Source: Alphaproteobacteria bacterium (GTDB lineage Bacteria > Pseudomonadota > Alphaproteobacteria > GCA-2731375). From it: a stretch of 64,000 bases of DNA. Where the stretch lies: NCBI GenBank assembly GCA_965232515.1, contig CBDDPY010000002.1:3968001-4032000 (forward strand). The letters are read 5' to 3'. This document shows, piece after piece, positions 1 through 64,000 of the stretch (the stretch's first letter is position 1; each line of letters opens with the position of its first letter). The notes beneath the pieces were generated by a model. It was not told the origin of the DNA, searched no databases, and worked only from the letters and a program-made list of their open reading frames with translations. The position numbers and the translations under genes were made by a program.

Positions 1-427
1 TGCCGGCGTCCGCCTGGAAGACGTAATTGGCGACCTCGTCGCCATCCAGGCCGTTCGAGCAGGCGAGATCGACGCAGTTGCCGTTGGGATCGGCGATGAT
101 GCTGAGGCTCTGGACCTGGATCGCAAAGACGCCGCTCAGCTCGTTCATGCCGGTGCCGCCGCCGACGCCCGTATCGCCGGCCGCCGTGCGCACGGCGCTG
201 ATATTGAACATGCCGAACAGCGTATCGCCGACGCCGATCAGATCGTCGCCGTCGCGGTCGAACAGCCCTTCGCCCGAGCTGTCGATAAGCTGCACCTGCC
301 CCTGCTCCGGGAACAGGTTCTCCACATCCATGGGCCCGGCCTGCGCCGCGCCGGCGGTCAAAACGAGAAAAGCGGCGCAAGCGGCGGCGCCACCGGCCAG
401 CGGTCGGGTTCTAGATATCGTCGTCAC
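1..427 (-). CDS. Secreted protein, N-terminal part only (resembles PEP-CTERM-type exported proteins); runs off the window start
   Basis: Not in ORF track. GTG at 427 after GGGGGAA; translates VTTISRTRPLAGGAAACAAFLVLTAGAAQAGPMDVENLFPEQ...DRDGDDLIGVGDTLFGMFNISAV..., with an AQA signal-peptide site and an acidic Gly-rich mature region; open to the window edge. Confidence 0.65.
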   Translation of the reverse strand, partial: MTTISRTRPLAGGAAACAAFLVLTAGAAQAGPMDVENLFPEQGQVQLIDSSGEGLFDRDGDDLIGVGDTLFGMFNISAVRTAAGDTGVGGGTGMNELSGVFAIQVQSLSIIADPNGNCVDLACSNGLDGDEVANYVFQADAG

Positions 428-557
428 GTCTGTTCCCCCTGAGGTTTCCAGAAGGAACTGACTCCCGGCCGGGCGATATCAAGCGCTGGCCACGACGCTC
501 ACAGATAGATCACAAGACGGCCGAAAACCGGGCATTCCGTCTGGCGATAAAAAATAC

Positions 558-607
558 TTGAACAACGTTCGGGAATATCCATCTAGATAATGAACAACGT
601 TCATTAT
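558..607. promoter_or_regulatory. Tandem TGAAC-N3-GTTC operators, 32 bp apart
   Basis: TGAACAACGTTC at 559 and 591; the second lies in the perfect palindrome ATAATGAAC-AAC-GTTCATTAT (587-607). Confidence 0.7.
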
Positions 608-641
608 CATTTCATTACACAGGAATTTGGGGGTTCGCAAG

Positions 642-734
642 ATGTGGCCGAAACCGTTCAACATCCGCTTCCGGTGCTTCCTGAAACAGGTCGTCCCAGC
701 CCTCTGGGGCGGCATGGCCCTGCAGCCGTGCTGA
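642..734 (+). CDS. Putative 30-aa small protein MWPKPFNIRFRCFLKQVVPALWGGMALQPC
   Basis: ATG 642 after GGGGG, directly downstream of the AT-rich operator region; below ORF track cutoff. Confidence 0.35.
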   Translation: MWPKPFNIRFRCFLKQVVPALWGGMALQPC

Positions 735-1040
735 CAACGGCCCGCCCGCTGCGCGTTTCCGGCGCACTCGGCGGATCCGCGCGGGGCTAGGTGTCCGGAC
801 CTATTCGGGAAAAATTGCCACAAAAATAGCGCTGGTCTCCCGTCGACCCCGTCGCGAAGACTGGGGCCATACGTTACTGCCACCAATCGAGGGCTTGGTG
901 GACAGGGAGGGATCACCAAATCTGCGGCTCGGCCGGCGATCCACCGCCATCCGATCTCCGGTCGGCCGCGGGTTTGGGAAAAATCGAACAGACCGGCGGC
1001 GCGCCATCGGACAACGCCGACCGCCGCGATCTCGGCATGA

Positions 1041-1834
<794 letters not shown>

Positions 1835-1835
<1 letters not shown>

Positions 1836-2950
1836 CACCGGGCCTCCGTCACGCGGCGGCGGATGAAGTTGTTGAAGATCACCGCGATCAGCAGCATCAC
1901 GCCCAGGAACACCTTGAACCAGTCGGTGTTCACGCCGGTAAAGAAGATGCCGACCTGCACGGTGCCGAAGATCAGCGCGCCGAACATGGCGCCGATCGCC
2001 GAGCCGTAGCCGCCGGTCAGCAGGCAACCGCCGATCACCGCGGCGATGATCGCCTCGAACTCCTTCAGCAGGCCGCGGTTGGTGTCGGCCGAGCCGGCGT
2101 CCAGCACCTGGATCGTCGCCACCAGCGTCGCCGCGCAGGCCGTGGTCATGAACAGGATGATCTTCACCCGCTCGACCGGCACGCCGACGTTGCGGGCCGC
2201 CGTCTTGTCGCCGCCGCAGGCGAAGATCCAGTTGCCGAACCGCGTGCGCAGCAGCACCCAGGTGGCGACGGCACCGAAGCCCAGCCACCAGATCACCGAC
2301 ACCGGAATGCCCGGCACAACGGGCGCGCCGTCGGCGCGCTGGGCGATGACGCCGACCTCGGACAGCCAGACGAACAGGCCGTGGCCGACGTCGCCGGAAA
2401 ACAACCCCGCCAGCCAGTCGTCCTCAGCGATCTGCTTCAGGCCCGAGACCTGCGTTCGGCCGGTGATCAGCCGGGTGAAGCCGATGGTCAGGCCGCGCAG
2501 AATGAACAGGCCGGCGAGCGTCACGATGAACGACGGCAGGCCCGTGCGCACCGTGATCAGACCGTTGAAATAACCGACGAAGATGGCGACGCCGAAGGCC
2601 ATCGGGATACAGACCCACAGCGGCCAGCCCCAGGTCGCGGCGGGAATCGCGATCACCACGCCCGCCGCGCCGATCATCGAGCCCACCGACAGGTCGAACT
2701 CGCCGCCGATCATCAGCAGCGCCACGGCCACGGCCAGGATGCCCAGCAGGGCCGAAACTTCGAGGAAGTTGACGATGCCGCGGGCGCTGAACATGCCGCT
2801 GTCGCCGGCGACAATGCCGAAGAACAGATAGACCAAAACAGCACCGGCCACGGCGCCAAGCTCGGGCCGTGCCAGCAGCTTCTTGACGAGTGAGGTCTCG
2901 CGCAGCCGCTCGTCGGCCCGCGCGGCGTCATTGGCGGTCTGTTCAGTCAC
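1835..2950 (-). CDS. Sugar ABC transporter permease (RbsC-like)
   Basis: [23 protein letters not shown]...GGYGS motifs; multi-TM. Confidence 0.95.
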
Positions 2951-3061
2951 GGTTCGCCCCCAAGTTTCTTGTCCCCGATAACGCTACATCGACAAAAAGC
3001 TCCTGTGCGGCGATGGCGGCGGCGCGCCGGTGCGTCCCGCCGCCTCACCCCACCCCTACGC

Positions 3062-3997
3062 CTAGCGGATGCCCTTGGCGCTCAGGTCGATCACCTGAGC
3101 GGCATTCTCCGGGGTTACGAAACCGGGACCGGTCAATACGTCGGCGCCCGGCATCAGGCCGTATTTCTTGTGCAGCGTCAGAATGACGACCGGCATATAG
3201 CCCTGCAGGTACTGCTGTTGGTCGATGGCGAAGGCCATCTTCTTGTCGGCCAGCGCCTGCAGCACCGTCGGCGACAGGTCGAAGGTCCCCATCTTGACCT
3301 GACCGATCAGGCCTTCCTCTTCCAGCGCCGCCAGCGCCGGCTCCGCCGCCGACGGACCTAATGTCAGAATCGCCTGCGTATCGGGGTTGCGGATCAGATG
3401 CGACGACACGGCGCTGCGGATCTCGGTCGGGTCCATGGATACCGCCACCACTTCGACCTCACCGCCCAGGCCCTTGGCGAAGCCCTCGCAGCGCAGGTCC
3501 AGCGCCACGTTGCCGACCTCCTGGTTCACGCAGATCGCCTTCGTCACGCCCGACGCGGCCATGCGCTCGCCGCCGCCGACGCCGGCCTCGAACTCGGTTT
3601 GGCCGACATGCACCTGCACGCCCAGCGACTTGCGCACGTCGCTGCCCGAATTCATCGACACGACGGGAATGCCGGACGCCACAGCGGCGCGGATCGACTC
3701 GCCCAGCGCATCGGCGTCGGGGATCGAGACCACCAGGCCGTCCGGATTGGAGGCGACGGCGGTGTCGATCATCTGCGCCATGCGCACCATGTCGAAGGTG
3801 TCGGGCGCCAGGTACTCGACGCTGACGCCCATATCTTCCTGGGCGTCGTCGACGCCGTTCTTCACCACCGACCAGAATGGGTCGGACGCCTGGCCGTGGC
3901 TGACCACGACGATGCGGATGTCCTGCGCCAGCGCAGGTCCGATGGCCAATGCGGCAAGCCCCAGACAGACGGCCGCGAGCAGTTTAAGCTGTTTCAA
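3062..3997 (-). CDS. Sugar (possibly inositol/polyol) ABC transporter substrate-binding protein
   Basis: TTG start after GAGGGAGG; signal peptide ALA-Q; [19 protein letters not shown] motifs of PBP1 sugar binders. Confidence 0.92.
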
Positions 3998-4112
3998 TAA
4001 AACCTCCCTCAAGTACCGACGGTTTCGAGAACGCGCATTTCTTCGTTTTGTCATAACAGCATGCCGCCTCTCGCCGCGCGGGTAAAGCCTCCGGCCATCC
4101 GCCGCCGATGAA

Positions 4113-4163
4113 CGGTCATACAACCGACACAATTTCTTTGTTGAACCTAAGCAATTCCGTCAC
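4113..4163 (+). promoter_or_regulatory. Pho-box-like 11-bp-phased array upstream of phnM
   Basis: CGGTCAT (4113), CCGACAC (4124) and CCGTCAC (4157) in 11-bp register with AT-rich spacers. Confidence 0.5.
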
Positions 4164-4229
4164 GCATGGTGCCGATGCTGCGCCGTCGGTCGAATCGGCG
4201 CATCTGGTCTCTTCAAAGCGGATATCGAT

Positions 4230-5378
4230 ATGCCCCTGAACCTGCTGGCCGGCCGCGTGCTGATGGCGGACGGCAGCCTCGAAACGGCCGACATCCATAT
4301 CGACGACGGCGTGATCGCCGGCTTCGAGGCCGGCCACGGCCCCAATGTCGATGTCGCCGGCCATCTGGTGTTGCCGGGCATCGTCGACAATCACGGCGAC
4401 GGCTTCGAGCGACACATCATGCCGCGCGCGGGCGTCGATTTCCCCCTGCCCGTGGCCTTGACCGACGCCGACCGGCAGTTGCTCTCCAGCGGCATCACCA
4501 CGGCCTTTTTCGCTCAAGGTCTGTCCTGGGAAGGCGGCCTGCGCGGCGCGGCGCGGGCCGACGCGCTGATCGACGCCATCGCCGCCCACGCCCATGTCTG
4601 CGGCGCCGATATCCGCGTGCACATCCGCCACGAGGTCTTCGCGCTCGACGACGTCGATACGCTCGTTGACTGGATCGCCGGCGGCCGGGTCGACATGCTG
4701 GTCTTCAACGACCATCTGCCCGATTTCGAGGCCATGCGCAGCGATACCGGCCGCATCGAGCGCTACGCCGCCCAGGCCGGCTGCGATAACGACACGTTTC
4801 TCGCCCGCATGGAAGCGACCAGAAGCCGCGAGGCGGACGTGCCGGCGGCGTTGGAGAAGATTGCCGCGGCGGCCCGCGAGGCCGGACTGCCGCTGGGATC
4901 GCACGACGACGATTCACCCGATCTGCGTCACCGCTATCAGGCGCTCGGCGCGACCATTGCCGAGTTCCCTGTGAACCGCGAAACCGCCGCGGCCGGCAAG
5001 CAGCTCGACAACCCGGTGATCATGGGGGCGCCGAACGTGCTGCGCGGCGGCAGCTCGCTCGGCAACATCTCGGCCACCGAATTGATCGCCGACGGCCTCT
5101 GCGACGTGCTGGTCTCGGACTACTATTACCCTGCCCAGCTCCACGCCGCCTTCCGGCTTGTGCGCGATGGCGTGCTGTCGCTGGGCGCCGCCTGGGCGCT
5201 GGTCGCGGCCAATCCGGCTGCTGTCGCCGGGCTCGATGATCGCGGCGTCATCGCTGCGGGGAAACGTGCCGACCTGATCGTGGTCGACAAGGGCGATTCT
5301 GGCACGCCGCGGGTGGTCGGCACGGTCGTCGCCGGCCGGCCCGTGGCCATTGGCGGCGAGTTGTTCGGAGCTATTTGA
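4230..5378 (+). CDS. phnM: Alpha-D-ribose 1-methylphosphonate 5-triphosphate diphosphatase (PhnM-like amidohydrolase)
   Basis: LPGIVDNHGDGFE, SHDD, AEFP, MGAPNVLRGGS, SDYY, GKRADL motifs. Confidence 0.9.
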   Translation: MPLNLLAGRVLMADGSLETADIHIDDGVIAGFEAGHGPNVDVAGHLVLPGIVDNHGDGFERHIMPRAGVDFPLPVALTDADRQLLSSGITTAFFAQGLSWEGGLRGAARADALIDAIAAHAHVCGADIRVHIRHEVFALDDVDTLVDWIAGGRVDMLVFNDHLPDFEAMRSDTGRIERYAAQAGCDNDTFLARMEATRSREADVPAALEKIAAAAREAGLPLGSHDDDSPDLRHRYQALGATIAEFPVNRETAAAGKQLDNPVIMGAPNVLRGGSSLGNISATELIADGLCDVLVSDYYYPAQLHAAFRLVRDGVLSLGAAWALVAANPAAVAGLDDRGVIAAGKRADLIVVDKGDSGTPRVVGTVVAGRPVAIGGELFGAI

Positions 5379-5634
5379 AGCGAACGCCGAGCTGGGTTTC
5401 CGAAGTCCAGACGACCTCGCAGGCGACGCTGTTCCCGTCGCTGTCCTCCAGCACCATTTCCTTCGGGCAAGCGAACGCGCTTTCGCATTCGAGCCGCGCG
5501 CCCGTGGTCGAGAGATCGCGTATCCGGCAATCGATCACCGATGCCGCATCGTTGAAGATGATCTTCGCGCTTTTCAGTCGCCGCAGCCGGGCCGCACCGC
5601 GGCGTTCCGGCGTCGCGTCACCGTCACTCATCAT
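5371..5634 (-). CDS. Stand-alone PilZ domain protein
   Basis: RRGAAR (RxxxR), DLSTTG (DxSxxG), VVW...GVRF. Confidence 0.9.
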   Translation of the reverse strand: MMSDGDATPERRGAARLRRLKSAKIIFNDAASVIDCRIRDLSTTGARLECESAFACPKEMVLEDSDGNSVACEVVWTSETQLGVRFK

Positions 5635-5749
5635 GGTCCAACCCAACCGTTCCTGCTCGCCCTGAAGGCCGACCGCCGGACGTGACATCCGCAATCGGCC
5701 CGACAGCTAAGGCGCGCAACCCCCTGACACTAGGGATAAGTGCCGAGGA

Positions 5750-5765
5750 TTAAGGAAAGCTGAAC
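5750..5765. promoter_or_regulatory. CtrA-like box (1 mismatch)
   Basis: TTAA-GGAAAGC-TGAAC upstream of the PilZ gene. Confidence 0.45.
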
Positions 5766-5778
5766 CAGTGCAATTGAT

Positions 5779-6744
5779 TTATTGAGCGGTCCGTTCCCGC
5801 GAAAGACGTATGCGCGCGCGGCCGCCGCCGGGAATACGGCCCGCGACCAGCTCGATCCCGCAGCTTCGGCACAGCGCGTCGGCCATGCCCAGGCCCGACG
5901 CGGCCCCGCCCTTCGCGGAAGGCAGACCGCCGCCGACCACGACCATCGGCGCCGACGCCGGCGGCGTCGCCACAAGATCGGCGCCGCCATGATCGACGGC
6001 GATATCGAGGTTTCCGCTCGGATCCACGGCGGCGCCGACGCGGATCCGACCGTCCCTGCCCGCGTTCCCAATCGCGTCCGACAGCAGGCTGACCAGGATC
6101 TGCTGCAACTTGATCTCGTTGCAGCGGACCCGCGGCAACGCCTCGGCCAGGTCGAGCTGAATATCGCCATGCGTGCCGTCGGCGAACTCGAGCGCAACCG
6201 ACACGGCGGTCTCGATCAGCGAGGGGACATCGATCAGCACCTCGTGCATGGCGACCTTGCCGGCATCGACATTCGACAGAGCCAGCAGCTCGTTGATCGC
6301 CACCGTCAATCCCCGGCCGCCATCGATGATGCGGCGAAGCTGCTTGGCGTATTTCGGATGGCCCAGCGGGCCGAAGCGGCCGGCATCGATCGCCTCGGCA
6401 AAGTTTATGATCGCGCTCAACGGCATGTGCAGCTCGTGCGCCATGCTGGCGAGAAAGCCCGACAGATGGCGCAGGCTTTCGTTGTTGCGAAAGCGCACGC
6501 CCACCTGGCGCTCGGACCGCCACATCACCTCGCAGTCGAAGCTCTGTTCGTCGCCGACCTTGAGAATGATGCTCTTCGGCAGATGCGGCGCGTTTTCGGT
6601 TTCCAGCTTGGCGCCGGTGTCGGAGATATCGCGCAGCACGCAATCGATGATCGAACTGGCGTTATTGAATACGACCTTGGCGCTCTTCAATCTCCGGAGC
6701 CGCATGCTATCGCGGCGGTTCGCCATCTCGGCGTTGTCGTCCAT
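5779..6744 (-). CDS. PilZ domain fused to HisKA and a degenerate HATPase domain (pseudokinase-like)
   Basis: PilZ RRDSMR...DISDTG; H-box FLASMAHELHMPL; N-box reads QILVSLLSDAI (no Asn), G1 DHGG, G2 GLGM. Confidence 0.85.
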   Translation of the reverse strand: MDDNAEMANRRDSMRLRRLKSAKVVFNNASSIIDCVLRDISDTGAKLETENAPHLPKSIILKVGDEQSFDCEVMWRSERQVGVRFRNNESLRHLSGFLASMAHELHMPLSAIINFAEAIDAGRFGPLGHPKYAKQLRRIIDGGRGLTVAINELLALSNVDAGKVAMHEVLIDVPSLIETAVSVALEFADGTHGDIQLDLAEALPRVRCNEIKLQQILVSLLSDAIGNAGRDGRIRVGAAVDPSGNLDIAVDHGGADLVATPPASAPMVVVGGGLPSAKGGAASGLGMADALCRSCGIELVAGRIPGGGRARIRLSRERTAQ

Positions 6745-6853
6745 AACCAAGGTCCCGAACCCCCGAACGCACCGGCCGTGCCGCCGGCGCATTTTCCCCT
6801 CCTCTCGGATATTGCCGCTCCGCCATTAACGTCGGGTGAAGCCGCCGCGCACG

Positions 6854-6869
6854 TAAACATGGTGTTAAC
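6854..6869 (-). promoter_or_regulatory. CtrA-like box (1 mismatch)
   Basis: Minus strand TTAA-CACCATG-TTTAC between the PilZ-HK and CBS genes. Confidence 0.55.
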
Positions 6870-6976
6870 CCAGGCCCAATGGGCCTACACTTGTTTCTGC
6901 AACCGGTTCGCTGCATCGAAGGCGGCCGGTGCCGCCCGTCGTTCACGGCAGCGAGCCGGCACCGGAGGAAACCGTC

Positions 6977-7411
6977 ATGAACGTCGCGTTGCTGTTACAG
7001 TCGAAAGGATCCGACGTCGCAACCGTCAAACCGGATACCCGGATGTCGACGGTGGTGCGGCAGTTGCGTCTGAAGGGCGTCGGCGCGCTGGTTGTCAGCG
7101 AGGACGGCCGCACGGTTCAGGGCCTGATCTCGGAGCGGCATATCGTGCATGCGTTCGCCGCGCACGGGCCCGAGCTCTTGGACCTGCCGGTGGCCGACGT
7201 GATGAGCCGGTCGGTCATTACCTGCAAGCCGCAGGACAACGTCAAGCAGGTGATGGCGATGATGACCCGCCACCGCGAGCGACATATCCCGGTGGTCGAG
7301 GGCGGTCATCTCTGCGGCCTCATCAGCATCGGCGATGTGGTCAAGAGCCGCCTCGACGAGATGGAGCTGGAAGCCAACGTCCTGCGCGAACGCGTCATCG
7401 CCCGCGGCTGA
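6977..7411 (+). CDS. CBS domain pair protein
   Basis: GGAGG RBS; GALVV, GLISERH, RHIPVVE, GLISIGDVVK. Confidence 0.93.
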   Translation: MNVALLLQSKGSDVATVKPDTRMSTVVRQLRLKGVGALVVSEDGRTVQGLISERHIVHAFAAHGPELLDLPVADVMSRSVITCKPQDNVKQVMAMMTRHRERHIPVVEGGHLCGLISIGDVVKSRLDEMELEANVLRERVIARG

Positions 7412-7440
7412 CGCCTCGCCGCGTCGGGACGGCGCCGTGC

Positions 7441-8235
7441 CTAACGCCCTTCGAACCGGGGCTTGCGCTTCTCGCCGAAAGCGCGCTGGCCTTCCTGGTA
7501 GTCGGCGCTGGCGTGGCAGGCGTCGACCAGCGCCTGGCAGAGCTCCAGATCCGCCTCCGCGGGCGCCTTGCCGGCTTCGGCAATAATGCCCTTCGCCGCC
7601 CTGACCGATAGGGGCGCGTTCTCGGCAATGCCGCGGGCATAGTCGTCGACCAGTTCGTTCAGTTCGGCCGCCGGCGCGACGCGATTGACCAACCCCATCT
7701 GCATAGCCTCGGCGGCGCTGAACTGGCGGCCCGTGAACAGCAGCTCCTTCGCGTGCTTGGCGCTGATATTGGCCAGCAGCAGCCGCACATCGTCGTACTT
7801 GTAACCGAGGCCGAGCCGCGCCGGCGTCACCGCGAAGCGGGCGTCGTCCGCGGCGATCTGCAGGTCGCAGAGCTGCGAGACCTCGAGCCCGCCGCCGATG
7901 CAATAGCCTTCAATTCTGGCGATCACCGGCTTCGGCGCCTCGGCCAGCGCCGCATAAGCGCGGCCCGAGGCGGCGTTGTATTCGGCGATCTGTTCGTTGC
8001 TGGCCCGGCGCGTCGCGAACTCCGAAATATCGTTACCGGCCGAAAAGGCCTTGCCGCCGGCGCCACTGACCACGATCACGCGGACCGCGTCGTCGCCGAC
8101 AAAATCGGCGATGACATCGGGTATCGCCTGCCACATGGCGAACGAAATCGCGTTGCGGCGTTCGGGTTGATTGAAGATCAGCCGGCCGATCCCGCCGTCT
8201 TTTTGGGCGATAATCTTGTCCGTGACATCCAACAT
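7441..8235 (-). CDS. Enoyl-CoA hydratase/isomerase family protein
   Basis: AFSAGNDI, KPVIARIEGYCIGGG, EGQRAFGEKRKPRF. Confidence 0.93.
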   Translation of the reverse strand: MLDVTDKIIAQKDGGIGRLIFNQPERRNAISFAMWQAIPDVIADFVGDDAVRVIVVSGAGGKAFSAGNDISEFATRRASNEQIAEYNAASGRAYAALAEAPKPVIARIEGYCIGGGLEVSQLCDLQIAADDARFAVTPARLGLGYKYDDVRLLLANISAKHAKELLFTGRQFSAAEAMQMGLVNRVAPAAELNELVDDYARGIAENAPLSVRAAKGIIAEAGKAPAEADLELCQALVDACHASADYQEGQRAFGEKRKPRFEGR

Positions 8236-8382
8236 CTCGATCCTTTCGGCAACGTGCGGCGAGACTTGCGAGTCTAGACGCAACCGTTTGCCGTTTCACC
8301 ATCGGCCCGGTTCGCGCTAGATTCCCTCGATCTTTACCACTGCAGACAAACACAACTCGCAACAACAGGGGAACAGGTGGTC

Positions 8383-9402
8383 ATGAAACTGAAATCAGCT
8401 CTTTCCGCCGCCGCGGTCATCGCGGTCACGGCGGCCTTCGGCGCCGCCCAGGCACAGGACATGCGGTTCTTCAAGATCGCCAGCGGCAGCGCCGGCGGCA
8501 CCTACTATCCCATGGCCGGTCTGATCGCCAATGCGGTCAGCAACCCGCCCGGCTCGCGCCCGTGCGAGAAGCGCGGCAGCTGCGGCGTGCCCGGCCTCGT
8601 CGCCATCGCCATGTCGGCGAACGGCTCGGTCGCGAACGTGAATGCGATCCAGTCCGGCACCGTCGATTCCGGCCTGGCCCAATCCGACGTCACCTATTGG
8701 GCCTATACCGGCACAGGCGTGTTCGACGGCAAGCCGCCGCTGACCAAGCTGCGCGCGCTCGCCAATCTGTTCCCGGAGCACATCCACGTCGTCGTGCGCA
8801 AGGACTCGCCGTTCCAGCAGGTCACCGATCTCAAGGGCAAGCGCATCGGCATTGGCCTGCAGGCGTCCGGCGCCAAGGTCGGCGCCGTCTTGATCCTGGA
8901 AGCGCACGGCATGAAGGAGAATGTCGACTACGAGGCCGAGTACCTGAACAGCCAGCAGTCGATCGACCGCATGCGCGACGGTCAGCTCGAGGCCATGATC
9001 ACGGTCACCGGTTATCCGCAGGCCGCCATCGCCGAGCTCGCCACCACGGTCGGCGCCCGGCTGCTGCCGATCGCCGCTGACAAGGCCGAGATCGTCAAGA
9101 AAAAGGCGCCGTTCTATTACAACGAAAAGGTGCCGGCCGGCGCCTACGAGGGCATCGACAGCGACACCGCGACGCTCGCCGTCGGTGCGCAGTGGCTGGT
9201 CAGCGCCGATGCTGACGACAAGCTGATCTACGAGATCACCAAGGCGCTGTGGAACGACAATACCCGCAAGCTGCTGAACAACGGCCACGCCAAGGGCAAG
9301 GTCGTGCAGCTCGGCACCGCGCTCGACGCCATCGGCATCCCGGTGCATCCGGGCGCCGCCAAATACTACAAAGAAGCCGGCATGACCGTGCCGCAGAATT
9401 GA
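8383..9402 (+). CDS. TAXI family TRAP transporter solute-binding subunit
   Basis: SGSAGGTYY, GSVAN, LAQSD, IPVHPGAAKYYKE. Confidence 0.95.
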   Translation: MKLKSALSAAAVIAVTAAFGAAQAQDMRFFKIASGSAGGTYYPMAGLIANAVSNPPGSRPCEKRGSCGVPGLVAIAMSANGSVANVNAIQSGTVDSGLAQSDVTYWAYTGTGVFDGKPPLTKLRALANLFPEHIHVVVRKDSPFQQVTDLKGKRIGIGLQASGAKVGAVLILEAHGMKENVDYEAEYLNSQQSIDRMRDGQLEAMITVTGYPQAAIAELATTVGARLLPIAADKAEIVKKKAPFYYNEKVPAGAYEGIDSDTATLAVGAQWLVSADADDKLIYEITKALWNDNTRKLLNNGHAKGKVVQLGTALDAIGIPVHPGAAKYYKEAGMTVPQN

Positions 9403-9415
9403 TCGTGACGTATCT

Positions 9416-9445
9416 CGGCGGCCGGGTGAGCCTTCCCGGCCGCCG
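9416..9445 (+). other. Intercistronic GC-rich stem-loop between binding protein and permease
   Basis: CGGCGGCCGGG-N8-CCCGGCCGCCG, an 11-bp perfect stem. Confidence 0.55.
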
Positions 9446-9472
9446 ACGTTTCCTCGACCCGCAGCCGCCTCC

Positions 9473-11509
9473 ATGACCCAGCTCGACCTGCAAAAAGCCC
9501 AGGTCCTGGAGCATGAATACGACCCGGAAATGCATTTCCGGATGGTCGTCGGCGCGGCCGGCTATCTGGTCGCCGGCCTGCTGGCGGCGCTCTCGGCCTA
9601 TCACTATTACACCGCCGGCTTCGGCATCCTGGCCGAGCACTGGCACAAGGGCATCCATCTCGGCTTCGTGCTGGGCCTGATCTTTATCGTCTTCGGCTAC
9701 GCCAAGTCGGTGAACGACGCGCCCGCCCGCGCGGCCTGGTGGCGGCCCGGCAACGTGCCGGTCTACGACTGGCTGTTCGCCGTCGCCGCCGTCGGCTGCT
9801 CGCTCTATCTGCCGGTAACGCTGGAGTCGATGACCTTCCGCATCGGCAACCCGAACCTGACCGACATGGTCGTCGGGACCACCATGGTGTTGCTGATCCT
9901 GGAGGCAGCGCGCCGCGCCATGGGCTGGGTGCTGCCGATCATCGTCGCGGTTTTCATCCTCTACGCCGTCTTCGGCCAGATCGCGCCCGGCGCGCTGAAG
10001 CATCCCGGCACCAACTGGGCCGGCTTCATCAGCCACGTCTACATGACGACCGAGGGCATCTACGGCATCCCGGTCAAGGTCGTCGCCACCTTCGTCTTCC
10101 ATTTCGTGCTGTTCGGCACCATCGCCACGCGCATGGGCCTGGGCCAGTTCTTCATCGACATCGCCCAGGCCATCGCCGGCCGCTACACCGGCGGCCCGGC
10201 CAAGGTCAGCGTGCTGGCGTCCGCCATGTTCGGCACCATCTCGGGCTCCTCCATCGCCAACACCGTCACCACGGGCGCGCTGACCATCCCGGCCATGAAA
10301 CGCATCGGCTACCGGCCGCATTTCGCCGGCGCCGTCGAGGCGGCCAGCAGCACCGGCGGCCAGATCACGCCGCCGATCATGGGCGCCGCGGCCTTCGTGA
10401 TGATGGAGTTCCTCGAGGTCAGCTACACCACGGTGATCCTGGCCGCCCTGATACCGGCCCTGATGCACTACACCGGCGTCTTCACCAACGTGCACCTCGA
10501 AGCCAAGCGTATGGGCCTGAAAGGCCTGCCGCCCGACGTGCTGCCGAACCTCTGGCACATCCTCAAGACCGGCTGGCCGAACCTGATCCCGCTGATCATC
10601 CTGGTCACCATCATCATCCGCGGCCACACGCCGTTCATGGCTGCGTTCTGGGGCATCACCGCCTGCATCGTTGTGGGCTTCGTCAATCCCCGGCACCGCC
10701 TCAGCCTGCGCGACCTGCTCGATGCCTTCCAGCTCGGCGCCAAATACGCCCTCGCCGTCGGCGCGGCGGCGGCCGCCGTCGGCATCATCGTCGGCGTCGT
10801 CACGCTGACCGGCGTGCCGTTCCGGATCTCCTTCATCGTCACCCAGTTCGCACAGACCACGGCCGAGTTCGTCGACGCGCTGATGCCGCTGACGCTGTTC
10901 ACCCTCGACCAGCTCGTGCTGTTCTTCTCGCTCGTCTTCATCGCCGTCTGCTGCGTCGCGCTCAGCGCCGGCATCCCGACGACGGCGCTCTATATCATCG
11001 TCGCCACCATCGCCGCGCCCGTGCTGGTGCAGTTCGGCATCCCGCCCATCGCGGCGCATTTCTTCGTGCTGTTCTACGGCGTGCTGGCCGACATCACGCC
11101 GCCGGTCTGCACATCGGCCTACGCCGCCGGCGGCATCGCCGGGGCGAACCCGTTCAAGACGGGCCTTACCGCATTCCGCCTCGGCAACGCCAAGGCGCTG
11201 GTGCCGCTGGTCTTCGTCTATTCGCCGTCGCTGCTGTTGGTGACCGACGGTTTCAGCTGGCAGGAATTCGCCATCGCCTTCTCCGGCTGCGTCACCGGCG
11301 TCGTGCTGCTGGGCGCGTCGCTCAGCGGCTATCTGCTGGCGCCGATCCCGGTGCTGCAGCGCTGGGTTATGCGCTTCGCGGCCTTGCTGTTCATCGCGCC
11401 GGAACTGAAATCGGCGTTGGTCGCCGCCATCATGGTGGCGCCGATCATCGTGCTGCAGATCATCGCCCACCGCCGCGAGAAGCAGGCGGAACCGGCAGCG
11501 GCGGAGTAA
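9473..11509 (+). CDS. TRAP transporter 4TM/12TM fusion permease
   Basis: GGPAKVSV, SGSSIANTVTTG, GGQITPPIMGAAAF, ITPPV. Confidence 0.95.
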   Translation: MTQLDLQKAQVLEHEYDPEMHFRMVVGAAGYLVAGLLAALSAYHYYTAGFGILAEHWHKGIHLGFVLGLIFIVFGYAKSVNDAPARAAWWRPGNVPVYDWLFAVAAVGCSLYLPVTLESMTFRIGNPNLTDMVVGTTMVLLILEAARRAMGWVLPIIVAVFILYAVFGQIAPGALKHPGTNWAGFISHVYMTTEGIYGIPVKVVATFVFHFVLFGTIATRMGLGQFFIDIAQAIAGRYTGGPAKVSVLASAMFGTISGSSIANTVTTGALTIPAMKRIGYRPHFAGAVEAASSTGGQITPPIMGAAAFVMMEFLEVSYTTVILAALIPALMHYTGVFTNVHLEAKRMGLKGLPPDVLPNLWHILKTGWPNLIPLIILVTIIIRGHTPFMAAFWGITACIVVGFVNPRHRLSLRDLLDAFQLGAKYALAVGAAAAAVGIIVGVVTLTGVPFRISFIVTQFAQTTAEFVDALMPLTLFTLDQLVLFFSLVFIAVCCVALSAGIPTTALYIIVATIAAPVLVQFGIPPIAAHFFVLFYGVLADITPPVCTSAYAAGGIAGANPFKTGLTAFRLGNAKALVPLVFVYSPSLLLVTDGFSWQEFAIAFSGCVTGVVLLGASLSGYLLAPIPVLQRWVMRFAALLFIAPELKSALVAAIMVAPIIVLQIIAHRREKQAEPAAAE

Positions 11510-11594
11510 CGCCGGAACTTTGGCGCGATAGTTCAAGACGCCGCCGCGCATCGGCCCCAAATCCAGCCGGTCAATCACCTGCTGGAGGCCGCCG

Positions 11595-12056
11595 ATGGAA
11601 CTTCGGATCAACAATCGCGTCTACGCCATCCCGCCGGCATGGCGCGATGAAACCCTTCTCGCCACCCTGCGCGAATTCCTCGGGCTCGTCGGCGCCAGGT
11701 TCGGCTGCGGCGTCGGCCAGTGCGGCGCCTGCACCGTCGTCCTCGACGGCGAAGCGGCGCGGAGCTGCCTGTGGCGCGTCGCCGACGCCGCCGACAGTGA
11801 CATCGTAACGATCGAGGGCCTCGCTGGTCCGGACGGCCGCCTGCACCCGGTACAGCAGGCCTGGCTCGACGAGACCGTGCCGCAGTGCGGCTATTGCCAG
11901 GCCGGCCAGATCATGTCGGCAGTGGCGCTGTTGCGGGACAAGCCACGGCCGAGCGATGCCGAGATCGACGCGGCCATGGCCGACAATCTCTGCCGTTGCG
12001 GCACGCAGCAGCGCATCCGCCGGGCGATACACCGGGCGGCGGAGGCGCTGTCGTGA
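11595..12056 (+). CDS. (2Fe-2S) small subunit of an IorAB/xanthine-dehydrogenase-family enzyme
   Basis: [25 protein letters not shown]. Confidence 0.95.
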
Positions 12057-14113
12057 AACGCCGAACCTTCCTTAACCTCGGCGCTGGCCTCGGTGTCGCC
12101 TTCCTCGCAGGCTGCTCGCTCCCCGTCATTCCGAAACGCCCGGACCCGACGCCCGAGGCCGCGCTCGGCTGGATCCGCTACGTTGACGGCCGCTACGTGC
12201 TGTCGCTGCCGCGCGCCGAGATCGGCCAGAACATCGCCACCGCGCTCAAGCAGGTCGCCTGCGACGAGCTCGGCGTCGATTGGAACGCCGTCGACCTGCG
12301 CCTGCCCGCCACGACCGACATCGAACATGTCCGCGCCACGGTCGGCAGCGACTCGGTGAAGGACTACGCGCTGCCGCTGGCGCAGGCCTGTGCGACCCTG
12401 CGCGAGGCCATCGCCGCCGGCCAGACGACGGGCGTCCTCACGGCAGAACCCCGGCCGATCGGCGCGCTCCGCGCCTTCTCGGGCCGCACCCGCCACGTCG
12501 GCAAGCCCAGGCCGCTCGAACAGGCGGACGCCATCGTGCGCGGCGCGCCGGTCTATGCCGCCGACATCCGCCGGCCCGGCATGGTCTATGGCCGGGTCTT
12601 GCGGTCGCCGGCCTCGCCGGAATTCACATCGTCTCCCGCCACCTGGATCGCCGCCGCCGCCCGCGCGCAGGCGGGTTTCGTCGCGTTGATTGAAGACTCT
12701 CGGCTACGTCAACGCGAGAGCCTCGGGCTCGGCATCGTCGCCGAAACGCCGGGCGCGCTCGACCGCATCGCCGACGCGCTCGACATCCGCTGGCAAATCG
12801 ACGGCCACGTCGACCAGGCCGGGATCGACCAGCGGATCGACATCGACCGCCGGCTCGCCCGGGGCGGGCTGTCCTACGACGTCATCGACGAGCCCGTCGA
12901 TCGCGACGGACCGTGGGATATCGACCTGCGCATGGACGTGCCGCCGGCCGCCCACGCGCCGATCGAGCCGCGCGCCGCCGTCGCCGCGTTCGACGAAAAT
13001 GGCCTGCGGCTCTGGACCGGCTCGCAGGACATCTTCTTCGTCCGCGATACGTTGGTCGGACCGTTCGAACTCGACGACGACACCGTCATCGTCCATGGCC
13101 AGCGCGTCGGCGGCGCTTTCGGCGGCAAGACGATCTGCACGGTCGAGCTGGAAGCCGCCGTTCTGGCGCAAGCCGCCGGACGGCCGGTCAAGGTGCAGTG
13201 GACGCGCGGCCAGGAATTCCGCCAGGGCTTTCACCGTCCGCCAACCAGCCACCGCATTCGCGCGCGGCTTCGCGACGGCCGCATCGCCGACTGGTGGCAC
13301 GGCTTCGCCAGCAGCCACAGCATTTTCACCAATGCCGGCCTGCCGCCCTGGATGCAACGCCTGACCGACGTCATCGGCGACCGCGGCGTCAGCCGGGGCG
13401 CCATCCCGCCCTATCGCATCGCGCGACGGCGGATCGAATACGACCTCGAGCGGCTGCCGGTGCTGACCGGACCCTGGCGCGGCCTCGGCGCCGGCCCGAA
13501 CGTCACCGCCATCGAAAGCGCCATAGACGAATGCGCGCGTGCCGCCGGCACGGACCCGGTGGCCTTCCGCCTGGCCCACATCGAGGACTCACGGCTGGCG
13601 GGCGTCCTGCAACGCGTCGCGGCCGCCGCCGGCTGGGCGGAAGCACGACCGGCAGCGCCAGGGAGGCATGGCCGCGGCGTCGCCTGCGGCATCTACAAGG
13701 AAATGAGCTATGCCGCTGTTGTCGCCGACGTCATCGTTGACGACGGCGCAGTCAGGGTGACGCGCCTTTGGTGCGCGCACGACTGCGGCCGCATCATCAA
13801 TCCCGACCAGGTGCGCGCGCAGTGCGAGGGCAATCTGGTCTGGGGCCTGGGCATGGCGTTGAGCGACAATCTGCCCGTCGCCGATGGCGGCGTCGCGGCG
13901 GAGACATTCGCCGACGCGCCCATTCCCCGGTTCGACCAGGTGCCGCCGATGGAGATCGTGCTCGTCGACAACGGCGAGCCGCCGACCGGCGCCGGCGAAA
14001 CCGCCATCGTCGCCGCTTCCGGCGCCATCCTGAACGCTATCCGTGACGCCACCGGCGTGCGCCCCAGCCGTCTGCCGGTGACGCCCGAGGATCTGTTACG
14101 ATCCCCAGCATGA
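12053..14113 (+). CDS. Molybdopterin-binding large subunit (IorB-like) with Tat-lipoprotein signal
   Basis: GTG overlaps upstream stop; KRRTFL...LAGC; [33 protein letters not shown]. Confidence 0.9.
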
Positions 14114-15054
14114 ACGATTTCGCCGCGGCCGCGATGATGCGGCTGATCCGCCTCGGGTTGGCCCGCCAGGGCCTGGCGTCGGCCGGCGTCGGCTCTCCGG
14201 CCGCGGCGCACGTGCCGTTGAAGGACAAGCGCGCGCTTGCCGAAGCCCTGCTGAAAACGCACGGACCGGATGCGCTGCTGCGCATCGGCGAAGCCGTTCA
14301 TGACGCGCCGAACGAGCCCACGCATGTCGCGCTGGCGCTGGCCCGCGATCCGTTCGACCTCGTCTCCCGCTGGCAACGGCTGGAACGTTTCATTCATTCG
14401 CGGCACCGCGCCCGGATTCTCGAGCGGGACGAGACCCGCCTCGTGCTTCGGCACGTGGCGTTGGCCCCGCACCCGCCACCCCGGCCGGCCGAAGACCTGC
14501 TGATCTTCGGACTGCTGGCGGCCCTGGTGGAATATGTCGGGGCCGAGGATTTCCGCGCCCGGATCGCGGGCGAAACCGCCTGGCGCCGACGCGGCGGAGC
14601 GTGGAAAGGCGACGCCTGTCCGGACGACGTCTCCCGCTGGGAGTTCGCCTGGACGTCGGTGCGCCGCATCGGGCCCGTGTCCGACGCCGCGCCCATCCCA
14701 GGCGATTGGGCCGCCGCCGCCCGCGCCGCGCTCGCGGCCGATCCCGGTCGCGGCTGGACGCTGCGCCAGCTGGCGGACGCGCTCCGGGTCTCGACGCGCA
14801 GCCTGCAACGCCGGCTCAAGACCGAGGGGACGAGCTTCTCGTACCTGCTCGCCGAGGCCCGGCTCGCCGCCGCGGCGACGCTTCTCGGCACATCGGATCG
14901 CTCGGCGGCCGAGATCGGCTATGCCTGCGGCTTCGCCGATCAGGCCCACTTCACGCGCGACTTCAAACGGCACACCGCCTTGACCCCGACGGCGTTTCGG
15001 GCACAGTTCGCGCAGGCGCGACGGCCCGCATCTTTCGCCTCGGCCGCGTCATAA
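14110..15054 (+). CDS. AraC family transcriptional regulator
   Basis: RSLQRRL, EIGYACGFADQAHFTRDFKR. Confidence 0.9.
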   Translation: MNDFAAAAMMRLIRLGLARQGLASAGVGSPAAAHVPLKDKRALAEALLKTHGPDALLRIGEAVHDAPNEPTHVALALARDPFDLVSRWQRLERFIHSRHRARILERDETRLVLRHVALAPHPPPRPAEDLLIFGLLAALVEYVGAEDFRARIAGETAWRRRGGAWKGDACPDDVSRWEFAWTSVRRIGPVSDAAPIPGDWAAAARAALAADPGRGWTLRQLADALRVSTRSLQRRLKTEGTSFSYLLAEARLAAAATLLGTSDRSAAEIGYACGFADQAHFTRDFKRHTALTPTAFRAQFAQARRPASFASAAS

Positions 15055-15077
15055 CTGTTACGGGGAGGACGAAAACC

Positions 15078-15842
15078 ATGGACATGTTCAACCTGAAGGG
15101 CAAGGTCGCGGTCGTCACCGGCGGCAATGGCGGCATCGGCTTCGGCATGGCGCGCGGGCTCGCGCGCGCCGGCGCCGACATCGCCGTGGTCGGCCGCAAT
15201 GCCGAGAAGTCCGCCGGCGCCGCCGACGAATTGCAAGGCCTCGGCGTGCGTGCCATCGCGGTCCAGGCCGACGTTACCGACAGCGCCGCCGTCGCCGCCA
15301 TGGTCGATGCCGTCACCAGCCAGCTCGGCCGCATCGATATCCTGATCAACAATGCCGGCACCAACATCCGCAAGCGGCCCGAGGACCTGGCCGAGGACGA
15401 GTGGCACACGGTGATCGACGCCAACCTGACCAGCGCCTTTCTGTGCAGCAAGGCCTGCTATCCGGCGATGAAGCAGGCCGGCGGCGGCAAGGTGCTCAAC
15501 AACGGCTCCATGCTGTCGCTGTTCGGCACGCCCTGGGGTCCGGTTTATGCCGCCAGCAAGGGCGGCATCATGCAGCTCACGAAGTCGCTGGCCACGGCCT
15601 GGGCCGCCGACAACATCCAGGTCAACTGCTTCCTGCCGGGCTGGATCGATACCGACCTGACGCGTCAGGCGCGGCAGCAGGTCGACGGCCTGCACGACCG
15701 CGTGCTCGGCCGCACCCCGGCCGGCCGCTGGGGCGATATCGCCGACTTCGAAGGCATCGCCGTATTCCTGGCGAGCGCCGCGTCCGACTATGTCACCGGC
15801 ACCGTCATCCCGGTCGACGGCGGCTTCTCGATCACGGCCTGA
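15078..15842 (+). CDS. SDR oxidoreductase (KduD/gluconate 5-dehydrogenase-like)
   Basis: TGGNGGIG, NNAG, YAASK, VDGG. Confidence 0.92.
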   Translation: MDMFNLKGKVAVVTGGNGGIGFGMARGLARAGADIAVVGRNAEKSAGAADELQGLGVRAIAVQADVTDSAAVAAMVDAVTSQLGRIDILINNAGTNIRKRPEDLAEDEWHTVIDANLTSAFLCSKACYPAMKQAGGGKVLNNGSMLSLFGTPWGPVYAASKGGIMQLTKSLATAWAADNIQVNCFLPGWIDTDLTRQARQQVDGLHDRVLGRTPAGRWGDIADFEGIAVFLASAASDYVTGTVIPVDGGFSITA

Positions 15843-17652
15843 CCGCCGCAATCAGCACGACGACATCGAGGCCGCCGATCTGGAACCGGTCGCCGTCGGC
15901 GCGGCCCTGAATGCCGGTCACCAGAACGCGTATGCGCATCGACGGCGTTGTCGCATCGAGCGTCATGCGACCGGGCGCGATGCTGTGGGCATTGGCGCTC
16001 GGCTCAACGCCGCCCAGCGCGCGCACCAGGGCATCGAGATCGAACGAAACCGGCGCACCGGCGCCGTCGGACAGCGACAGCGTCGATCGCTCGGGCGAAA
16101 ACGTCAGCGCGTAGCGCCGCGCCGAGGCCGGGTCTTCGATGGTGTGGTTCTTGTGACTTGTCCAGAAGCGGCGCTGGCTCACGAGATCGAAGCCGGCGAC
16201 GGCGATCGTCGGACTGTGCGGCGTGCGATAGTTGAATACGGCGGCATCCTGGTTCGGCCAGACATAGGGCAGGCCGAGCGCGGCCATGAATTGCCTCGGA
16301 CGCCAGTCGCCGGACAAATCCAGATCGGCGGCCCGGCCGTCCAGCCAGGCCGCGAACCTCGGCCGTCTGACCGGTTTACTCAGATAGCTGACGAGCGCGC
16401 TTAGACGCTTGTTGTCCTCGAACGGAATGCTGCCGTCGACCTTCATCAGCTTGCCGTTGCGTAGCAGATCGTTCGCCCCCAGCACGGCCTCGAGCCGGCC
16501 GATCTGACTCTGGAACGACACGTTGGCGGCGCTCCAGGGCCCGACGCCGCCGAAAACCAGCATGATCCCTAGCGACAGCGGGATCGCGACCAGCCGCTTC
16601 ATCCCGAGGCTGAAGACGATCGCCAGCCCGAACAGCCAGATCGTCAGCAGGATCAGCAGATAGCGGTTCTCGGTCACGCCATAGGCGTCGACCCGCAGCC
16701 AAACGGCCACCGCCAGCAAGCCCGCCGGCAGGAACAAAGCCGGGAACAGCACCCGGTCGAACAGCCGCAGCAACCGGTCGCCGCTCTGCCGCAACGGATA
16801 GATGACCAATTTGGTCGCCACGCCGACAACGGCAAAGCCGCAGACCAGCCAGGCCACCTGCCCGCGCGGCAATTCCCATTGAACGGCGATCTTCACGGCG
16901 AAGGCATAGAGGATCAGCAGATAGACAGTCGCCAGCGGCACATAGAGAAACCGCGCCAGGAACCGGATCCAGGCGGGGCAATAGTCACTCGTCGGCGGGT
17001 CGAACCCAGGCGGTATCGAGGCCAGCGCCCGGAGCGGCCAGACCAGGCAGAAGCTGACGGTCCAGATGTCGCGCAGCACGTATCGCGGCGGATCGAAACC
17101 GAACAGGATCTCCAACGCCTGAACGATCGCGCTCAACCCCAGCGCCAGGGTCAGCGCGACCGCCCAGCCGAAGGCCGCGCCCGTCAGCATCAACCGGTTG
17201 AAGGCCCAGAACGCGGCATTGCCATCCGGCCCGGCACGCCAGGCAACGGCCATGGTCAAAAAGGCAAGGCCGCCGAGCATGAACGGAAAGGCGCCCACGA
17301 ACCAAGGGAAACGCCCGGCCGCCATCGACAGACTTGCGGCATAGCCGACCAGTGTCAGCAGCAGGGCGGCAAGCAGCAGCCCGCGGACGCCGCCGACATA
17401 CCGGCCTGTCCATTCGAACCGCTCGGCCGTCAGCTTGGCGAGCAGGCTCGCGAACAAGGCCAGCAGGAAAAATTCGGACGCGACGCCGTTGCTCGCCAAC
17501 GGCCAGAACAACGGGAACCGGTGGTGGCTGGCGAGGTAGGACGCCGTCAGGCCGAGCGCGGCGATCGCCGGCAGCGGAAAGCGAAGCACCGTCGCCATCA
17601 GATCGGCGGCGATGTCCCTCGGCGAGGGCAGGCGTGGCAGGCGCAAGGGCAT
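15832..17652 (-). CDS. DUF4153-like multi-TM membrane protein
   Basis: About 12 TM; RVDAYGVTENRY, GPWSA...SQIGRL motifs. Confidence 0.8.
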   Translation of the reverse strand: MPLRLPRLPSPRDIAADLMATVLRFPLPAIAALGLTASYLASHHRFPLFWPLASNGVASEFFLLALFASLLAKLTAERFEWTGRYVGGVRGLLLAALLLTLVGYAASLSMAAGRFPWFVGAFPFMLGGLAFLTMAVAWRAGPDGNAAFWAFNRLMLTGAAFGWAVALTLALGLSAIVQALEILFGFDPPRYVLRDIWTVSFCLVWPLRALASIPPGFDPPTSDYCPAWIRFLARFLYVPLATVYLLILYAFAVKIAVQWELPRGQVAWLVCGFAVVGVATKLVIYPLRQSGDRLLRLFDRVLFPALFLPAGLLAVAVWLRVDAYGVTENRYLLILLTIWLFGLAIVFSLGMKRLVAIPLSLGIMLVFGGVGPWSAANVSFQSQIGRLEAVLGANDLLRNGKLMKVDGSIPFEDNKRLSALVSYLSKPVRRPRFAAWLDGRAADLDLSGDWRPRQFMAALGLPYVWPNQDAAVFNYRTPHSPTIAVAGFDLVSQRRFWTSHKNHTIEDPASARRYALTFSPERSTLSLSDGAGAPVSFDLDALVRALGGVEPSANAHSIAPGRMTLDATTPSMRIRVLVTGIQGRADGDRFQIGGLDVVVLIAAVRP

Positions 17653-17750
17653 CCTCCCAGTCAAGCACCAACTGGTAAACGAAGCTTGGTGACGCAACTA
17701 GAAGGGGCGGATATGGCGGAAGTGCGGCGCCTTCGTGGCGATATGCGGCC

Positions 17751-18953
17751 TCAACCCAATGCTTGACAGGCGCCTTGGATGCGGGCGCAGGCTTCGCGCA
17801 GGTCGTCGAGCGAGGCGGCGAACGACAGGCGGAAATAGGGCGACATGCCATAGGCCGCGCCGTGCACGGCGGCGACGCCGACCGCGTCCAGCAGATACAG
17901 CACCATGTCCTCGTCGCTCTCGATCACCTTGCCGTCGGGCGTGCGCCGGCCGATCAGGCCTTCACAGCTCGGATAGAGGTAGAACGCGCCTTCCGGCACG
18001 TGGCAGGTCAGGCCGGCGATGTCGTTCAGCAGCTTGACGACGATGTCGCGGCGCTCCTGGAACTCGGTCGTGCGTTGGGCGATGAAATCCTGCGGCCCGG
18101 TCAGCGCCGCCAGCGCCGCCGCTTGGCCCACCGACGACGCGCCCGACGTGCTCTGCGTCTGCAGCGTGATCATGGCCTTGATCAATTCCGGCGGCCCGCC
18201 GGCATAGCCGATGCGGAAACCGGTCATGGCATAGGCCTTGGAGACGCCGTTCAGCGTCAGCGTGCGGTCGAACAGCTCGGGCGCCACCTGCGCCGGCGTC
18301 ACGAAACGCGCGCCGTCATAGCGGATATGCTCGTAGATATCGTCGCTCAGCACATGCACCTGGGGATGCCGCAACAGAACCTCGCAGAGCGCCGTCATCT
18401 CGTCGTGGCTGTAGGTCGCGCCGCTCGGATTGCAGGGACTGTTCAGGATCAGCCATTTGGTTCTGGGCGTGATCGCCGCCGCGAGCTGTTCGGGCCGCAG
18501 CTTGAAACCGTCCTCGGGCGCGCCCGTCAGCACCACCGGCGTGCCGCCGGCGAACTGCGTCATGTCCGGATACGACACCCAGTAGGGCGCCGCGACGATC
18601 ACCTCGTCGCCGGCCTCGACCGTCGCCATCAGCGCGTTGAAGATGATCTGCTTGCCGCCGTTGGCGACCATGATCTGAGCCACCGGATAGTCGAGATCGT
18701 TTTCGCGTTTGAATTTGGCCGCGATCGCTTCCTTCAGCTTCGGCGCGCCGGCGATCGGCATATAGCGCGTCTCACCGCGGGCCATGGCCTCGGTCACGGC
18801 CGCTTTCACGTGATCCGGCGTTTCGAAATCCGGCTCGCCGGCGGTCAGCCGGATGATGTCCTTGCCCGCGGCCTGCAGGTCGCGGGCGCGCTGCGAGGCC
18901 ATCGAGCTGGCCGACGGCTTGGTCCGACGGACACGTTCAGCGATAAACGGCAT
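17751..18953 (-). CDS. Aspartate aminotransferase (class I PLP enzyme)
   Basis: GEPDF, GGKQ, NSPCNPSG, DDIY, GVSKAYAMTGFRIGY. Confidence 0.95.
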   Translation of the reverse strand: MPFIAERVRRTKPSASSMASQRARDLQAAGKDIIRLTAGEPDFETPDHVKAAVTEAMARGETRYMPIAGAPKLKEAIAAKFKRENDLDYPVAQIMVANGGKQIIFNALMATVEAGDEVIVAAPYWVSYPDMTQFAGGTPVVLTGAPEDGFKLRPEQLAAAITPRTKWLILNSPCNPSGATYSHDEMTALCEVLLRHPQVHVLSDDIYEHIRYDGARFVTPAQVAPELFDRTLTLNGVSKAYAMTGFRIGYAGGPPELIKAMITLQTQSTSGASSVGQAAALAALTGPQDFIAQRTTEFQERRDIVVKLLNDIAGLTCHVPEGAFYLYPSCEGLIGRRTPDGKVIESDEDMVLYLLDAVGVAAVHGAAYGMSPYFRLSFAASLDDLREACARIQGACQALG

Positions 18954-18976
18954 GGGCACTCCTCCGGCCGCGGAGG

Positions 18977-19198
18977 CTAGCACAAATCGCCTTCGCCGCC
19001 GTAGCGCGCCGGCGTCGCCGTCTCGATGCGCCGCAGCGTCAATTGCAGCCCGGCCCGCCGCGTCGCCGGCGCGTCCGTCAGGTTGGCGATGCGGCCGCGC
19101 AGATGCGCCAGCGCCTCGGCCCGCGCCGCCGCGAAGCTGGCCGCGCCGCCCGGTTCGAGGCGCGTTTCCGTATCCGCGAGGACGGCCGTCCAGCCCAT
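18977..19198 (-). CDS. Hypothetical small protein
   Basis: 73-aa ORF co-oriented immediately upstream of the aminotransferase; no recognised motif. Confidence 0.45.
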   Translation of the reverse strand: MGWTAVLADTETRLEPGGAASFAAARAEALAHLRGRIANLTDAPATRRAGLQLTLRRIETATPARYGGEGDLC

Positions 19199-19399
19199 AG
19201 GCTCAGTCTAACGCCTGTCGGCGTTGGGCTCGACCCGCAAGGCCGCCCCAGATGACACACCGCAACGGAACAGGGACGCGGAGGGTCGGACAGGCGGGAA
19301 ACCGATCCTCGGGCGCTCGCCGCACAGCGGCTGCGTCTCGCGTGGCCCACCCGCGTCCCTGCACCGTTGCGGTGCGCCGGCGTCCGGCGCGGTCGGCCG

Positions 19400-19732
19400 T
19401 CAGCCGCCGGCGGCTTCCGACATGGCCAGAAAGAAGGCCGGTGAAATCTCGAGAAACCGCGCGCCGACCGCGCCGTCGTCGGTGACGTGCACGACCTCGG
19501 CCACGAACCGGCCGGGCCTGGCGGCGCGCAGGCCGTCGATCTCACCGCTCAGCCGCAGGCCCGCGCGCGGTTCGCCATGCAGCTTCTGCAGACGGAATCC
19601 GCCCAGCGACCAGTCGACGGTCTTGTAGTCGTGGCGGCCGATCGAGACGATCAGCGGTTTGTTGGTGATACGCGGATGCTGGCGACGCTCTACATGGGCC
19701 AGCACGGCGTTTCGGATGGACGCGAACCCCAT
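19400..19732 (-). CDS. Stand-alone PilZ domain protein
   Basis: RRQHPR and DWSLGG motifs; GGGG RBS. Confidence 0.85.
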   Translation of the reverse strand: MGFASIRNAVLAHVERRQHPRITNKPLIVSIGRHDYKTVDWSLGGFRLQKLHGEPRAGLRLSGEIDGLRAARPGRFVAEVVHVTDDGAVGARFLEISPAFFLAMSEAAGG

Positions 19733-19899
19733 GTCGATCCCCCTTCAGTGGCTCCGCTGCCTGTTCCGGTCGAGGCCGGACGAAGGCCGGTGGCTTTGCG
19801 CCCCGCCGTTTCCGACGGTTTGCCCTTTTCAGGTCGTCAACAACAGGATAGCCCAGCCACGATCCGGCGCAGTGACGGCCATCACCGGCCCCGAATCCG

Positions 19900-19915
19900 T
19901 TAAGCTCCGGTTAAC
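19900..19915. promoter_or_regulatory. Perfect CtrA box with adjacent GANTC site
   Basis: TTAA-GCTCCGG-TTAAC; GAATC at 19893-19897. Confidence 0.75.
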
Positions 19916-19943
19916 CATACTAGGAACGGCCCTTAGGGCCGGA

Positions 19944-20028
19944 GCTCGACCCGTCCCGCTCCCCCACCCGACCACCCATTGAGCATACTTCCGTGGGTGG
20001 TCGGGTGGGGGAGCGGGACGGGTCGAGC
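19944..20028. repeat. 35-bp perfect inverted repeat (MITE/REP-like hairpin)
   Basis: GCTCGACCCGTCCCGCTCCCCCACCCGACCACCCA, 15-nt loop, exact reverse complement. Confidence 0.9.
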
Positions 20029-20061
20029 CAAACACCACAATCTCGTTTGGGAGTTGCGTTG

Positions 20062-20553
20062 ATGCCCGACCCGATAATCCGCCCGGCCCGCCCCGAGGAC
20101 GCCGACGAAATCGTCCGCCTGGTCCACGCGCTCGCCGAATACGAAAACGAGCCGGCCGACATCGTGAAGCTGACGGCCGACATGGTTCGCCGCGACGCCT
20201 TCGGCGACCGCCCGCGTTTCGAGGCGCTTTTGGCCGAGCATGACGGCGCGGTCGTGGGCCTCGCCCTCTTCTACGAGAACTACTCGACCTGGCAGTCCCG
20301 GCCGGGCCTGTTCCTGGAAGACCTGTTCGTCGAGGAACGCGTGCGCGGGCTCGGCCTCGGCCACAAGCTCATGGCCGCGCTCGCCGCCGTCGCTGTCGAA
20401 CGCGGCTACGGCCGCATCGACCTCGGCGTGCTGCACTGGAACCCGACCCGCGACTTCTACCACCGCCTCGGCTTCCACCACATCGACCAATGGCTCCCCT
20501 ACCGCCTCGAAGGCCCTGCCATCGCCGACCTGGCGAACGAGGCGGAAACTTAG
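20062..20553 (+). CDS. GNAT N-acetyltransferase (SSAT-like)
   Basis: YSTWQSRPGLFLEDLFV..RGLGLG, VLHWN..FY. Confidence 0.92.
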   Translation: MPDPIIRPARPEDADEIVRLVHALAEYENEPADIVKLTADMVRRDAFGDRPRFEALLAEHDGAVVGLALFYENYSTWQSRPGLFLEDLFVEERVRGLGLGHKLMAALAAVAVERGYGRIDLGVLHWNPTRDFYHRLGFHHIDQWLPYRLEGPAIADLANEAET

Positions 20554-20576
20554 GAAAGCACGCCGCCGCCATTATC

Positions 20577-20646
20577 CGTCATCCTGGCGAAGGCCAGGAT
20601 CCACCTGCAGAATCAGCCGTGGATGCCGGCCTTCGCCGGCATGACG
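20577..20646. repeat. CGTC-tagged REP doublet, left of GIY-YIG gene
   Basis: CGTC-ATCCTGGC GAAG GCCAGGAT-CCA...TGG-ATGCCGGC CTTC GCCGGCAT-GACG. Confidence 0.9.
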
Positions 20647-20674
20647 AACAGGGGTCGATTCACTAGAGTTCGAT

Positions 20675-20968
20675 ATGTACGAGCCTGGCTACGTCTACAT
20701 CATGACGAACCGCCGCAATGGCACGCTCTACATTGGCGTAACGTCCGATTTGGTAAGGCGCGCCTACGAACACCGTACCGGTACCGTTCCCGGCTTCACC
20801 AAACGCTATAGCCTGAAGAAACTCGTCTACTACGAAGTGCACGGCGACATCGAAGCCGCGATCGCACGGGAAAAAGCCATGAAAAACTGGCGGCGCGCTT
20901 GGAAGCTCAAACGCATCATTGAGATGAACCCGGGCTGGCGAGATCTGTTCGACGACATCGCCTCCTAG
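20675..20968 (+). CDS. Stand-alone GIY-YIG nuclease
   Basis: GYVYIM...LYIGVT..L.RR..EH, AIAREK.MKNWRRAWK..IE.NP.W.DL. Confidence 0.93.
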   Translation: MYEPGYVYIMTNRRNGTLYIGVTSDLVRRAYEHRTGTVPGFTKRYSLKKLVYYEVHGDIEAAIAREKAMKNWRRAWKLKRIIEMNPGWRDLFDDIAS

Positions 20969-21010
20969 TTCAAGGCGGTGTTACGAGCCCAACTTCAAAA
21001 ACACCAAGTC

Positions 21011-21079
21011 CGTCACCCCGGCGAAGGCCGGGGTCCACCTGCGACTGCTGTATGGATGCCGGCCTACGCCGGCATGACG
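21011..21079. repeat. CGTC-tagged REP doublet, right of GIY-YIG gene
   Basis: CGTC-ACCCCGGC GAAG GCCGGGGT-CCA...TGG-ATGCCGGC CTAC GCCGGCAT-GACG. Confidence 0.9.
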
Positions 21080-21186
21080 ACGAGAAAGCTGTAACCGTTA
21101 GTGTCGTCCTGGCAAAGGCCGAAATCCAATCGCAGCATTAGCCATGGAAGCCAGCCTTCGCCGAGTTGACGACGTCCGGACTGCCC

Positions 21187-22263
21187 TCACTCCGCCGCGG
21201 CGATGGTCTCCTCGACCCGGCGCTTGGCATCGAACTCCTCGGCGACCTGCTGGTCCTGGTCGAGCAGCGCACCAATGTCGATGTTGGGATCGGTGAATTC
21301 GAGCACGCCCATCTTCACATAAGCGTCCTGCACCTTCTCGCTCCACAGCCCGATGTCGCGCACGACGGGCACGATGCGCGAGAACAGGCGCGAGCGGAAC
21401 AGCCGCATGGCCTCCGACTTCTCGACCCACTCGATGCATTCCTTCTCCGGCAGGCCCAGCACGCCCCAGAGCTCGGCCGAGGTAAAGCGGTCGCGCATGT
21501 GCAGGCTGGCCTCGATCACGAACTCCTCGCGCTCGGCCCGCTCGGCCTCAGTCAGCTCGGGGTAGTATTCGCGCAGCGCCAGCCGGCCGAAGGCGACATG
21601 CCGAGCCTCGTCCTGCATGACATAGGCGTTCACCGAGGCGGCGAGCGGGTTCTGGCTCATGTCGCGAATAGCGTGGAAGGCGGCCAGCGCCAGGCCCTCG
21701 ATCAGCACCTGCATGCCGAGATAGGTGAAGTCCCAGCGCTTGTCGTGGACGATGTCCTCCAACAGCGCCTGCAACGGCCCGGTGATGGGATAGGCCAGCT
21801 CGAACTTCTCGTGCAGCAGCCGGGAATAGGCCTCGACATGCCGGGCCTCGTCTATCACTTGCGTCGCCGCGTAGAACTTGGCGTTGATGTCGGGCACCTG
21901 CTCGACGATCTTGGCGGTGCAGATCAGCGCGCCCTGCTCGCCGTGCAGGAACTGCGAGATCTGCCAGGCCTGGGCATGGTGGCGCAGCTTGACCTTCTCC
22001 TTGTCGGTCAGCTTGTCCCAATAGGGCGAGCCGTAGATGCGGATCATCTCGTCCGGCATCATCATCGGGTTCTCGGGGTCCAGGTCCTGCGACCAGTCGA
22101 TGCGGTCTGCCGCGTCCCACTGCTGCTTCTTGCCCTTGTCGTAGAGCTTCAGCAGGCTGTCGCTGGCGTCCTCGTACTCCCAGGTGAACCGCACCTCGTT
22201 CTCGCCGTCGAGCTTCCACTCGGTCTGCTCGACCGGCAACGTATACCGATGCACTGATGCCAT
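21187..22263 (-). CDS. Ferritin-like diiron oxygenase (AurF/CmlI-like fold)
   Basis: HGEQGAL, DEARH twice, IEGLAL: two E...ExxH diiron motif sets. Confidence 0.85.
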   Translation of the reverse strand: MASVHRYTLPVEQTEWKLDGENEVRFTWEYEDASDSLLKLYDKGKKQQWDAADRIDWSQDLDPENPMMMPDEMIRIYGSPYWDKLTDKEKVKLRHHAQAWQISQFLHGEQGALICTAKIVEQVPDINAKFYAATQVIDEARHVEAYSRLLHEKFELAYPITGPLQALLEDIVHDKRWDFTYLGMQVLIEGLALAAFHAIRDMSQNPLAASVNAYVMQDEARHVAFGRLALREYYPELTEAERAEREEFVIEASLHMRDRFTSAELWGVLGLPEKECIEWVEKSEAMRLFRSRLFSRIVPVVRDIGLWSEKVQDAYVKMGVLEFTDPNIDIGALLDQDQQVAEEFDAKRRVEETIAAAE

Positions 22264-22376
22264 TCCCAAATCTCCCCGGCGTTGTGGCCCTCTAGCGTTT
22301 TCGCCTTGCGTGGTTTGATGTCCGTGTTTGATGTCTGCGGCGCCTGTTCCTCCCCTTGACATGCCCAGGCACCTTA

Positions 22377-22404
22377 AAACAGAATTAGAATTCTAGTTCT
22401 GTTT
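22377..22404. promoter_or_regulatory. 28-bp palindromic operator between diiron gene and TetR
   Basis: AAACAGAATTAGAA|TTCTAGTTCTGTTT (1 mismatch), flanked by TTGACA (+) and TTGACT (-). Confidence 0.8.
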
Positions 22405-22430
22405 AGAGTCAAGCGGCAAGATCGGTCACA

Positions 22431-23084
22431 ATGTCGTCAGTCACGGATATCGCGCGCACGCCGCGCCGCCGACCGGCGCCCGCCAAGCAGCAGCGCGGCC
22501 AACGCACCCGCGGCCTGCTGCTGGATGTGGGCAAGCGGCTGATCGAGGACCGCGACTACGATCAGTTCGGCGTCGCCGACATCGTCGCCGCCGCCGGCTC
22601 GTCGACCGGCGCCTTCTATCACCACTTCACCGACAAGGAGGCCTATCTCGACGCCGTCGTCGATGCTGTGATCGAGCGGCTCTGGCAGCGCTTCGAGGCC
22701 GAGTTCAGCGCCGAGGTTCTGGCGCCGCTGCCGACCGCGGCGCTGCTCGGACGCGCGGTTCTGTTCATCCGGGGGATCATGCGCGACAACCAGGGCCTGA
22801 TCCGCACCACGTTCCGCAAGTCGCTGGACGATCCCGAGGCCTGGGCCCCGGTGCGCGCCTTCGGCCGGGCTTACCAGGCCCGCATCGCCGAGCTGCTGGC
22901 CTCGCGTGCCGGCGATCTCGGCCGCGACGACTGGCAGGACGGCTTCCGCTTCGGCATGCAGATGATCTACGCCACGCTGTTCAACGCCATCGTCAACCGC
23001 CCGGGCCCGCTCGCCATCGAAGACCAGGCGATGGTCGACGAGCTGACCCGCATGCTCACCGGCTATCTCCAGGTACGCGGCTAG
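22431..23084 (+). CDS. TetR family regulator
   Basis: QQRGQRTR..., VADIVAAAGSSTGAFYHHFTDKE. Confidence 0.93.
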   Translation: MSSVTDIARTPRRRPAPAKQQRGQRTRGLLLDVGKRLIEDRDYDQFGVADIVAAAGSSTGAFYHHFTDKEAYLDAVVDAVIERLWQRFEAEFSAEVLAPLPTAALLGRAVLFIRGIMRDNQGLIRTTFRKSLDDPEAWAPVRAFGRAYQARIAELLASRAGDLGRDDWQDGFRFGMQMIYATLFNAIVNRPGPLAIEDQAMVDELTRMLTGYLQVRG

Positions 23085-23120
23085 CCCGACATCCGCCGAC
23101 ACGTGCTAACATCGCCGTGC

Positions 23121-23741
23121 ATGGCGATCCCAGCAACGAACAGCAAATGGCGCGCGCCTGGCATCGCGCTTATTGGGGCCGCCGTCCTGGCCGCGACCGC
23201 GCCGGCGGCGGCGAACAACCGGCAACACGCGGCCGACGCGGAGTACGCCGTGCTGGGTTTTACCCCCGGCGAACGCCTGCACGACCTGAGCTTCCGCGAT
23301 CCCGCCGGCCGGCCGATGCACCTCTGGCGTCTGCGCGGCCACATCGTCGTCGTGCATCTCTGGGCCTCGGCCTGCGATCCCTGTCGCCGCGCCTGGCCGC
23401 ACCTGCAACGGCTCTACGACGACCTGCGTGACGAACCCGACGTCGCCTTCGTCGTCCTCAACAGCGACGAGGACCACGACGTCGGCGCGCGCTGGGCGCG
23501 GGCACGCGGCTATACCGTGCCGCTCTCGAACGCGCACCGCTACACGCTCACCGATCTGCCGCGCACCTTCCTGCTCGACCGCAACGGCATCATCGCCGCC
23601 CACCGCCACGCCAACGACGGCCAACCGCCGATCAACGCCCAACAAGTCCGCGACCTGATCCGCACCGCCCCGCCCGTCGCCACGACCGCGCCCGCCAGCC
23701 TGCACGAGTTGATCAGCATCTTCGTCCGCGAAAACGAATAG
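23121..23741 (+). CDS. TlpA/ResA-like thioredoxin-fold protein
   Basis: Signal/TM N-terminus, LWASACDPC (CxxC), LPRTFLLDRNG. Confidence 0.8.
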   Translation: MAIPATNSKWRAPGIALIGAAVLAATAPAAANNRQHAADAEYAVLGFTPGERLHDLSFRDPAGRPMHLWRLRGHIVVVHLWASACDPCRRAWPHLQRLYDDLRDEPDVAFVVLNSDEDHDVGARWARARGYTVPLSNAHRYTLTDLPRTFLLDRNGIIAAHRHANDGQPPINAQQVRDLIRTAPPVATTAPASLHELISIFVRENE

Positions 23742-23766
23742 CGCGCCGGGTGAACGCACCGTTATC

Positions 23767-23863
23767 ACCACAGAGAGCACAGAGGACACAGGACACCGAG
23801 TAGTTTTTTCGGGCGCGAAACGCCCAGATCCACTTGCTCTGTGTGCTCTGTGCCCTCTGTGGT
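23767..23863. repeat. ACCACAGAG-type inverted-repeat element, copy 1
   Basis: ACCACAGAGAGCACAGAGGACACAG ... CTGTGTGCTCTGTGCCCTCTGTGGT (23/25 complementary). Confidence 0.85.
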
Positions 23864-23878
23864 TCATCAAGCAGCTGG

Positions 23879-24811
23879 TCAGGTTCGACCCTCGGCCCGC
23901 ATCCAGTCGAGATAGCGCGCAATGCCTTCATGCAGGCTCACCTCGGGCCGCCAACCCAGATCCCGTTCGGCCGCCGAGATGTCGAGCGGCCCGCGCGTCT
24001 GATCTCCAGGATCGGCACCTTCGCCCAGCCGGATGTCGGCCGCCGGCAGCAGCTTGCGCACGACCTCGGCGACGGCGTCGAGCGGCAGCCATTCGTCCCC
24101 GGCAATGTTGTAGGCGGCGTCCGGCTGACGGATCGCGTCCGCCGGCGCATCGAGCGCCGCCGTGACGGCGGCGACCGCATCGTCGACGTAGAGCCAGGGC
24201 CGGTAATGCCCGATGCCGTGGTCATAGACCGTCGGCCGACCGGCCAGCGCGTCGGCCAAAAACGCGCGGATCTGCGAGAACGTCGTACGCCGCGGCCCAT
24301 AGACCGCGCCGACCCTGAGCGCCACCGCATCGACGCCCCAATCGGCCCGATAGCTGCGCATCACCGCTTCGCCCGCGACCTTGCTGGCGCCATAGGCCTC
24401 CGTCGCCCGCAGCGCCGTGGCCTCGTCGATCATCCCCGGCGGCACATCGCCATAGGCGACGTTCGACGACATGAACACCACGCGCTCCAGCCCGAACCGC
24501 CGCGCGGCCTCGAACACGTTCACCGTGCCGCCGATATTGATCTCGAACACCTTGCCCGGATCGTCCGGCAACACCATCGGCCCAGAGATCCCGCCGCAAT
24601 GCACGATCCGCCGCGCCTCGTGCTCGCTCACCGCCCAGCTTAAGCGCTCGGCATCCCGCACATCCCCTGTCACCAACGGCCATTCCGGCGCGCCCTCGGC
24701 CGGCGGCGCAAGGTCATACCCCACAACCCGCCGCCCCTGGCCCCACAACCGCGCCGCCAACGCCCACCCGATCAACCCGCCGCAACCGGTGATGAGGACG
24801 GTGTCGGTCAT
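23879..24811 (-). CDS. NAD-dependent epimerase/dehydratase
   Basis: TGCGGLIG, YGASK, VYGP. Confidence 0.92.
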   Translation of the reverse strand: MTDTVLITGCGGLIGWALAARLWGQGRRVVGYDLAPPAEGAPEWPLVTGDVRDAERLSWAVSEHEARRIVHCGGISGPMVLPDDPGKVFEINIGGTVNVFEAARRFGLERVVFMSSNVAYGDVPPGMIDEATALRATEAYGASKVAGEAVMRSYRADWGVDAVALRVGAVYGPRRTTFSQIRAFLADALAGRPTVYDHGIGHYRPWLYVDDAVAAVTAALDAPADAIRQPDAAYNIAGDEWLPLDAVAEVVRKLLPAADIRLGEGADPGDQTRGPLDISAAERDLGWRPEVSLHEGIARYLDWMRAEGRT

Positions 24812-24838
24812 GGCGCGCGACTCGGCTGCCTCTCAACG

Positions 24839-24869
24839 CGTCATCGCCGGATCAAGTCCGGCAATGACG
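24839..24869. repeat. Single CGTC-type REP hairpin
   Basis: CGTCATCGCCGGA-TCAAG-TCCGGCAATGACG. Confidence 0.75.
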
Positions 24870-24900
24870 AGGTGGGACAATGGCGTCGCGGGCACGGACC

Positions 24901-26094
24901 CTAAGAAGCTAAAGGCAAACAGCTCGGCCCGATCGGCTCGAAGCTCTTGTAGGTCAGGATGAATTCCTGGTGGCCGAGGGCCTCCGAGCAGGTCTGCTGG
25001 CCGCGGCCGACGGCCTGGATCAGGTCGTAGATCTCGCGGCCGACGTCGTCGAGATTGGCCTTGCCATCCAAAATCCGGCCGGCGTCGACGTCCATGTCGT
25101 CGGCCATGCGCTTATAGGTATCGGGGTTGGCGCAGACCTTGATCACCGGCGAGATCGCCGAGCCGACGACCGAGCCGCGCCCGGTGGAGAACAGCACCAC
25201 CTGCGCGCCGCAGGCGATCAGCTCGGCCACCTCCTGGTTGTCGTTCATGCTGGGATAGCCGAAGCGTGGCTCACCGTCCGGCACCATGTCCAGGAGGTAC
25301 AGCCCGCCCGCCGGCGGCCGGTCGCCCGGCTTCAGCAGGCCGGAGATCGGCGACGCCCCGCTCTTGGCATAGGCCCCCATCGACTTCTCCTCGATGGTCG
25401 TCAAGCCGCCGTCGGCGTTGCCGGGCGAGATGCTGGCATGGCCCATGGTCTGGTAGTAGTCGCCGGCCTTGCCGACGCAGCGGATGATCTCGTCGGCGAG
25501 GTCCGGCGTCACCGCCCGGTCGGCCATGTAATGCTCGCAGCCGATCAGCTCGCCGGTTTCCTCGAAGATGCCGGCGCCGCCGTCCGCGATCAGGAAATCG
25601 AAGGCGCGGCCCATGGCCGGATTTGCCGTCAGGCCGCTGGTTGCGTCCGAGCCGCCGCAGATCGTGCCGACCACCAGCTCGTCGACGCCGACATCGACCT
25701 CAGGCGTGTCGCGCAGGTCCTTGAGCGTCGCTTCGATCCAGGCCTGGCCCTCGGCGATCGCCTTGGCCGTGCCGCCGACCTCCTGGATCACGGCCAGATG
25801 CGCCGGACGGTCCGAGGCCTGCACGTGCGCCAGCAGCCCTGATTTGTCGAAGCTCTCGCAGCCCAGGCTCACCAGCATGGCGCCGCCCACGTTCGGGTGG
25901 GTGCAGAGCCGGCGCATCATGTCGTCGGCATAGTCGTTCGGGAAGCAGCCGGGAAAGCCGATCACATGCACGCCGTCACGCCGGAACGGCAGGGCGATCT
26001 CGCGCGCCACGTGATGCGCGCACTCCACCAGATAGGCGACGACGATGACGTTGCGGATGCCCTTGCGACCGTCCGATCTCAGATACCCGCGCAT
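24901..26094 (-). CDS. UxaA/GarD/SuyB family dehydratase, large subunit
   Basis: GYLRSDGRKGIRN, HPNVGG, SLGCE, CGGSD, GGLTTIEEKS, FSTGRG. Confidence 0.92.
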   Translation of the reverse strand: MRGYLRSDGRKGIRNVIVVAYLVECAHHVAREIALPFRRDGVHVIGFPGCFPNDYADDMMRRLCTHPNVGGAMLVSLGCESFDKSGLLAHVQASDRPAHLAVIQEVGGTAKAIAEGQAWIEATLKDLRDTPEVDVGVDELVVGTICGGSDATSGLTANPAMGRAFDFLIADGGAGIFEETGELIGCEHYMADRAVTPDLADEIIRCVGKAGDYYQTMGHASISPGNADGGLTTIEEKSMGAYAKSGASPISGLLKPGDRPPAGGLYLLDMVPDGEPRFGYPSMNDNQEVAELIACGAQVVLFSTGRGSVVGSAISPVIKVCANPDTYKRMADDMDVDAGRILDGKANLDDVGREIYDLIQAVGRGQQTCSEALGHQEFILTYKSFEPIGPSCLPLAS

Positions 26095-26420
26095 CAGCCC
26101 GCCTCCCGTCGCTTCAGATAGGCATTCTCGCCATCGATGGTGTAAGTCGGGATGTAGTCGCTCTGCATGTTGTGGATGTGCACGTAGTCGCCGACCGCGA
26201 TGTCGCGCGTCGCCGAGCCCACCGGCGCGCCGTATTTCAAGACCTTCTCACCGGTCGCGATCGGCCGCACCGCGATCTTGTGGCCATAGCCCGCGTGCAT
26301 GCCGAGCGCATACTCGGCATCGCCGATCCGCAACGCCTCGCCGGCCCGCACATTGGCGCGCAGCACGGCGATGTTGTCCTCCGGCGATATCAGCAACAGC
26401 CGCGGATCCAAGTCATCCAT
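26094..26420 (-). CDS. UxaA family SAF-domain small subunit
   Basis: DNIAV, GHKIA, KYG.PVG.A..DI..G.YVHIHN; coupled to the large subunit. Confidence 0.9.
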   Translation of the reverse strand: MDDLDPRLLLISPEDNIAVLRANVRAGEALRIGDAEYALGMHAGYGHKIAVRPIATGEKVLKYGAPVGSATRDIAVGDYVHIHNMQSDYIPTYTIDGENAYLKRREAG

Positions 26421-26509
26421 GGCATCCTCCTCCCAACGCCAGCTTAGCACTTCGCGCATCCGCGGAATATGATGCCGACGTCGGGGGAGGGCTGCACGTC
26501 AGATGGTTC

Positions 26510-26618
26510 ACCACAGAGACACAGAGATACCGGAAAGGCCGCGACCGCCGAGACAGATGCGGCCTTCGCTTGAGAAAAAATCGTTTTCCCTTCTCTGTGT
26601 CCTCTGTGTCTCTGTGGT
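26510..26618. repeat. ACCACAGAG-type inverted-repeat element, copy 2
   Basis: ACCACAGAGACACAGAG ... CTCTGTGTCTCTGTGGT, a perfect 17-bp IR. Confidence 0.85.
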
Positions 26619-26645
26619 TAGTCCAACTTCAGTGTTGGTATAGGT

Positions 26646-27662
26646 TTGACAGACACAAACGATAACTTGCCGGAAGTCCTGCGAAAGGCGCTGCTAAACC
26701 GGTTCGGCAGCGATATCGAGGTCGCCGATCTGCGCAAGCTGTCGGGCGGGGCCAGCCGCGAAACCTGGGCCTTCGATGCCATCGACGCCGCCGGCGGGCG
26801 CCACCCGCTGATCCTGAAGCGCGACCCCGTCGGCGCCCACGTCGAAGACGCCGCCGGCGTTGACGCCGAACTCGGCGTCGACCGCCTGACCGAGGGCCGC
26901 CTGTTCGCCGCCGCCAACGCGGCCGGCGTGCCCGCACCCGCGGTGCACGCCCTCCTGCCCGCCGACGCCAACACCAGCGCCGGCTTCGTCATGGACCGGA
27001 TCGACGGCCTCGTGCTCGGCCGCCACGTTCTGCGCGACCCCGCGCTCGCGGACGCCCGACCGCGCCTCGCCCGCCAGTGCGGCGAGATCCTGGCCCACCT
27101 GCATGCGATGCCGGCCGACACCCTGCCGCCGCTGAAGACGCTCGACCCCAGCGACCTGCTGCAAGTCTACCGCGACCTGCTCGACCGCATCGGCCATCCC
27201 TATCCCGGCTTCGAATACGGCCTCTGCTGGCTCGACGAGCGCCGCGAATTCTGGAGCGGCCGGCGCACGCCGGTGCACGGCGACTTCCGCATCGGCAATC
27301 TGGTCATCGGCCCGGACGGCGTCCGCGCCGTGCTGGACTGGGAGCTCGCCCATCTCGGCGATCCGCTGTTCGATCTCGGCTGGCTCTGCATCCCCGCCTG
27401 GCGCTATGGCGAAATCGACAAGCCGGTCGGCGGCGTCGGCGACCGCGCGGACCTGCTCGCCGGCTACGCCGCGGCCGGCGGCGGTCAGGTCAGCCTCGAG
27501 GCCCTGCACTACTGGGAAGCCTTCGGCTGCCTGCGCTGGGGCATGCTGTGCCTGATCATGGGTTTCGCGCATCTCGACGGCCGGCAACGCTCCATCGAAT
27601 ACGCCGCCATCGGCCGCCGCACGGCCGAGACCGAGCATGACCTTCTGGCGCTGATCGACTGA
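26646..27662 (+). CDS. APH-family phosphotransferase (LvaA/ACAD10-11 kinase-like)
   Basis: LSGGASRETW, VHGDFRIGN, VLDWELAHLGDP; TTG start. Confidence 0.9.
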   Translation: MTDTNDNLPEVLRKALLNRFGSDIEVADLRKLSGGASRETWAFDAIDAAGGRHPLILKRDPVGAHVEDAAGVDAELGVDRLTEGRLFAAANAAGVPAPAVHALLPADANTSAGFVMDRIDGLVLGRHVLRDPALADARPRLARQCGEILAHLHAMPADTLPPLKTLDPSDLLQVYRDLLDRIGHPYPGFEYGLCWLDERREFWSGRRTPVHGDFRIGNLVIGPDGVRAVLDWELAHLGDPLFDLGWLCIPAWRYGEIDKPVGGVGDRADLLAGYAAAGGGQVSLEALHYWEAFGCLRWGMLCLIMGFAHLDGRQRSIEYAAIGRRTAETEHDLLALID

Positions 27663-28042
27663 TGCCGCAGGACCGCCCCACCGCCGCCGAGCTGGTCGAG
27701 GCCGTGATCGACTTCCTCGCCGACGAGAACGCGTCGAACGACACCGAGCAGGCCACCTTCCACCGCCGCGTCGCCCGCAACGCCCTCGCCATCGCATTGC
27801 GCGACCTGCACGATGGCCTGGCGCTCGCCACCGCCGAACGCGACCGTCTCATCGACCTGCTCGGCCAGGACGGTGACCTCGCCAGCCTCAACGCCGAGCT
27901 CGCCCGCCGCATCCGCAGCGGCGACCCCAATCTCGACCGCCCGCGCCTGCTCGCCCACCTCCGCGCCACCGCCCGCGACAAGCTCGCCCTCGCCAATCCC
28001 CGCTACGCGACGCAGCAGCCTCGGATAAAAACGAAAAACTGA
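27662..28042 (+). CDS. DUF6285-like (LvaB-like) small protein
   Basis: QDRPTAAELVEAV, RVARNAL.IA.R, KLALANPRY; TGATG-coupled to the kinase. Confidence 0.85.
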   Translation: MPQDRPTAAELVEAVIDFLADENASNDTEQATFHRRVARNALAIALRDLHDGLALATAERDRLIDLLGQDGDLASLNAELARRIRSGDPNLDRPRLLAHLRATARDKLALANPRYATQQPRIKTKN

Positions 28043-28045
28043 TTC

Positions 28046-28162
28046 CACCGCAAAGACACGAAGACACAAAGATGCGGAATCGGTTGCGGCCATCGACGCC
28101 GGTACAGGCACAGCCTGACGAACCAATTTGTTTCTTCTTCGTGTCTTTGCGTCTTTGTGGTG
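28046..28162. repeat. ACCACAGAG-related (CACCRCAAAGAC) inverted-repeat element, copy 3
   Basis: CACCGCAAAGACACGAAGACACAAAG ... CTTCGTGTCTTTGCGTCTTTGTGGTG. Confidence 0.8.
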
Positions 28163-28204
28163 AAAACCTATCGCCCGTCGAACCTGTCCTTACCGTTCAA
28201 GTCT

Positions 28205-28254
28205 TTGACTCCACGGCACCGCGCGCTACGATGGCGGAAGAACAGGAGTGGAAC
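28205..28254 (+). promoter_or_regulatory. Sigma70-like promoter plus alphaproteobacterial LexA (SOS) box
   Basis: TTGACT-N16-TACGAT; GAAC-AGGAGTG-GAAC (28240-28254) spanning the RBS of mmcB. Confidence 0.85.
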
Positions 28255-28779
28255 ATGCCCTTCGATCCCGCCGCCCAGCCGCCCGGTCTCGCCGAGCCAA
28301 TCGACGACTTCGATCCCGATCCGGCCGACCTGCTGGCGCGCGGCGTGGCGCGGCTGTTGACCGGTCTCGGTTACGCCAGCCTCACCGAGTTCACCCTGCG
28401 CTCGGGCCGCCGCGCCGACGTCGCCGGGCTCGACAAGAAGGGCCGCCTGCTGATCGTCGAGATCAAGCGCTCGCTCGCCGACTTCCGGGCCGACGCGAAA
28501 TGGCCGGACTATCTCGACTATTGCGATCTCTTCTATTTCGCCGTGCCGCAGGGCTTTCCGCTCGACGTGCTGCCCGACGACACCGGCCTGATGCTGGCCG
28601 ACCGCTACGGCGCCGAGATCGTCCGCCCGGCGGCCGCGGCGCAGACGGCGCTGCACGCCAGCCGCCGCCGCGAGGTCATCAACCGCTTCGCCCGCAGCGC
28701 TGCCACCCGACTGACCCAGCTCCACGACCCGCAGCCCGAAACCCCCGCCGCCGGCCACCGCCGCGGCCTCAGTCTCTGA
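28255..28779 (+). CDS. mmcB: MmcB family DNA repair protein (PD-(D/E)XK)
   Basis: ARGVARL, EFTLRSGRRAD, IVEIK.S.ADFRAD.KW.DY..YCD.FYFAV; SOS box upstream. Confidence 0.92.
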   Translation: MPFDPAAQPPGLAEPIDDFDPDPADLLARGVARLLTGLGYASLTEFTLRSGRRADVAGLDKKGRLLIVEIKRSLADFRADAKWPDYLDYCDLFYFAVPQGFPLDVLPDDTGLMLADRYGAEIVRPAAAAQTALHASRRREVINRFARSAATRLTQLHDPQPETPAAGHRRGLSL

Positions 28780-28801
28780 GCGGCCCGCGTTCCGTTGGAC
28801 G

Positions 28802-29419
28802 TCATCGGGAACTGACCCAGAGCACGACGGCGTCGTCGTCTCCCTCGGACACACAGGCATGGCCCATCTGGCAGTCGTAGTAGACGCTGTCGCCCGGCTG
28901 CAGGCGCACCGGCTCGTAGAACTCGGTGTAGAGGATCGCCGTCCCGGACAGGACATACATGAAGTCCTCGGTGTCATGCCGATCCCAGTCGTCGAATTCA
29001 TCGAGCGAGCGAGCGTGCAGCACCAGCTCGAACGGCAGGAACGATTTGTGGGCAAGCTCGGCGGCCAGCGGCACATAACTGTAGTTCGCCGTCTGGTGCA
29101 CCGGACCGTCGCCCTTGCGCGTGACGCAGCGCCGGCTCGCGGCTCGGGCGTCGCTCGGCGCCGACAGCAGTTGCGCGACATCAAGCACAAACCCATTGGC
29201 CAGCTTCTTCAGCGCATCGAATGTCGGCGACATCTTGCCCTTCTCGATCTTGTACAGCGACGACGGCGACAAACCCGCGCGATGACTGGCTTCATCGAGG
29301 CTCCAGCCGCGTTCCCGGCGCAGCTCGCGAACACGCCGGCCAAGGTCGAGGGCGGTCACGCCGGCCGTTGTCTCCGGCGGCGCATTTTCGCGGAAGGACA
29401 GAACCCGCGGATTTGGCAT
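28802..29419 (-). CDS. XRE-HTH + cupin transcriptional regulator
   Basis: LGRRVRELR...SLYKIEKGKMSPT; H..EDFMYVLSG...LQPGDSVYYD..MGH. Confidence 0.92.
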   Translation of the reverse strand: MPNPRVLSFRENAPPETTAGVTALDLGRRVRELRRERGWSLDEASHRAGLSPSSLYKIEKGKMSPTFDALKKLANGFVLDVAQLLSAPSDARAASRRCVTRKGDGPVHQTANYSYVPLAAELAHKSFLPFELVLHARSLDEFDDWDRHDTEDFMYVLSGTAILYTEFYEPVRLQPGDSVYYDCQMGHACVSEGDDDAVVLWVSSR

Positions 29420-29500
29420 GAACGAAAGCCCTTTTCGAGACGGCGGCACCCCGATTGACGGAGCAAGACCAAGCAGTTTTTTTATCGCAAAGTGACGATC

Positions 29501-29518
29501 TTAGTATTATAATACTAA
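29501..29518. promoter_or_regulatory. Perfect 18-bp AT-rich palindrome (putative operator)
   Basis: TTAGTATTATAATACTAA between divergent XRE and cupin genes. Confidence 0.7.
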
Positions 29519-29546
29519 ATCTGATCATTTTGGAAGAGAGGTCGAC

Positions 29547-29948
29547 ATGATCCGCGCCGTCACCATCGATCGGGAAATCAAGGACCTCACGCCGATCGCA
29601 AACCGGGGTCCGCAGACCCCCGTAGACGACGTCGAAGCCGCGTTCGCGACGCTGGGCAGCGGCGATTTCCTGAACGCCGGCATCTTCCTCGGCAGCTTCG
29701 ACGGCGAATCCGGCTGGGAACGTCATGTCACGGGCGACGAGCTGGTCCAGGTCGTCGCCGGCGAGACCGAATTCGAGATCATCGTCGACGACCACAAGCA
29801 GACTCTCGAGCTCTCCGCGGGCATGCTCCTCATCGTCCCCCGCGGCTGCTGGCATCGCTTCCGGTCCCGGAACGGCGTGACGGTTCTGACCGCCACACCG
29901 CAGTCGGACGAAGAGCACATGTTCGTCGACGATCCGCGCGAGCTTTAG
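29547..29948 (+). CDS. Cupin domain protein
   Basis: WERHVTGDELV.V..G, IVPRGCWHR. Confidence 0.9.
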   Translation: MIRAVTIDREIKDLTPIANRGPQTPVDDVEAAFATLGSGDFLNAGIFLGSFDGESGWERHVTGDELVQVVAGETEFEIIVDDHKQTLELSAGMLLIVPRGCWHRFRSRNGVTVLTATPQSDEEHMFVDDPREL

Positions 29949-30095
29949 GGCAAGATCAGCAAGGCGTGGCGCGCACTTGGATCAATGCTGGGCTCGTTCA
30001 CCGGCCGACATCGCCAACGATATTGTCACGCGCACCGACTGGGTGATCGGCGCGGATTAGGCTAGGCTGTTCGGATAACAGCGAGGCCTGCCGAG

Positions 30096-31349
<1,254 letters not shown>

Positions 31350-31416
31350 GTCAGGCGACCAACGCTCAAGGACAGGCTAAGATCGCCGAATCTGCCCTCC
31401 CGTTTGTTGGGGTTAC

Positions 31417-32709
31417 ATGCGGGTTCTGGTTCTCGGCGCCAACGGATTTGTCGGTTCGGCCATTGTCGCCGCGCTGATCCGCGCCGACATCGAGGTGCGG
31501 GGCGTGGTTCGCGATCCCAACAAACTGGCAAGACGGTTCCCTGACATCGACGTATTCAAGGCCGACCTCCTGGACGCGTCGGCGCGGGAGTCCGGCTTCT
31601 GGCTGCCGGCGCTCGATGGCGTTGACGCCGTCGTCAATGCGGCCGGCGTGCTGCAGCCACGCCGGCAGCGCGACACCTGGGCGGTTCACGTCGAGGCGCC
31701 GGACGCGCTCTACGCCGCCTGCGTGCAGCTGGGTATCAAGCGGGTCATCCAGATATCGGCCATCGGCGTCGAGGAAGCGGCCACCGTCTACGCGCGCTCG
31801 AAACGGACGGGCGATGACAGGCTCATGGCCCGCAACCTCGACTGGACGATCCTGCGGCCCGTCATCGTCATCGGCCACGGCTCCTATGGCGGCACCTCGA
31901 TGCTGCGCGCCATCGCCGTCTTTCCCTGGGTCACGCCGGTCATCGGCGACGGCGGCAACGCGCTGGAGTTCATTCACAAGGACGACTTGGCGGCGGCCGT
32001 TGTCAACCTGCTGTCGACCGGCGCGGCCAAACGACAGATCCTCGAACCCGCGAGCCCGGAACGCCTTACCCTGCTGGAGGCAGTCCGCGCCTACCGGCGC
32101 TGGCTCGGACGCCGGCAGGGACCGGTGGTCGGCGTTCCGAACTGGTGCGTAACGGCCCTGGCGCGCCTGGGCGATATCGTCAAGCTCGATCCCATTACGA
32201 CCACGGCAATTGCGCAGTTCAGGGCAAGGCTGACGGGCGACGCCGCCGGTTTCGAGGCGGCGACTGGCGTCTGCGCCCGCGGCCTGCAAGCCGTCTTGGC
32301 GGACCGGCCCGCCGAATCCCAGGATCTCTGGCACGCGCGCCTCTACCTCGTCCGGCCGATCGTCCGCTTCACGTTGGCCGTGCTGTGGCTGGTCTCGGGC
32401 CTGCTCGGCCTGTTCGCAGATCCCGCGCGCTACGTCGCGATATTCGCGCCGATCACCGAGAACCAGACGTTCGCAACGGCGCTCGCCGTTTTGACGAGCC
32501 TGATCGATCTGGCCATCGCCGCCGCCCTGTTGCTCGGCTGGCGGTTGAAGGCGGTCGCCGACGTTCAGCTGGTCGTCGTTCTCGGCTACACGGCGGCGCT
32601 CAGTCTGCTGTCGCCGGCCCTTTGGGGCGATCTGTTCGGCGGCCTGCTGAAGAACCTGCCGATCATTGCCTTGATCCTGGTGCACCGGATACTGGAAGAA
32701 GAGCGGTGA
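31417..32709 (+). CDS. Atypical SDR/NAD(P)H-binding protein fused to DoxX-like membrane domain
   Basis: LGANGFVG, ISAIG, YARSK; C-terminal TMs ending P.LWGDLFGGLLKNLP. Confidence 0.88.
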   Translation: MRVLVLGANGFVGSAIVAALIRADIEVRGVVRDPNKLARRFPDIDVFKADLLDASARESGFWLPALDGVDAVVNAAGVLQPRRQRDTWAVHVEAPDALYAACVQLGIKRVIQISAIGVEEAATVYARSKRTGDDRLMARNLDWTILRPVIVIGHGSYGGTSMLRAIAVFPWVTPVIGDGGNALEFIHKDDLAAAVVNLLSTGAAKRQILEPASPERLTLLEAVRAYRRWLGRRQGPVVGVPNWCVTALARLGDIVKLDPITTTAIAQFRARLTGDAAGFEAATGVCARGLQAVLADRPAESQDLWHARLYLVRPIVRFTLAVLWLVSGLLGLFADPARYVAIFAPITENQTFATALAVLTSLIDLAIAAALLLGWRLKAVADVQLVVVLGYTAALSLLSPALWGDLFGGLLKNLPIIALILVHRILEEER

Positions 32710-33182
32710 GCGATCCGTACCTCTGGATCAGATGGGTGCATATCCTGAGCGCGACCGTTCTGTTCGGCACCGGCCTCGGCACCGCCTTCCATATGTTCGC
32801 GACGCACCTGCGCGGCGACGTCAATGCCATCGCCGCGACGACCCGAAACACGGTCCTCGCCGACTGGCTGTTCACCGCCGTCGCCGGCGTCGTGCAGCCG
32901 CTTACCGGCCTGCTCATGGTCTATCTCGCCGGCTACGACCCGTTCGAAAGCTGGCTGGTCGCGACCTATGCGCTCTATGTCGTCGCCGGGATTTGCTGGC
33001 TGAAGGTCGTGCAGCTGCAATATCGCATGCGCCGCCTTGCCGTTCGTGCGGCCGAGAATGGCGATGCCCTGCCGCCCCAATATCACGACGCCATGCGCCT
33101 CTGGTTCATCCTCGGCTGGCCGGCGTTCGTCAGTCTCGTGATCGTCTTCGCGCTGATGGTGATGCGCCCCGAAATCTGGTGA
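32706..33182 (+). CDS. DUF2269 family membrane protein
   Basis: GTGA overlap; HILSATVLFGTGLGTAF, ADWLFT, WFILGWPAF, LMVMRP. Confidence 0.88.
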   Translation: MSDPYLWIRWVHILSATVLFGTGLGTAFHMFATHLRGDVNAIAATTRNTVLADWLFTAVAGVVQPLTGLLMVYLAGYDPFESWLVATYALYVVAGICWLKVVQLQYRMRRLAVRAAENGDALPPQYHDAMRLWFILGWPAFVSLVIVFALMVMRPEIW

Positions 33183-33195
33183 GGCCGGCGGCACG

Positions 33196-33780
33196 TCAGT
33201 CGGCCGAAGGTGGATTGGCCGGCGATATGCCGGCTGCCGCGGCCTCGAACACGCTGGTGTCGTCGAGGGAGCGGGCCATCAGCATGGCGCCTTCGAGCAC
33301 GGCGATGATGCGGATCGCGGCCGCCCGGCTTTCGTCCGGCGATCGCTTTGATTCAGCGCGCGCGAAGACCCGTACCAGCCAGTCGATGTTGCGGCCGAAG
33401 AACAGCTTGGCCTCGGCGGCGACGGACGGCGGCAGGTATGCGACCTCGGCGCCGAACATGCCGCAGAGGCACATCAGCCCCTCGTCGACCAGCGAGCTGC
33501 GATAGGCGTCGACATATCGGCGGAGCAACTCGTTGGGCGCCATCGACGGGTCGTCGGGATCGCCGAGCCCGTCCAGAAAACGTTCCGTGTAGCGTCGGGC
33601 GAGCGCCACGCCCAGATCGTCCTTGCCCGGGAAATGGTAGTGGACGCTCGCCGCCTTGATGCCGACCTGCTTGGCGATCTCGCGGAAGCTGAAGCCGTTA
33701 TACCCCCCGGTCCGGGCCATGCGCTCGGCCACGTCTAGGATCTCGTCCGCTTTTGCTGATCGTACGGGCATCGTCCGCAT
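33196..33780 (-). CDS. TetR family regulator (NemR-like)
   Basis: GYNGFSFREIA..VGIKAASVHYHFPGKDDL, MCLCG. Confidence 0.92.
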   Translation of the reverse strand: MRTMPVRSAKADEILDVAERMARTGGYNGFSFREIAKQVGIKAASVHYHFPGKDDLGVALARRYTERFLDGLGDPDDPSMAPNELLRRYVDAYRSSLVDEGLMCLCGMFGAEVAYLPPSVAAEAKLFFGRNIDWLVRVFARAESKRSPDESRAAAIRIIAVLEGAMLMARSLDDTSVFEAAAAGISPANPPSAD

Positions 33781-33790
33781 CCAGATTCTT

Positions 33791-33866
33791 TCTACCACAC
33801 GTTAGATAGGGGTTGACCTCGGCCGGAGCAATGCCATATCGGCGTTATCTACCTATCGTTAGATAA
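33791..33866. promoter_or_regulatory. Two TCTACC-N4-GTTAGA operator sites between TetR and SDR
   Basis: TCTACCACACGTTAGA (33791) and TTATCTACCTATCGTTAGATAA (33845-33866). Confidence 0.7.
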
Positions 33867-33881
33867 ATTAGGAGAACGATC

Positions 33882-34658
33882 ATGACCACCACGCCCAACA
33901 GCGTCGCCCTCGTTGTCGGCGGTTCCAGCGGCATGGGCCTGGAAACGGCCCGCCTGCTGCGCGCACGCGGCCTCGACCTGATCCTGCTGTCGTCCAATGT
34001 CGAAAAGCTCGAGGCGGCCCGCGCCGATCTTGCGGCCCAACCCGGCGGCGCCATCGACATCGAGGCCGTCGACCTCTACGACCAACCCGCCGTCGGCGCC
34101 TTCATCGCCCGGCTCGATGCCGAGCCCCGGCACGTCACGCATCTGGTGAACGCCGCCGGTACTTTCAAACCGACGCCGTTCCTCGAACACACGCCGACCG
34201 ACTACGACGCCTATCTCGGCCTCAACCGTGCGCTGTTCTTCATCACCCAGGCCGTCGCCCGCAACATGGCCAGACACGGCGGCGGCGGCATCGTCAACAT
34301 CGGCTCGATGTGGGCGCAGCAGGCGATCAAAGCGACGCCCTCGTCCGCGTATTCCATGGCCAAGGCCGGCCTGCACGCGCTGACCCAGCACCTCGCCATG
34401 GAGCTGGCCGACAACGGCATTCGCGTGAACGCGGTCTCGCCGGCGGTCGTCGTCACGCCGATCTACGGCGCCTTCATCGACCCGGCCGAGATCGAGGACA
34501 CGCTGACATCGGGCTTCGGCGCGTTCCACCCGATCGGCCGCGTCGGCCGGCCGGAAGAGATCGCCAAAACCGTCGACTTCCTGCTGTCGGACGACGCGGG
34601 CTGGGTCACCGGCGCCGTCTGGGACATCGACGGCGGCGTCATGGCCGGCCGCAACTGA
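33882..34658 (+). CDS. SDR oxidoreductase
   Basis: GGSSGMG, NIGSMWA, YSMAK, DIDGG; AGGAG RBS. Confidence 0.93.
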   Translation: MTTTPNSVALVVGGSSGMGLETARLLRARGLDLILLSSNVEKLEAARADLAAQPGGAIDIEAVDLYDQPAVGAFIARLDAEPRHVTHLVNAAGTFKPTPFLEHTPTDYDAYLGLNRALFFITQAVARNMARHGGGGIVNIGSMWAQQAIKATPSSAYSMAKAGLHALTQHLAMELADNGIRVNAVSPAVVVTPIYGAFIDPAEIEDTLTSGFGAFHPIGRVGRPEEIAKTVDFLLSDDAGWVTGAVWDIDGGVMAGRN

Positions 34659-34822
34659 CACGGCCGCGGCCAGATCCGGATCGAGATTGTCCACCGGTCT
34701 CGGGCGACCTCGATCCGGCTGCCGGCCGGTCGTTGATATCGATCATGGGCGGAATCCCGTTCGCGGCTAGGGTCGGCCCGGCGGTCGCGGATCGGCGGTC
34801 GCGGCGAACAGGGGTCGAGGTC

Positions 34823-35323
34823 ATGGTCGCGAAGACGAAGGCGGAGCTCATTGCCGTCGCCGAGAAGGAATTCGACAAGCTGCAGACGCTGCTGGCCGAC
34901 ATCGACCGGGACCTGGCCCAGACGCCGCACCCCGACGACGGCATCTCGGTCAAGGACACGCTGGCGCATCGCGCCCACTGGATCGACCTGTTCTTCGGCT
35001 GGTACGAAAACGGCGTCGCCGGCAAGCCCGTGCACGTGCCGGCAGAGGGCTACAACTGGAGCCAGCTCAAAGCCTACAACGCCAAGGTGCGCGAGCAAAC
35101 GGCGGGCCTGTCGTGGGACGAGGCCAAGACCCGGCTCGCGGCGGGTCACGAACGGCTGATGCATTTCATCGCCGATCGCGGCGACGACGACCTCTACGGC
35201 CCGCGAAAATACGACTGGCAGGGCAACTATAAACTCGGCCGCTGGGCGGAATCGGCCGGTCCCAGCCATTACCGCTCGGCCGCCAAGTATATCCGCGAGA
35301 TCAAACGTAAACTGGCCGACTGA
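34823..35323 (+). CDS. ClbS/DfsB (DUF1706) family four-helix bundle protein
   Basis: TKAELI, KDTLAHRAHW...WY..G, PAEGYNW, SHYRSA.KYIR. Confidence 0.82.
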   Translation: MVAKTKAELIAVAEKEFDKLQTLLADIDRDLAQTPHPDDGISVKDTLAHRAHWIDLFFGWYENGVAGKPVHVPAEGYNWSQLKAYNAKVREQTAGLSWDEAKTRLAAGHERLMHFIADRGDDDLYGPRKYDWQGNYKLGRWAESAGPSHYRSAAKYIREIKRKLAD

Positions 35324-36572
35324 CGTCCAGGATCAGATCGGCAGCGGCCACGGCGCCGGCTTCCGATCGCAACCGTTCGCTCAGCGCTTGCGCCTTTTCC
35401 TGAAGAGACGTCGACTGTAGGGCCTGCAGCGCCGCTGAAAATCCGTCCACGTCCAGGCGTTTCAGCGGAATTGGCGCGGGCCCCACGCCCAGCCGTTCGA
35501 CGGCCCGACCCCAGAACGGCTGATCGCCGAAGACCGGACAGACCAGCGTCGGCCGGCCCCAGCGCACGCCCTCGTGCGTCGTGCCGGCGCCGCCGTGATG
35601 GACGACGGCGCGGCAGCGCGGAAACAACCAGTCGTGCGGCGCCCCGTCGATAACATGAATGTCGCCGCCGGCGGCCACGCCCGACAGCGCGCCCCAGCCC
35701 TTCGCGACAATGGCTCGCGTCTTGGTTTGCCGCAACGCCGTCATCACCACCGACGCCGTGCGTTCGCCGTCGACCGACGGCATGCTGCCGAAACCCACAT
35801 AGACCGGCGGCAGCCCCGAGCCGAGAAAGGCCGCGAGGTCTGCCGGCGGGTCCCAGTCGGCCGTCGGCCCGTGGAACCAATAGCCCGTCACATGCTCGTC
35901 CGCGCCCCAGTCCGCCGGCTTCGGCACGATATGGCGGCTGTGGCCATGCAGGCGCGGGACCGCGCGCGCGTTCGGGTGATAGCCGCGCAACGGGTCAAGA
36001 CCGGGACGCGCCGGCACGTCCGGATGCCGCGGCAGCCACTTGCGAAGGATCGCGCGATAACCGAGGCGCATCAGCCCCGTCATCGCCCGGCCCGACAGCC
36101 GGTTGCCGAGCCGCCCGAGATCGGGCAGCGGCACGATCGGGTTCGGGAAGGCGCCGGTCGGAACGAACGCCGGCTGCAGGAATGCCGGCACGGCGACGGC
36201 GCCGAGCTTACGCGCGAACCAAGGCGCGGCGAATGCCTTCATGTTGTAGACGATGATCTGCGGCGCCGCTTGGCGGGCCACATCCCACATCTCGTCGAGC
36301 TGACGCTGCATCAGCGCCTGGCTCGACCGGAACGCCGTCAGCCACCCGCGCGGGGACGTCAGTGCCGCCTTGACCTCGGGCGAGTCGACCATCGCCTGCA
36401 TGTCGATCGACAGCGGCGCCGGCGTCAGCCCCTGTGCCGCGATCAGATCGTCGAACCCCTGTCCGGTCGACAGCGTGACGGCGTGCCCCCGCGCCGTCAG
36501 CGCCGCGCCCAACGCCACGAAGGGCTGCACGTCGCCCCGCGACCCGAATGTCAGGATCAGAATGTTCGCCAC
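35301..36572 (-). CDS. GT1 glycosyltransferase (sterol/lipid glucosyltransferase-like)
   Basis: GSRGDVQPF, PVYVGFGS, PHDWLFP...VVHHGGAGTT, FGDQPFWG. Confidence 0.92.
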   Translation of the reverse strand: MANILILTFGSRGDVQPFVALGAALTARGHAVTLSTGQGFDDLIAAQGLTPAPLSIDMQAMVDSPEVKAALTSPRGWLTAFRSSQALMQRQLDEMWDVARQAAPQIIVYNMKAFAAPWFARKLGAVAVPAFLQPAFVPTGAFPNPIVPLPDLGRLGNRLSGRAMTGLMRLGYRAILRKWLPRHPDVPARPGLDPLRGYHPNARAVPRLHGHSRHIVPKPADWGADEHVTGYWFHGPTADWDPPADLAAFLGSGLPPVYVGFGSMPSVDGERTASVVMTALRQTKTRAIVAKGWGALSGVAAGGDIHVIDGAPHDWLFPRCRAVVHHGGAGTTHEGVRWGRPTLVCPVFGDQPFWGRAVERLGVGPAPIPLKRLDVDGFSAALQALQSTSLQEKAQALSERLRSEAGAVAAADLILDVSRPVYV

Positions 36573-36594
36573 CGGGTACTCGGCTTTCGTCTCG

Positions 36595-37230
36595 TCAGTC
36601 GACGGCGCGGCCGCGCCAGGGGATCAACGCCGGCACGCGGGCGCGATAGGCGCGGTAGCGCGCGCCGTGCAGGCGGATCAGGTCCCGCTCCTCGAACCAG
36701 AGGCCGATGACGATATAGAGGCTGGCCCAAACGGCGAGCGCCAACCGCTCCTCGTCATCGACGATGCCCCAGAGGATCAGCACGAGACCGAAATAGAGCG
36801 GGTGCCGGACATAGCGGTGCAGGCCGTCAAGGCGCAGCGGCTCGTCCTCCGGCTCCGCGATCCCCCGCCGCCGGTTGCGCAACTGCCGGAGTCCCGTGAA
36901 GCGGTCGAGGTCGTAGCCGCGTCCCACCACGATCAGCACGCCGAACCCCGCCAGCACCACGGCCCAGCGCAGCACGTCAACCGCCAGCGGCCAGTCCCAA
37001 TGCGCGCCATGCCGGAACAGCACCTCGCCGGCGCCGATCACCACGCCGAACGTCGCAACTGCAAACACGCCGTACGCAAACCGATAGCCCGCCCCGAACA
37101 GCGGCCGCAGCCGCCGCTTGACCAACTCGCGCGCCAGCAGCGAGTGCAAAACCCCGAACCCGATCCAGACCAGCCCGTAGATCAGATGTGCTTCGAGACT
37201 TGCTGCCACGAACCTGTCAGTAGCATCCAT
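36595..37230 (-). CDS. ICMT/PEMT-like (NnrU/MddA-related) membrane methyltransferase family protein
   Basis: FGVLHSLLA, GLHRYVRHPLYFG, EERDL...G..Y..YRARVP. Confidence 0.8.
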   Translation of the reverse strand: MDATDRFVAASLEAHLIYGLVWIGFGVLHSLLARELVKRRLRPLFGAGYRFAYGVFAVATFGVVIGAGEVLFRHGAHWDWPLAVDVLRWAVVLAGFGVLIVVGRGYDLDRFTGLRQLRNRRRGIAEPEDEPLRLDGLHRYVRHPLYFGLVLILWGIVDDEERLALAVWASLYIVIGLWFEERDLIRLHGARYRAYRARVPALIPWRGRAVD

Positions 37231-37310
37231 ACTTCGCTCATCGTCGAAACAAACATTGGTGACCCGATGATAACGTCACCGCCACAGGCTAACAGGAAAG
37301 GGCAACGCAG

Positions 37311-37640
37311 ATGGAAGACGTCTCATTTACACTGCGGGCGCTGAACGACGGATTTGTCGTGGCGATCAACATCGAAGCGAAGCAGGACGAGGCCGACAAG
37401 GTAGCGGAGATCTTGCAGGGACTGGTGGCCCCGACCATGGCCGAACCCGGCGTCAAGCTGTTCCTGCCCTACCGCTCGCCGACCGACCCGGCGTCGTTCT
37501 TCATCTTCGAACTCTACGAAAACGAGACGGCCTGGAACGCGCACCAGGAAACAAACCATTTCAAGGAGGCCATCGAGGACCTCGTGCCCCGCGCCGCCCA
37601 CCGCGAACGCGTGCCGTTCGTTCCCTTCACGTCGGCCTAG
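37311..37640 (+). CDS. ABM-domain putative quinol monooxygenase
   Basis: AEPGV, FFIFELY...AHQETNHF. Confidence 0.88.
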   Translation: MEDVSFTLRALNDGFVVAINIEAKQDEADKVAEILQGLVAPTMAEPGVKLFLPYRSPTDPASFFIFELYENETAWNAHQETNHFKEAIEDLVPRAAHRERVPFVPFTSA

Positions 37641-37801
37641 GCCGCGGCGAAAGCTCAAAAACCAACGCATCGACCTCCGATCCGCCCACAGCGCAATTGA
37701 TCTGGCGCCGCGCAAGCGTTATGCACGGCGCCGGGTCATCTTTCGTCCGGCCGCCGCGCGGGCCGCGCCGTTGCCTGCAACCCCACATCGGGAGCTGTGA
37801 G

Positions 37802-38392
37802 ATGGACCAGACCAAGACCACCGACATCGTTATCCGCGCCGCGCGGCGCGCCGACGCGCGCGACATCGCCGAGCTGTTTCTGATTTCGTCGGACGGCCTC
37901 GCCACCTATATCTGGAGCCGCCTCGCCGAGCCGGGCCAGTCGCTGGAGGACGTCGGCGCCGCCCGCTACGCCCGCGACGGCGTCGCGTTTTCCTATCAGA
38001 ACTGCGAGGTCATGGAGTCCGACGGCGACGTCATCGCCATGGCGCACGCCTTTGTCATGGACCCGCGCGCGCCCGACGACGTCGAGGACGACCCGGTGCT
38101 CAAGCCCTATGCCGAGCTCGAGGATCCCGACAGCCTCTATCTATCGGGCCTGGCCGTGCGGCCGGAATTCCAGGGCCAGGGCCTCGGCAGCCAATTGCTG
38201 TACCGGGTGCACGACAACGCGGCAATGCTCGGCTGTCCGCGCGTCAGCCTGATCTGCTTCGAGCGCAACGAGGGCGCGTACCGGCTCTACCGGCGCGAAG
38301 GCTACACCGAGCTCGCCCGCCGCCCCCTCGTGCCGCACCCCAGCCTGCACTTCACCGACGGCGACATCCTACTGCTGGCGAAAACGCTTTAG
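37802..38392 (+). CDS. GNAT N-acetyltransferase
   Basis: LYLSGLAV.PEFQGQGLG, N.GA.RLY.R.GY. Confidence 0.9.
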   Translation: MDQTKTTDIVIRAARRADARDIAELFLISSDGLATYIWSRLAEPGQSLEDVGAARYARDGVAFSYQNCEVMESDGDVIAMAHAFVMDPRAPDDVEDDPVLKPYAELEDPDSLYLSGLAVRPEFQGQGLGSQLLYRVHDNAAMLGCPRVSLICFERNEGAYRLYRREGYTELARRPLVPHPSLHFTDGDILLLAKTL

Positions 38393-38413
38393 GCCGCGAC
38401 GGGATAACCGGCG

Positions 38414-39244
38414 TCAGACGGCCGCCGCCGCGTCGATCAACGCGCGGACAATGGGGCGGCGGTCCAACGACCGCCAGGCCAGGCTGGTTTCCATTGTGCC
38501 GAGCGCCTGCGCCTCGGCCGGATTCCCGAGCGCCGCCGTGGCGGCATGCGGGAAGCCGGCGGGCGCGACGAAATCGCCGTAACCGGCCTGCGACAAAACG
38601 ATGGCGCCGAGCACGGTGTCCGCCTCGACCGGCACGCCGCGGCCCGCGTCTTCACGGCCGAGCCGCCCCATCAGCACCGGCGCTTCGGCCCGCGGATAGT
38701 GGACCAGCGACGTCTCGCCGTCCTCGGGCCCGGCGTTGCTGCGCAGCAGCGGGCGGCTCGCCAGCAGCCGCTCCGACAGGCCGGCGCCGTGCAGCGGCGG
38801 ATGCACGAAGGCGGCGTCGATTTCGCGCTGTTCCAGCTTGGCCTCGAGCAGGGCCGTCGTGCTCTCGATCAGCCGGACGCGCGCCATGGGATGGGCCCGG
38901 CGAAAGGCGGCGAGGCATCCGGCCACGACCTGATAGGCCGCCACCTGGGTCATGCCGATCCGCAAGGTCTGGCCGTAACCCTGGCGCGCGCCCCGCACGG
39001 CGTCGGCCGTTTCGTCGGCCGCGTCCAGCACCCGGCGCGCACCCTCGACGAAGGCGAGCCCCGCCGCCGTCGGCTCGACCCCGCCCCGGCCGCGCTCGAA
39101 CAGCCGGGCGTCCAGCGCCGCTTCGATCCGGCGCAGGCGCGAGGTCAGCGCCGGCTGCGTGACGCCCAGACGGCGCGCCGCGCGGCCGAAATGCCGCTCC
39201 TCGAACAGCGCGATGACACAGCGATAGTCCTGAAGCGCCAGCAT
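38414..39244 (-). CDS. LysR family regulator
   Basis: HFGRAARRLGVTQPALT.RLRRIE..L...LFER; somewhat short effector domain. Confidence 0.9.
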   Translation of the reverse strand: MLALQDYRCVIALFEERHFGRAARRLGVTQPALTSRLRRIEAALDARLFERGRGGVEPTAAGLAFVEGARRVLDAADETADAVRGARQGYGQTLRIGMTQVAAYQVVAGCLAAFRRAHPMARVRLIESTTALLEAKLEQREIDAAFVHPPLHGAGLSERLLASRPLLRSNAGPEDGETSLVHYPRAEAPVLMGRLGREDAGRGVPVEADTVLGAIVLSQAGYGDFVAPAGFPHAATAALGNPAEAQALGTMETSLAWRSLDRRPIVRALIDAAAAV

Positions 39245-39245
39245 C

Positions 39246-39268
39246 TTCGATAACCATCGTTTATCGAA
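39246..39268. promoter_or_regulatory. LysR-type operator (ATAA-N7-TTAT)
   Basis: TTCGATAA-CCATCGT-TTATCGAA abutting the LysR start codon. Confidence 0.75.
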
Positions 39269-39345
39269 CTTATCGTTCAGTAATCTGGAAGTCCTGTCAT
39301 CGCAACCGACTTCTTCGGCATCGAACCGCTCTCGGGGAAGTCACC

Positions 39346-40257
39346 ATGAAATCAGGATCATTGCATCTCGCCGCCCTGGCGTTATGCGTCATCGCGCCTT
39401 CGTTCGTGCAGACCGCGTTTGCCGAAACCAAGCCCGACGACATCAAGCACCTCTCGACGGTCTTCGACCGGCCGGCCGCGCTGGAAGACTGGCGGGAGCA
39501 CGCCGTTCCCGGATTCTCGAAGAAGTGGGCGGCCCCTGCTGTCGAGGACGGCAAGCTCGTCCTGCGCCCGACATCGTCGGGCTGGTTCGAGGATATGCAG
39601 GCAGGCCATCTCTACCGCCCTGTCGACGGCAACTTCGTCGTCACCGCCCGGCTCAAGGTCGAAGGCACCGAGGTGCAGCTGCCGCAGACGCTGTTTTCGC
39701 TCGCCGGCCTGTTCATCCGCGCGCCGCGCGACGGCCTGACCGCCGAGACCTGGCGGCCTGGCGGCGAGAACTGGATGTTCTTCTCCGTCGGCACGGCGAC
39801 GCCGGCCGGCACGCCGCAGTTCGAGATCAAGACGACCTACAACTCGCTCTCGACGCTGAAGATCGCGGATGCGTCCGCCGCCTATGCGAACGGCGAGACG
39901 CGCTGGGTCGATCTGCGCATCGCCCGCCAGGGCGAGCTGTTCTCGCTGCTCTACCGCATCGACGGTGAGGCCGCCTTCACGCTGCACGACCAGTTCATCC
40001 GCCCGGATCTGCCCGCGCGCCTCAATGTCGGCGTCACCGCCTATGCCGACTGGGGGTCGGCCGCGCCGATCTATCCGGACTTCGCCCGCTACAACACCGA
40101 AGCGCCGGCCATGAATGCCGACCTCGTCGCCGTCGTCGAACGGATCGACTTCCGCCGGCCCACGGTTGACCGGTTTCCGGTCGCGTCCTTCGACGTGGAA
40201 GCCTCTCCCAATCCGGATCTCAGCCAGGCCCGCATCGACGACCTGATCAGGAACTGA
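39346..40257 (+). CDS. Secreted hypothetical protein, possible concanavalin-A-like beta-sandwich
   Basis: Signal peptide AFA-E; V.GNFVVTARLKV, AGLFIR, LRIARQG..F..LYR pattern; fold is inference. Confidence 0.7.
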   Translation: MKSGSLHLAALALCVIAPSFVQTAFAETKPDDIKHLSTVFDRPAALEDWREHAVPGFSKKWAAPAVEDGKLVLRPTSSGWFEDMQAGHLYRPVDGNFVVTARLKVEGTEVQLPQTLFSLAGLFIRAPRDGLTAETWRPGGENWMFFSVGTATPAGTPQFEIKTTYNSLSTLKIADASAAYANGETRWVDLRIARQGELFSLLYRIDGEAAFTLHDQFIRPDLPARLNVGVTAYADWGSAAPIYPDFARYNTEAPAMNADLVAVVERIDFRRPTVDRFPVASFDVEASPNPDLSQARIDDLIRN

Positions 40258-40258
40258 C

Positions 40259-40795
40259 GTGGCGCACGCCATGCTTCTCGGAGCTGTGATCCTCACGTTC
40301 GGCATCTTATCGGCCGCCGCGCTGCTGACAGCCTCGGCGCAGGAAAGAGACCTCGCCGCGCCGGCGATCCAGGCCTACGGCCTGGATCTCGTCGCCTACG
40401 CCACGGTCCGTCGCAACGACGGCACCTACCGGCGCATGCTGATCGCGTCCGATGCGCTCAGGTCCATCACCCCGGACACGTCGCTGCCCGACGGCACCCG
40501 CATTTTGATGGAGACGTACTACCGCCCCGATCAGGTCGGCACGGTGTTTCACAAGCAGAAGGTCCGCGGCAAATGGCAGTACGGCTCGTTTTCCGCCACC
40601 CAGCCCGATCTGACGGTGCAGCCCCGGGCCTCCTGCCTGTCCTGCCACGCCGGCGCGGCGCGGACCGACTTCACCTTCACCCTGCCCAGCATCCGCGCCG
40701 TCGCCGCGGGCGCTGAACCATCGGACTTCACCTGCGACCGCGGCGGCCGCTCGCCCTGCGGCGCCGGCACCTACCGCGACGGCGCCGCGCGGTGA
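40259..40795 (+). CDS. Cytochrome P460/c'-beta family protein
   Basis: Signal peptide, LPDGTRILME, WQYGSF, CLSCH, DFTFT. Confidence 0.78.
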   Translation: MAHAMLLGAVILTFGILSAAALLTASAQERDLAAPAIQAYGLDLVAYATVRRNDGTYRRMLIASDALRSITPDTSLPDGTRILMETYYRPDQVGTVFHKQKVRGKWQYGSFSATQPDLTVQPRASCLSCHAGAARTDFTFTLPSIRAVAAGAEPSDFTCDRGGRSPCGAGTYRDGAAR

Positions 40796-41361
40796 GCGCA
40801 GGCCCAGCCGCCTATGCGCGTCCCCTGCGCCTGCTGCATTGGACGACCGCGCTGCTGGTCGCCGCACAGGCCGGCCTGGCGCTGACCAACGCGCTGGTCT
40901 ACGAACGGCGGCCGGTGCTGGCCGAGACGGTCGTACAGGCGCATCTGTCCCTCGGCGTGCTGATCTTCGGCCTCACCCTGCTGCGTCTCGCTGTGCGCGC
41001 CGCGATGGTCTCTCCCGCCATGCCGGGCGACATGGCGCCGCCCATGTGGCTAGCTGCGCGCACCGTCCATGCCGCGCTCTACGTCCTGCTGCTGGTCCTG
41101 CCGCTCTCGGGCTACGTCAAGCTGGCCGCGCTCGGCTTCGAGATCGTGGTATTCGGCCTGCTGCCGCTGCCAGCCTTGCCGGTCGACCCGGACCTCGCCG
41201 CGCTGGCCCGGTCGATGCATACCGGCGCCGCCATCGCGCTCGGCGTGCTGCTGACCGGGCATATCGGCGCCGCCGTCTTTCACAAGCTCCTGATGGGCGC
41301 GCCGGTGCTGCAGCGGATGTATCCGACCTGCTACCGGTACGGATCGTCGGCCGCCAGATAG
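40792..41361 (+). CDS. Cytochrome b561 (YceJ/CybB-like)
   Basis: LHWTTA, HLSLG, HAALY...PLSG, MH...HIGAAVFH. Confidence 0.88.
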   Translation: MSAGPAAYARPLRLLHWTTALLVAAQAGLALTNALVYERRPVLAETVVQAHLSLGVLIFGLTLLRLAVRAAMVSPAMPGDMAPPMWLAARTVHAALYVLLLVLPLSGYVKLAALGFEIVVFGLLPLPALPVDPDLAALARSMHTGAAIALGVLLTGHIGAAVFHKLLMGAPVLQRMYPTCYRYGSSAAR

Positions 41362-42314
41362 TTGCGGACATAGTCGGCGACGCCGTCTTCCAGCGAGGTG
41401 AACGGTCGGTCGTAGCCCGCCGCGCGCAGGCGGTCCATGCGCGCTTCGGTGAAATACTGGTACTTGTCGCGGATCTCGGCTGGCGTGTCGGCATAGTCGA
41501 TACGCGCGTTGGCCCCCAGCGCCTTGAACAGCGCCCCGATCAGATCGGCGAACGAACGCGCCTTGCCGGTGCCCAGGTTGAACAGGCCCGACACGTCGCG
41601 CCGCTCCAGCAGCCAGAGGATCACGTCGACGCAGTCACGCACGTAGATGAAGTCCCGCGACTGGCCGCCGTCGGCATAGTCCGGATGGTGCGACTTGAAC
41701 AGCGTCACCGCGTCGCCCGCCGCCGCCGTCGGATAAGCCTTGCAGACGACGCTGCGCATGTCGTCCTTGTGATACTCGTTCGGCCCGTAGACGTTGAAGA
41801 ACTTGAGGCCGACCCATTGCCGCGGCGCCGGCCCGCCGCGCCCGGCAAGCGCGATCGCCCGCCGGTCGAAGGCCTGCTTGCTCCAGCCGTATCCGTTCAA
41901 GGGCCGGAGCTGGGCCAGCGCCGCCGGATCGTTGTCGTCGTCGAAGCCCGCCGCGCCGTCGCCATAGGTCGCCGCCGACGAGGCATAGATCAGGCGCGCA
42001 CCGTTCCCGGCGCACCAGTGCCAGAGATCGAGCGAGAAGCGGAAGTTGTTGCGCACCAGCGCGTCGAGATCGCGTTCCGTGGTCGACGAGATCGCGCCCA
42101 TGTGCACCACCGCCTCGATCCGGCGGCCCTGCGCCGCCAGCCAGTCGAGGCAGGCTTCCGGCGCGACGATATCGGCGAGCGCGTGCTTGGCGACGTTGCG
42201 CCATTTGTCGCCGCTGCCCAGGTAATCGCAGATCGCCACGTCCTGGCCGGCGTCCGCCAGCGCCGCCACCACGTTCGAGCCGATGAAGCCGGCGCCGCCA
42301 GTGACCAGGATCAT
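41331..42314 (-). CDS. hldD: ADP-L-glycero-D-manno-heptose 6-epimerase
   Basis: [57 protein letters not shown]. Confidence 0.97.
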
Positions 42315-43789
42315 GCGCCGCCGCCCGACGCCCGGTTCATGCGCGCGATGGTGCCGGTGGTGCTGTGGCCGTCGACGATGTCGGCCAGCAGCACGCGGCC
42401 GCCCCAGGCCTGCACCTCCTTGGCGCCCACCACCTGATCGATTGTGTAGTCCGCGCCCTTGACCAGCAGGTCCGGCTTCAACGTCTCGAGCAGCTTGAGC
42501 GGCGTGTCCTCGTCGAACACCACCACCAAATCGGCCGACGCAATCGAGGCCAGCACCCGAGCCCGCGCCGTCTCAGTCTGCACCGGCCGGTCCGGGCCTT
42601 TCAGTCGCGCCACCGAGGCATCGCTGTTCAGCCCGACGATCAGCCGGTCGCAGGCCGCCCGCGCCTGCCGCAGCAGCGAGACGTGGCCGGGGTGCAGAAT
42701 ATCGAAGCAGCCGTTGGTGAAGCCGACGCGCAAGCCCCGCGCGCGCCAGCGCGCCACCCGTTCGGCCGCGCCCGTGGCGGTGACGATCTTGGCGTCCTGC
42801 GCCGAGGCCTCGGCGCTGGTCAGCGCGGCGGCCAGATCGTCGGCATGCACCACGGCCGTGCCGACCTTGCCGACCACGACGCCGCCAGCGAGGTTCGCCA
42901 ACCGCGCCGCCTGCTCCAGATCGGCGCCCGCGGCCAGCGCCGCCGCCGCGGTCGCGACCACCGTGTCGCCGGCGCCGGAGACGTCGAACACCTCGCGCGC
43001 GTCGGCCGGCAGGTGCGTCGCCGCGCCGTCGGCCGTGACCAGCGACACGCCGGCGCCCGACCGGCTGACCAGCATGGCGGCGATGTCGTTGCCCGCCAGC
43101 AATTTGGCCGCCGCCGCCGCGACCCCGGCATCGTCGTCGCAAGCCAGGCCCGAGGCGGCAGCCAGTTCGCCGACATTCGGTTTCAGCAGCGTGACGCCGG
43201 CATAGGCCGCGATGTCGCGCCGCTTCGGATCGGCGACCACCGGCACGCCGGCCGCCTTCGCCTTCTCGATCGCCGCCGCCAGCACGTCATCGCCCAGCAC
43301 GCCCTTGGCATAGTCCGACAGCACCAGCACATCGGCCGTCATCAGCGCGGCATCGAGCGCCGCCAGAAGGTCCGCGACCGTGGCCGCCGACAGCGCCGAC
43401 GCGGTCTCGGCATCGGCGCGCAGCAACTGCTGGCCGTCGGCGACATAGCGGGTCTTCAGGGTCGTCGGCCGGCCGGCCTCGACGATCAGCCGCGCCTCGA
43501 CGTTCACCTCCGACGCCGCGAGCTCGGTGACAACTCGGCCGGGCGCATCGTCGCCGACGGCGGCGATCAGCACCGTCTCGACGCCCAGCGCCGCCAGATT
43601 GCGCGCCACGTTGCCGGCGCCACCCAGCATCTCGGCCTCGCGGTCGATGCGCAGCACCGGGATCGGCGCCTCGGGCGAGACCCGCGAAACCGCGCCATAG
43701 GTGAACCGGTCCAGCATGACGTCGCCCAGGCAGACCACCCGGCCGTTGGCCAGCGTGTCGATCAGGTTATGCAGCGCGCTTCCGTCCAA
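42311..43789 (-). CDS. hldE: Bifunctional heptose 7-phosphate kinase/heptose 1-phosphate adenylyltransferase
   Basis: [49 protein letters not shown]. Confidence 0.97.
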
Positions 43790-43869
43790 CGCACATCACC
43801 GAAATTCCGTAATTCCTGCATGGCCTTACACCAAAGACGCCGACGATACCAGCGGCGGTGCTCCCATTA

Positions 43870-43994
43870 GCCCTCACCCCAGCCCTCTCCCGCAAGCGGG
43901 AGAGGGGGCCACCACCGCTGCGGTTGTACCCCCTCTCCCGTTTACGGGAGAGGGGGGGACCCGCGCGCTGCTAAGCGTGTGGGAGGGTGAGGGC
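43870..43994. repeat. CCCTCACCC/CCCTCTCCC-type intergenic palindromic element (RIME-like)
   Basis: GCCCTCACCC...GGGTGAGGGC termini enclosing two CCCTCTCCCG-N4-6-CGGGAGAGGG hairpins. Confidence 0.85.
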
Positions 43995-44050
43995 TGACCG
44001 CACTGAAGTCACGACGGCGTCACCGGCATTTCGACACACGTGACGGCACT

Positions 44051-44812
44051 TCACGTCTGCAGCAGCCGCCGCGCGGCGCCGTCCAGGACCAGGCAGGTCA
44101 GCCGGCCGGACCGGAAGGCGCCGGTGTCGATACCGATGCGGTTCGGCATCAGCTCCACCTCCGGCCGGATCGAATGGCCGTGCACGATGATCTTGCCGTA
44201 GTCTTCGGTCGCGTCCAGGAACTCGTCGCGGATCCACATCAGGTCGCCGTCGTCCTGCCGCGCCAGATCGACGCCCGGCCGGACGCCGGCATGCACGAAC
44301 AGGTAGTCGCCCTCCAGGTGCATCAGCTTCAGCCCGCGCAGGAATTCGTCGTGGTCCGGCGGCAAATGCGCGGCCAGCGCCTGCCGGGCCTGGGCCGGCA
44401 TGTCGTCGCCGGCATAGTCGACCATCGGCACGCCATAGCTGGCGAGCGTGGCGTTGCCGCCGTTGTAGAGCCACATGCGGCCGATCTCCTCGCCGTCGAG
44501 GAAGGCCAGCATCAGGTCCTCGTGATTGCCCTTCAGGCAGACCGACTCGATGCCGTCCGCCGGCGCCAGCAGCATGTCGATCACCTCGCGGCTCTGCGGG
44601 CCGCGATCCACATAGTCGCCGAGATGCACGATCGCCACGGTCTTGCCGTCGCCGGCCGCTTCCGAGTCCTGCCGGATCATCTCGTAGACTTCGGTCAGCA
44701 GGTCGGCCCGGCCGTGAATATCGCCGATGGCGTAGATCCGCCGGCCGTCCGGCACGCGGGCGGTCTCGGCCAAGTCGGATTTCGACGAGGACCCGAAGAA
44801 GCGTCGCAACAT
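44051..44812 (-). CDS. Ser/Thr phosphatase-like metallophosphoesterase (PphA type)
   Basis: GDIHG, GDYVDRG, GNHE, HAG, HGH, IDTG. Confidence 0.95.
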   Translation of the reverse strand: MLRRFFGSSSKSDLAETARVPDGRRIYAIGDIHGRADLLTEVYEMIRQDSEAAGDGKTVAIVHLGDYVDRGPQSREVIDMLLAPADGIESVCLKGNHEDLMLAFLDGEEIGRMWLYNGGNATLASYGVPMVDYAGDDMPAQARQALAAHLPPDHDEFLRGLKLMHLEGDYLFVHAGVRPGVDLARQDDGDLMWIRDEFLDATEDYGKIIVHGHSIRPEVELMPNRIGIDTGAFRSGRLTCLVLDGAARRLLQT

Positions 44813-44882
44813 GGCGGCAATCTAACACATCCCGGCCGGCCGCCGTGTGACGCGCTACACCACCTGTCGCCCGTTCGACAAC

Positions 44883-47045
44883 TTACGATACGTCCGGCGA
44901 GGCCGGTGACGGGGCGGGCGCCGCGGCCGGCGGGGCGGCGAAATGCGCCCAGGCCTGACGGCCGCCGCGGTTGTCGAGATAGTTCAGCAACGCCAGCACC
45001 GGCCGGTGATCGTAACGCCGGCCGGCGTCCGCCATCAGGGCTTCCGACGCCTGCGCGAAGCTGAGCGCGCCGCGATAGGCCCGTGGGCTGATCATGCCGA
45101 CGAAGGCGTTGGCCACGGCGACGATGCGGGCGGCCAGCAGGATGCGCTCGCCGGCGAGACCCTGCGGCGCCCCACTGCCGTCCCAGGCTTCCTGCAGCTG
45201 CCGGATGGTCTCGACCACCGGCCCGTCGAACGGCACGCCGTCCAGCAGATCGGCGCTGGTCAGGATGCTGTCGCGGATCGTCGCCAGTTCGTCCTGGGTC
45301 AGCCCTTCGGTCTTGGTCAACACCGCTTCCGGCACGAGGATCTTGCCGAGATTCATCAGCGCGCCGGCCACCGCCGCCGTTTCCTGCTCGGCTTCGTTCA
45401 GCGACATCTCGCCGGCGATCGCATGCGCGACCTCGGCGACGCGCGCCGAATGGTTCGCCGAATAGGGATCGCGCCGGTCGACCACGCCCAGCAGCGTGGC
45501 GATCAATTGACGCAGCGTCTCCTCGCGCCGTTCCCGCTCGATCACAAGCTCGGTGACATCGTTGTGGATCATCAACGTGGCGCCGGCATGGACGATATCG
45601 TCGTCCAGCGGCACGTGATCGGCTTTCACCACCCGGCGCTTGTCGTCATCGCCGGTCAACTTGACCACCTCGCTGACGCCGCCATCGGCCGTCACTTTTT
45701 CGTTCAGGCGCTCGAACACCTCGGCGCGAGCCGGACCGAGCACGCTGCGCATATTCTTGCCCAGCATCTCGTCGGCCAGCAGGCCGGCCTGCCGGGCCGC
45801 CAGCGCGTTGGCAAAGGAGTAGTTCCCCTCGGCGTCGATGACGCTGATGCTGGTCGGCTGGCCGTCCGCGACGGTACGCAGGAATCGGCTCAGCGCCTCG
45901 AACCGTTCCGTCGACCGCCGGAAGCGTTCGGCCGCGGCCGAAGCGCGCACCGAGGTGCCGTGCCGCCAGACCGCCACCAGCGCGAAGCCGGCGACGCCGA
46001 TGCCCAGCAACAGCACGATCAGCAAGGTCTGCAGTCGCCGGTCGGTTTCCGCCAGCGCCTCGTCCCGGTCCACCTTGCGCATCAGCACCCATGGCACCCC
46101 GGCCAGCGCCCGGCTGGTGGCCAGCACCTCGTGGCCGGCATAGTCGGTGAAGATGCCGAAGCCGCCAGGCCGGTCCAGCATGCCGACCGCGGCCAGATCG
46201 GGCGTATCGCCGGCCAGCCGCAGGCCCAGTGCCGGCGAGCCGTCACGCAGCGGCGACAGATATTCGACGCCATCGCCGTCGGCCCGCACCAGCATGACCT
46301 CGGCCGTCTCGAGAATTTCGCCCGGCTGCCGCAGCCGCGCGAACAGGGCGTCGCCGGCCGGCCGCAGGCCGATCACGAAGCCGACCACGTTCTCGACCGT
46401 CGCGTCGCCCTGCAGCGCGAAAACCGGCGCCATGAAGCCCATCGACGGCCGGTCGCCCGGGCCGGCATGCAGATCGATGATCCCGGGCTCGTCCCGCGGT
46501 GTCTCGGCCAGCAGGCGCTCCATCTGGGCGCTCAGATCCGGCATCTCCGGCGTCGCCACCAGGACGGCGCCGTCGATGTCCAGCACCGCCAGTCCCGATT
46601 GCGGCACGCGCTCGACATTGGCCGGCACGTCGGGACCCAGCGCCGGCGCGTCATAGCCGCCGCGCGACGCCGTCACGGTCAGCAGATTGCCGAGAAATTC
46701 GGCCTGCGCCTGGACCGCGGCCCGGGCCTTGCGGTTCAGCGTCTTGCCGCGATTGGCGTCGTGTTCGGTCAGGAACAACTGCACCGTCGCGTTCTCGGCC
46801 AGGCCGTTGATCGTGTCGCGCTGCGCCGTCAGCCAGTCGGACACGGCGGCGGCGCGGCTGTCGGCGACGATGCCCAGCCGGATCTGCCAGGTCTGCAGGT
46901 CGCGCTGGCGTTCGGCCTCGACGAATTTCAGCACCGCGGCAATGCCGAGCACCGCCAGCAGCGCCAGCACGAACGCCGAGGTCGCCACGACCACGGCGGC
47001 CCGCATGCCCGGCCGGCGGCCGGATTCGTCAACGATGCTGACCAC
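44883..47045 (-). CDS. Membrane Cache-PAS-degenerate HD-GYP protein
   Basis: GTG after GGAGGAG; TM-periplasmic-TM, PAS-like segment, DPYSANHS.RV, MNLGK (for HDIGK), LQEAWDGSGAP (for HHERWDG.GYP), PRAYR. Confidence 0.88.
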   Translation of the reverse strand: MVSIVDESGRRPGMRAAVVVATSAFVLALLAVLGIAAVLKFVEAERQRDLQTWQIRLGIVADSRAAAVSDWLTAQRDTINGLAENATVQLFLTEHDANRGKTLNRKARAAVQAQAEFLGNLLTVTASRGGYDAPALGPDVPANVERVPQSGLAVLDIDGAVLVATPEMPDLSAQMERLLAETPRDEPGIIDLHAGPGDRPSMGFMAPVFALQGDATVENVVGFVIGLRPAGDALFARLRQPGEILETAEVMLVRADGDGVEYLSPLRDGSPALGLRLAGDTPDLAAVGMLDRPGGFGIFTDYAGHEVLATSRALAGVPWVLMRKVDRDEALAETDRRLQTLLIVLLLGIGVAGFALVAVWRHGTSVRASAAAERFRRSTERFEALSRFLRTVADGQPTSISVIDAEGNYSFANALAARQAGLLADEMLGKNMRSVLGPARAEVFERLNEKVTADGGVSEVVKLTGDDDKRRVVKADHVPLDDDIVHAGATLMIHNDVTELVIERERREETLRQLIATLLGVVDRRDPYSANHSARVAEVAHAIAGEMSLNEAEQETAAVAGALMNLGKILVPEAVLTKTEGLTQDELATIRDSILTSADLLDGVPFDGPVVETIRQLQEAWDGSGAPQGLAGERILLAARIVAVANAFVGMISPRAYRGALSFAQASEALMADAGRRYDHRPVLALLNYLDNRGGRQAWAHFAAPPAAAPAPSPASPDVS

Positions 47046-47112
47046 GTCTCGTCTCCTCCGGCGCCGCCGCCCGGCGGACGGGCGGGCGCCCCGCAGTTCC
47101 AAAGGCACGGCG

Positions 47113-47128
47113 TTAAGCCGCATTTAAC
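47113..47128. promoter_or_regulatory. Perfect CtrA box
   Basis: TTAA-GCCGCAT-TTAAC in the divergent HD-GYP/LapG intergenic region. Confidence 0.75.
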
Positions 47129-47194
47129 GACCTGTCGGCAAGCTCGGACCAGGCAGGCGTTTCGCTGCTGCTATACGGGGGCAACCGGAAACAT

Positions 47195-47875
47195 ATGGTT
47201 AATGCATCCTTTCGCCGCGGTGTCCTGTATGGCGGTCGAACCGTATTGCTGGCCGTCGTCGCCGCCGCCATGACCTGGACGTCCACCGCCCAGGCGCGCG
47301 CCCTCGGCGGCGGCATTTTCGGTTACACCGAGGTGCGCAGCGACGACCTCGGCCCGTTCGTGAAATGGACCGGCATGCTTGACCGTTTCCTGCAGGAAGA
47401 CGGCGAGACCGACGGCGATTGCACCTCGACCAGCTACAACGCCTGTCACCACCAGGAATGGCAATCGCTGATCGCCGACCTGCGCGGCCTGGACCTCAAC
47501 GCCCAGCTCGACCGGGTCAACCGCTTCATGAACGAGCGCCGCTATATCGTCGACCCGATCAATTGGGGCGTGCGCGACTATTGGGCGACGCCGGGTCAGT
47601 TCTTTCGCAAGCAGGGCGATTGCGAGGACTACGCCATCGCCAAGTACCTGACCCTGCGTCAGCTCGGCATCTCGGACGCGCAGATGCGCATCGTCGTGCT
47701 GCAGGATCTGAATCTGGGCATTCCGCACGCCGTTCTGGCGGTCGCCACGCCCGACGGCACCATGATCCTCGACAACCAGATCAGCCAGGTCGTCGACGAC
47801 CGCGTCATCCGCCACTATCAGCCGATCTACTCGATCAACGAAAGCGCCTGGTGGCTCCACCGCCCGCCGAGCTGA
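47195..47875 (+). CDS. Transglutaminase-like cysteine peptidase (BTLCP, LapG-like)
   Basis: Signal peptide; D..NWG..DYWATP, GDCEDYAIAKY, HAVL, ILDN, Y.PIYSIN. Confidence 0.93.
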   Translation: MVNASFRRGVLYGGRTVLLAVVAAAMTWTSTAQARALGGGIFGYTEVRSDDLGPFVKWTGMLDRFLQEDGETDGDCTSTSYNACHHQEWQSLIADLRGLDLNAQLDRVNRFMNERRYIVDPINWGVRDYWATPGQFFRKQGDCEDYAIAKYLTLRQLGISDAQMRIVVLQDLNLGIPHAVLAVATPDGTMILDNQISQVVDDRVIRHYQPIYSINESAWWLHRPPS

Positions 47876-48024
47876 TTCTTTTATCCGACGTGACACTTCG
47901 CGTGGCACCGGAAAGACGTCTGTAAGGCAGTTCCGTCGGCCCTATAGGTCGCGACTGCGGCCCGCCGGCCGTCCGGCGCGCCCGCGCAGACGCGGACCGT
48001 CAGGTCCGCTGTCGTGAGCGCAAA

Positions 48025-48051
48025 ATCACTTCCCATGAAATGGGAAGTGAT
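48025..48051. promoter_or_regulatory. 12-bp perfect inverted repeat
   Basis: ATCACTTCCCAT-GAA-ATGGGAAGTGAT. Confidence 0.55.
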
Positions 48052-48145
48052 CGAGATGTGAGCCGCTTCACATCGCCGACACGGCTAATGCTCCGATATC
48101 TCCTGTGCACGACGAAATTCGTCGAATGCTGCAAGGAGATCGAAG

Positions 48146-48322
48146 ATGCGAGGTTCGGGCGCATCGGGTTTCGTCATTCTGCTCGCGTTCTGGCTGATCG
48201 GCGTGTTGGCCTTGACGATGTTCTGGCCAACCACGCGCCCCGGCCGGATACCGGCGATCTCGGCTGACGCGACACTGGCCGCGCAAGACGGCCCTGTCGG
48301 CTCGCCATCCGAGCAACGTTGA
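48146..48322 (+). CDS. Small single-pass membrane protein (58 aa)
   Basis: AAGGAG RBS; MRGSGASGFVILLAFWLIGVLALTMFWPTTRPG...SEQR; not in ORF track. Confidence 0.6.
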   Translation: MRGSGASGFVILLAFWLIGVLALTMFWPTTRPGRIPAISADATLAAQDGPVGSPSEQR

Positions 48323-48513
48323 CACCCGCGCACACCACATTCCGCGCCGCGCGCGCCGCACCGCGCGACGCGTGAACGCCGGCAGCACCTTCCGCCATCA
48401 CGGCCCGGTTGCGAACAATTCTTCGGCGGTGAGGATTGCAACACTGGACTCCCTGACTAGATACATGGGTCAATTCGCCCACCGCAAATGATGGGCAGAT
48501 CAGGGGTCTATCG

Positions 48514-49725
48514 GTGTCTGCTAATGCTTTGGCCTTATTGGGATTGCGCCCAATATTAAGGCAGTTCTCGGCCAAGAAATTCTTCCTGCCCGCGGCGCTG
48601 CTTCTTGCCGCCTGCAATCCGTCGGAATCGAACGTGGCGCAGGCGCCGCCCGTGCCGCCGGCGGTCACCGTCAGCGCGCCGCTGGTGCGCGAGATCGTAG
48701 AGTGGGACGAATATACCGGCCGCTTCCAGGCCGTCGAGACCGTCGATGTCCGCTCGCGCGTCAGCGGCTATCTCGATTCCATCAACTTCACCGACGGCGA
48801 GATCGTCAACCAGGGCGACCTCCTGTTCGTCATCGACCAACGGCCGTTCCAGGTGGCGCTGGCGCAGGCCGAAGCCGAGCTGAACCAGGCCCGCACCCGC
48901 GCCGAGCTGGCGGCCAAGGACCTGGAACGGGCCCGACCGCTGCTGCAGCGCGGCAACATCTCGCAGGCCGTGTTCGACGAGCGTCTTCAAGCCCGCCAGG
49001 AGGCCGATGCGGCCGTGCGCTCGGCCGAGGCTCAGGTCGAGGCGGCCCGGCTCGATCTCGAATATTCCGAAATCCGCGCGCCCGTCACCGGCCGCATCAG
49101 CCGCTATCTGGTCAGCGTCGGCAACCTGGTCACGGGCGGCGCCGCCAACGCCACGTTGCTGACCACCATCGTTTCGCTCGATCCGATCCACTTCTTCTTC
49201 GACGCCAACGAGGCCGCGTACCTGAAATACGTCCGCCTCGACCGCACCGGCCAGCGCACCAGCTCGCGCGACGCGCAAAACCCGGTGCAACTGTCGTTGC
49301 TGGACGAGATCGACTTTCCCCATCGCGGGCGCATGGACTTCGTCGAGAACCGGCTCGATCAACAGACAGCGACGATCCGCGCCCGCGCGGTGTTCGACAA
49401 CGGCGAGCTGTTGTTCCTGCCGGGCATGTTCGGCCGCATTCGGCTGATCGGCAGTGGGCGTTACGCGGCCATCATGCTGCCCGACGAGGCGATCGGCACA
49501 GACCAGTCGCGCAAGTTCGTCTATGTCCTCGACGAGGACAACGTGGTCGGCATCCGCCTGGTCGAGCTCGGCCCCATCATCGACGGCCTGCGCGTGATCC
49601 GCGACGGCCTCGGGCCCGAGGACCGGGTCATTATCGACGGGCTGCAGCGCGCCCGGCCCGGCGCGCCGGTCACGCCGGAGGAAGGACGCATCGAGGTCGC
49701 CGAGGCCGCAACGGCCACGCAGTAG
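48514..49725 (+). CDS. RND efflux periplasmic adaptor (lipoprotein)
   Basis: LAAC lipobox, EWDEYTGR, RVSG, APVTGRI, PGMF; start uncertain. Confidence 0.95.
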   Translation: MSANALALLGLRPILRQFSAKKFFLPAALLLAACNPSESNVAQAPPVPPAVTVSAPLVREIVEWDEYTGRFQAVETVDVRSRVSGYLDSINFTDGEIVNQGDLLFVIDQRPFQVALAQAEAELNQARTRAELAAKDLERARPLLQRGNISQAVFDERLQARQEADAAVRSAEAQVEAARLDLEYSEIRAPVTGRISRYLVSVGNLVTGGAANATLLTTIVSLDPIHFFFDANEAAYLKYVRLDRTGQRTSSRDAQNPVQLSLLDEIDFPHRGRMDFVENRLDQQTATIRARAVFDNGELLFLPGMFGRIRLIGSGRYAAIMLPDEAIGTDQSRKFVYVLDEDNVVGIRLVELGPIIDGLRVIRDGLGPEDRVIIDGLQRARPGAPVTPEEGRIEVAEAATATQ

Positions 49726-49732
49726 CCAACAG

Positions 49733-52700
49733 ATGAAATTCCCGCATTTTTTCATCGACCGGCCGATCTTCGCGGCCGTCCTGTCAATCTTCCTGCTGAT
49801 CATCGGCGGCATCGCCTATGTCTCGCTGCCGGTGGCGCAATATCCAGAGGTCGTGCCGCCCACGGTCGTGGTCAGCGCGCAGTATCCCGGCGCCAGCGCC
49901 GAGGTCATCGCCGATACCGTGGCGACGCCGCTCGAGCAGGAGATCAACGGCGTCGAGAACATGCTCTACATGTACTCGCAGTCGAGCAACGACGGCCGCA
50001 TGTCCTTGACCGTGACCTTCGCGCTCGGCACCGACCTCGATCAGGCCCAGGTGCTGGTGCAGAACCGGGTCGCCGTGGCCGAGCCGCGCCTGCCCGAAGA
50101 AGTCCGGCGCATCGGCGTCACCACGCGCAAGAACTCGCCCGACCTGCTGATGGTCGTGCACATGATCTCGCCCGACGACACCTTCGACCAGCTCTACATC
50201 AGCAACTACGCGACGCTGCAGGTGCGCGACGTGCTGGCCCGGCTCGACGGCGTCGGCGACATCCAGATGTTCGGCGCGCGCGACTACTCCATGCGCATCT
50301 GGCTCGACCCCGACCGGATCTCCTCCTTCCAGATGACGGCGAGCGACGTGGTCGAGGCGATCCGACAGCAGAACGTGCAGGTGGCCGGCGGCGCGCTCGG
50401 CCAGCCGCCGGTCGTGGACGCGCGGGCCTTCCAGACCAACCTACAGCTGCTCGGCCGGCTCACCGACCCCGAACAGTTCGCCGATATCGTCGTGCGCACC
50501 GCGCCCGACGGCCGCTTTCTCCGGTTGCGCGACGTCGCCCGGGTCGAGCTCGGCGCCCGCGACTACGTCACCAACTCCTATCTCGACGGCAAGTCCGCCG
50601 TGGTGCTGGCGATCTCGCAGCGGCCTGGCTCGAACGCGCTGGCGACGGCCGAGTCGATCCAGGCCGCCATGGCCGAGCTGGCCGGGGATTTCCCGCCCGG
50701 CCTCGAATACCGCATCATCTACAACCCGACCGAGTTCATCGCCGAATCCATCGACGAGCTGATCCTCACCATCTACGAGGCCGTGTTCCTGGTCGTGCTC
50801 GTGGTGCTCTTGTTCCTGCAGTCCTGGCGCGCCTCGATCATCCCGATCATCGCTATCCCGGTCTCGCTGGTCGGCACCTTCGCGGTGATGGCCGCGTTCG
50901 GCTTCTCGGTTAACAACCTGACGCTGTTCGGCCTGGTGCTGGCCGTCGGCATCGTCGTCGACGACGCCATCGTCGTGGTCGAGAATGTCGAGCGCAACCT
51001 GCGCGACGGGCTCAGTCCGCGCGAGGCGGCGCGCAAGACCATGACCGAGGTCGGCGGCGCGCTCGTCGCCATCGCGCTGGTGCTGTCGGCGGTGTTCATT
51101 CCGGCCGCCTTCATCCCCGGCATATCCGGCGAGTTCTACCGCCAGTTCGCGCTGACCATCGCGGTGGCCACCATCATCTCGGCCTTCAACTCGCTGACGC
51201 TGAGCCCGGCCTTGAGCGCGCTGTTGCTGAAGCCGCATGACGAAACAGACCGCCGCGGCGCCGTCGCCCGCATCCTCGGCGCGCCGTTCCGCTGGTTCTT
51301 CAACGGCTTCAATCGGGGCTTCGATCTGCTGGCCGCCGGCTATGCCCGGCTCGTCGGCGTCGTCAATCGCGGCGCCGTCGTCATGCTGGTGGTCTACGTG
51401 GGCCTGATCAGCCTCACCGTTTGGGGCTTCACCCGGGTGCCGACCGGCTTCATCCCGCAGCAGGATCAGGGCTATTTCATCACCGCGATTCAGCTGCCCG
51501 ACGGCGCCGCGCTGGGCCGCACGGACGCCGTCATTACCGAGGCCGAGCGCATCATCCTCGACACGCCGGGCATCGCGCACACCGCGACGTTCTCCGGCTT
51601 CTCCGGCGCCACCCGCACCAACGCGTCGAACGCCGGCGCCATCTTCGCCGTCATGGACGCGTTCGAAGACCGCGAGGCTGCGGGCCTCAGCGGCAACGCC
51701 ATCCTCGCCGACATGCGCCAGCGGCTCGGCGCCATCCAGGGCGCCTTCATCGCCGTGTTCCCGCCGCCGCCGGTCCAGGGCATCGGCACGGCCGGCGGCT
51801 TCCGCATGATGCTGCAGGACCGTCGCGGCCGCGGTCTCGAGGTGCTGCAGCAGGCGACCAACGACATGGTCGCCGCCGCCAACGCCGAGCCCGGCCTGAT
51901 CGGCGTCTACAGCACCTTCCGTTCCAGCACGCCCCAGCTCTACGTCGACGTCGACCGCACCAAGGCGCAGATCCTTGACGTGCCGATGGAGAACCTGTTC
52001 GAAACGCTGGAGATCTATCTCGGCTCGGCCTACGTCAACGACTTCAACCTGTTCGGCCGCACCTATCGCGTCACGGCCCAGGCCGACGCCGCGCACCGGC
52101 TTGATCCCGAGGACATCTCGCGCCTGCGCACGCGCAGCGACAGCGGCGCCATCGTGCCGCTGGGCTCGGTCGTCACCTTCCGCGACATCGCGGCGCCCGA
52201 CCGCGTGCCGCGCTACAACATCTACCCCGCCGCCGAGATCGACGGCGGCAGCCTGCCGGGCGTCAGCTCGGGCGAAGCCATCGCCAGTATGGAGCGGCTG
52301 GCCGCCGAAATCCTGCCCGACGGCATCGATTTCGAATGGACGGATTTGGCCTACCAGCAGATCCAGGCCGGCAACACGGCGTTCTTCATCTTCCCGCTCG
52401 CGGTGCTGTTCGTGTTCCTGGTGCTGGCGGCGCAATACGAGAGCTGGAGCCTGCCGCTCGCCATCGTACTGATCGTGCCCATGTGCCTGCTGTCGGCGAT
52501 CGGCGGCGTCGCCTTGCGGGGCATGGACAACAACATCCTGACCCAGATCGGCTTCGTCGTGCTGGTCGGCTTGGCCAGCAAGAACGCGATCCTGATCGTT
52601 GAGTTCGCGCGCCAGCTCGAGGCCCAGGGCCGCAACCGCTTCGACGCCGCGGTCGAAGCCTGCCGCCTGCGCCTGCGCCCCATCCTGATGACGTCCTTCG

Positions 52701-52894
52701 CCTTCATCCTCGGCGTCGTGCCGCTCTTGATCGCGTCCGGCGCCGGCGCCGAAATGCGCCAGGCCCTCGGCACGGCGGTGTTCTACGGCATGCTCGGCGT
52801 CACCTTCTTCGGCCTGATCTTCACCCCGGCCTTCTACGTCCTCATCCGCGGCCTAACCACCCGCCGCAAAGCCCCCGCCCCCGAAGCCGCCTGA
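49733..52894 (+). CDS. RND efflux permease, HAE1 family (MexF/BepE-like)
   Basis: FFIDRPIFAAV, GIVVDDAIVVVENVER, KNAILIVEFA, RLRPILMTS. Confidence 0.97.
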   Translation: MKFPHFFIDRPIFAAVLSIFLLIIGGIAYVSLPVAQYPEVVPPTVVVSAQYPGASAEVIADTVATPLEQEINGVENMLYMYSQSSNDGRMSLTVTFALGTDLDQAQVLVQNRVAVAEPRLPEEVRRIGVTTRKNSPDLLMVVHMISPDDTFDQLYISNYATLQVRDVLARLDGVGDIQMFGARDYSMRIWLDPDRISSFQMTASDVVEAIRQQNVQVAGGALGQPPVVDARAFQTNLQLLGRLTDPEQFADIVVRTAPDGRFLRLRDVARVELGARDYVTNSYLDGKSAVVLAISQRPGSNALATAESIQAAMAELAGDFPPGLEYRIIYNPTEFIAESIDELILTIYEAVFLVVLVVLLFLQSWRASIIPIIAIPVSLVGTFAVMAAFGFSVNNLTLFGLVLAVGIVVDDAIVVVENVERNLRDGLSPREAARKTMTEVGGALVAIALVLSAVFIPAAFIPGISGEFYRQFALTIAVATIISAFNSLTLSPALSALLLKPHDETDRRGAVARILGAPFRWFFNGFNRGFDLLAAGYARLVGVVNRGAVVMLVVYVGLISLTVWGFTRVPTGFIPQQDQGYFITAIQLPDGAALGRTDAVITEAERIILDTPGIAHTATFSGFSGATRTNASNAGAIFAVMDAFEDREAAGLSGNAILADMRQRLGAIQGAFIAVFPPPPVQGIGTAGGFRMMLQDRRGRGLEVLQQATNDMVAAANAEPGLIGVYSTFRSSTPQLYVDVDRTKAQILDVPMENLFETLEIYLGSAYVNDFNLFGRTYRVTAQADAAHRLDPEDISRLRTRSDSGAIVPLGSVVTFRDIAAPDRVPRYNIYPAAEIDGGSLPGVSSGEAIASMERLAAEILPDGIDFEWTDLAYQQIQAGNTAFFIFPLAVLFVFLVLAAQYESWSLPLAIVLIVPMCLLSAIGGVALRGMDNNILTQIGFVVLVGLASKNAILIVEFARQLEAQGRNRFDAAVEACRLRLRPILMTSFAFILGVVPLLIASGAGAEMRQALGTAVFYGMLGVTFFGLIFTPAFYVLIRGLTTRRKAPAPEAA

Positions 52895-52905
52895 CCGCCT
52901 CCACA

Positions 52906-53039
52906 AATTCCGGGGACAGTAACCGTAATTCAGTAAACATCACTATTCCGGTGACAGTAACCGTAACTCCATCGAGCTGCCGGTTTGCCGACGCTCGGTG
53001 GGTCAAATTAGTCGAGTTATGATTACTGTCACCGGAATT
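52906..53039. repeat. Three copies (two direct, one inverted) of a 25-26 bp TIR-like repeat
   Basis: AATTCCGGGGACAGTAACCGTAATTC (52906), ATTCCGGTGACAGTAACCGTAACTC (52945), inverted AATTCCGGTGACAGTAATCATAACTC (53014-53039). Confidence 0.85.
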
Positions 53040-53176
53040 ATGACACCGAAGCGAGTGCGTCAAACGATACATGCCACGTCCGATTTCCGGGCGCAGGCAC
53101 GACTGGCATTGATCGAGCGCAGTTGCAGGCGCCATAGCCGTGCTAGCCTCGGTACGCTATTGCCATCGAGCCGTCC

Positions 53177-54406
53177 ATGCCCCGCGCGCCCGCCCCGGAA
53201 CCGACACTCAAGCGCTCCCTGTCGCTGCCGCTGCTGACGCTCTATGGCGTCGGCACCACAATCGGCGCCGGCATCTATGTGCTGATCGGCAAGGTCGTCG
53301 GCGAGGCCGGCGTCTACGCGCCGCTGTCGTTCCTGCTGGCGGCCGCGCTCGCCGGGCTGTCGGCCTTGTCGTTCGCCGAGATGTCGGCGCGCTTTCCGGC
53401 CAGCGCCGGCGAAGCCGTCTACGTGCAGGAAGGCCTGGGCCGGCGGCGGCTGACCGTGGTGGTCGGCCTGCTGGTCGTCGCCGCCGGCCTGGTCTCCTGC
53501 GCCACGCTGGCGCACGGCTTTGTCGGCTACATGACGGAGTTCGTCGACCTGCCGGACGCGGTCCTGCTGGTGGCGCTCGTCGGCGCGCTCGGTCTGATCG
53601 CCAGCATCGGCATCACCGAATCCGTGGCGCTGGCCGCCGTGCTGACGCTGCTGGAGGTCGGCGGCCTGGTCGCCATCATCGGCGGCGCGGCGTTCGGCGA
53701 GTCGGCCGCGGCGATCGAGATCACACCCTCAGCCGGCGCACCGCTCATCTGGACCGGCGTGCTGTCGGGCGCCGTGCTCGCTTTCTACGCCTTCATCGGC
53801 TTCGAGGACATGGTCAACGTCGCCGAGGAGGTAAAGGACGCCCGCCGCACGCTGCCGCGCGCCATCCTGGCGACACTCGTCATCACGTCCGCCTTTTACG
53901 TCGCAATCTCACTGATCGCCGTCGCCATGGTGCCGGCCGGCCTGCTGGCGGAGAGCGATGCGCCGCTGGCGCTGCTGTTCGAGCGCACGACCGGCCTCGC
54001 GGGCGCGCCGATCAGCGTCATCGCCATCCTCGCCGTGCTGAACGGCATGCTGATCCAGATCATCATGGCCGCCCGCGTGCTCTACGGCATGGGCAGCCGC
54101 GGCTGGCTGCCGGCGGTGCTGGCGCACGTCAACCCGCGCACCCGCACGCCGCTGCGGTCGACGGCGCTGGCGACGGCGATCGTGCTGGGGCTCGCGCTGG
54201 CGTTTCCCATCGTCACGCTGGCCAAGGCAACCTCGGCCGTGGCGCTCAGCATCTTCACGCTGGTCAACCTGTCGCTGCACCGGCTCAAGGCGGCCGATCC
54301 GGCACCGCACGAGGGCTTCACCGCGCCTCGCTGGCTGCCGCTCCTGGGCGCGCTCGCCAGCGCCGCCCTGCTCGCCTTCGAGCTCGGCCACGGCCTGCTC
54401 GGCTGA
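53177..54406 (+). CDS. APC family amino acid permease
   Basis: YGVGTTIGAGIY, FYAFIGFE, AEEVKD...LPRAI, ARVLYGM. Confidence 0.93.
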   Translation: MPRAPAPEPTLKRSLSLPLLTLYGVGTTIGAGIYVLIGKVVGEAGVYAPLSFLLAAALAGLSALSFAEMSARFPASAGEAVYVQEGLGRRRLTVVVGLLVVAAGLVSCATLAHGFVGYMTEFVDLPDAVLLVALVGALGLIASIGITESVALAAVLTLLEVGGLVAIIGGAAFGESAAAIEITPSAGAPLIWTGVLSGAVLAFYAFIGFEDMVNVAEEVKDARRTLPRAILATLVITSAFYVAISLIAVAMVPAGLLAESDAPLALLFERTTGLAGAPISVIAILAVLNGMLIQIIMAARVLYGMGSRGWLPAVLAHVNPRTRTPLRSTALATAIVLGLALAFPIVTLAKATSAVALSIFTLVNLSLHRLKAADPAPHEGFTAPRWLPLLGALASAALLAFELGHGLLG

Positions 54407-54460
54407 CGGCGTCGTTTCCCGTTAAGATTAGCGCGTTCGCAGGATCGGGAGGCGGCGCGC

Positions 54461-55333
54461 ATGCATCAGCTCAACGAGTTCCAACTCATGTCGGTGATCG
54501 AGCTCGAGGCGCCGTTTCTCGGCCCCTTCGAGTTCTTCCCCAATGCGACTCAGGACGTCTTCGACGCGCACGCGCACTGGCTGAAGCCCCGCTATCAGGA
54601 TCCCGAAACGGACCGCCTGATGTTCTGCTTCCAGTCCTACATCGTGCGCACGCCACGCCACACGATCCTGGTCGACAGCTGCATCGGCAACGACAAGGAC
54701 CGCCCGAACCGCCCGGACTGGCACCGGCGCAACGGGACCTTCCTGGCCGACCTGGCGCGCCTCGGCGTCCGGCCGGAAGACATCGACATGGTCTTCTGCA
54801 CGCACCTGCACGCCGACCATATCGGCTGGAACACGCAACTCGTGGACGGCCGCTGGGTGCCGACCTTTCCGAACGCCAAATACCTGCTCGGCCGCACCGA
54901 ATACGATTTCTGGGAACAGCGTTACCGCGCCGACGTCAGCGGCCCGCGGCAGATCGCCTTCGCCGACAGCGTGCTGCCGGTGGTCGACGCCGGCCAGGCC
55001 GTCTTCGTGGACGGCGACCATGCGGTCGAGGACGGCGTCGTGCTCGAGGCGGCGCCCGGCCACACGCCCGGCAACATGGTCGTCAACCTGCGCTCGGGCG
55101 ACGCGTCGGCGGTGCTGCTGGGCGACACCATCCACCATCCGATCCAGCTCAAACGGCCGGACTGGTCCTGCATGGCCTGCGAGGACAAGGCGCTGTCGGC
55201 GACCACGCGCCGTGGCCTGATCGAGCGCTACGCCGACACATCAACGCTGATGGCGCCGGTGCATTTCCCGGCGCCGTCGGTCTGCCGCTTCGTCCGCGAC
55301 GGCGACGCCTTCGGCTTCGAGATGGATATCTGA
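54461..55333 (+). CDS. MBL-fold metallo-hydrolase (lactonase/MPH-like)
   Basis: THLHADHIGWN, PGHTPG, GD..HHP, HF. Confidence 0.92.
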   Translation: MHQLNEFQLMSVIELEAPFLGPFEFFPNATQDVFDAHAHWLKPRYQDPETDRLMFCFQSYIVRTPRHTILVDSCIGNDKDRPNRPDWHRRNGTFLADLARLGVRPEDIDMVFCTHLHADHIGWNTQLVDGRWVPTFPNAKYLLGRTEYDFWEQRYRADVSGPRQIAFADSVLPVVDAGQAVFVDGDHAVEDGVVLEAAPGHTPGNMVVNLRSGDASAVLLGDTIHHPIQLKRPDWSCMACEDKALSATTRRGLIERYADTSTLMAPVHFPAPSVCRFVRDGDAFGFEMDI

Positions 55334-55453
55334 CCCCGACTGTCCGACCGGCGGTTGCTTGAATGCCGGTTCAGATGCGGTCATCCTGAACGCATAACAA
55401 GCGTTGCCCGGAACCTTCGGACCGGGAGCGCCAAAAACGGGAGGGTGGGCATC

Positions 55454-55963
55454 ATGATCCGCATGCTGTTTGCGGCCGGCCTGAGCGTCGGCCTGATGGC
55501 GACAACGGCTGTCGCCGGGCCGGAAAACGTGCAATGGCCGGGCGACTACAAGACCAAGTTCACGAACTATTTCAACGGCGACCGCACGGCGAACGACAAG
55601 CAGGTCATCCGTGTCTTCGCCAACGGCACCGCCATGCAGGGCGCCGGCGCGGACGGCAAGCTGCCCTACGGCTCGGTCTTGGTTGGCGAGCTGTACAGCG
55701 TCAAGCTCGACGCCGACGGCGAGCCGGTCGAGAGCGTGCTCGGCCGCCGCATCGCCGAAAAGTTCTCGGCCATCGTCGTCATGGAGCGTGGCAAGGACTT
55801 CGACGCGGAGTATTCAGACGACCTCAAGGTCGGCGACTGGGAGTTCGCGGTGTTCAGCCCGGACGGCAAGCGGCTCGACAAGGACATTACCGGTTGCCGC
55901 GCGTGCCATCACCCGCTCACCGAAACCGAATACGTCTGGTCCTACGAGCACCTCGTGCGCTGA
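55454..55963 (+). CDS. Cytochrome P460/c'-beta family protein
   Basis: Signal peptide, LPYGSVLVGE, VME, GDWEFA.F, CRACH. Confidence 0.85.
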   Translation: MIRMLFAAGLSVGLMATTAVAGPENVQWPGDYKTKFTNYFNGDRTANDKQVIRVFANGTAMQGAGADGKLPYGSVLVGELYSVKLDADGEPVESVLGRRIAEKFSAIVVMERGKDFDAEYSDDLKVGDWEFAVFSPDGKRLDKDITGCRACHHPLTETEYVWSYEHLVR

Positions 55964-56104
55964 GTGGCGTCGGCCAGCGACACGCAGCCGTCGCCTTCTC
56001 TGTTTCGCAAGTGCTCGTTTCAGGCCGCGACGGCGGCCCGCCGGCTTATCCGGCGGGCCCGCGCAGGCGCGGAACGTCAGGTCCGCTTGCCGTGAGCGCA
56101 GAAA

Positions 56105-56737
56105 CTAACCGAACAGGATCGCCTCGACGTTCTCGACCAGGAAGGCGGCGCCAACGCCCGCCACCACGGCGCCTGCGAGGCGCGGCTTGACGGCGGCGGG
56201 TTCGGTCGCGTGCCAGATCCAGGCGACGACCGCGCCGGCGGCGACGGCGATGGCGTACTGGATCGCGGCGAAGCCGACCATGTAGGCGATGAGCGGCGTC
56301 GGCTCGGCGCCGAGAATGCTGCCGCCATAGGCCCAGCCGTGGAACAGGCCGGCGACCGCGAACAGCCCCACATAAACGCCCTGCGACACCGCGCGTCCCG
56401 ACAGGATCAACGCGCCCAGCACGACGATGGACGCGGCCACGATGATCTCGACCAGCGGCAGCGCGATGCCCGAGATGTGAATGATGCAGCCGGCGAGCGT
56501 CGCCAGGATGAAGGCCAGCGGCGACAGGAAGCGGTTCGCCGTGAACACCGCGGCGACGCCCATGGCGACGATGAAGGCGAAATGGTCGACGCCGATGATC
56601 GGGTGACCGAAGCCCGACAACAGTCCTGCCATGAACGTGTCCGGCACGCCGCCGCCCATGACGTGATGCGCCAACGCGGGTTCGGCAAAAAGCACGGTCG
56701 CCGCGGCAACGGCAAGCGTGGAGATCTTCTTGTGCAT
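56105..56737 (-). CDS. HupE/UreJ family Ni/Co transporter
   Basis: ALAHH, SGFGHPIIGVDH, AGLFHGWAYG; GGAGG RBS. Confidence 0.92.
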   Translation of the reverse strand: MHKKISTLAVAAATVLFAEPALAHHVMGGGVPDTFMAGLLSGFGHPIIGVDHFAFIVAMGVAAVFTANRFLSPLAFILATLAGCIIHISGIALPLVEIIVAASIVVLGALILSGRAVSQGVYVGLFAVAGLFHGWAYGGSILGAEPTPLIAYMVGFAAIQYAIAVAAGAVVAWIWHATEPAAVKPRLAGAVVAGVGAAFLVENVEAILFG

Positions 56738-57017
56738 TCTTTGTCCTCCCGAGTGGTCACGCCCGATGGAATTTCGAAGATCTGGGTAACAGGCCGGCAA
56801 CGGCGCCGCTACCCGCACTGAATCGATTGCTAGCTTCGGGCAAGCAGGCGTCGCGATCAAGGGCGGAGGTCCCGGTGACATTGGCCAGCCGGGCGACAAC
56901 CCACGGGCCCCGTTGCACGAACGCGCTTCGCGAATGCGCTTTTCGGCCCTATCCTGTCGTCCGCCTCGCACGCGGCGATAGGGGTTGGCGCCGGCGCGAC
57001 GGCATGACGGGGGTCGA

Positions 57018-57842
57018 ATGGCAAAACTCGGCGATGAGGTCATCGCGCTCGCGACGGCCGGCCGGCTGGACGAGCTCAGACAACGGCTCGACGACGATCC
57101 GGAGATCGCCCGGCGGCGCGGGCCCGGCGCCGAGACGCTGCTGCACGTCGTCGCCCGGCAATGGCCCAAGCTCGCCGCCGGGCCCGAAATCGCCCGGGCG
57201 CTGATCGCCGCCGGGGCGAACGTCAACGCCGCCGACGCCGACGGCCTGCGCCCGATCCAGGGCGCCACCGGCGACCCGGCCCTGACCGGGGTGCTGCTCG
57301 ACGCCGGCGCCGACACCCGGGTCTATGCCGAAAACCACATGAACATGAGCCCGATCGAGGTCTGCCTCTATTACGGCCTGCCGGGCGAGGCGCGCCTGTT
57401 GGCGAATGCCGGCGCCGCCATCGACCTGCGCGTCGCCGCCGGCCTCGGTGATGCGCCCTACGTCCGCTCCTGCCTGGACGAAAACGACCGTTTCCGCGCC
57501 GACAGCATCGGCCTGCCGGGCCAGCCCGGCCCCCGCCTGTCATTGGCGGACGGCATGACCCAGGCGCTCGCCTATGCCGCCCGCAACGGCCAGGGGACGA
57601 TCGTCGAGCTGCTGCTCGATCACGGCGCCGATATCGACGCGCTTGCGCCGCATTTCGACGTCGGCTGCACCCCGCTCCATCAGGCCGTCTCGGGCGGTCA
57701 TCTGATGATCGCCGAATTGCTCGTCCGCCGCGGCGCTCGTCTCGACATCCGCGACGACGGCCACAATTCAACGCCGCGCCAGTGGGCCGAGCACCAGAGC
57801 AGGGCCGAGATCGCCGGATTCCTTGCCGCCCAGGGCGGTTAA
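57018..57842 (+). CDS. Ankyrin repeat protein
   Basis: TLLHV, LIAAGANVNA, LLDHGADIDA, TPLHQAV..GH. Confidence 0.88.
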   Translation: MAKLGDEVIALATAGRLDELRQRLDDDPEIARRRGPGAETLLHVVARQWPKLAAGPEIARALIAAGANVNAADADGLRPIQGATGDPALTGVLLDAGADTRVYAENHMNMSPIEVCLYYGLPGEARLLANAGAAIDLRVAAGLGDAPYVRSCLDENDRFRADSIGLPGQPGPRLSLADGMTQALAYAARNGQGTIVELLLDHGADIDALAPHFDVGCTPLHQAVSGGHLMIAELLVRRGARLDIRDDGHNSTPRQWAEHQSRAEIAGFLAAQGG

Positions 57843-57913
57843 CGTCCCACCGCGCCACCGCGGACAGCCGCCAGGGCCGTCCGGCACGAGGAGTTTCCGG
57901 CCCAAAAAAATCC

Positions 57914-57960
57914 TTGAACATTGTTCACATCATCGCCATATGCATATGAACGCTGTTCAA
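57914..57960 (+). promoter_or_regulatory. Tandem TGAAC-N3-GTTCA operators, 32 bp apart, over a probable promoter
   Basis: TGAACATTGTTCA (57915) and TGAACGCTGTTCA (57947); TTGAAC-N17-CATATG. Confidence 0.75.
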
Positions 57961-58023
57961 ATAAATTTTCCATAATCTCGCACCGCATCACGACATCGCC
58001 ACTCTGGTTCTGGAGACACGACC

Positions 58024-59382
58024 ATGACAGTGACCAATCGTGTGCAGGTATTGCCGCTTGCCGGCCCCCAGGGCGCGCGGCGCGGCATCGAGGATGCCGG
58101 ACATGTCCGGCTGGCGCTCGCCATACTGACCGCGCTGTTTGCCGTTCGCGTGGGGCTGCAGCTGCTGCAGAGCCTGGTCGATCTGCCCGCCGTGCCGGCC
58201 TTCGCGGCCTGGGACAGCGGCCTCTTGCCCTATCCCTGGCTGCTCGGCGCGCAGATCGCCATCCTGGCCATGCAATTGCGTTCGATCCGCGCCGTCGACG
58301 GCCGCGCGCGGCCGCGTCGGGGCACGGCGCTCGCAATCCTGGGCGGCGTCTATTTCATCGGCATGCTCGCCCGCGCCGTCATCGGCATGGCGTCGCTGTC
58401 GGATAACGTCTGGTTCCAGGCGCCGCTGGCGACCTCGTTTCATCTCGTGCTGGCGAGCTTCCTGATCGTCCTCGGCCTGCATTGGCGCCGCGCCGGCGCG
58501 GCGCCGGCGGGACCGCGTTCGAAAGCCGCCCGGTGGCTGCTCTACCCGCTGACGCTCGCCGCGGCCGTGGCGCTGTTCGCCTGGTCGACCAGGAATGGCC
58601 TGCCGGTCATGTTCGCCGCCTATCACGCGGCCATGCTCGGCATCGCCGTTGTCGTCATCGCCGAACAGCTTCTGCCCTATCGGCCAAGCTGGCGTCCGGA
58701 CCGGGCCGAGACGGCGACGGACGCGCTCTACCTGTTGACGGTGCAGATGGCGCTGCCGGCGCTGCTGTCGTTGGGCCTCGCTTCAGTTCTTCTCGGCCTC
58801 GACCTGCCGAAAACGGCGCTCTGGCCGCATGCCTGGCCGGTCACCGCGCAGGTGCTGTTGATGCTGCTCGCCGCCGATTTCGCGCGTTACTGGTTGCACC
58901 GGGCCTGCCACGCCTGGGCGCCGCTGTGGCGGCTGCACGCCGTGCACCACGCGCCGGAGCGGCTGCACGCGCTCAACGTCTGCCGCTTTCACCCGCTGGA
59001 AAAGACCCTGCAGTTCACGCTCGACGCCCTGCCGTTCGTGCTGCTCGGCGTCGCCGAACCGGTCGTCGCCGGCTATTTCGTGGTCTATGCCATCAACGGT
59101 TTCTTCCAGCATGCGAACGTGGACCTGCGGCTCGGCTGGCTGAACTGGATCGTCGCCGGCCCGGAACTGCATCGCTGGCATCATGCCCGCGAGCCCCGCC
59201 TCAGCGACCACAATTTCGGCAACAACCTGATCGTCTGGGACGCCGTCTTCGGCACCCGCTGGCTACCGCGGGGTGAGGCCGTCGACGCGCTCGGTCTCGT
59301 CAACCGCGCCTATCCGCGCGGCCTGCCCGCCCAGCTTGTCGCGCCGTTCCGCATCGACCCCAACCGCACGGAGGCGATCTGA
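58024..59382 (+). CDS. Sterol desaturase/fatty acid hydroxylase family protein with extra N-terminal membrane domain
   Basis: His boxes YWLHRACH, LHAVHH, FQHAN, LHRWHH, NFG...WD..FGT; extra roughly 150-aa, 4-TM N-terminus. Confidence 0.9.
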   Translation: MTVTNRVQVLPLAGPQGARRGIEDAGHVRLALAILTALFAVRVGLQLLQSLVDLPAVPAFAAWDSGLLPYPWLLGAQIAILAMQLRSIRAVDGRARPRRGTALAILGGVYFIGMLARAVIGMASLSDNVWFQAPLATSFHLVLASFLIVLGLHWRRAGAAPAGPRSKAARWLLYPLTLAAAVALFAWSTRNGLPVMFAAYHAAMLGIAVVVIAEQLLPYRPSWRPDRAETATDALYLLTVQMALPALLSLGLASVLLGLDLPKTALWPHAWPVTAQVLLMLLAADFARYWLHRACHAWAPLWRLHAVHHAPERLHALNVCRFHPLEKTLQFTLDALPFVLLGVAEPVVAGYFVVYAINGFFQHANVDLRLGWLNWIVAGPELHRWHHAREPRLSDHNFGNNLIVWDAVFGTRWLPRGEAVDALGLVNRAYPRGLPAQLVAPFRIDPNRTEAI

Positions 59383-61088
59383 TGCGCCGACTCTGGCAGG
59401 CCATGGCCCGGCGCGCGCTGCCGCTCGCCATGGCCGACATCGACCGGCGACAGCGGGCGCCGCTGCTGACGGCGGCCGACGACCCGGAAGCGACGCAGCT
59501 CCGCCTGCTGCTCGACATTCTGCGCGCCAACGCCGAAACGGACTTCGGCCGCGATCACGGCTTCGCCGACATCACCGACTGGCAAAGCTTCCGCGCCGCC
59601 GTGCCGGTGCAGACGCATGAAAGCCTGCTGCCGGCCATCGACCGGCAGGCCGCCACCCGCGCGCCGGTCCTCACCACCGATCCGCCGCTCTGGTACGCCC
59701 GCACCAGCGGCACCACCGGCCGGCCGAAAGACATTCCCGTCACCCGGCGGACCGCGGCGCTGAACCGCGCCGCGCAGCGCCAGACCGCACTCACGCTCCA
59801 ACGTCAGACCCGGTTCTTCGACGGCGAGATCCTGGCCTTCAGCGGCCCGGCCGTCGAGGGCCGCCGCGACGACGGCGCCGCCTACGGTTCGGCCACCGGC
59901 CACGCCTATGCCAAGACGTCGGCCCTGGTCCGGTCGCTGTTCGTGCTGCCGCCCGCCGTCTACGCGATCCCGGACTACGACCTGAAATACTACGTCGCGG
60001 CCCTGCTCGGCCTCGGCGCGCGCCGCCTGACCGGCCTGGTGGCGGCGAACCCCTCGACGTTGCTGAAGCTGATCGAGACCATCGAGACGCACCGCCAGAA
60101 CCTGCTCGCCGATCTCGGCGGCGGCCGGGCGGCCTTCCTCGACCGGCTCGACCCGCCGGCGCGTGCGGCCGTCGCCCGCCGCTTGCGTGCCGCCACACCG
60201 CCGTCGGACCGCCTCCGGCGCGTGCTGGCCGACGACGGCCCGATCCGCCTCGCCGACCTCTGGCCCGACCTCGGCGCCGTGCTCACCTGGACCGGCGGCA
60301 GCTGCGGCATCGCCATCGAGGCGCTGCGCCCGCACCTGCCCACCGACTGCCGCATCGTCGAGGTCGGCTACCGTGCCAGCGAGGTCACCGCCACCGTCAG
60401 TATCGATGCCGACGAGACCGGCTGCCTTCCCATGCTGCGCCATGTCGTGTTCGAGTTCGTCGAACGGGACGCCTGGGAACGCGGCGAACCTGCCTTCCGC
60501 ACGCTCGGCCAGCTCGAAACCGGGCGCCAGTACTACGTCTTCATCACCACGGCGGCCGGCCTCTACCGCTACGACATGAACGATGTCGTCGAGGTCACGG
60601 ACTGGACCGGCCGCACGCCGATGCTGGCCTTCGTGCGCAAGGGCCGCGGCGTCACCAACATCACCGGCGAGAAGCTGACCGAGCCCGATGTCATCGCCGC
60701 CGTCGCGCAGGCGCTCGCGGACATCGGCCGGCGTTCGCCGTTCTTCGTCGCGCTCGCCGACGCGCGGATCAGGCGCTATGACCTGCTGCTCGAGGCGGAC
60801 GCGACACTCGGCGCGGACCAGACCCAGCGGCTCGCCAAGGCGATCGATTCCGGGCTGCGCCGACGCAACCTCGAATACGACGCCAAGCGCGCCAGCGGCC
60901 GGCTCGAACCGCTGCGGGTGGTGCCACTCGGTTCCGGCGCCGGCGAACACTGCAAGCGCGCGGCGCTGCAACTCGGCCAACGGGAAGCGCAGTACAAACC
61001 GGTCTGCCTGGCCGACCGCGCGGACTGGCCCGTCGATCTCACTACTTATGTCGTGTCGGAGCAGCGGCAATGCGCGACGGCATCCTGA
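59382..61088 (+). CDS. GH3 family acyl-adenylate/amido synthetase
   Basis: TSGTTGRPK.IP, YRASE, GLYRYDMNDVV, GEKLTE. Confidence 0.92.
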   Translation: MRRLWQAMARRALPLAMADIDRRQRAPLLTAADDPEATQLRLLLDILRANAETDFGRDHGFADITDWQSFRAAVPVQTHESLLPAIDRQAATRAPVLTTDPPLWYARTSGTTGRPKDIPVTRRTAALNRAAQRQTALTLQRQTRFFDGEILAFSGPAVEGRRDDGAAYGSATGHAYAKTSALVRSLFVLPPAVYAIPDYDLKYYVAALLGLGARRLTGLVAANPSTLLKLIETIETHRQNLLADLGGGRAAFLDRLDPPARAAVARRLRAATPPSDRLRRVLADDGPIRLADLWPDLGAVLTWTGGSCGIAIEALRPHLPTDCRIVEVGYRASEVTATVSIDADETGCLPMLRHVVFEFVERDAWERGEPAFRTLGQLETGRQYYVFITTAAGLYRYDMNDVVEVTDWTGRTPMLAFVRKGRGVTNITGEKLTEPDVIAAVAQALADIGRRSPFFVALADARIRRYDLLLEADATLGADQTQRLAKAIDSGLRRRNLEYDAKRASGRLEPLRVVPLGSGAGEHCKRAALQLGQREAQYKPVCLADRADWPVDLTTYVVSEQRQCATAS

Positions 61089-62194
61089 CGCTCGCCACCT
61101 TCCCGGCGGCGCTGCGCACGACCTTCCGGCATGCATCCGCCACCCGCCGTGCGACGGAGAATGTCATCGTCCGCGTCGGCGGCGCCGACGGCATCGACGG
61201 CTATGGCGAGGCCTGCCCGCGCGGCTACGTCACGGGCGAGAGCGTCGAATCGGTGGCGCGGTTTCTCCGGCGACAGGGACCGGCGCTGGCGAGCGAGATC
61301 CGCTCGGTCGCGGCGTTGCAGGCCTGGATCGCCGCGAACGGTGAGCTGATCGACGCCAATCCGTCCGCCTTCGGCGCGCTGGAGATCGCGCTGCTCGACC
61401 GGCTCGGCCGGCGGTCGAACCTGACACTGGAGCAACTGATCGGCGGCGCCCGGCGCGCCGGGCCGTTCCGCTATACCGCCGTGCTCGGCGATTCGACCCT
61501 GCCGACGCTGGCGTTGCAGGCGCTCGCCTACCGATTCGCCGGCCTCACCGATGTCAAGATCAAGCTCGGCGGCGATCCCGCGCGCGACCGGCGCAAGTTC
61601 GCGCTTCTGCGCACGCTCTTCGGATCGCGCCTGCGCCTCCGGACCGACGCCAACAACCTCTGGCGTCAGGCCGCCGAATGCACCAGCCATCTCAGATGCA
61701 TGGCGCCGCACCTCTGGGCCATCGAGGAGCCGCTGGCGCCGGGCGATCTCGACGGCTGCCGCGCCGTGGCCAAGGCCCTCGGCCTGCGGATCGTCCTGGA
61801 TGAAAGCGCCTGCCGGGCCGAGCAGCTCGACGCGCTGGCGGCCGACCCCGAGACCTGGGTGATCAACATCCGCGTCTCCAAGATGGGCGGAATCCTGCGG
61901 TCGCTGGAGGTCGCGCGGCGGGCCGCCGAGCGCGGCCTCGGCGTCATCCTCGGCGCCCATGTCGGCGAGACCAGCATCCTGACCCGCGCCGCGCTGGCCG
62001 TGGCGGCCTGCGCGCCCCGTCCGGCGATCGCCATGGAAGGCGCCTTCGGCACACGCCTGCTGGCGTCCGACATCGTCACCGCACCGGTCATGTTCGGCCG
62101 CCACGGCCTGCTCGATCCGCAACACCAGCCCTGGGCGCGGCAGACGGGTCACGGCCTGCGCATCGACGCGGACGCCCTCATGCCGATCCACTGA
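61070..62194 (+). CDS. Enolase superfamily protein (MLE/dipeptide epimerase subgroup)
   Basis: FRHASA.R, GYGEA.PR.YVTGE, KIK, DAN, EEP, DES, NIRVSKMGG. Confidence 0.9.
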   Translation: MRDGILTLATFPAALRTTFRHASATRRATENVIVRVGGADGIDGYGEACPRGYVTGESVESVARFLRRQGPALASEIRSVAALQAWIAANGELIDANPSAFGALEIALLDRLGRRSNLTLEQLIGGARRAGPFRYTAVLGDSTLPTLALQALAYRFAGLTDVKIKLGGDPARDRRKFALLRTLFGSRLRLRTDANNLWRQAAECTSHLRCMAPHLWAIEEPLAPGDLDGCRAVAKALGLRIVLDESACRAEQLDALAADPETWVINIRVSKMGGILRSLEVARRAAERGLGVILGAHVGETSILTRAALAVAACAPRPAIAMEGAFGTRLLASDIVTAPVMFGRHGLLDPQHQPWARQTGHGLRIDADALMPIH

Positions 62195-62212
62195 ACGTCC
62201 GCTGCCTTCCGG

Positions 62213-62252
62213 CTGTCCCCAAACCGTCATATTTACGTCGCATATCTGAAAA
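62213..62252 (+). promoter_or_regulatory. Pho box array upstream of phnC
   Basis: CTGTCCC (62213), CCGTCAT (62224), ACGTCGC (62235) in 11-bp register. Confidence 0.65.
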
Positions 62253-62371
62253 ACGACGCACGTAGGGTCCGTCCCGAACAGGGGGATGAAGGCCGTTGCG
62301 GCGTGCGGCGGCCGGCCTCCAACCGTACCTGGACACCGAGCTTCGGGACAACGGCAGGCGACGGACCGAGC

Positions 62372-63190
62372 ATGTACGTTAGCAACCTCACCAAGGCCTT
62401 CGGACCGGTCGTCGCCGTCGACGACGTGTCGTTTGCGATCGATCAGCCGCAGATGGTCGGCATCATCGGCCGCTCCGGCGCCGGCAAGTCGACGCTGCTG
62501 CGCATGATCAACCGCCTGACGCCGGCGACAGGCGGCGAGGTGGTCGTCGACGGCCGCGACGTGCTGGCGCTCAAGGGCGCCGAGATGCGCCGCTGGCAGC
62601 GCGACTGCGCCATGATCTTCCAGCAGTTCAACCTGGTGCCGCGCCTCGACGTCGTGACCAACGTGATGCTCGGCCGGCTGAACGGCCACGGCACCCTCAA
62701 GAGCCTGTTCAACGTCTTCGGCCGCGCCGAGATCAAGCGCGCGCTGACCGCGCTCGAGCGCCTCGGCATCGCCGACCAGGCCCTGCAGCGGGCCGAGACC
62801 CTGTCGGGCGGCCAGCAGCAGCGCGTCGCCATCGCCCGCGCGCTGACGCAGGCGCCGAAGATGATCCTCGCCGACGAGCCCATCGCCTCGCTCGATCCAT
62901 TGAGCGCCGAGGTGGTGATGACCTCGCTGCGCCAGATCCACGAACGCGACCGCCTGACCGTGATCTGCAATCTGCACACGCTCGACACCGCCCGCAGCTA
63001 TTGCGACCGGGTGATCGGCATGCTGCACGGCCGGCTGGTCTTCGACGGTCCGCCCGCGGCGTTGACCGCGCGGGTCGTGCGCGAGATCTACGGCGCCGAT
63101 CAGGACATAAACGAGGCCACGACCTCGACGGCGCTCGGCGCCGCGCCCGCGGACGCCCCGCTCCCCGCGCCCGCCGCCATCCCGGCCTGA
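62372..63190 (+). CDS. phnC: Phosphonate ABC transporter ATP-binding protein
   Basis: [45 protein letters not shown]. Confidence 0.95.
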
Positions 63191-63246
63191 CCGTTACCGC
63201 ACCGAACATCGGACGACATGACGATCACCTACAGCAGGAGAGGAAG

Positions 63247-64000
63247 ATGAAGCTCACCACTGCACTCGCGGCCGCGGCCGCGACCGTATTGCTCGCCAGC
63301 GGCGCATTCGCGCAAGACAGCATCAAGGAATTCCGCATCGGCATCCTCGGCGGCGAGAACGCGTCGGACCGGCTGCGCAGCAACGAATGCCTGGTCGAGA
63401 AGACAACCGAGCTGCTTGGCGTCGAGACCAAGCTGTTCGCGCCGGCCGACTATAACGGCGTCATCGAAGGCCTGCTCGGCGGCAACCTCGACATGGCCTG
63501 GCTCGGCGCCTCGGCCTACGCCAAGGTCTATCTCTCCAATCCCGACGCCGTCGAGCCGGTGCTGACCAAGATCAACGCCGACGGCTCCTTCGGCTACTAC
63601 TCGATCGGCTTCGCTCGCGTCGACAGCGACATCGCCAGCCTCAAGGACATGCAGGGCAAGAAGTTCGGCTTCGGCGATCCGAACTCCACGTCGGGCTACC
63701 TGATCCCGTCGATCGAGATCCCGCAGGCCGGCTACGACATGGAATCGGGCAAGTATTTCGGCGAGGTCGTCTTTACCGGCGGCCATGAACAGACCATCGT
63801 CGCGGTCTCGAACGGCGACATCGACGCCGGCGTGACCTGGGCCGACGGCCTCGGCGCCTGGGAGGACGGCTTCAACAGCGGCGCGCTGCGCAAGGCGACC
63901 GACGCCGGCCTGGTCGACATGACGCAGATCAAGGAGATCTGGCGTTCCAAGGTCATTCCGGAAGGCCCGATCGTGCTGCGCAAGGACCTGCCGACCGACG
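63247..64000 (+). CDS. phnD: Phosphonate ABC transporter substrate-binding protein (partial)
   Basis: Not in ORF track; MKLTTALAAA...FRIGILGGEN, DY.GVIEG, FGDPNSTSGYL.P, GGHEQ. Confidence 0.93.
   Translation, partial: MKLTTALAAAAATVLLASGAFAQDSIKEFRIGILGGENASDRLRSNECLVEKTTELLGVETKLFAPADYNGVIEGLLGGNLDMAWLGASAYAKVYLSNPDAVEPVLTKINADGSFGYYSIGFARVDSDIASLKDMQGKKFGFGDPNSTSGYLIPSIEIPQAGYDMESGKYFGEVVFTGGHEQTIVAVSNGDIDAGVTWADGLGAWEDGFNSGALRKATDAGLVDMTQIKEIWRSKVIPEGPIVLRKDLPTD

Follow-up and report, generated by a model that had tools for sequence, protein, structure and literature searches.

The Ssn family, described by Chenal et al. (Nat Commun 2025, PMC11893778), comprises endonucleases made of a single GIY-YIG domain, which bind hairpins carrying a CGTC tag in single-stranded DNA (ssDNA). 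In that study, four purified homologues each cut ssDNA beside their own hairpin, with cleavage falling a few nucleotides 5' of the hairpin and with strand-specific binding and cutting reported for ssDNA only. Cutting is lost in the Y6A, Y17A and E64A mutants of SsnA from Neisseria meningitidis, and an ssnA knockout is reported to raise the transformation rate 5-fold with NTS-bearing DNA. The recognition hairpin (SRM) is given as lying near 71% of the homologues and on both sides of 42%; the architecture is noted there as insertion sequence-like, and spreading of the repeat by the nuclease is raised as a hypothesis only. The CGTC-tagged REP super-family had been described by Di Nocera, De Gregorio and Rocco (2013, PMC3733652), in an account whose portions cited here report that REPs commonly accumulate between convergent genes and name no dedicated enzyme. 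A literature search on GIY-YIG proteins with REP, REPIN, MITE or UPF0213 found nothing beyond the Ssn paper.

The locus described below, in a 64-kb window (the whole stretch of DNA that was analysed), very probably holds a member of the published Ssn family, with its gene standing among copies of its own recognition hairpin (SRM, a CGTC-tagged REP). The system is already known, having been published in 2025, and the original prediction of a GIY-YIG nuclease as the dedicated partner of CGTC-tagged hairpins was right in outline, our own counts and the published Ssn work agreeing with it. Its further statement that CGTC-tagged REPs have no established dedicated enzyme held for the 2013 account and has been outdated since the Ssn paper. 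The novelty is local: a genus-specific repeat type, the absence of the block from the sister genome, and presence/absence differences of doublets between congeners.

The nuclease gene and its flanking doublets

The layout originally proposed, in which the gene is flanked by doublets of inverted hairpins of about 70 bp with CGTC tags at the outer ends, was confirmed in its coordinates and spacings (Table 1), with the ATG 28 bp past the end of doublet 1 and doublet 2 beginning 42 bp after the stop. Each half of doublets 1 and 2 reads CGTCA-stem-GNAG-stem-TCCA. The two compensatory pairs claimed to distinguish the copies are real (ATCCTGGC/GCCAGGAT versus ACCCCGGC/GCCGGGGT), and all 8 stem pairs are Watson-Crick in 79 of the 98 halves found genome-wide, with variation at three stem positions. 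As ssDNA, doublets 1 and 2 fold to -26.6 and -28.5 kcal/mol (z -5.8 and -6.2), with 0 of 200 shuffles as stable. Doublet 1 is 94.3% identical to a doublet at G000:C2:1279139 in the genome of this window (G000), the flanks of which are unrelated. The published SRM pattern (HGTCWY N0-2 YYVSBRH N0-5 WNVSBRG N0-2 RNCYNB) has 4 matches in the window, and these are the four halves of doublets 1 and 2.

Table 1. Features of the nuclease locus, in window positions
Feature	Positions	Strand	Basis or remark
Intergenic block: doublet 1, gene, doublets 2 and 3	20554..21186	.	Between convergent GNAT and diiron (AurF-like) genes
SRM/REP half 1a, CGTCA TCCTGGC GAAG GCCAGGA TCCA	20577..20603	+	Exact match to genome-wide REP pattern; fits published SRM motif
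SRM/REP half 1b, inverted partner of 1a (doublet 1, 16-nt spacer)	20620..20646	-	Arms 86% complementary; REP pattern; SRM motif
ssn-like gene, 97-aa single-domain GIY-YIG nuclease	20675..20968	+	ORF with ATG start, PF01541
SRM/REP half 2a, stem ACCCCGGC, two compensatory pairs relative to 1a	21011..21037	+	REP pattern; SRM motif
SRM/REP half 2b (doublet 2 with 2a, 15-nt spacer)	21053..21079	-	96% identical to half 1b over 28 nt; SRM motif
Third, degenerate doublet	21103..21172	.	Halves about 21103-21129 (+) and 21145-21171 (-); 77% identical to doublet 1

The third doublet had not been mentioned in the original prediction. It folds weakly (z -1.7) and has no SRM match; its right half alone passes the REP pattern, at 2 mismatches. 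The solo hairpin previously placed at 24839 does exist (24838-24870, CGTCAT-CGCCGGA-TCAAG-TCCGGCA-ATGACG), but its relation to the doublets is only loose: it lacks the TCCA tag, fails the SRM pattern and has a z of -2.2.

In G000, this is the only site where two intact doublets bracket a gene. The arrangement is (+,-) gene (+,-), with the gene between tandem doublets and not inside one. Among homologous loci the usual architecture is [+SRM] gene [-SRM], and the nearest hairpins here face the opposite way; the same arrangement as here was seen by eye in the list of homologous loci at four loci only (L043, L077, L080 and, less cleanly, L078).

The 97-aa protein matches the GIY-YIG family PF01541 over residues 5-78 (E 4.6e-16, 59.3 bits against a cut-off of 22.6), and the Pfam scan returned GIY-YIG and T5orf172 and nothing else, with no HUH/Y1 (IS200/IS605-type) transposase among the matches. 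In an alignment of 21 homologues, Y19, G21, R29, H33, R65 and E66 are invariant and Y8 nearly so, in keeping with the intact-looking Tyr/Arg/His/Glu residues noted from the start. The AF2 model is one compact domain (pLDDT 91.8), with the GIY-YIG cores of UPF0213 BH0048, Slx1 and the UvrC N-terminal domain as top structural matches. The clade formed by this protein and 100 homologues is separated from UPF0213-like paralogues with 100% SH-aLRT. It is represented by a single gene in G000 and by one copy per genome in both congeners, the two proteins from G000 and the sister genome G001 being 78% identical. A promoter scan of 20400-21300 found no sigma-70-like site and is uninformative on promoter presence. 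Among public reads, two runs of one study match this stretch with 0 differences, and one of these may be its source. An RNA-library run from another organism yielded contigs about 95% identical over the GNAT and diiron genes and none over the nuclease gene or bridging the gap, although such contigs cannot show absence.

Repeat copies and hairpin pairing among homologues

A REP pattern specific to this repeat finds 98 halves at no more than 2 mismatches in the 7.33 Mb of G000, arranged as 40 doublets and 18 solo halves. The repeat type and the most similar pair of nucleases occur together: at no more than 1 mismatch there are 89 copies in G000, 259 in G001 and 0-4 in each of 39 other relatives, with 0 for the reversed-pattern control; the CYGGC-GNAG-GCCRG hairpin is a genus-specific variant, present in this genus mostly as inverted doublets of 70-90 bp. 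The loose SRM pattern gives 140 matches genome-wide versus 66-79 in 5 dinucleotide shuffles, an excess of about 1.9-fold only. Spacer sequence is shared at 70% identity or more by 18 of 210 doublet pairs with short spacers and 14 of 136 with long ones (1 and 0 in shuffled controls), and two doublets of 87 bp, separated by 2 Mb, share 98.9% identity. Because just 3 of 780 doublet pairs are at least 90% identical, there has been little recent doublet activity in G000.

Two checks had been proposed together with the original prediction, namely enrichment of the hairpins around homologous genes and co-variation of the nuclease phylogeny with the repeat, and both came out in support of the pairing. 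Homologous loci were fetched from many phyla (80, of which 76 with complete flanks were analysed), and GTCR-tagged perfect hairpins lie within 150 bp of the gene in 66 of these 76, on both sides in 49. Their density is 7.05/kb near the gene versus 0.49/kb far from it (14-fold), and that of the published SRM pattern, found near the gene in 43/76 loci and on both sides in 24/76, is 3.44/kb versus 0.077/kb (45-fold), both enrichments being near against far within loci. In the loci of 21 relatives, the SRM pattern matches 14 times close to the gene and 0 times at a distance. The exact NTS consensus published for Neisseria occurs in 5 of 103 loci, including L020 and L051, where it stands on either side of a gene that shares 57-60% identity with the present one. 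The same hairpin class accompanies the gene across many phyla, and on the protein tree hairpin classes cluster, with 31 changes versus 44-56 in 300 shuffles.

A second, UPF0213-like GIY-YIG clade in G000 (protein encoded at G000:C2:5570397-5570735) forms a separate branch and has its own, longer hairpin (CCTCAY-CCTGAGG...CGAAGG-RTG). This hairpin repeat is present in 28/28 loci of that clade, and SRM in 0/28. A loose regular expression for the repeat is common genome-wide (1856 matches versus about 1300 in shuffles), and the usable evidence for this repeat is limited to the contrast of near and far positions within loci and to the count of 31-mers. The pairing is not mentioned in the main text or in 12 of the 14 supplementary files of the Ssn paper.

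A nuclease gene that is an unrelated passenger in a permissive gap, beside an ordinary intergenic REP cluster (e.g. a terminator or an mRNA-stabilizing BIME), would fit the position of the block between convergent genes, a common REP site according to PMC3733652, and would also fit the ssn locus of G001, a variable gap occupied in G000 by a different gene. Such a coincidence is highly improbable given the recurrence of the pairing in many phyla and its local enrichment, from 14-fold for generic hairpins to 45-fold for SRM, as well as the different hairpin of the sister clade. Chance clustering of repeats is rejected because of the pairing at 66 of 76 loci together with the distinct sister-clade hairpin in 28 of 28, and chance pairing at the present locus is excluded by the sole 4 SRM matches in 64 kb flanking the gene and by the hairpins at homologous loci.

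Differences between congeners and possible roles of the nuclease

A block-free site between the GNAT and diiron genes, which the original prediction had proposed looking for in relatives, is present in G001. On its contig C117 the two genes are 91% identical to those of G000, with about 30 bp between their stops versus 632 bp in G000, and the whole 632-bp block is missing. The ssn genes of G000 and G001 sit at different loci, and no reciprocal empty site for the G001 copy was found in G000, where a different 125-aa gene and other repeats occupy the position. Across relatives the gene is patchy, with a match in 18 of 41, and in 3 of 13 genomes of one genus. Three doublets in a short tandem array, the gene lying after the first of them and before the second, make up the locus, which is accessory DNA. 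Accessory DNA fits better than a fixed host function because the gene is patchy and differs by insertion or deletion between congeners. Eight doublet loci of G001 have both flanks collinear in G000, and at these the doublet is absent from G000 in 4 and shared in 2. No target-site duplication or resolvable junction was found at the block or at the 4 polymorphic doublets, alignments to the empty sites being too diverged to place junctions, and the intergenic DNA surrounding the polymorphic doublets also differs between congeners.

The activity, strand and cut position proposed for the 97-aa protein are drawn by analogy from homologues that are 50-60% identical or less. The protein would bind the folded hairpin only in ssDNA, and only on the strand reading CGTCA-stem-loop-stem-TCCA, and would cut a few nucleotides 5' of the tag through its GIY-YIG Tyr/Arg/Glu site. 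Since the hairpins are mostly inverted doublets, there would be one cuttable site per strand, at the outer 5' edge. The original suggestion that the nuclease nicks these hairpins fits the family biochemistry by analogy, and needs correcting in that the cutting reported in PMC11893778 is confined to ssDNA and falls 5' of the hairpin, not inside it. Nuclease and repeats most likely persist as a partly selfish system, in which breaks in transient ssDNA (from replication, repair or incoming DNA) would restrict repeat-bearing ssDNA, and the same breaks would set off recombination or repair through which repeats are gained and lost.

DNA is hydrolysed by GIY-YIG enzymes, which are not known to pass through a covalent intermediate like the one by which HUH transposases transfer strands; repeat spread by such an enzyme would therefore need host repair or replication. 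This hydrolytic chemistry bears against a RAYT-like role, put forward in the original prediction, in which the nuclease multiplies the doublets, the doublet-gene-doublet unit being an autonomous copy and the gene-less doublets REPIN- or MITE-like non-autonomous ones. We regard such a role as doubtful. The one gene against 40 doublets and 18 solo halves follows the RAYT/REPIN pattern, and a RAYT-like role would also account for the spacer sharing above shuffled level, the nearly identical 87-bp doublets, the threefold copy-number difference between congeners, the doublets missing from 4 of 8 collinear loci, the different loci of the congeners' ssn genes, the hairpin class that travels with the gene through many phyla, and the insertion sequence-like architecture noted in PMC11893778. 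On the other hand, no target-site duplication or clean junction was found and the DNA around the polymorphic doublets differs too, highly similar doublet pairs are few, the gene lies between doublets and not within one, and the Ssn paper, in the parts cited here, contains no mobility experiment.

A domesticated host function, as proposed for Neisseria, is likewise possible rather than probable. The nuclease would restrict or trim incoming or exposed repeat-bearing ssDNA and so modulate recombination around repeat-flanked genes, with the host maintaining the repeats. The transformation phenotype of the ssnA knockout is, according to PMC11893778, the sole in vivo role shown in the family, and the single-copy, intact gene at 78% identity within this genus is consistent with such a function; its patchiness among relatives and the insertion/deletion difference between congeners are not, and the repeats, as far as examined, are concentrated at the nuclease gene itself and not at a class of host genes.

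Relation to described systems

Ssn answers the question left in 2013 of which enzyme partners the CGTC-tagged REPs, and the present locus adds a member, not a principle. With its threefold copy difference and clear presence/absence sites, the congeneric pair is a usable natural experiment on whether Ssn nucleases multiply the hairpins or merely use them, and Ssn enzymes that recognise new hairpins have a practical interest as tools for cutting ssDNA at specific sites. A more useful lead may be the UPF0213-like clade and its separate hairpin. Speculatively, small stand-alone GIY-YIG nucleases as a class could replicate or maintain hairpin-repeat families, as a hydrolytic equivalent of RAYT/REPIN; repeats would then spread when the host repairs ssDNA breaks made by the nuclease, and a function would be assigned to the UPF0213 family.

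Among solved structures, the best sequence and structure matches are the UPF0213 proteins BH0048 (PDB 1zg2) and EF2693 (PDB 1ywl) and the Slx1 nuclease domain, which share the minimal GIY-YIG core with the 97-aa protein at just 26-32% identity and, unlike it, have no described repeat association. GIY-YIG homing endonucleases of the I-TevI type share the catalytic core and a patchy, mobile-looking distribution, but identity with them is rejected: the protein ends at residue 97 with no C-terminal DNA-binding extension, there is no intron or intein context, and the I-TevI structural match is weak (E 1.3). An NCBIfam search gave no match above cut-off, the sub-threshold match being to the group I intron endonuclease model TIGR01453 (19.7 bits against 56.05, residues 6-35 only).

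RAYT/REPIN systems (REPtrons; Nunvar 2010, PMC2817692; Bertels and Rainey 2011, PMC3116915) are described as having, as here, a single-copy nuclease gene flanked by inverted hairpin doublets that occur genome-wide, together with a lineage-specific distribution and recognition of hairpins in ssDNA, the last of which is presumed for the present protein by analogy. The present system differs in its GIY-YIG rather than HUH/Y1 fold, in its CGTC rather than GTAG tag, and in having no known covalent-intermediate chemistry. With the CGTC-tagged REP super-family as described in PMC3733652 it shares palindromes with a CGTC tag, which are mainly alphaproteobacterial and frequently lie close together as inverted pairs; unlike those REPs, reported there with no dedicated enzyme, the repeats here flank a nuclease gene, the partner identified later. 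The closest likeness is to Ssn as published. A single-domain GIY-YIG protein of about 95 aa, CGTC-tagged hairpins fitting SRM on both sides of the gene, and tens to hundreds of extra hairpin copies scattered through the genome are common to both, and Y8, Y19 and E66 would correspond to Y6, Y17 and E64 of SsnA at an offset of +2, on an inferred numbering map. Relative to the published systems, the stem is CYGGC-GNAG-GCCRG rather than TTCCCGCG, the copies are mostly inverted doublets with the gene between tandem doublets and not within one inverted pair, and the copy number is modest, at about 100 halves.

The nuclease gene and its hairpin doublets

The ssn gene, which encodes a 97-aa GIY-YIG protein, lies on contig C2 (G+C 65.5%) of the 7.39-Mb genome G000, where the window spans C2:3968001-4032000. 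The original prediction of such an ORF bracketed by ~70-bp pairs of inverted hairpins, with gaps of 28 bp to doublet 1 and 42 bp to doublet 2, agrees with the coordinates and the PF01541 match. Each half of these two doublets has the layout CGTCA / 7-8-bp stem / GNAG / returning stem / TCCA, and the first halves differ at two compensatory pairs, as had been claimed. As ssDNA, doublets 1 and 2 fold much more stably than shuffled sequences do (z -5.8 and -6.2), unlike the decayed doublet 3 (z -1.7). The gene stands between tandem doublets, an architecture (+,-) gene (+,-), and bracketing of one gene by two intact doublets is unique to this locus within G000. The commoner arrangement among homologous loci is a + Ssn-related motif (SRM, a CGTC-tagged hairpin) at -31 to -70 and a - SRM at +3 to +25; look-alikes of the present architecture were recognized by eye at L043, L077, L080 and, less cleanly, L078 among the best 80 of at least 577 matches.

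Features of the locus and of related sites in G000 (window positions, or positions on contig C2 where marked)
Feature	Position	Strand	Remarks
85-nt near-perfect palindrome	19944-20028		just 5' of GNAT gene
GNAT acetyltransferase gene	19993-20553	+	PF00583, E 1.2e-16
Doublet 1 (70 bp), 5' of ssn	20577-20603; 20620-20646	+; -	inverted hairpins
ssn-like ORF, 97 aa	20675-20968	+	GIY-YIG PF01541, E 4.6e-16
Doublet 2, 3' of ssn	21011-21037; 21053-21079	+; -	inverted hairpins
Doublet 3, decayed	21103-21172		77% identity to doublet 1
AurF-like diiron gene	21187-22362	-	convergent to GNAT gene; PF11583, E 4.4e-16
CGTC hairpin	24838-24870		CGTCAT tag on both strands
Second-clade gene A (L143/L025)	C2:5570397-5570735		outside window
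Second-clade gene B (L150)	C2:464518-464808		internal TAA; outside window
Fourth, small PF01541 match	C2:836416-836619		79-aa open frame
Solo halves with ~45-nt neighbour	C2, near 2333571, 3284394, 5122866, 5402856, 5551606

The AlphaFold model of the ssn protein (pLDDT 91.8) has as its best structural matches UPF0213 BH0048, Slx1 and the UvrC N-terminal domain, and BH0048 is also the best PDB sequence match (E 2.9e-9, family profile). Among 21 homologues, Y19, G21, R29, H33, R65 and E66 never vary, and Y8 hardly does.

Other repeats occur nearby. A CGTC hairpin expected around 24839 is present (CGTCAT-CGCCGGA-TCAAG-TCCGGCA-ATGACG, without a TCCA tag), but it is only loosely related to the REPs; the SRM pattern and the genome REP pattern both miss it. 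The palindrome beside the GNAT gene, which as ssDNA folds at -61.2 kcal/mol (z -13.5), represents a separate MITE-like repeat family; matches to it lie on both strands at no fewer than 11 further places in G000, and there are many in relatives from the same family.

Pairing of GIY-YIG clades with hairpins

A match to ssn was found in 18 of 41 genomes (40 relatives and G000), with a patchy distribution (3/13 in one genus). Nearly everywhere, the close homologues are flanked by a CGTCAT-hairpin-TCCAG element just 5' and its inverse just 3', the stem sequence changing from genome to genome. In the loci of 21 relatives, the SRM pattern gave 14 matches near the gene and 0 elsewhere, on any side in 8/21 and on both sides in 4/21. 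When one genome of each species was scanned, at least 577 stretches matched, 576 of those listed being confirmed. The best 80 of these (many phyla, 54-68% identity) included 76 with complete flanks, in which a generic detector (GTCR tag plus perfect hairpin) found hairpins within 150 bp on any side in 66/76 and on both in 49/76, at 7.05/kb near the gene vs 0.49/kb elsewhere in the locus, the enrichment that had been anticipated beside homologues. The corresponding figures for the published SRM pattern, in the same 76 loci, were 43/76, 24/76 and 3.44/kb vs 0.077/kb. Against this recurrence, a coincidental association of gene and repeats is very improbable.

The nuclease phylogeny and hairpin sequence were also compared, as had been proposed. 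Mapped onto a quickly built tree (101 homologues), six hairpin classes required 31 changes vs 44-56 in 300 label shuffles; this signal is clustering and not proof of co-evolution, because related sequences share labels. The canonical CCCGCG class accompanies the gene through at least 10 phyla. The proteins of the window and of the congener G001 pair at 97% SH-aLRT within a group whose remaining members mostly have CCGGGC or CCGGAC hairpins, so the stem changed within that lineage.

A Pfam search of G000 gave five GIY-YIG places. By tblastn there is one ssn-clade gene, plus two matches elsewhere at ~40% identity. Two of the five Pfam places, genes A and B of a second, UPF0213-like clade, share 76% identity with one another and ~40% with ssn, and match UPF0213 structures more strongly than ssn does (E 9e-13). 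Both are flanked by a longer hairpin, CCTCAY-CCTGAGGAGCGGCGNAGCCGCGTCTCGAAGG-RTG; allowing up to 4 mismatches, C2 has 18 copies of it, 4 of them beside these two genes. The second clade occurs in 26 of 300 further genomes of the class and is split from the Ssn clade at 100% SH-aLRT. With a regular expression written after seeing the 28 loci with complete flanks, and loose genome-wide, the second motif lies within ~150-210 bp of 28/28 second-clade loci, on both sides in 21/28 and as (+) gene (-) in 18/28, at 7.4/kb near the gene vs 0.61/kb elsewhere. It flanks 28/28 second-clade genes and 5/95 Ssn-clade genes; the SRM pattern flanks 0/28 and 50/95, respectively. The pairing of the second clade with its own hairpin is specific. 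The main text of PMC11893778 does not mention UPF0213, cd10456, YhbQ or COG2827, cd10456 and UPF0213 are absent from 12 of its 14 supplementary files, and a full-text literature search returned nothing on UPF0213 or GIY-YIG with MITE or REP. The small PF01541 match lies ~150 bp from a tRNA-like sequence, and its surroundings showed no tagged hairpins.

Repeat turnover in G000 and its congener

A REP pattern derived from the four halves of doublets 1 and 2 matches C2 53 times exactly, 89 times with up to 1 mismatch allowed and 98 times with up to 2; when up to 3 were allowed, the first 2 Mb of C2 gave 27 vs 1 after mononucleotide shuffling. These 98 halves fall into 40 convergent doublets, with spacers of 13-18 nt (n=21), 32-34 nt (n=17) or 42 nt (n=2), and 18 solo halves. 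All eight stem pairs are Watson-Crick in 79/98 halves, three stem positions being variable. Five solo halves adjoin a common ~45-nt sequence (...CACTTCGTTTGTGAACTCAGGGGATCCAT...), which suggests a composite repeat using one SRM half.

Doublets have sometimes been copied as units. Spacer pairs reach at least 70% identity in 18/210 short and 14/136 long comparisons, vs 1 and 0 when shuffled. Two 87-bp doublets 2 Mb apart (C2:2092278-2092364 and 4051086-4051172) are 98.9% identical, and doublet 1 is 94.3% identical to a doublet at C2:1279139 with unrelated flanks; only 3/780 doublet pairs reach 90% identity. In the 87-bp pair the likeness extends ~25 nt past one end, and what was copied may therefore exceed the doublet itself.

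This variant of the repeat is specific to the genus: with up to 1 mismatch allowed, the pattern has 89 matches in G000, 259 in G001 and 0-4 in each of 39 other relatives, of which 16 have an ssn-like gene of their own, and the reversed pattern gave 0 matches in every genome compared. The G001 assembly is 81% complete and smaller than G000, and its ssn is 78% identical to that of the window. Many G001 halves lie at contig ends, the dominant stem variant being ATGCTGGC; a more recent expansion than in G000 is suggested.

The ssn block itself is accessory, an insertion/deletion difference between the congeners. An empty site between the GNAT and diiron genes, sought on the original prediction, exists on G001 contig C117, where these genes (91% identity) have stops ~30 bp apart vs 632 bp in G000, with no remnant of repeats in the gap. 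The G001 ssn sits at another locus (L002, contig C576), whose counterpart in G000 (C2:1665890-1666448, both flanks kept at 85-89% identity) holds a 125-aa gene, which we take from its sequence to be glyoxalase/VOC-like, and other repeats in place of ssn and REP halves. The start-codon region is all that remains of the 125-aa gene in G001.

Doublets likewise come and go. Among 20 G001 repeat loci, 8 have both flanks collinear in G000, the other 12 mapping on one side or being rearranged. The doublet is common to both genomes in 2/8 (L124, L127), missing from G000 in 4/8 (L126, L128, L134, L135) and replaced by other sequence of different length in 2/8 (L129, L132). The intergenic DNA around the doublets differs as well, so that the junctions are not placeable, and these alignments showed no target duplication. 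That ssn multiplies the doublets in the manner of a RAYT is a possible but rather doubtful reading, compatible with a role in restriction and about as probable as that role; a chemical mechanism is missing, since GIY-YIG enzymes, to our knowledge, only hydrolyse DNA.

Relation to the published Ssn system

According to Chenal et al. (Nat Commun 2025, PMC11893778), the 94-aa SsnA of Neisseria meningitidis consists of a single GIY-YIG domain (CDD cd10448). Its binding to the hairpin repeat NTS (CGTCATTCCCGCGMAVGCGGGAATCYRG) is confined to ssDNA and to that strand, and it cuts a few nucleotides upstream of the repeat; Y6A, Y17A and E64A keep binding and lose cutting, and three more homologues each cut beside their own hairpin. 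Y8, Y19 and E66 of ssn would correspond to these residues, shifted by two. By analogy with these homologues (PMC11893778), the Ssn protein would bind the folded hairpin strand-specifically in ssDNA only and cut on the 5' side of the tag, a few nucleotides away; in single-stranded DNA, top-strand cuts are predicted just 5' of 20577 and 21011, and bottom-strand cuts just beyond 20646 and 21079. SsnA reduces transformation of Neisseria by NTS-bearing DNA (PMC11893778), and a similar restriction of repeat-bearing ssDNA may be put forward here tentatively. The same source likens NTS-ssnA-NTS to an insertion sequence, suggests domestication, contains no test of mobility, and describes the role outside Neisseria as unknown.

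The earlier statement that CGTC REPs have no dedicated enzyme was the position of Di Nocera et al. in 2013 (PMC3733652), who described them as lacking a dedicated transposase, and is superseded by PMC11893778. The proposal of a GIY-YIG nuclease as their partner was right in outline, given the recurrent pairing seen here and in PMC11893778, but is already published and thus not new. The leads worth keeping are whether the repeats spread and the second GIY-YIG clade; the ssn locus adds a member to a known system.

A nearby SRM is reported for 71% of homologues, and on both sides for 42% (PMC11893778). The SRM pattern, a loose one, has 4 matches in the 64-kb window, all of them halves of doublets 1 and 2, and 140 in the whole of G000 vs 66-79 in five dinucleotide shuffles, only ~1.9-fold. 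The exact NTS consensus occurs in 5/103 homologous loci, including L020 and L051, where it stands on both sides of genes 57-60% identical to ssn. Judged by its sequence, the locus appears to be an unremarkable representative of the Ssn/SRM system (Chenal et al. 2025), which it resembles in having hairpins that fit the SRM on both sides of the gene, and from which it differs in its genus-specific hairpin variant.
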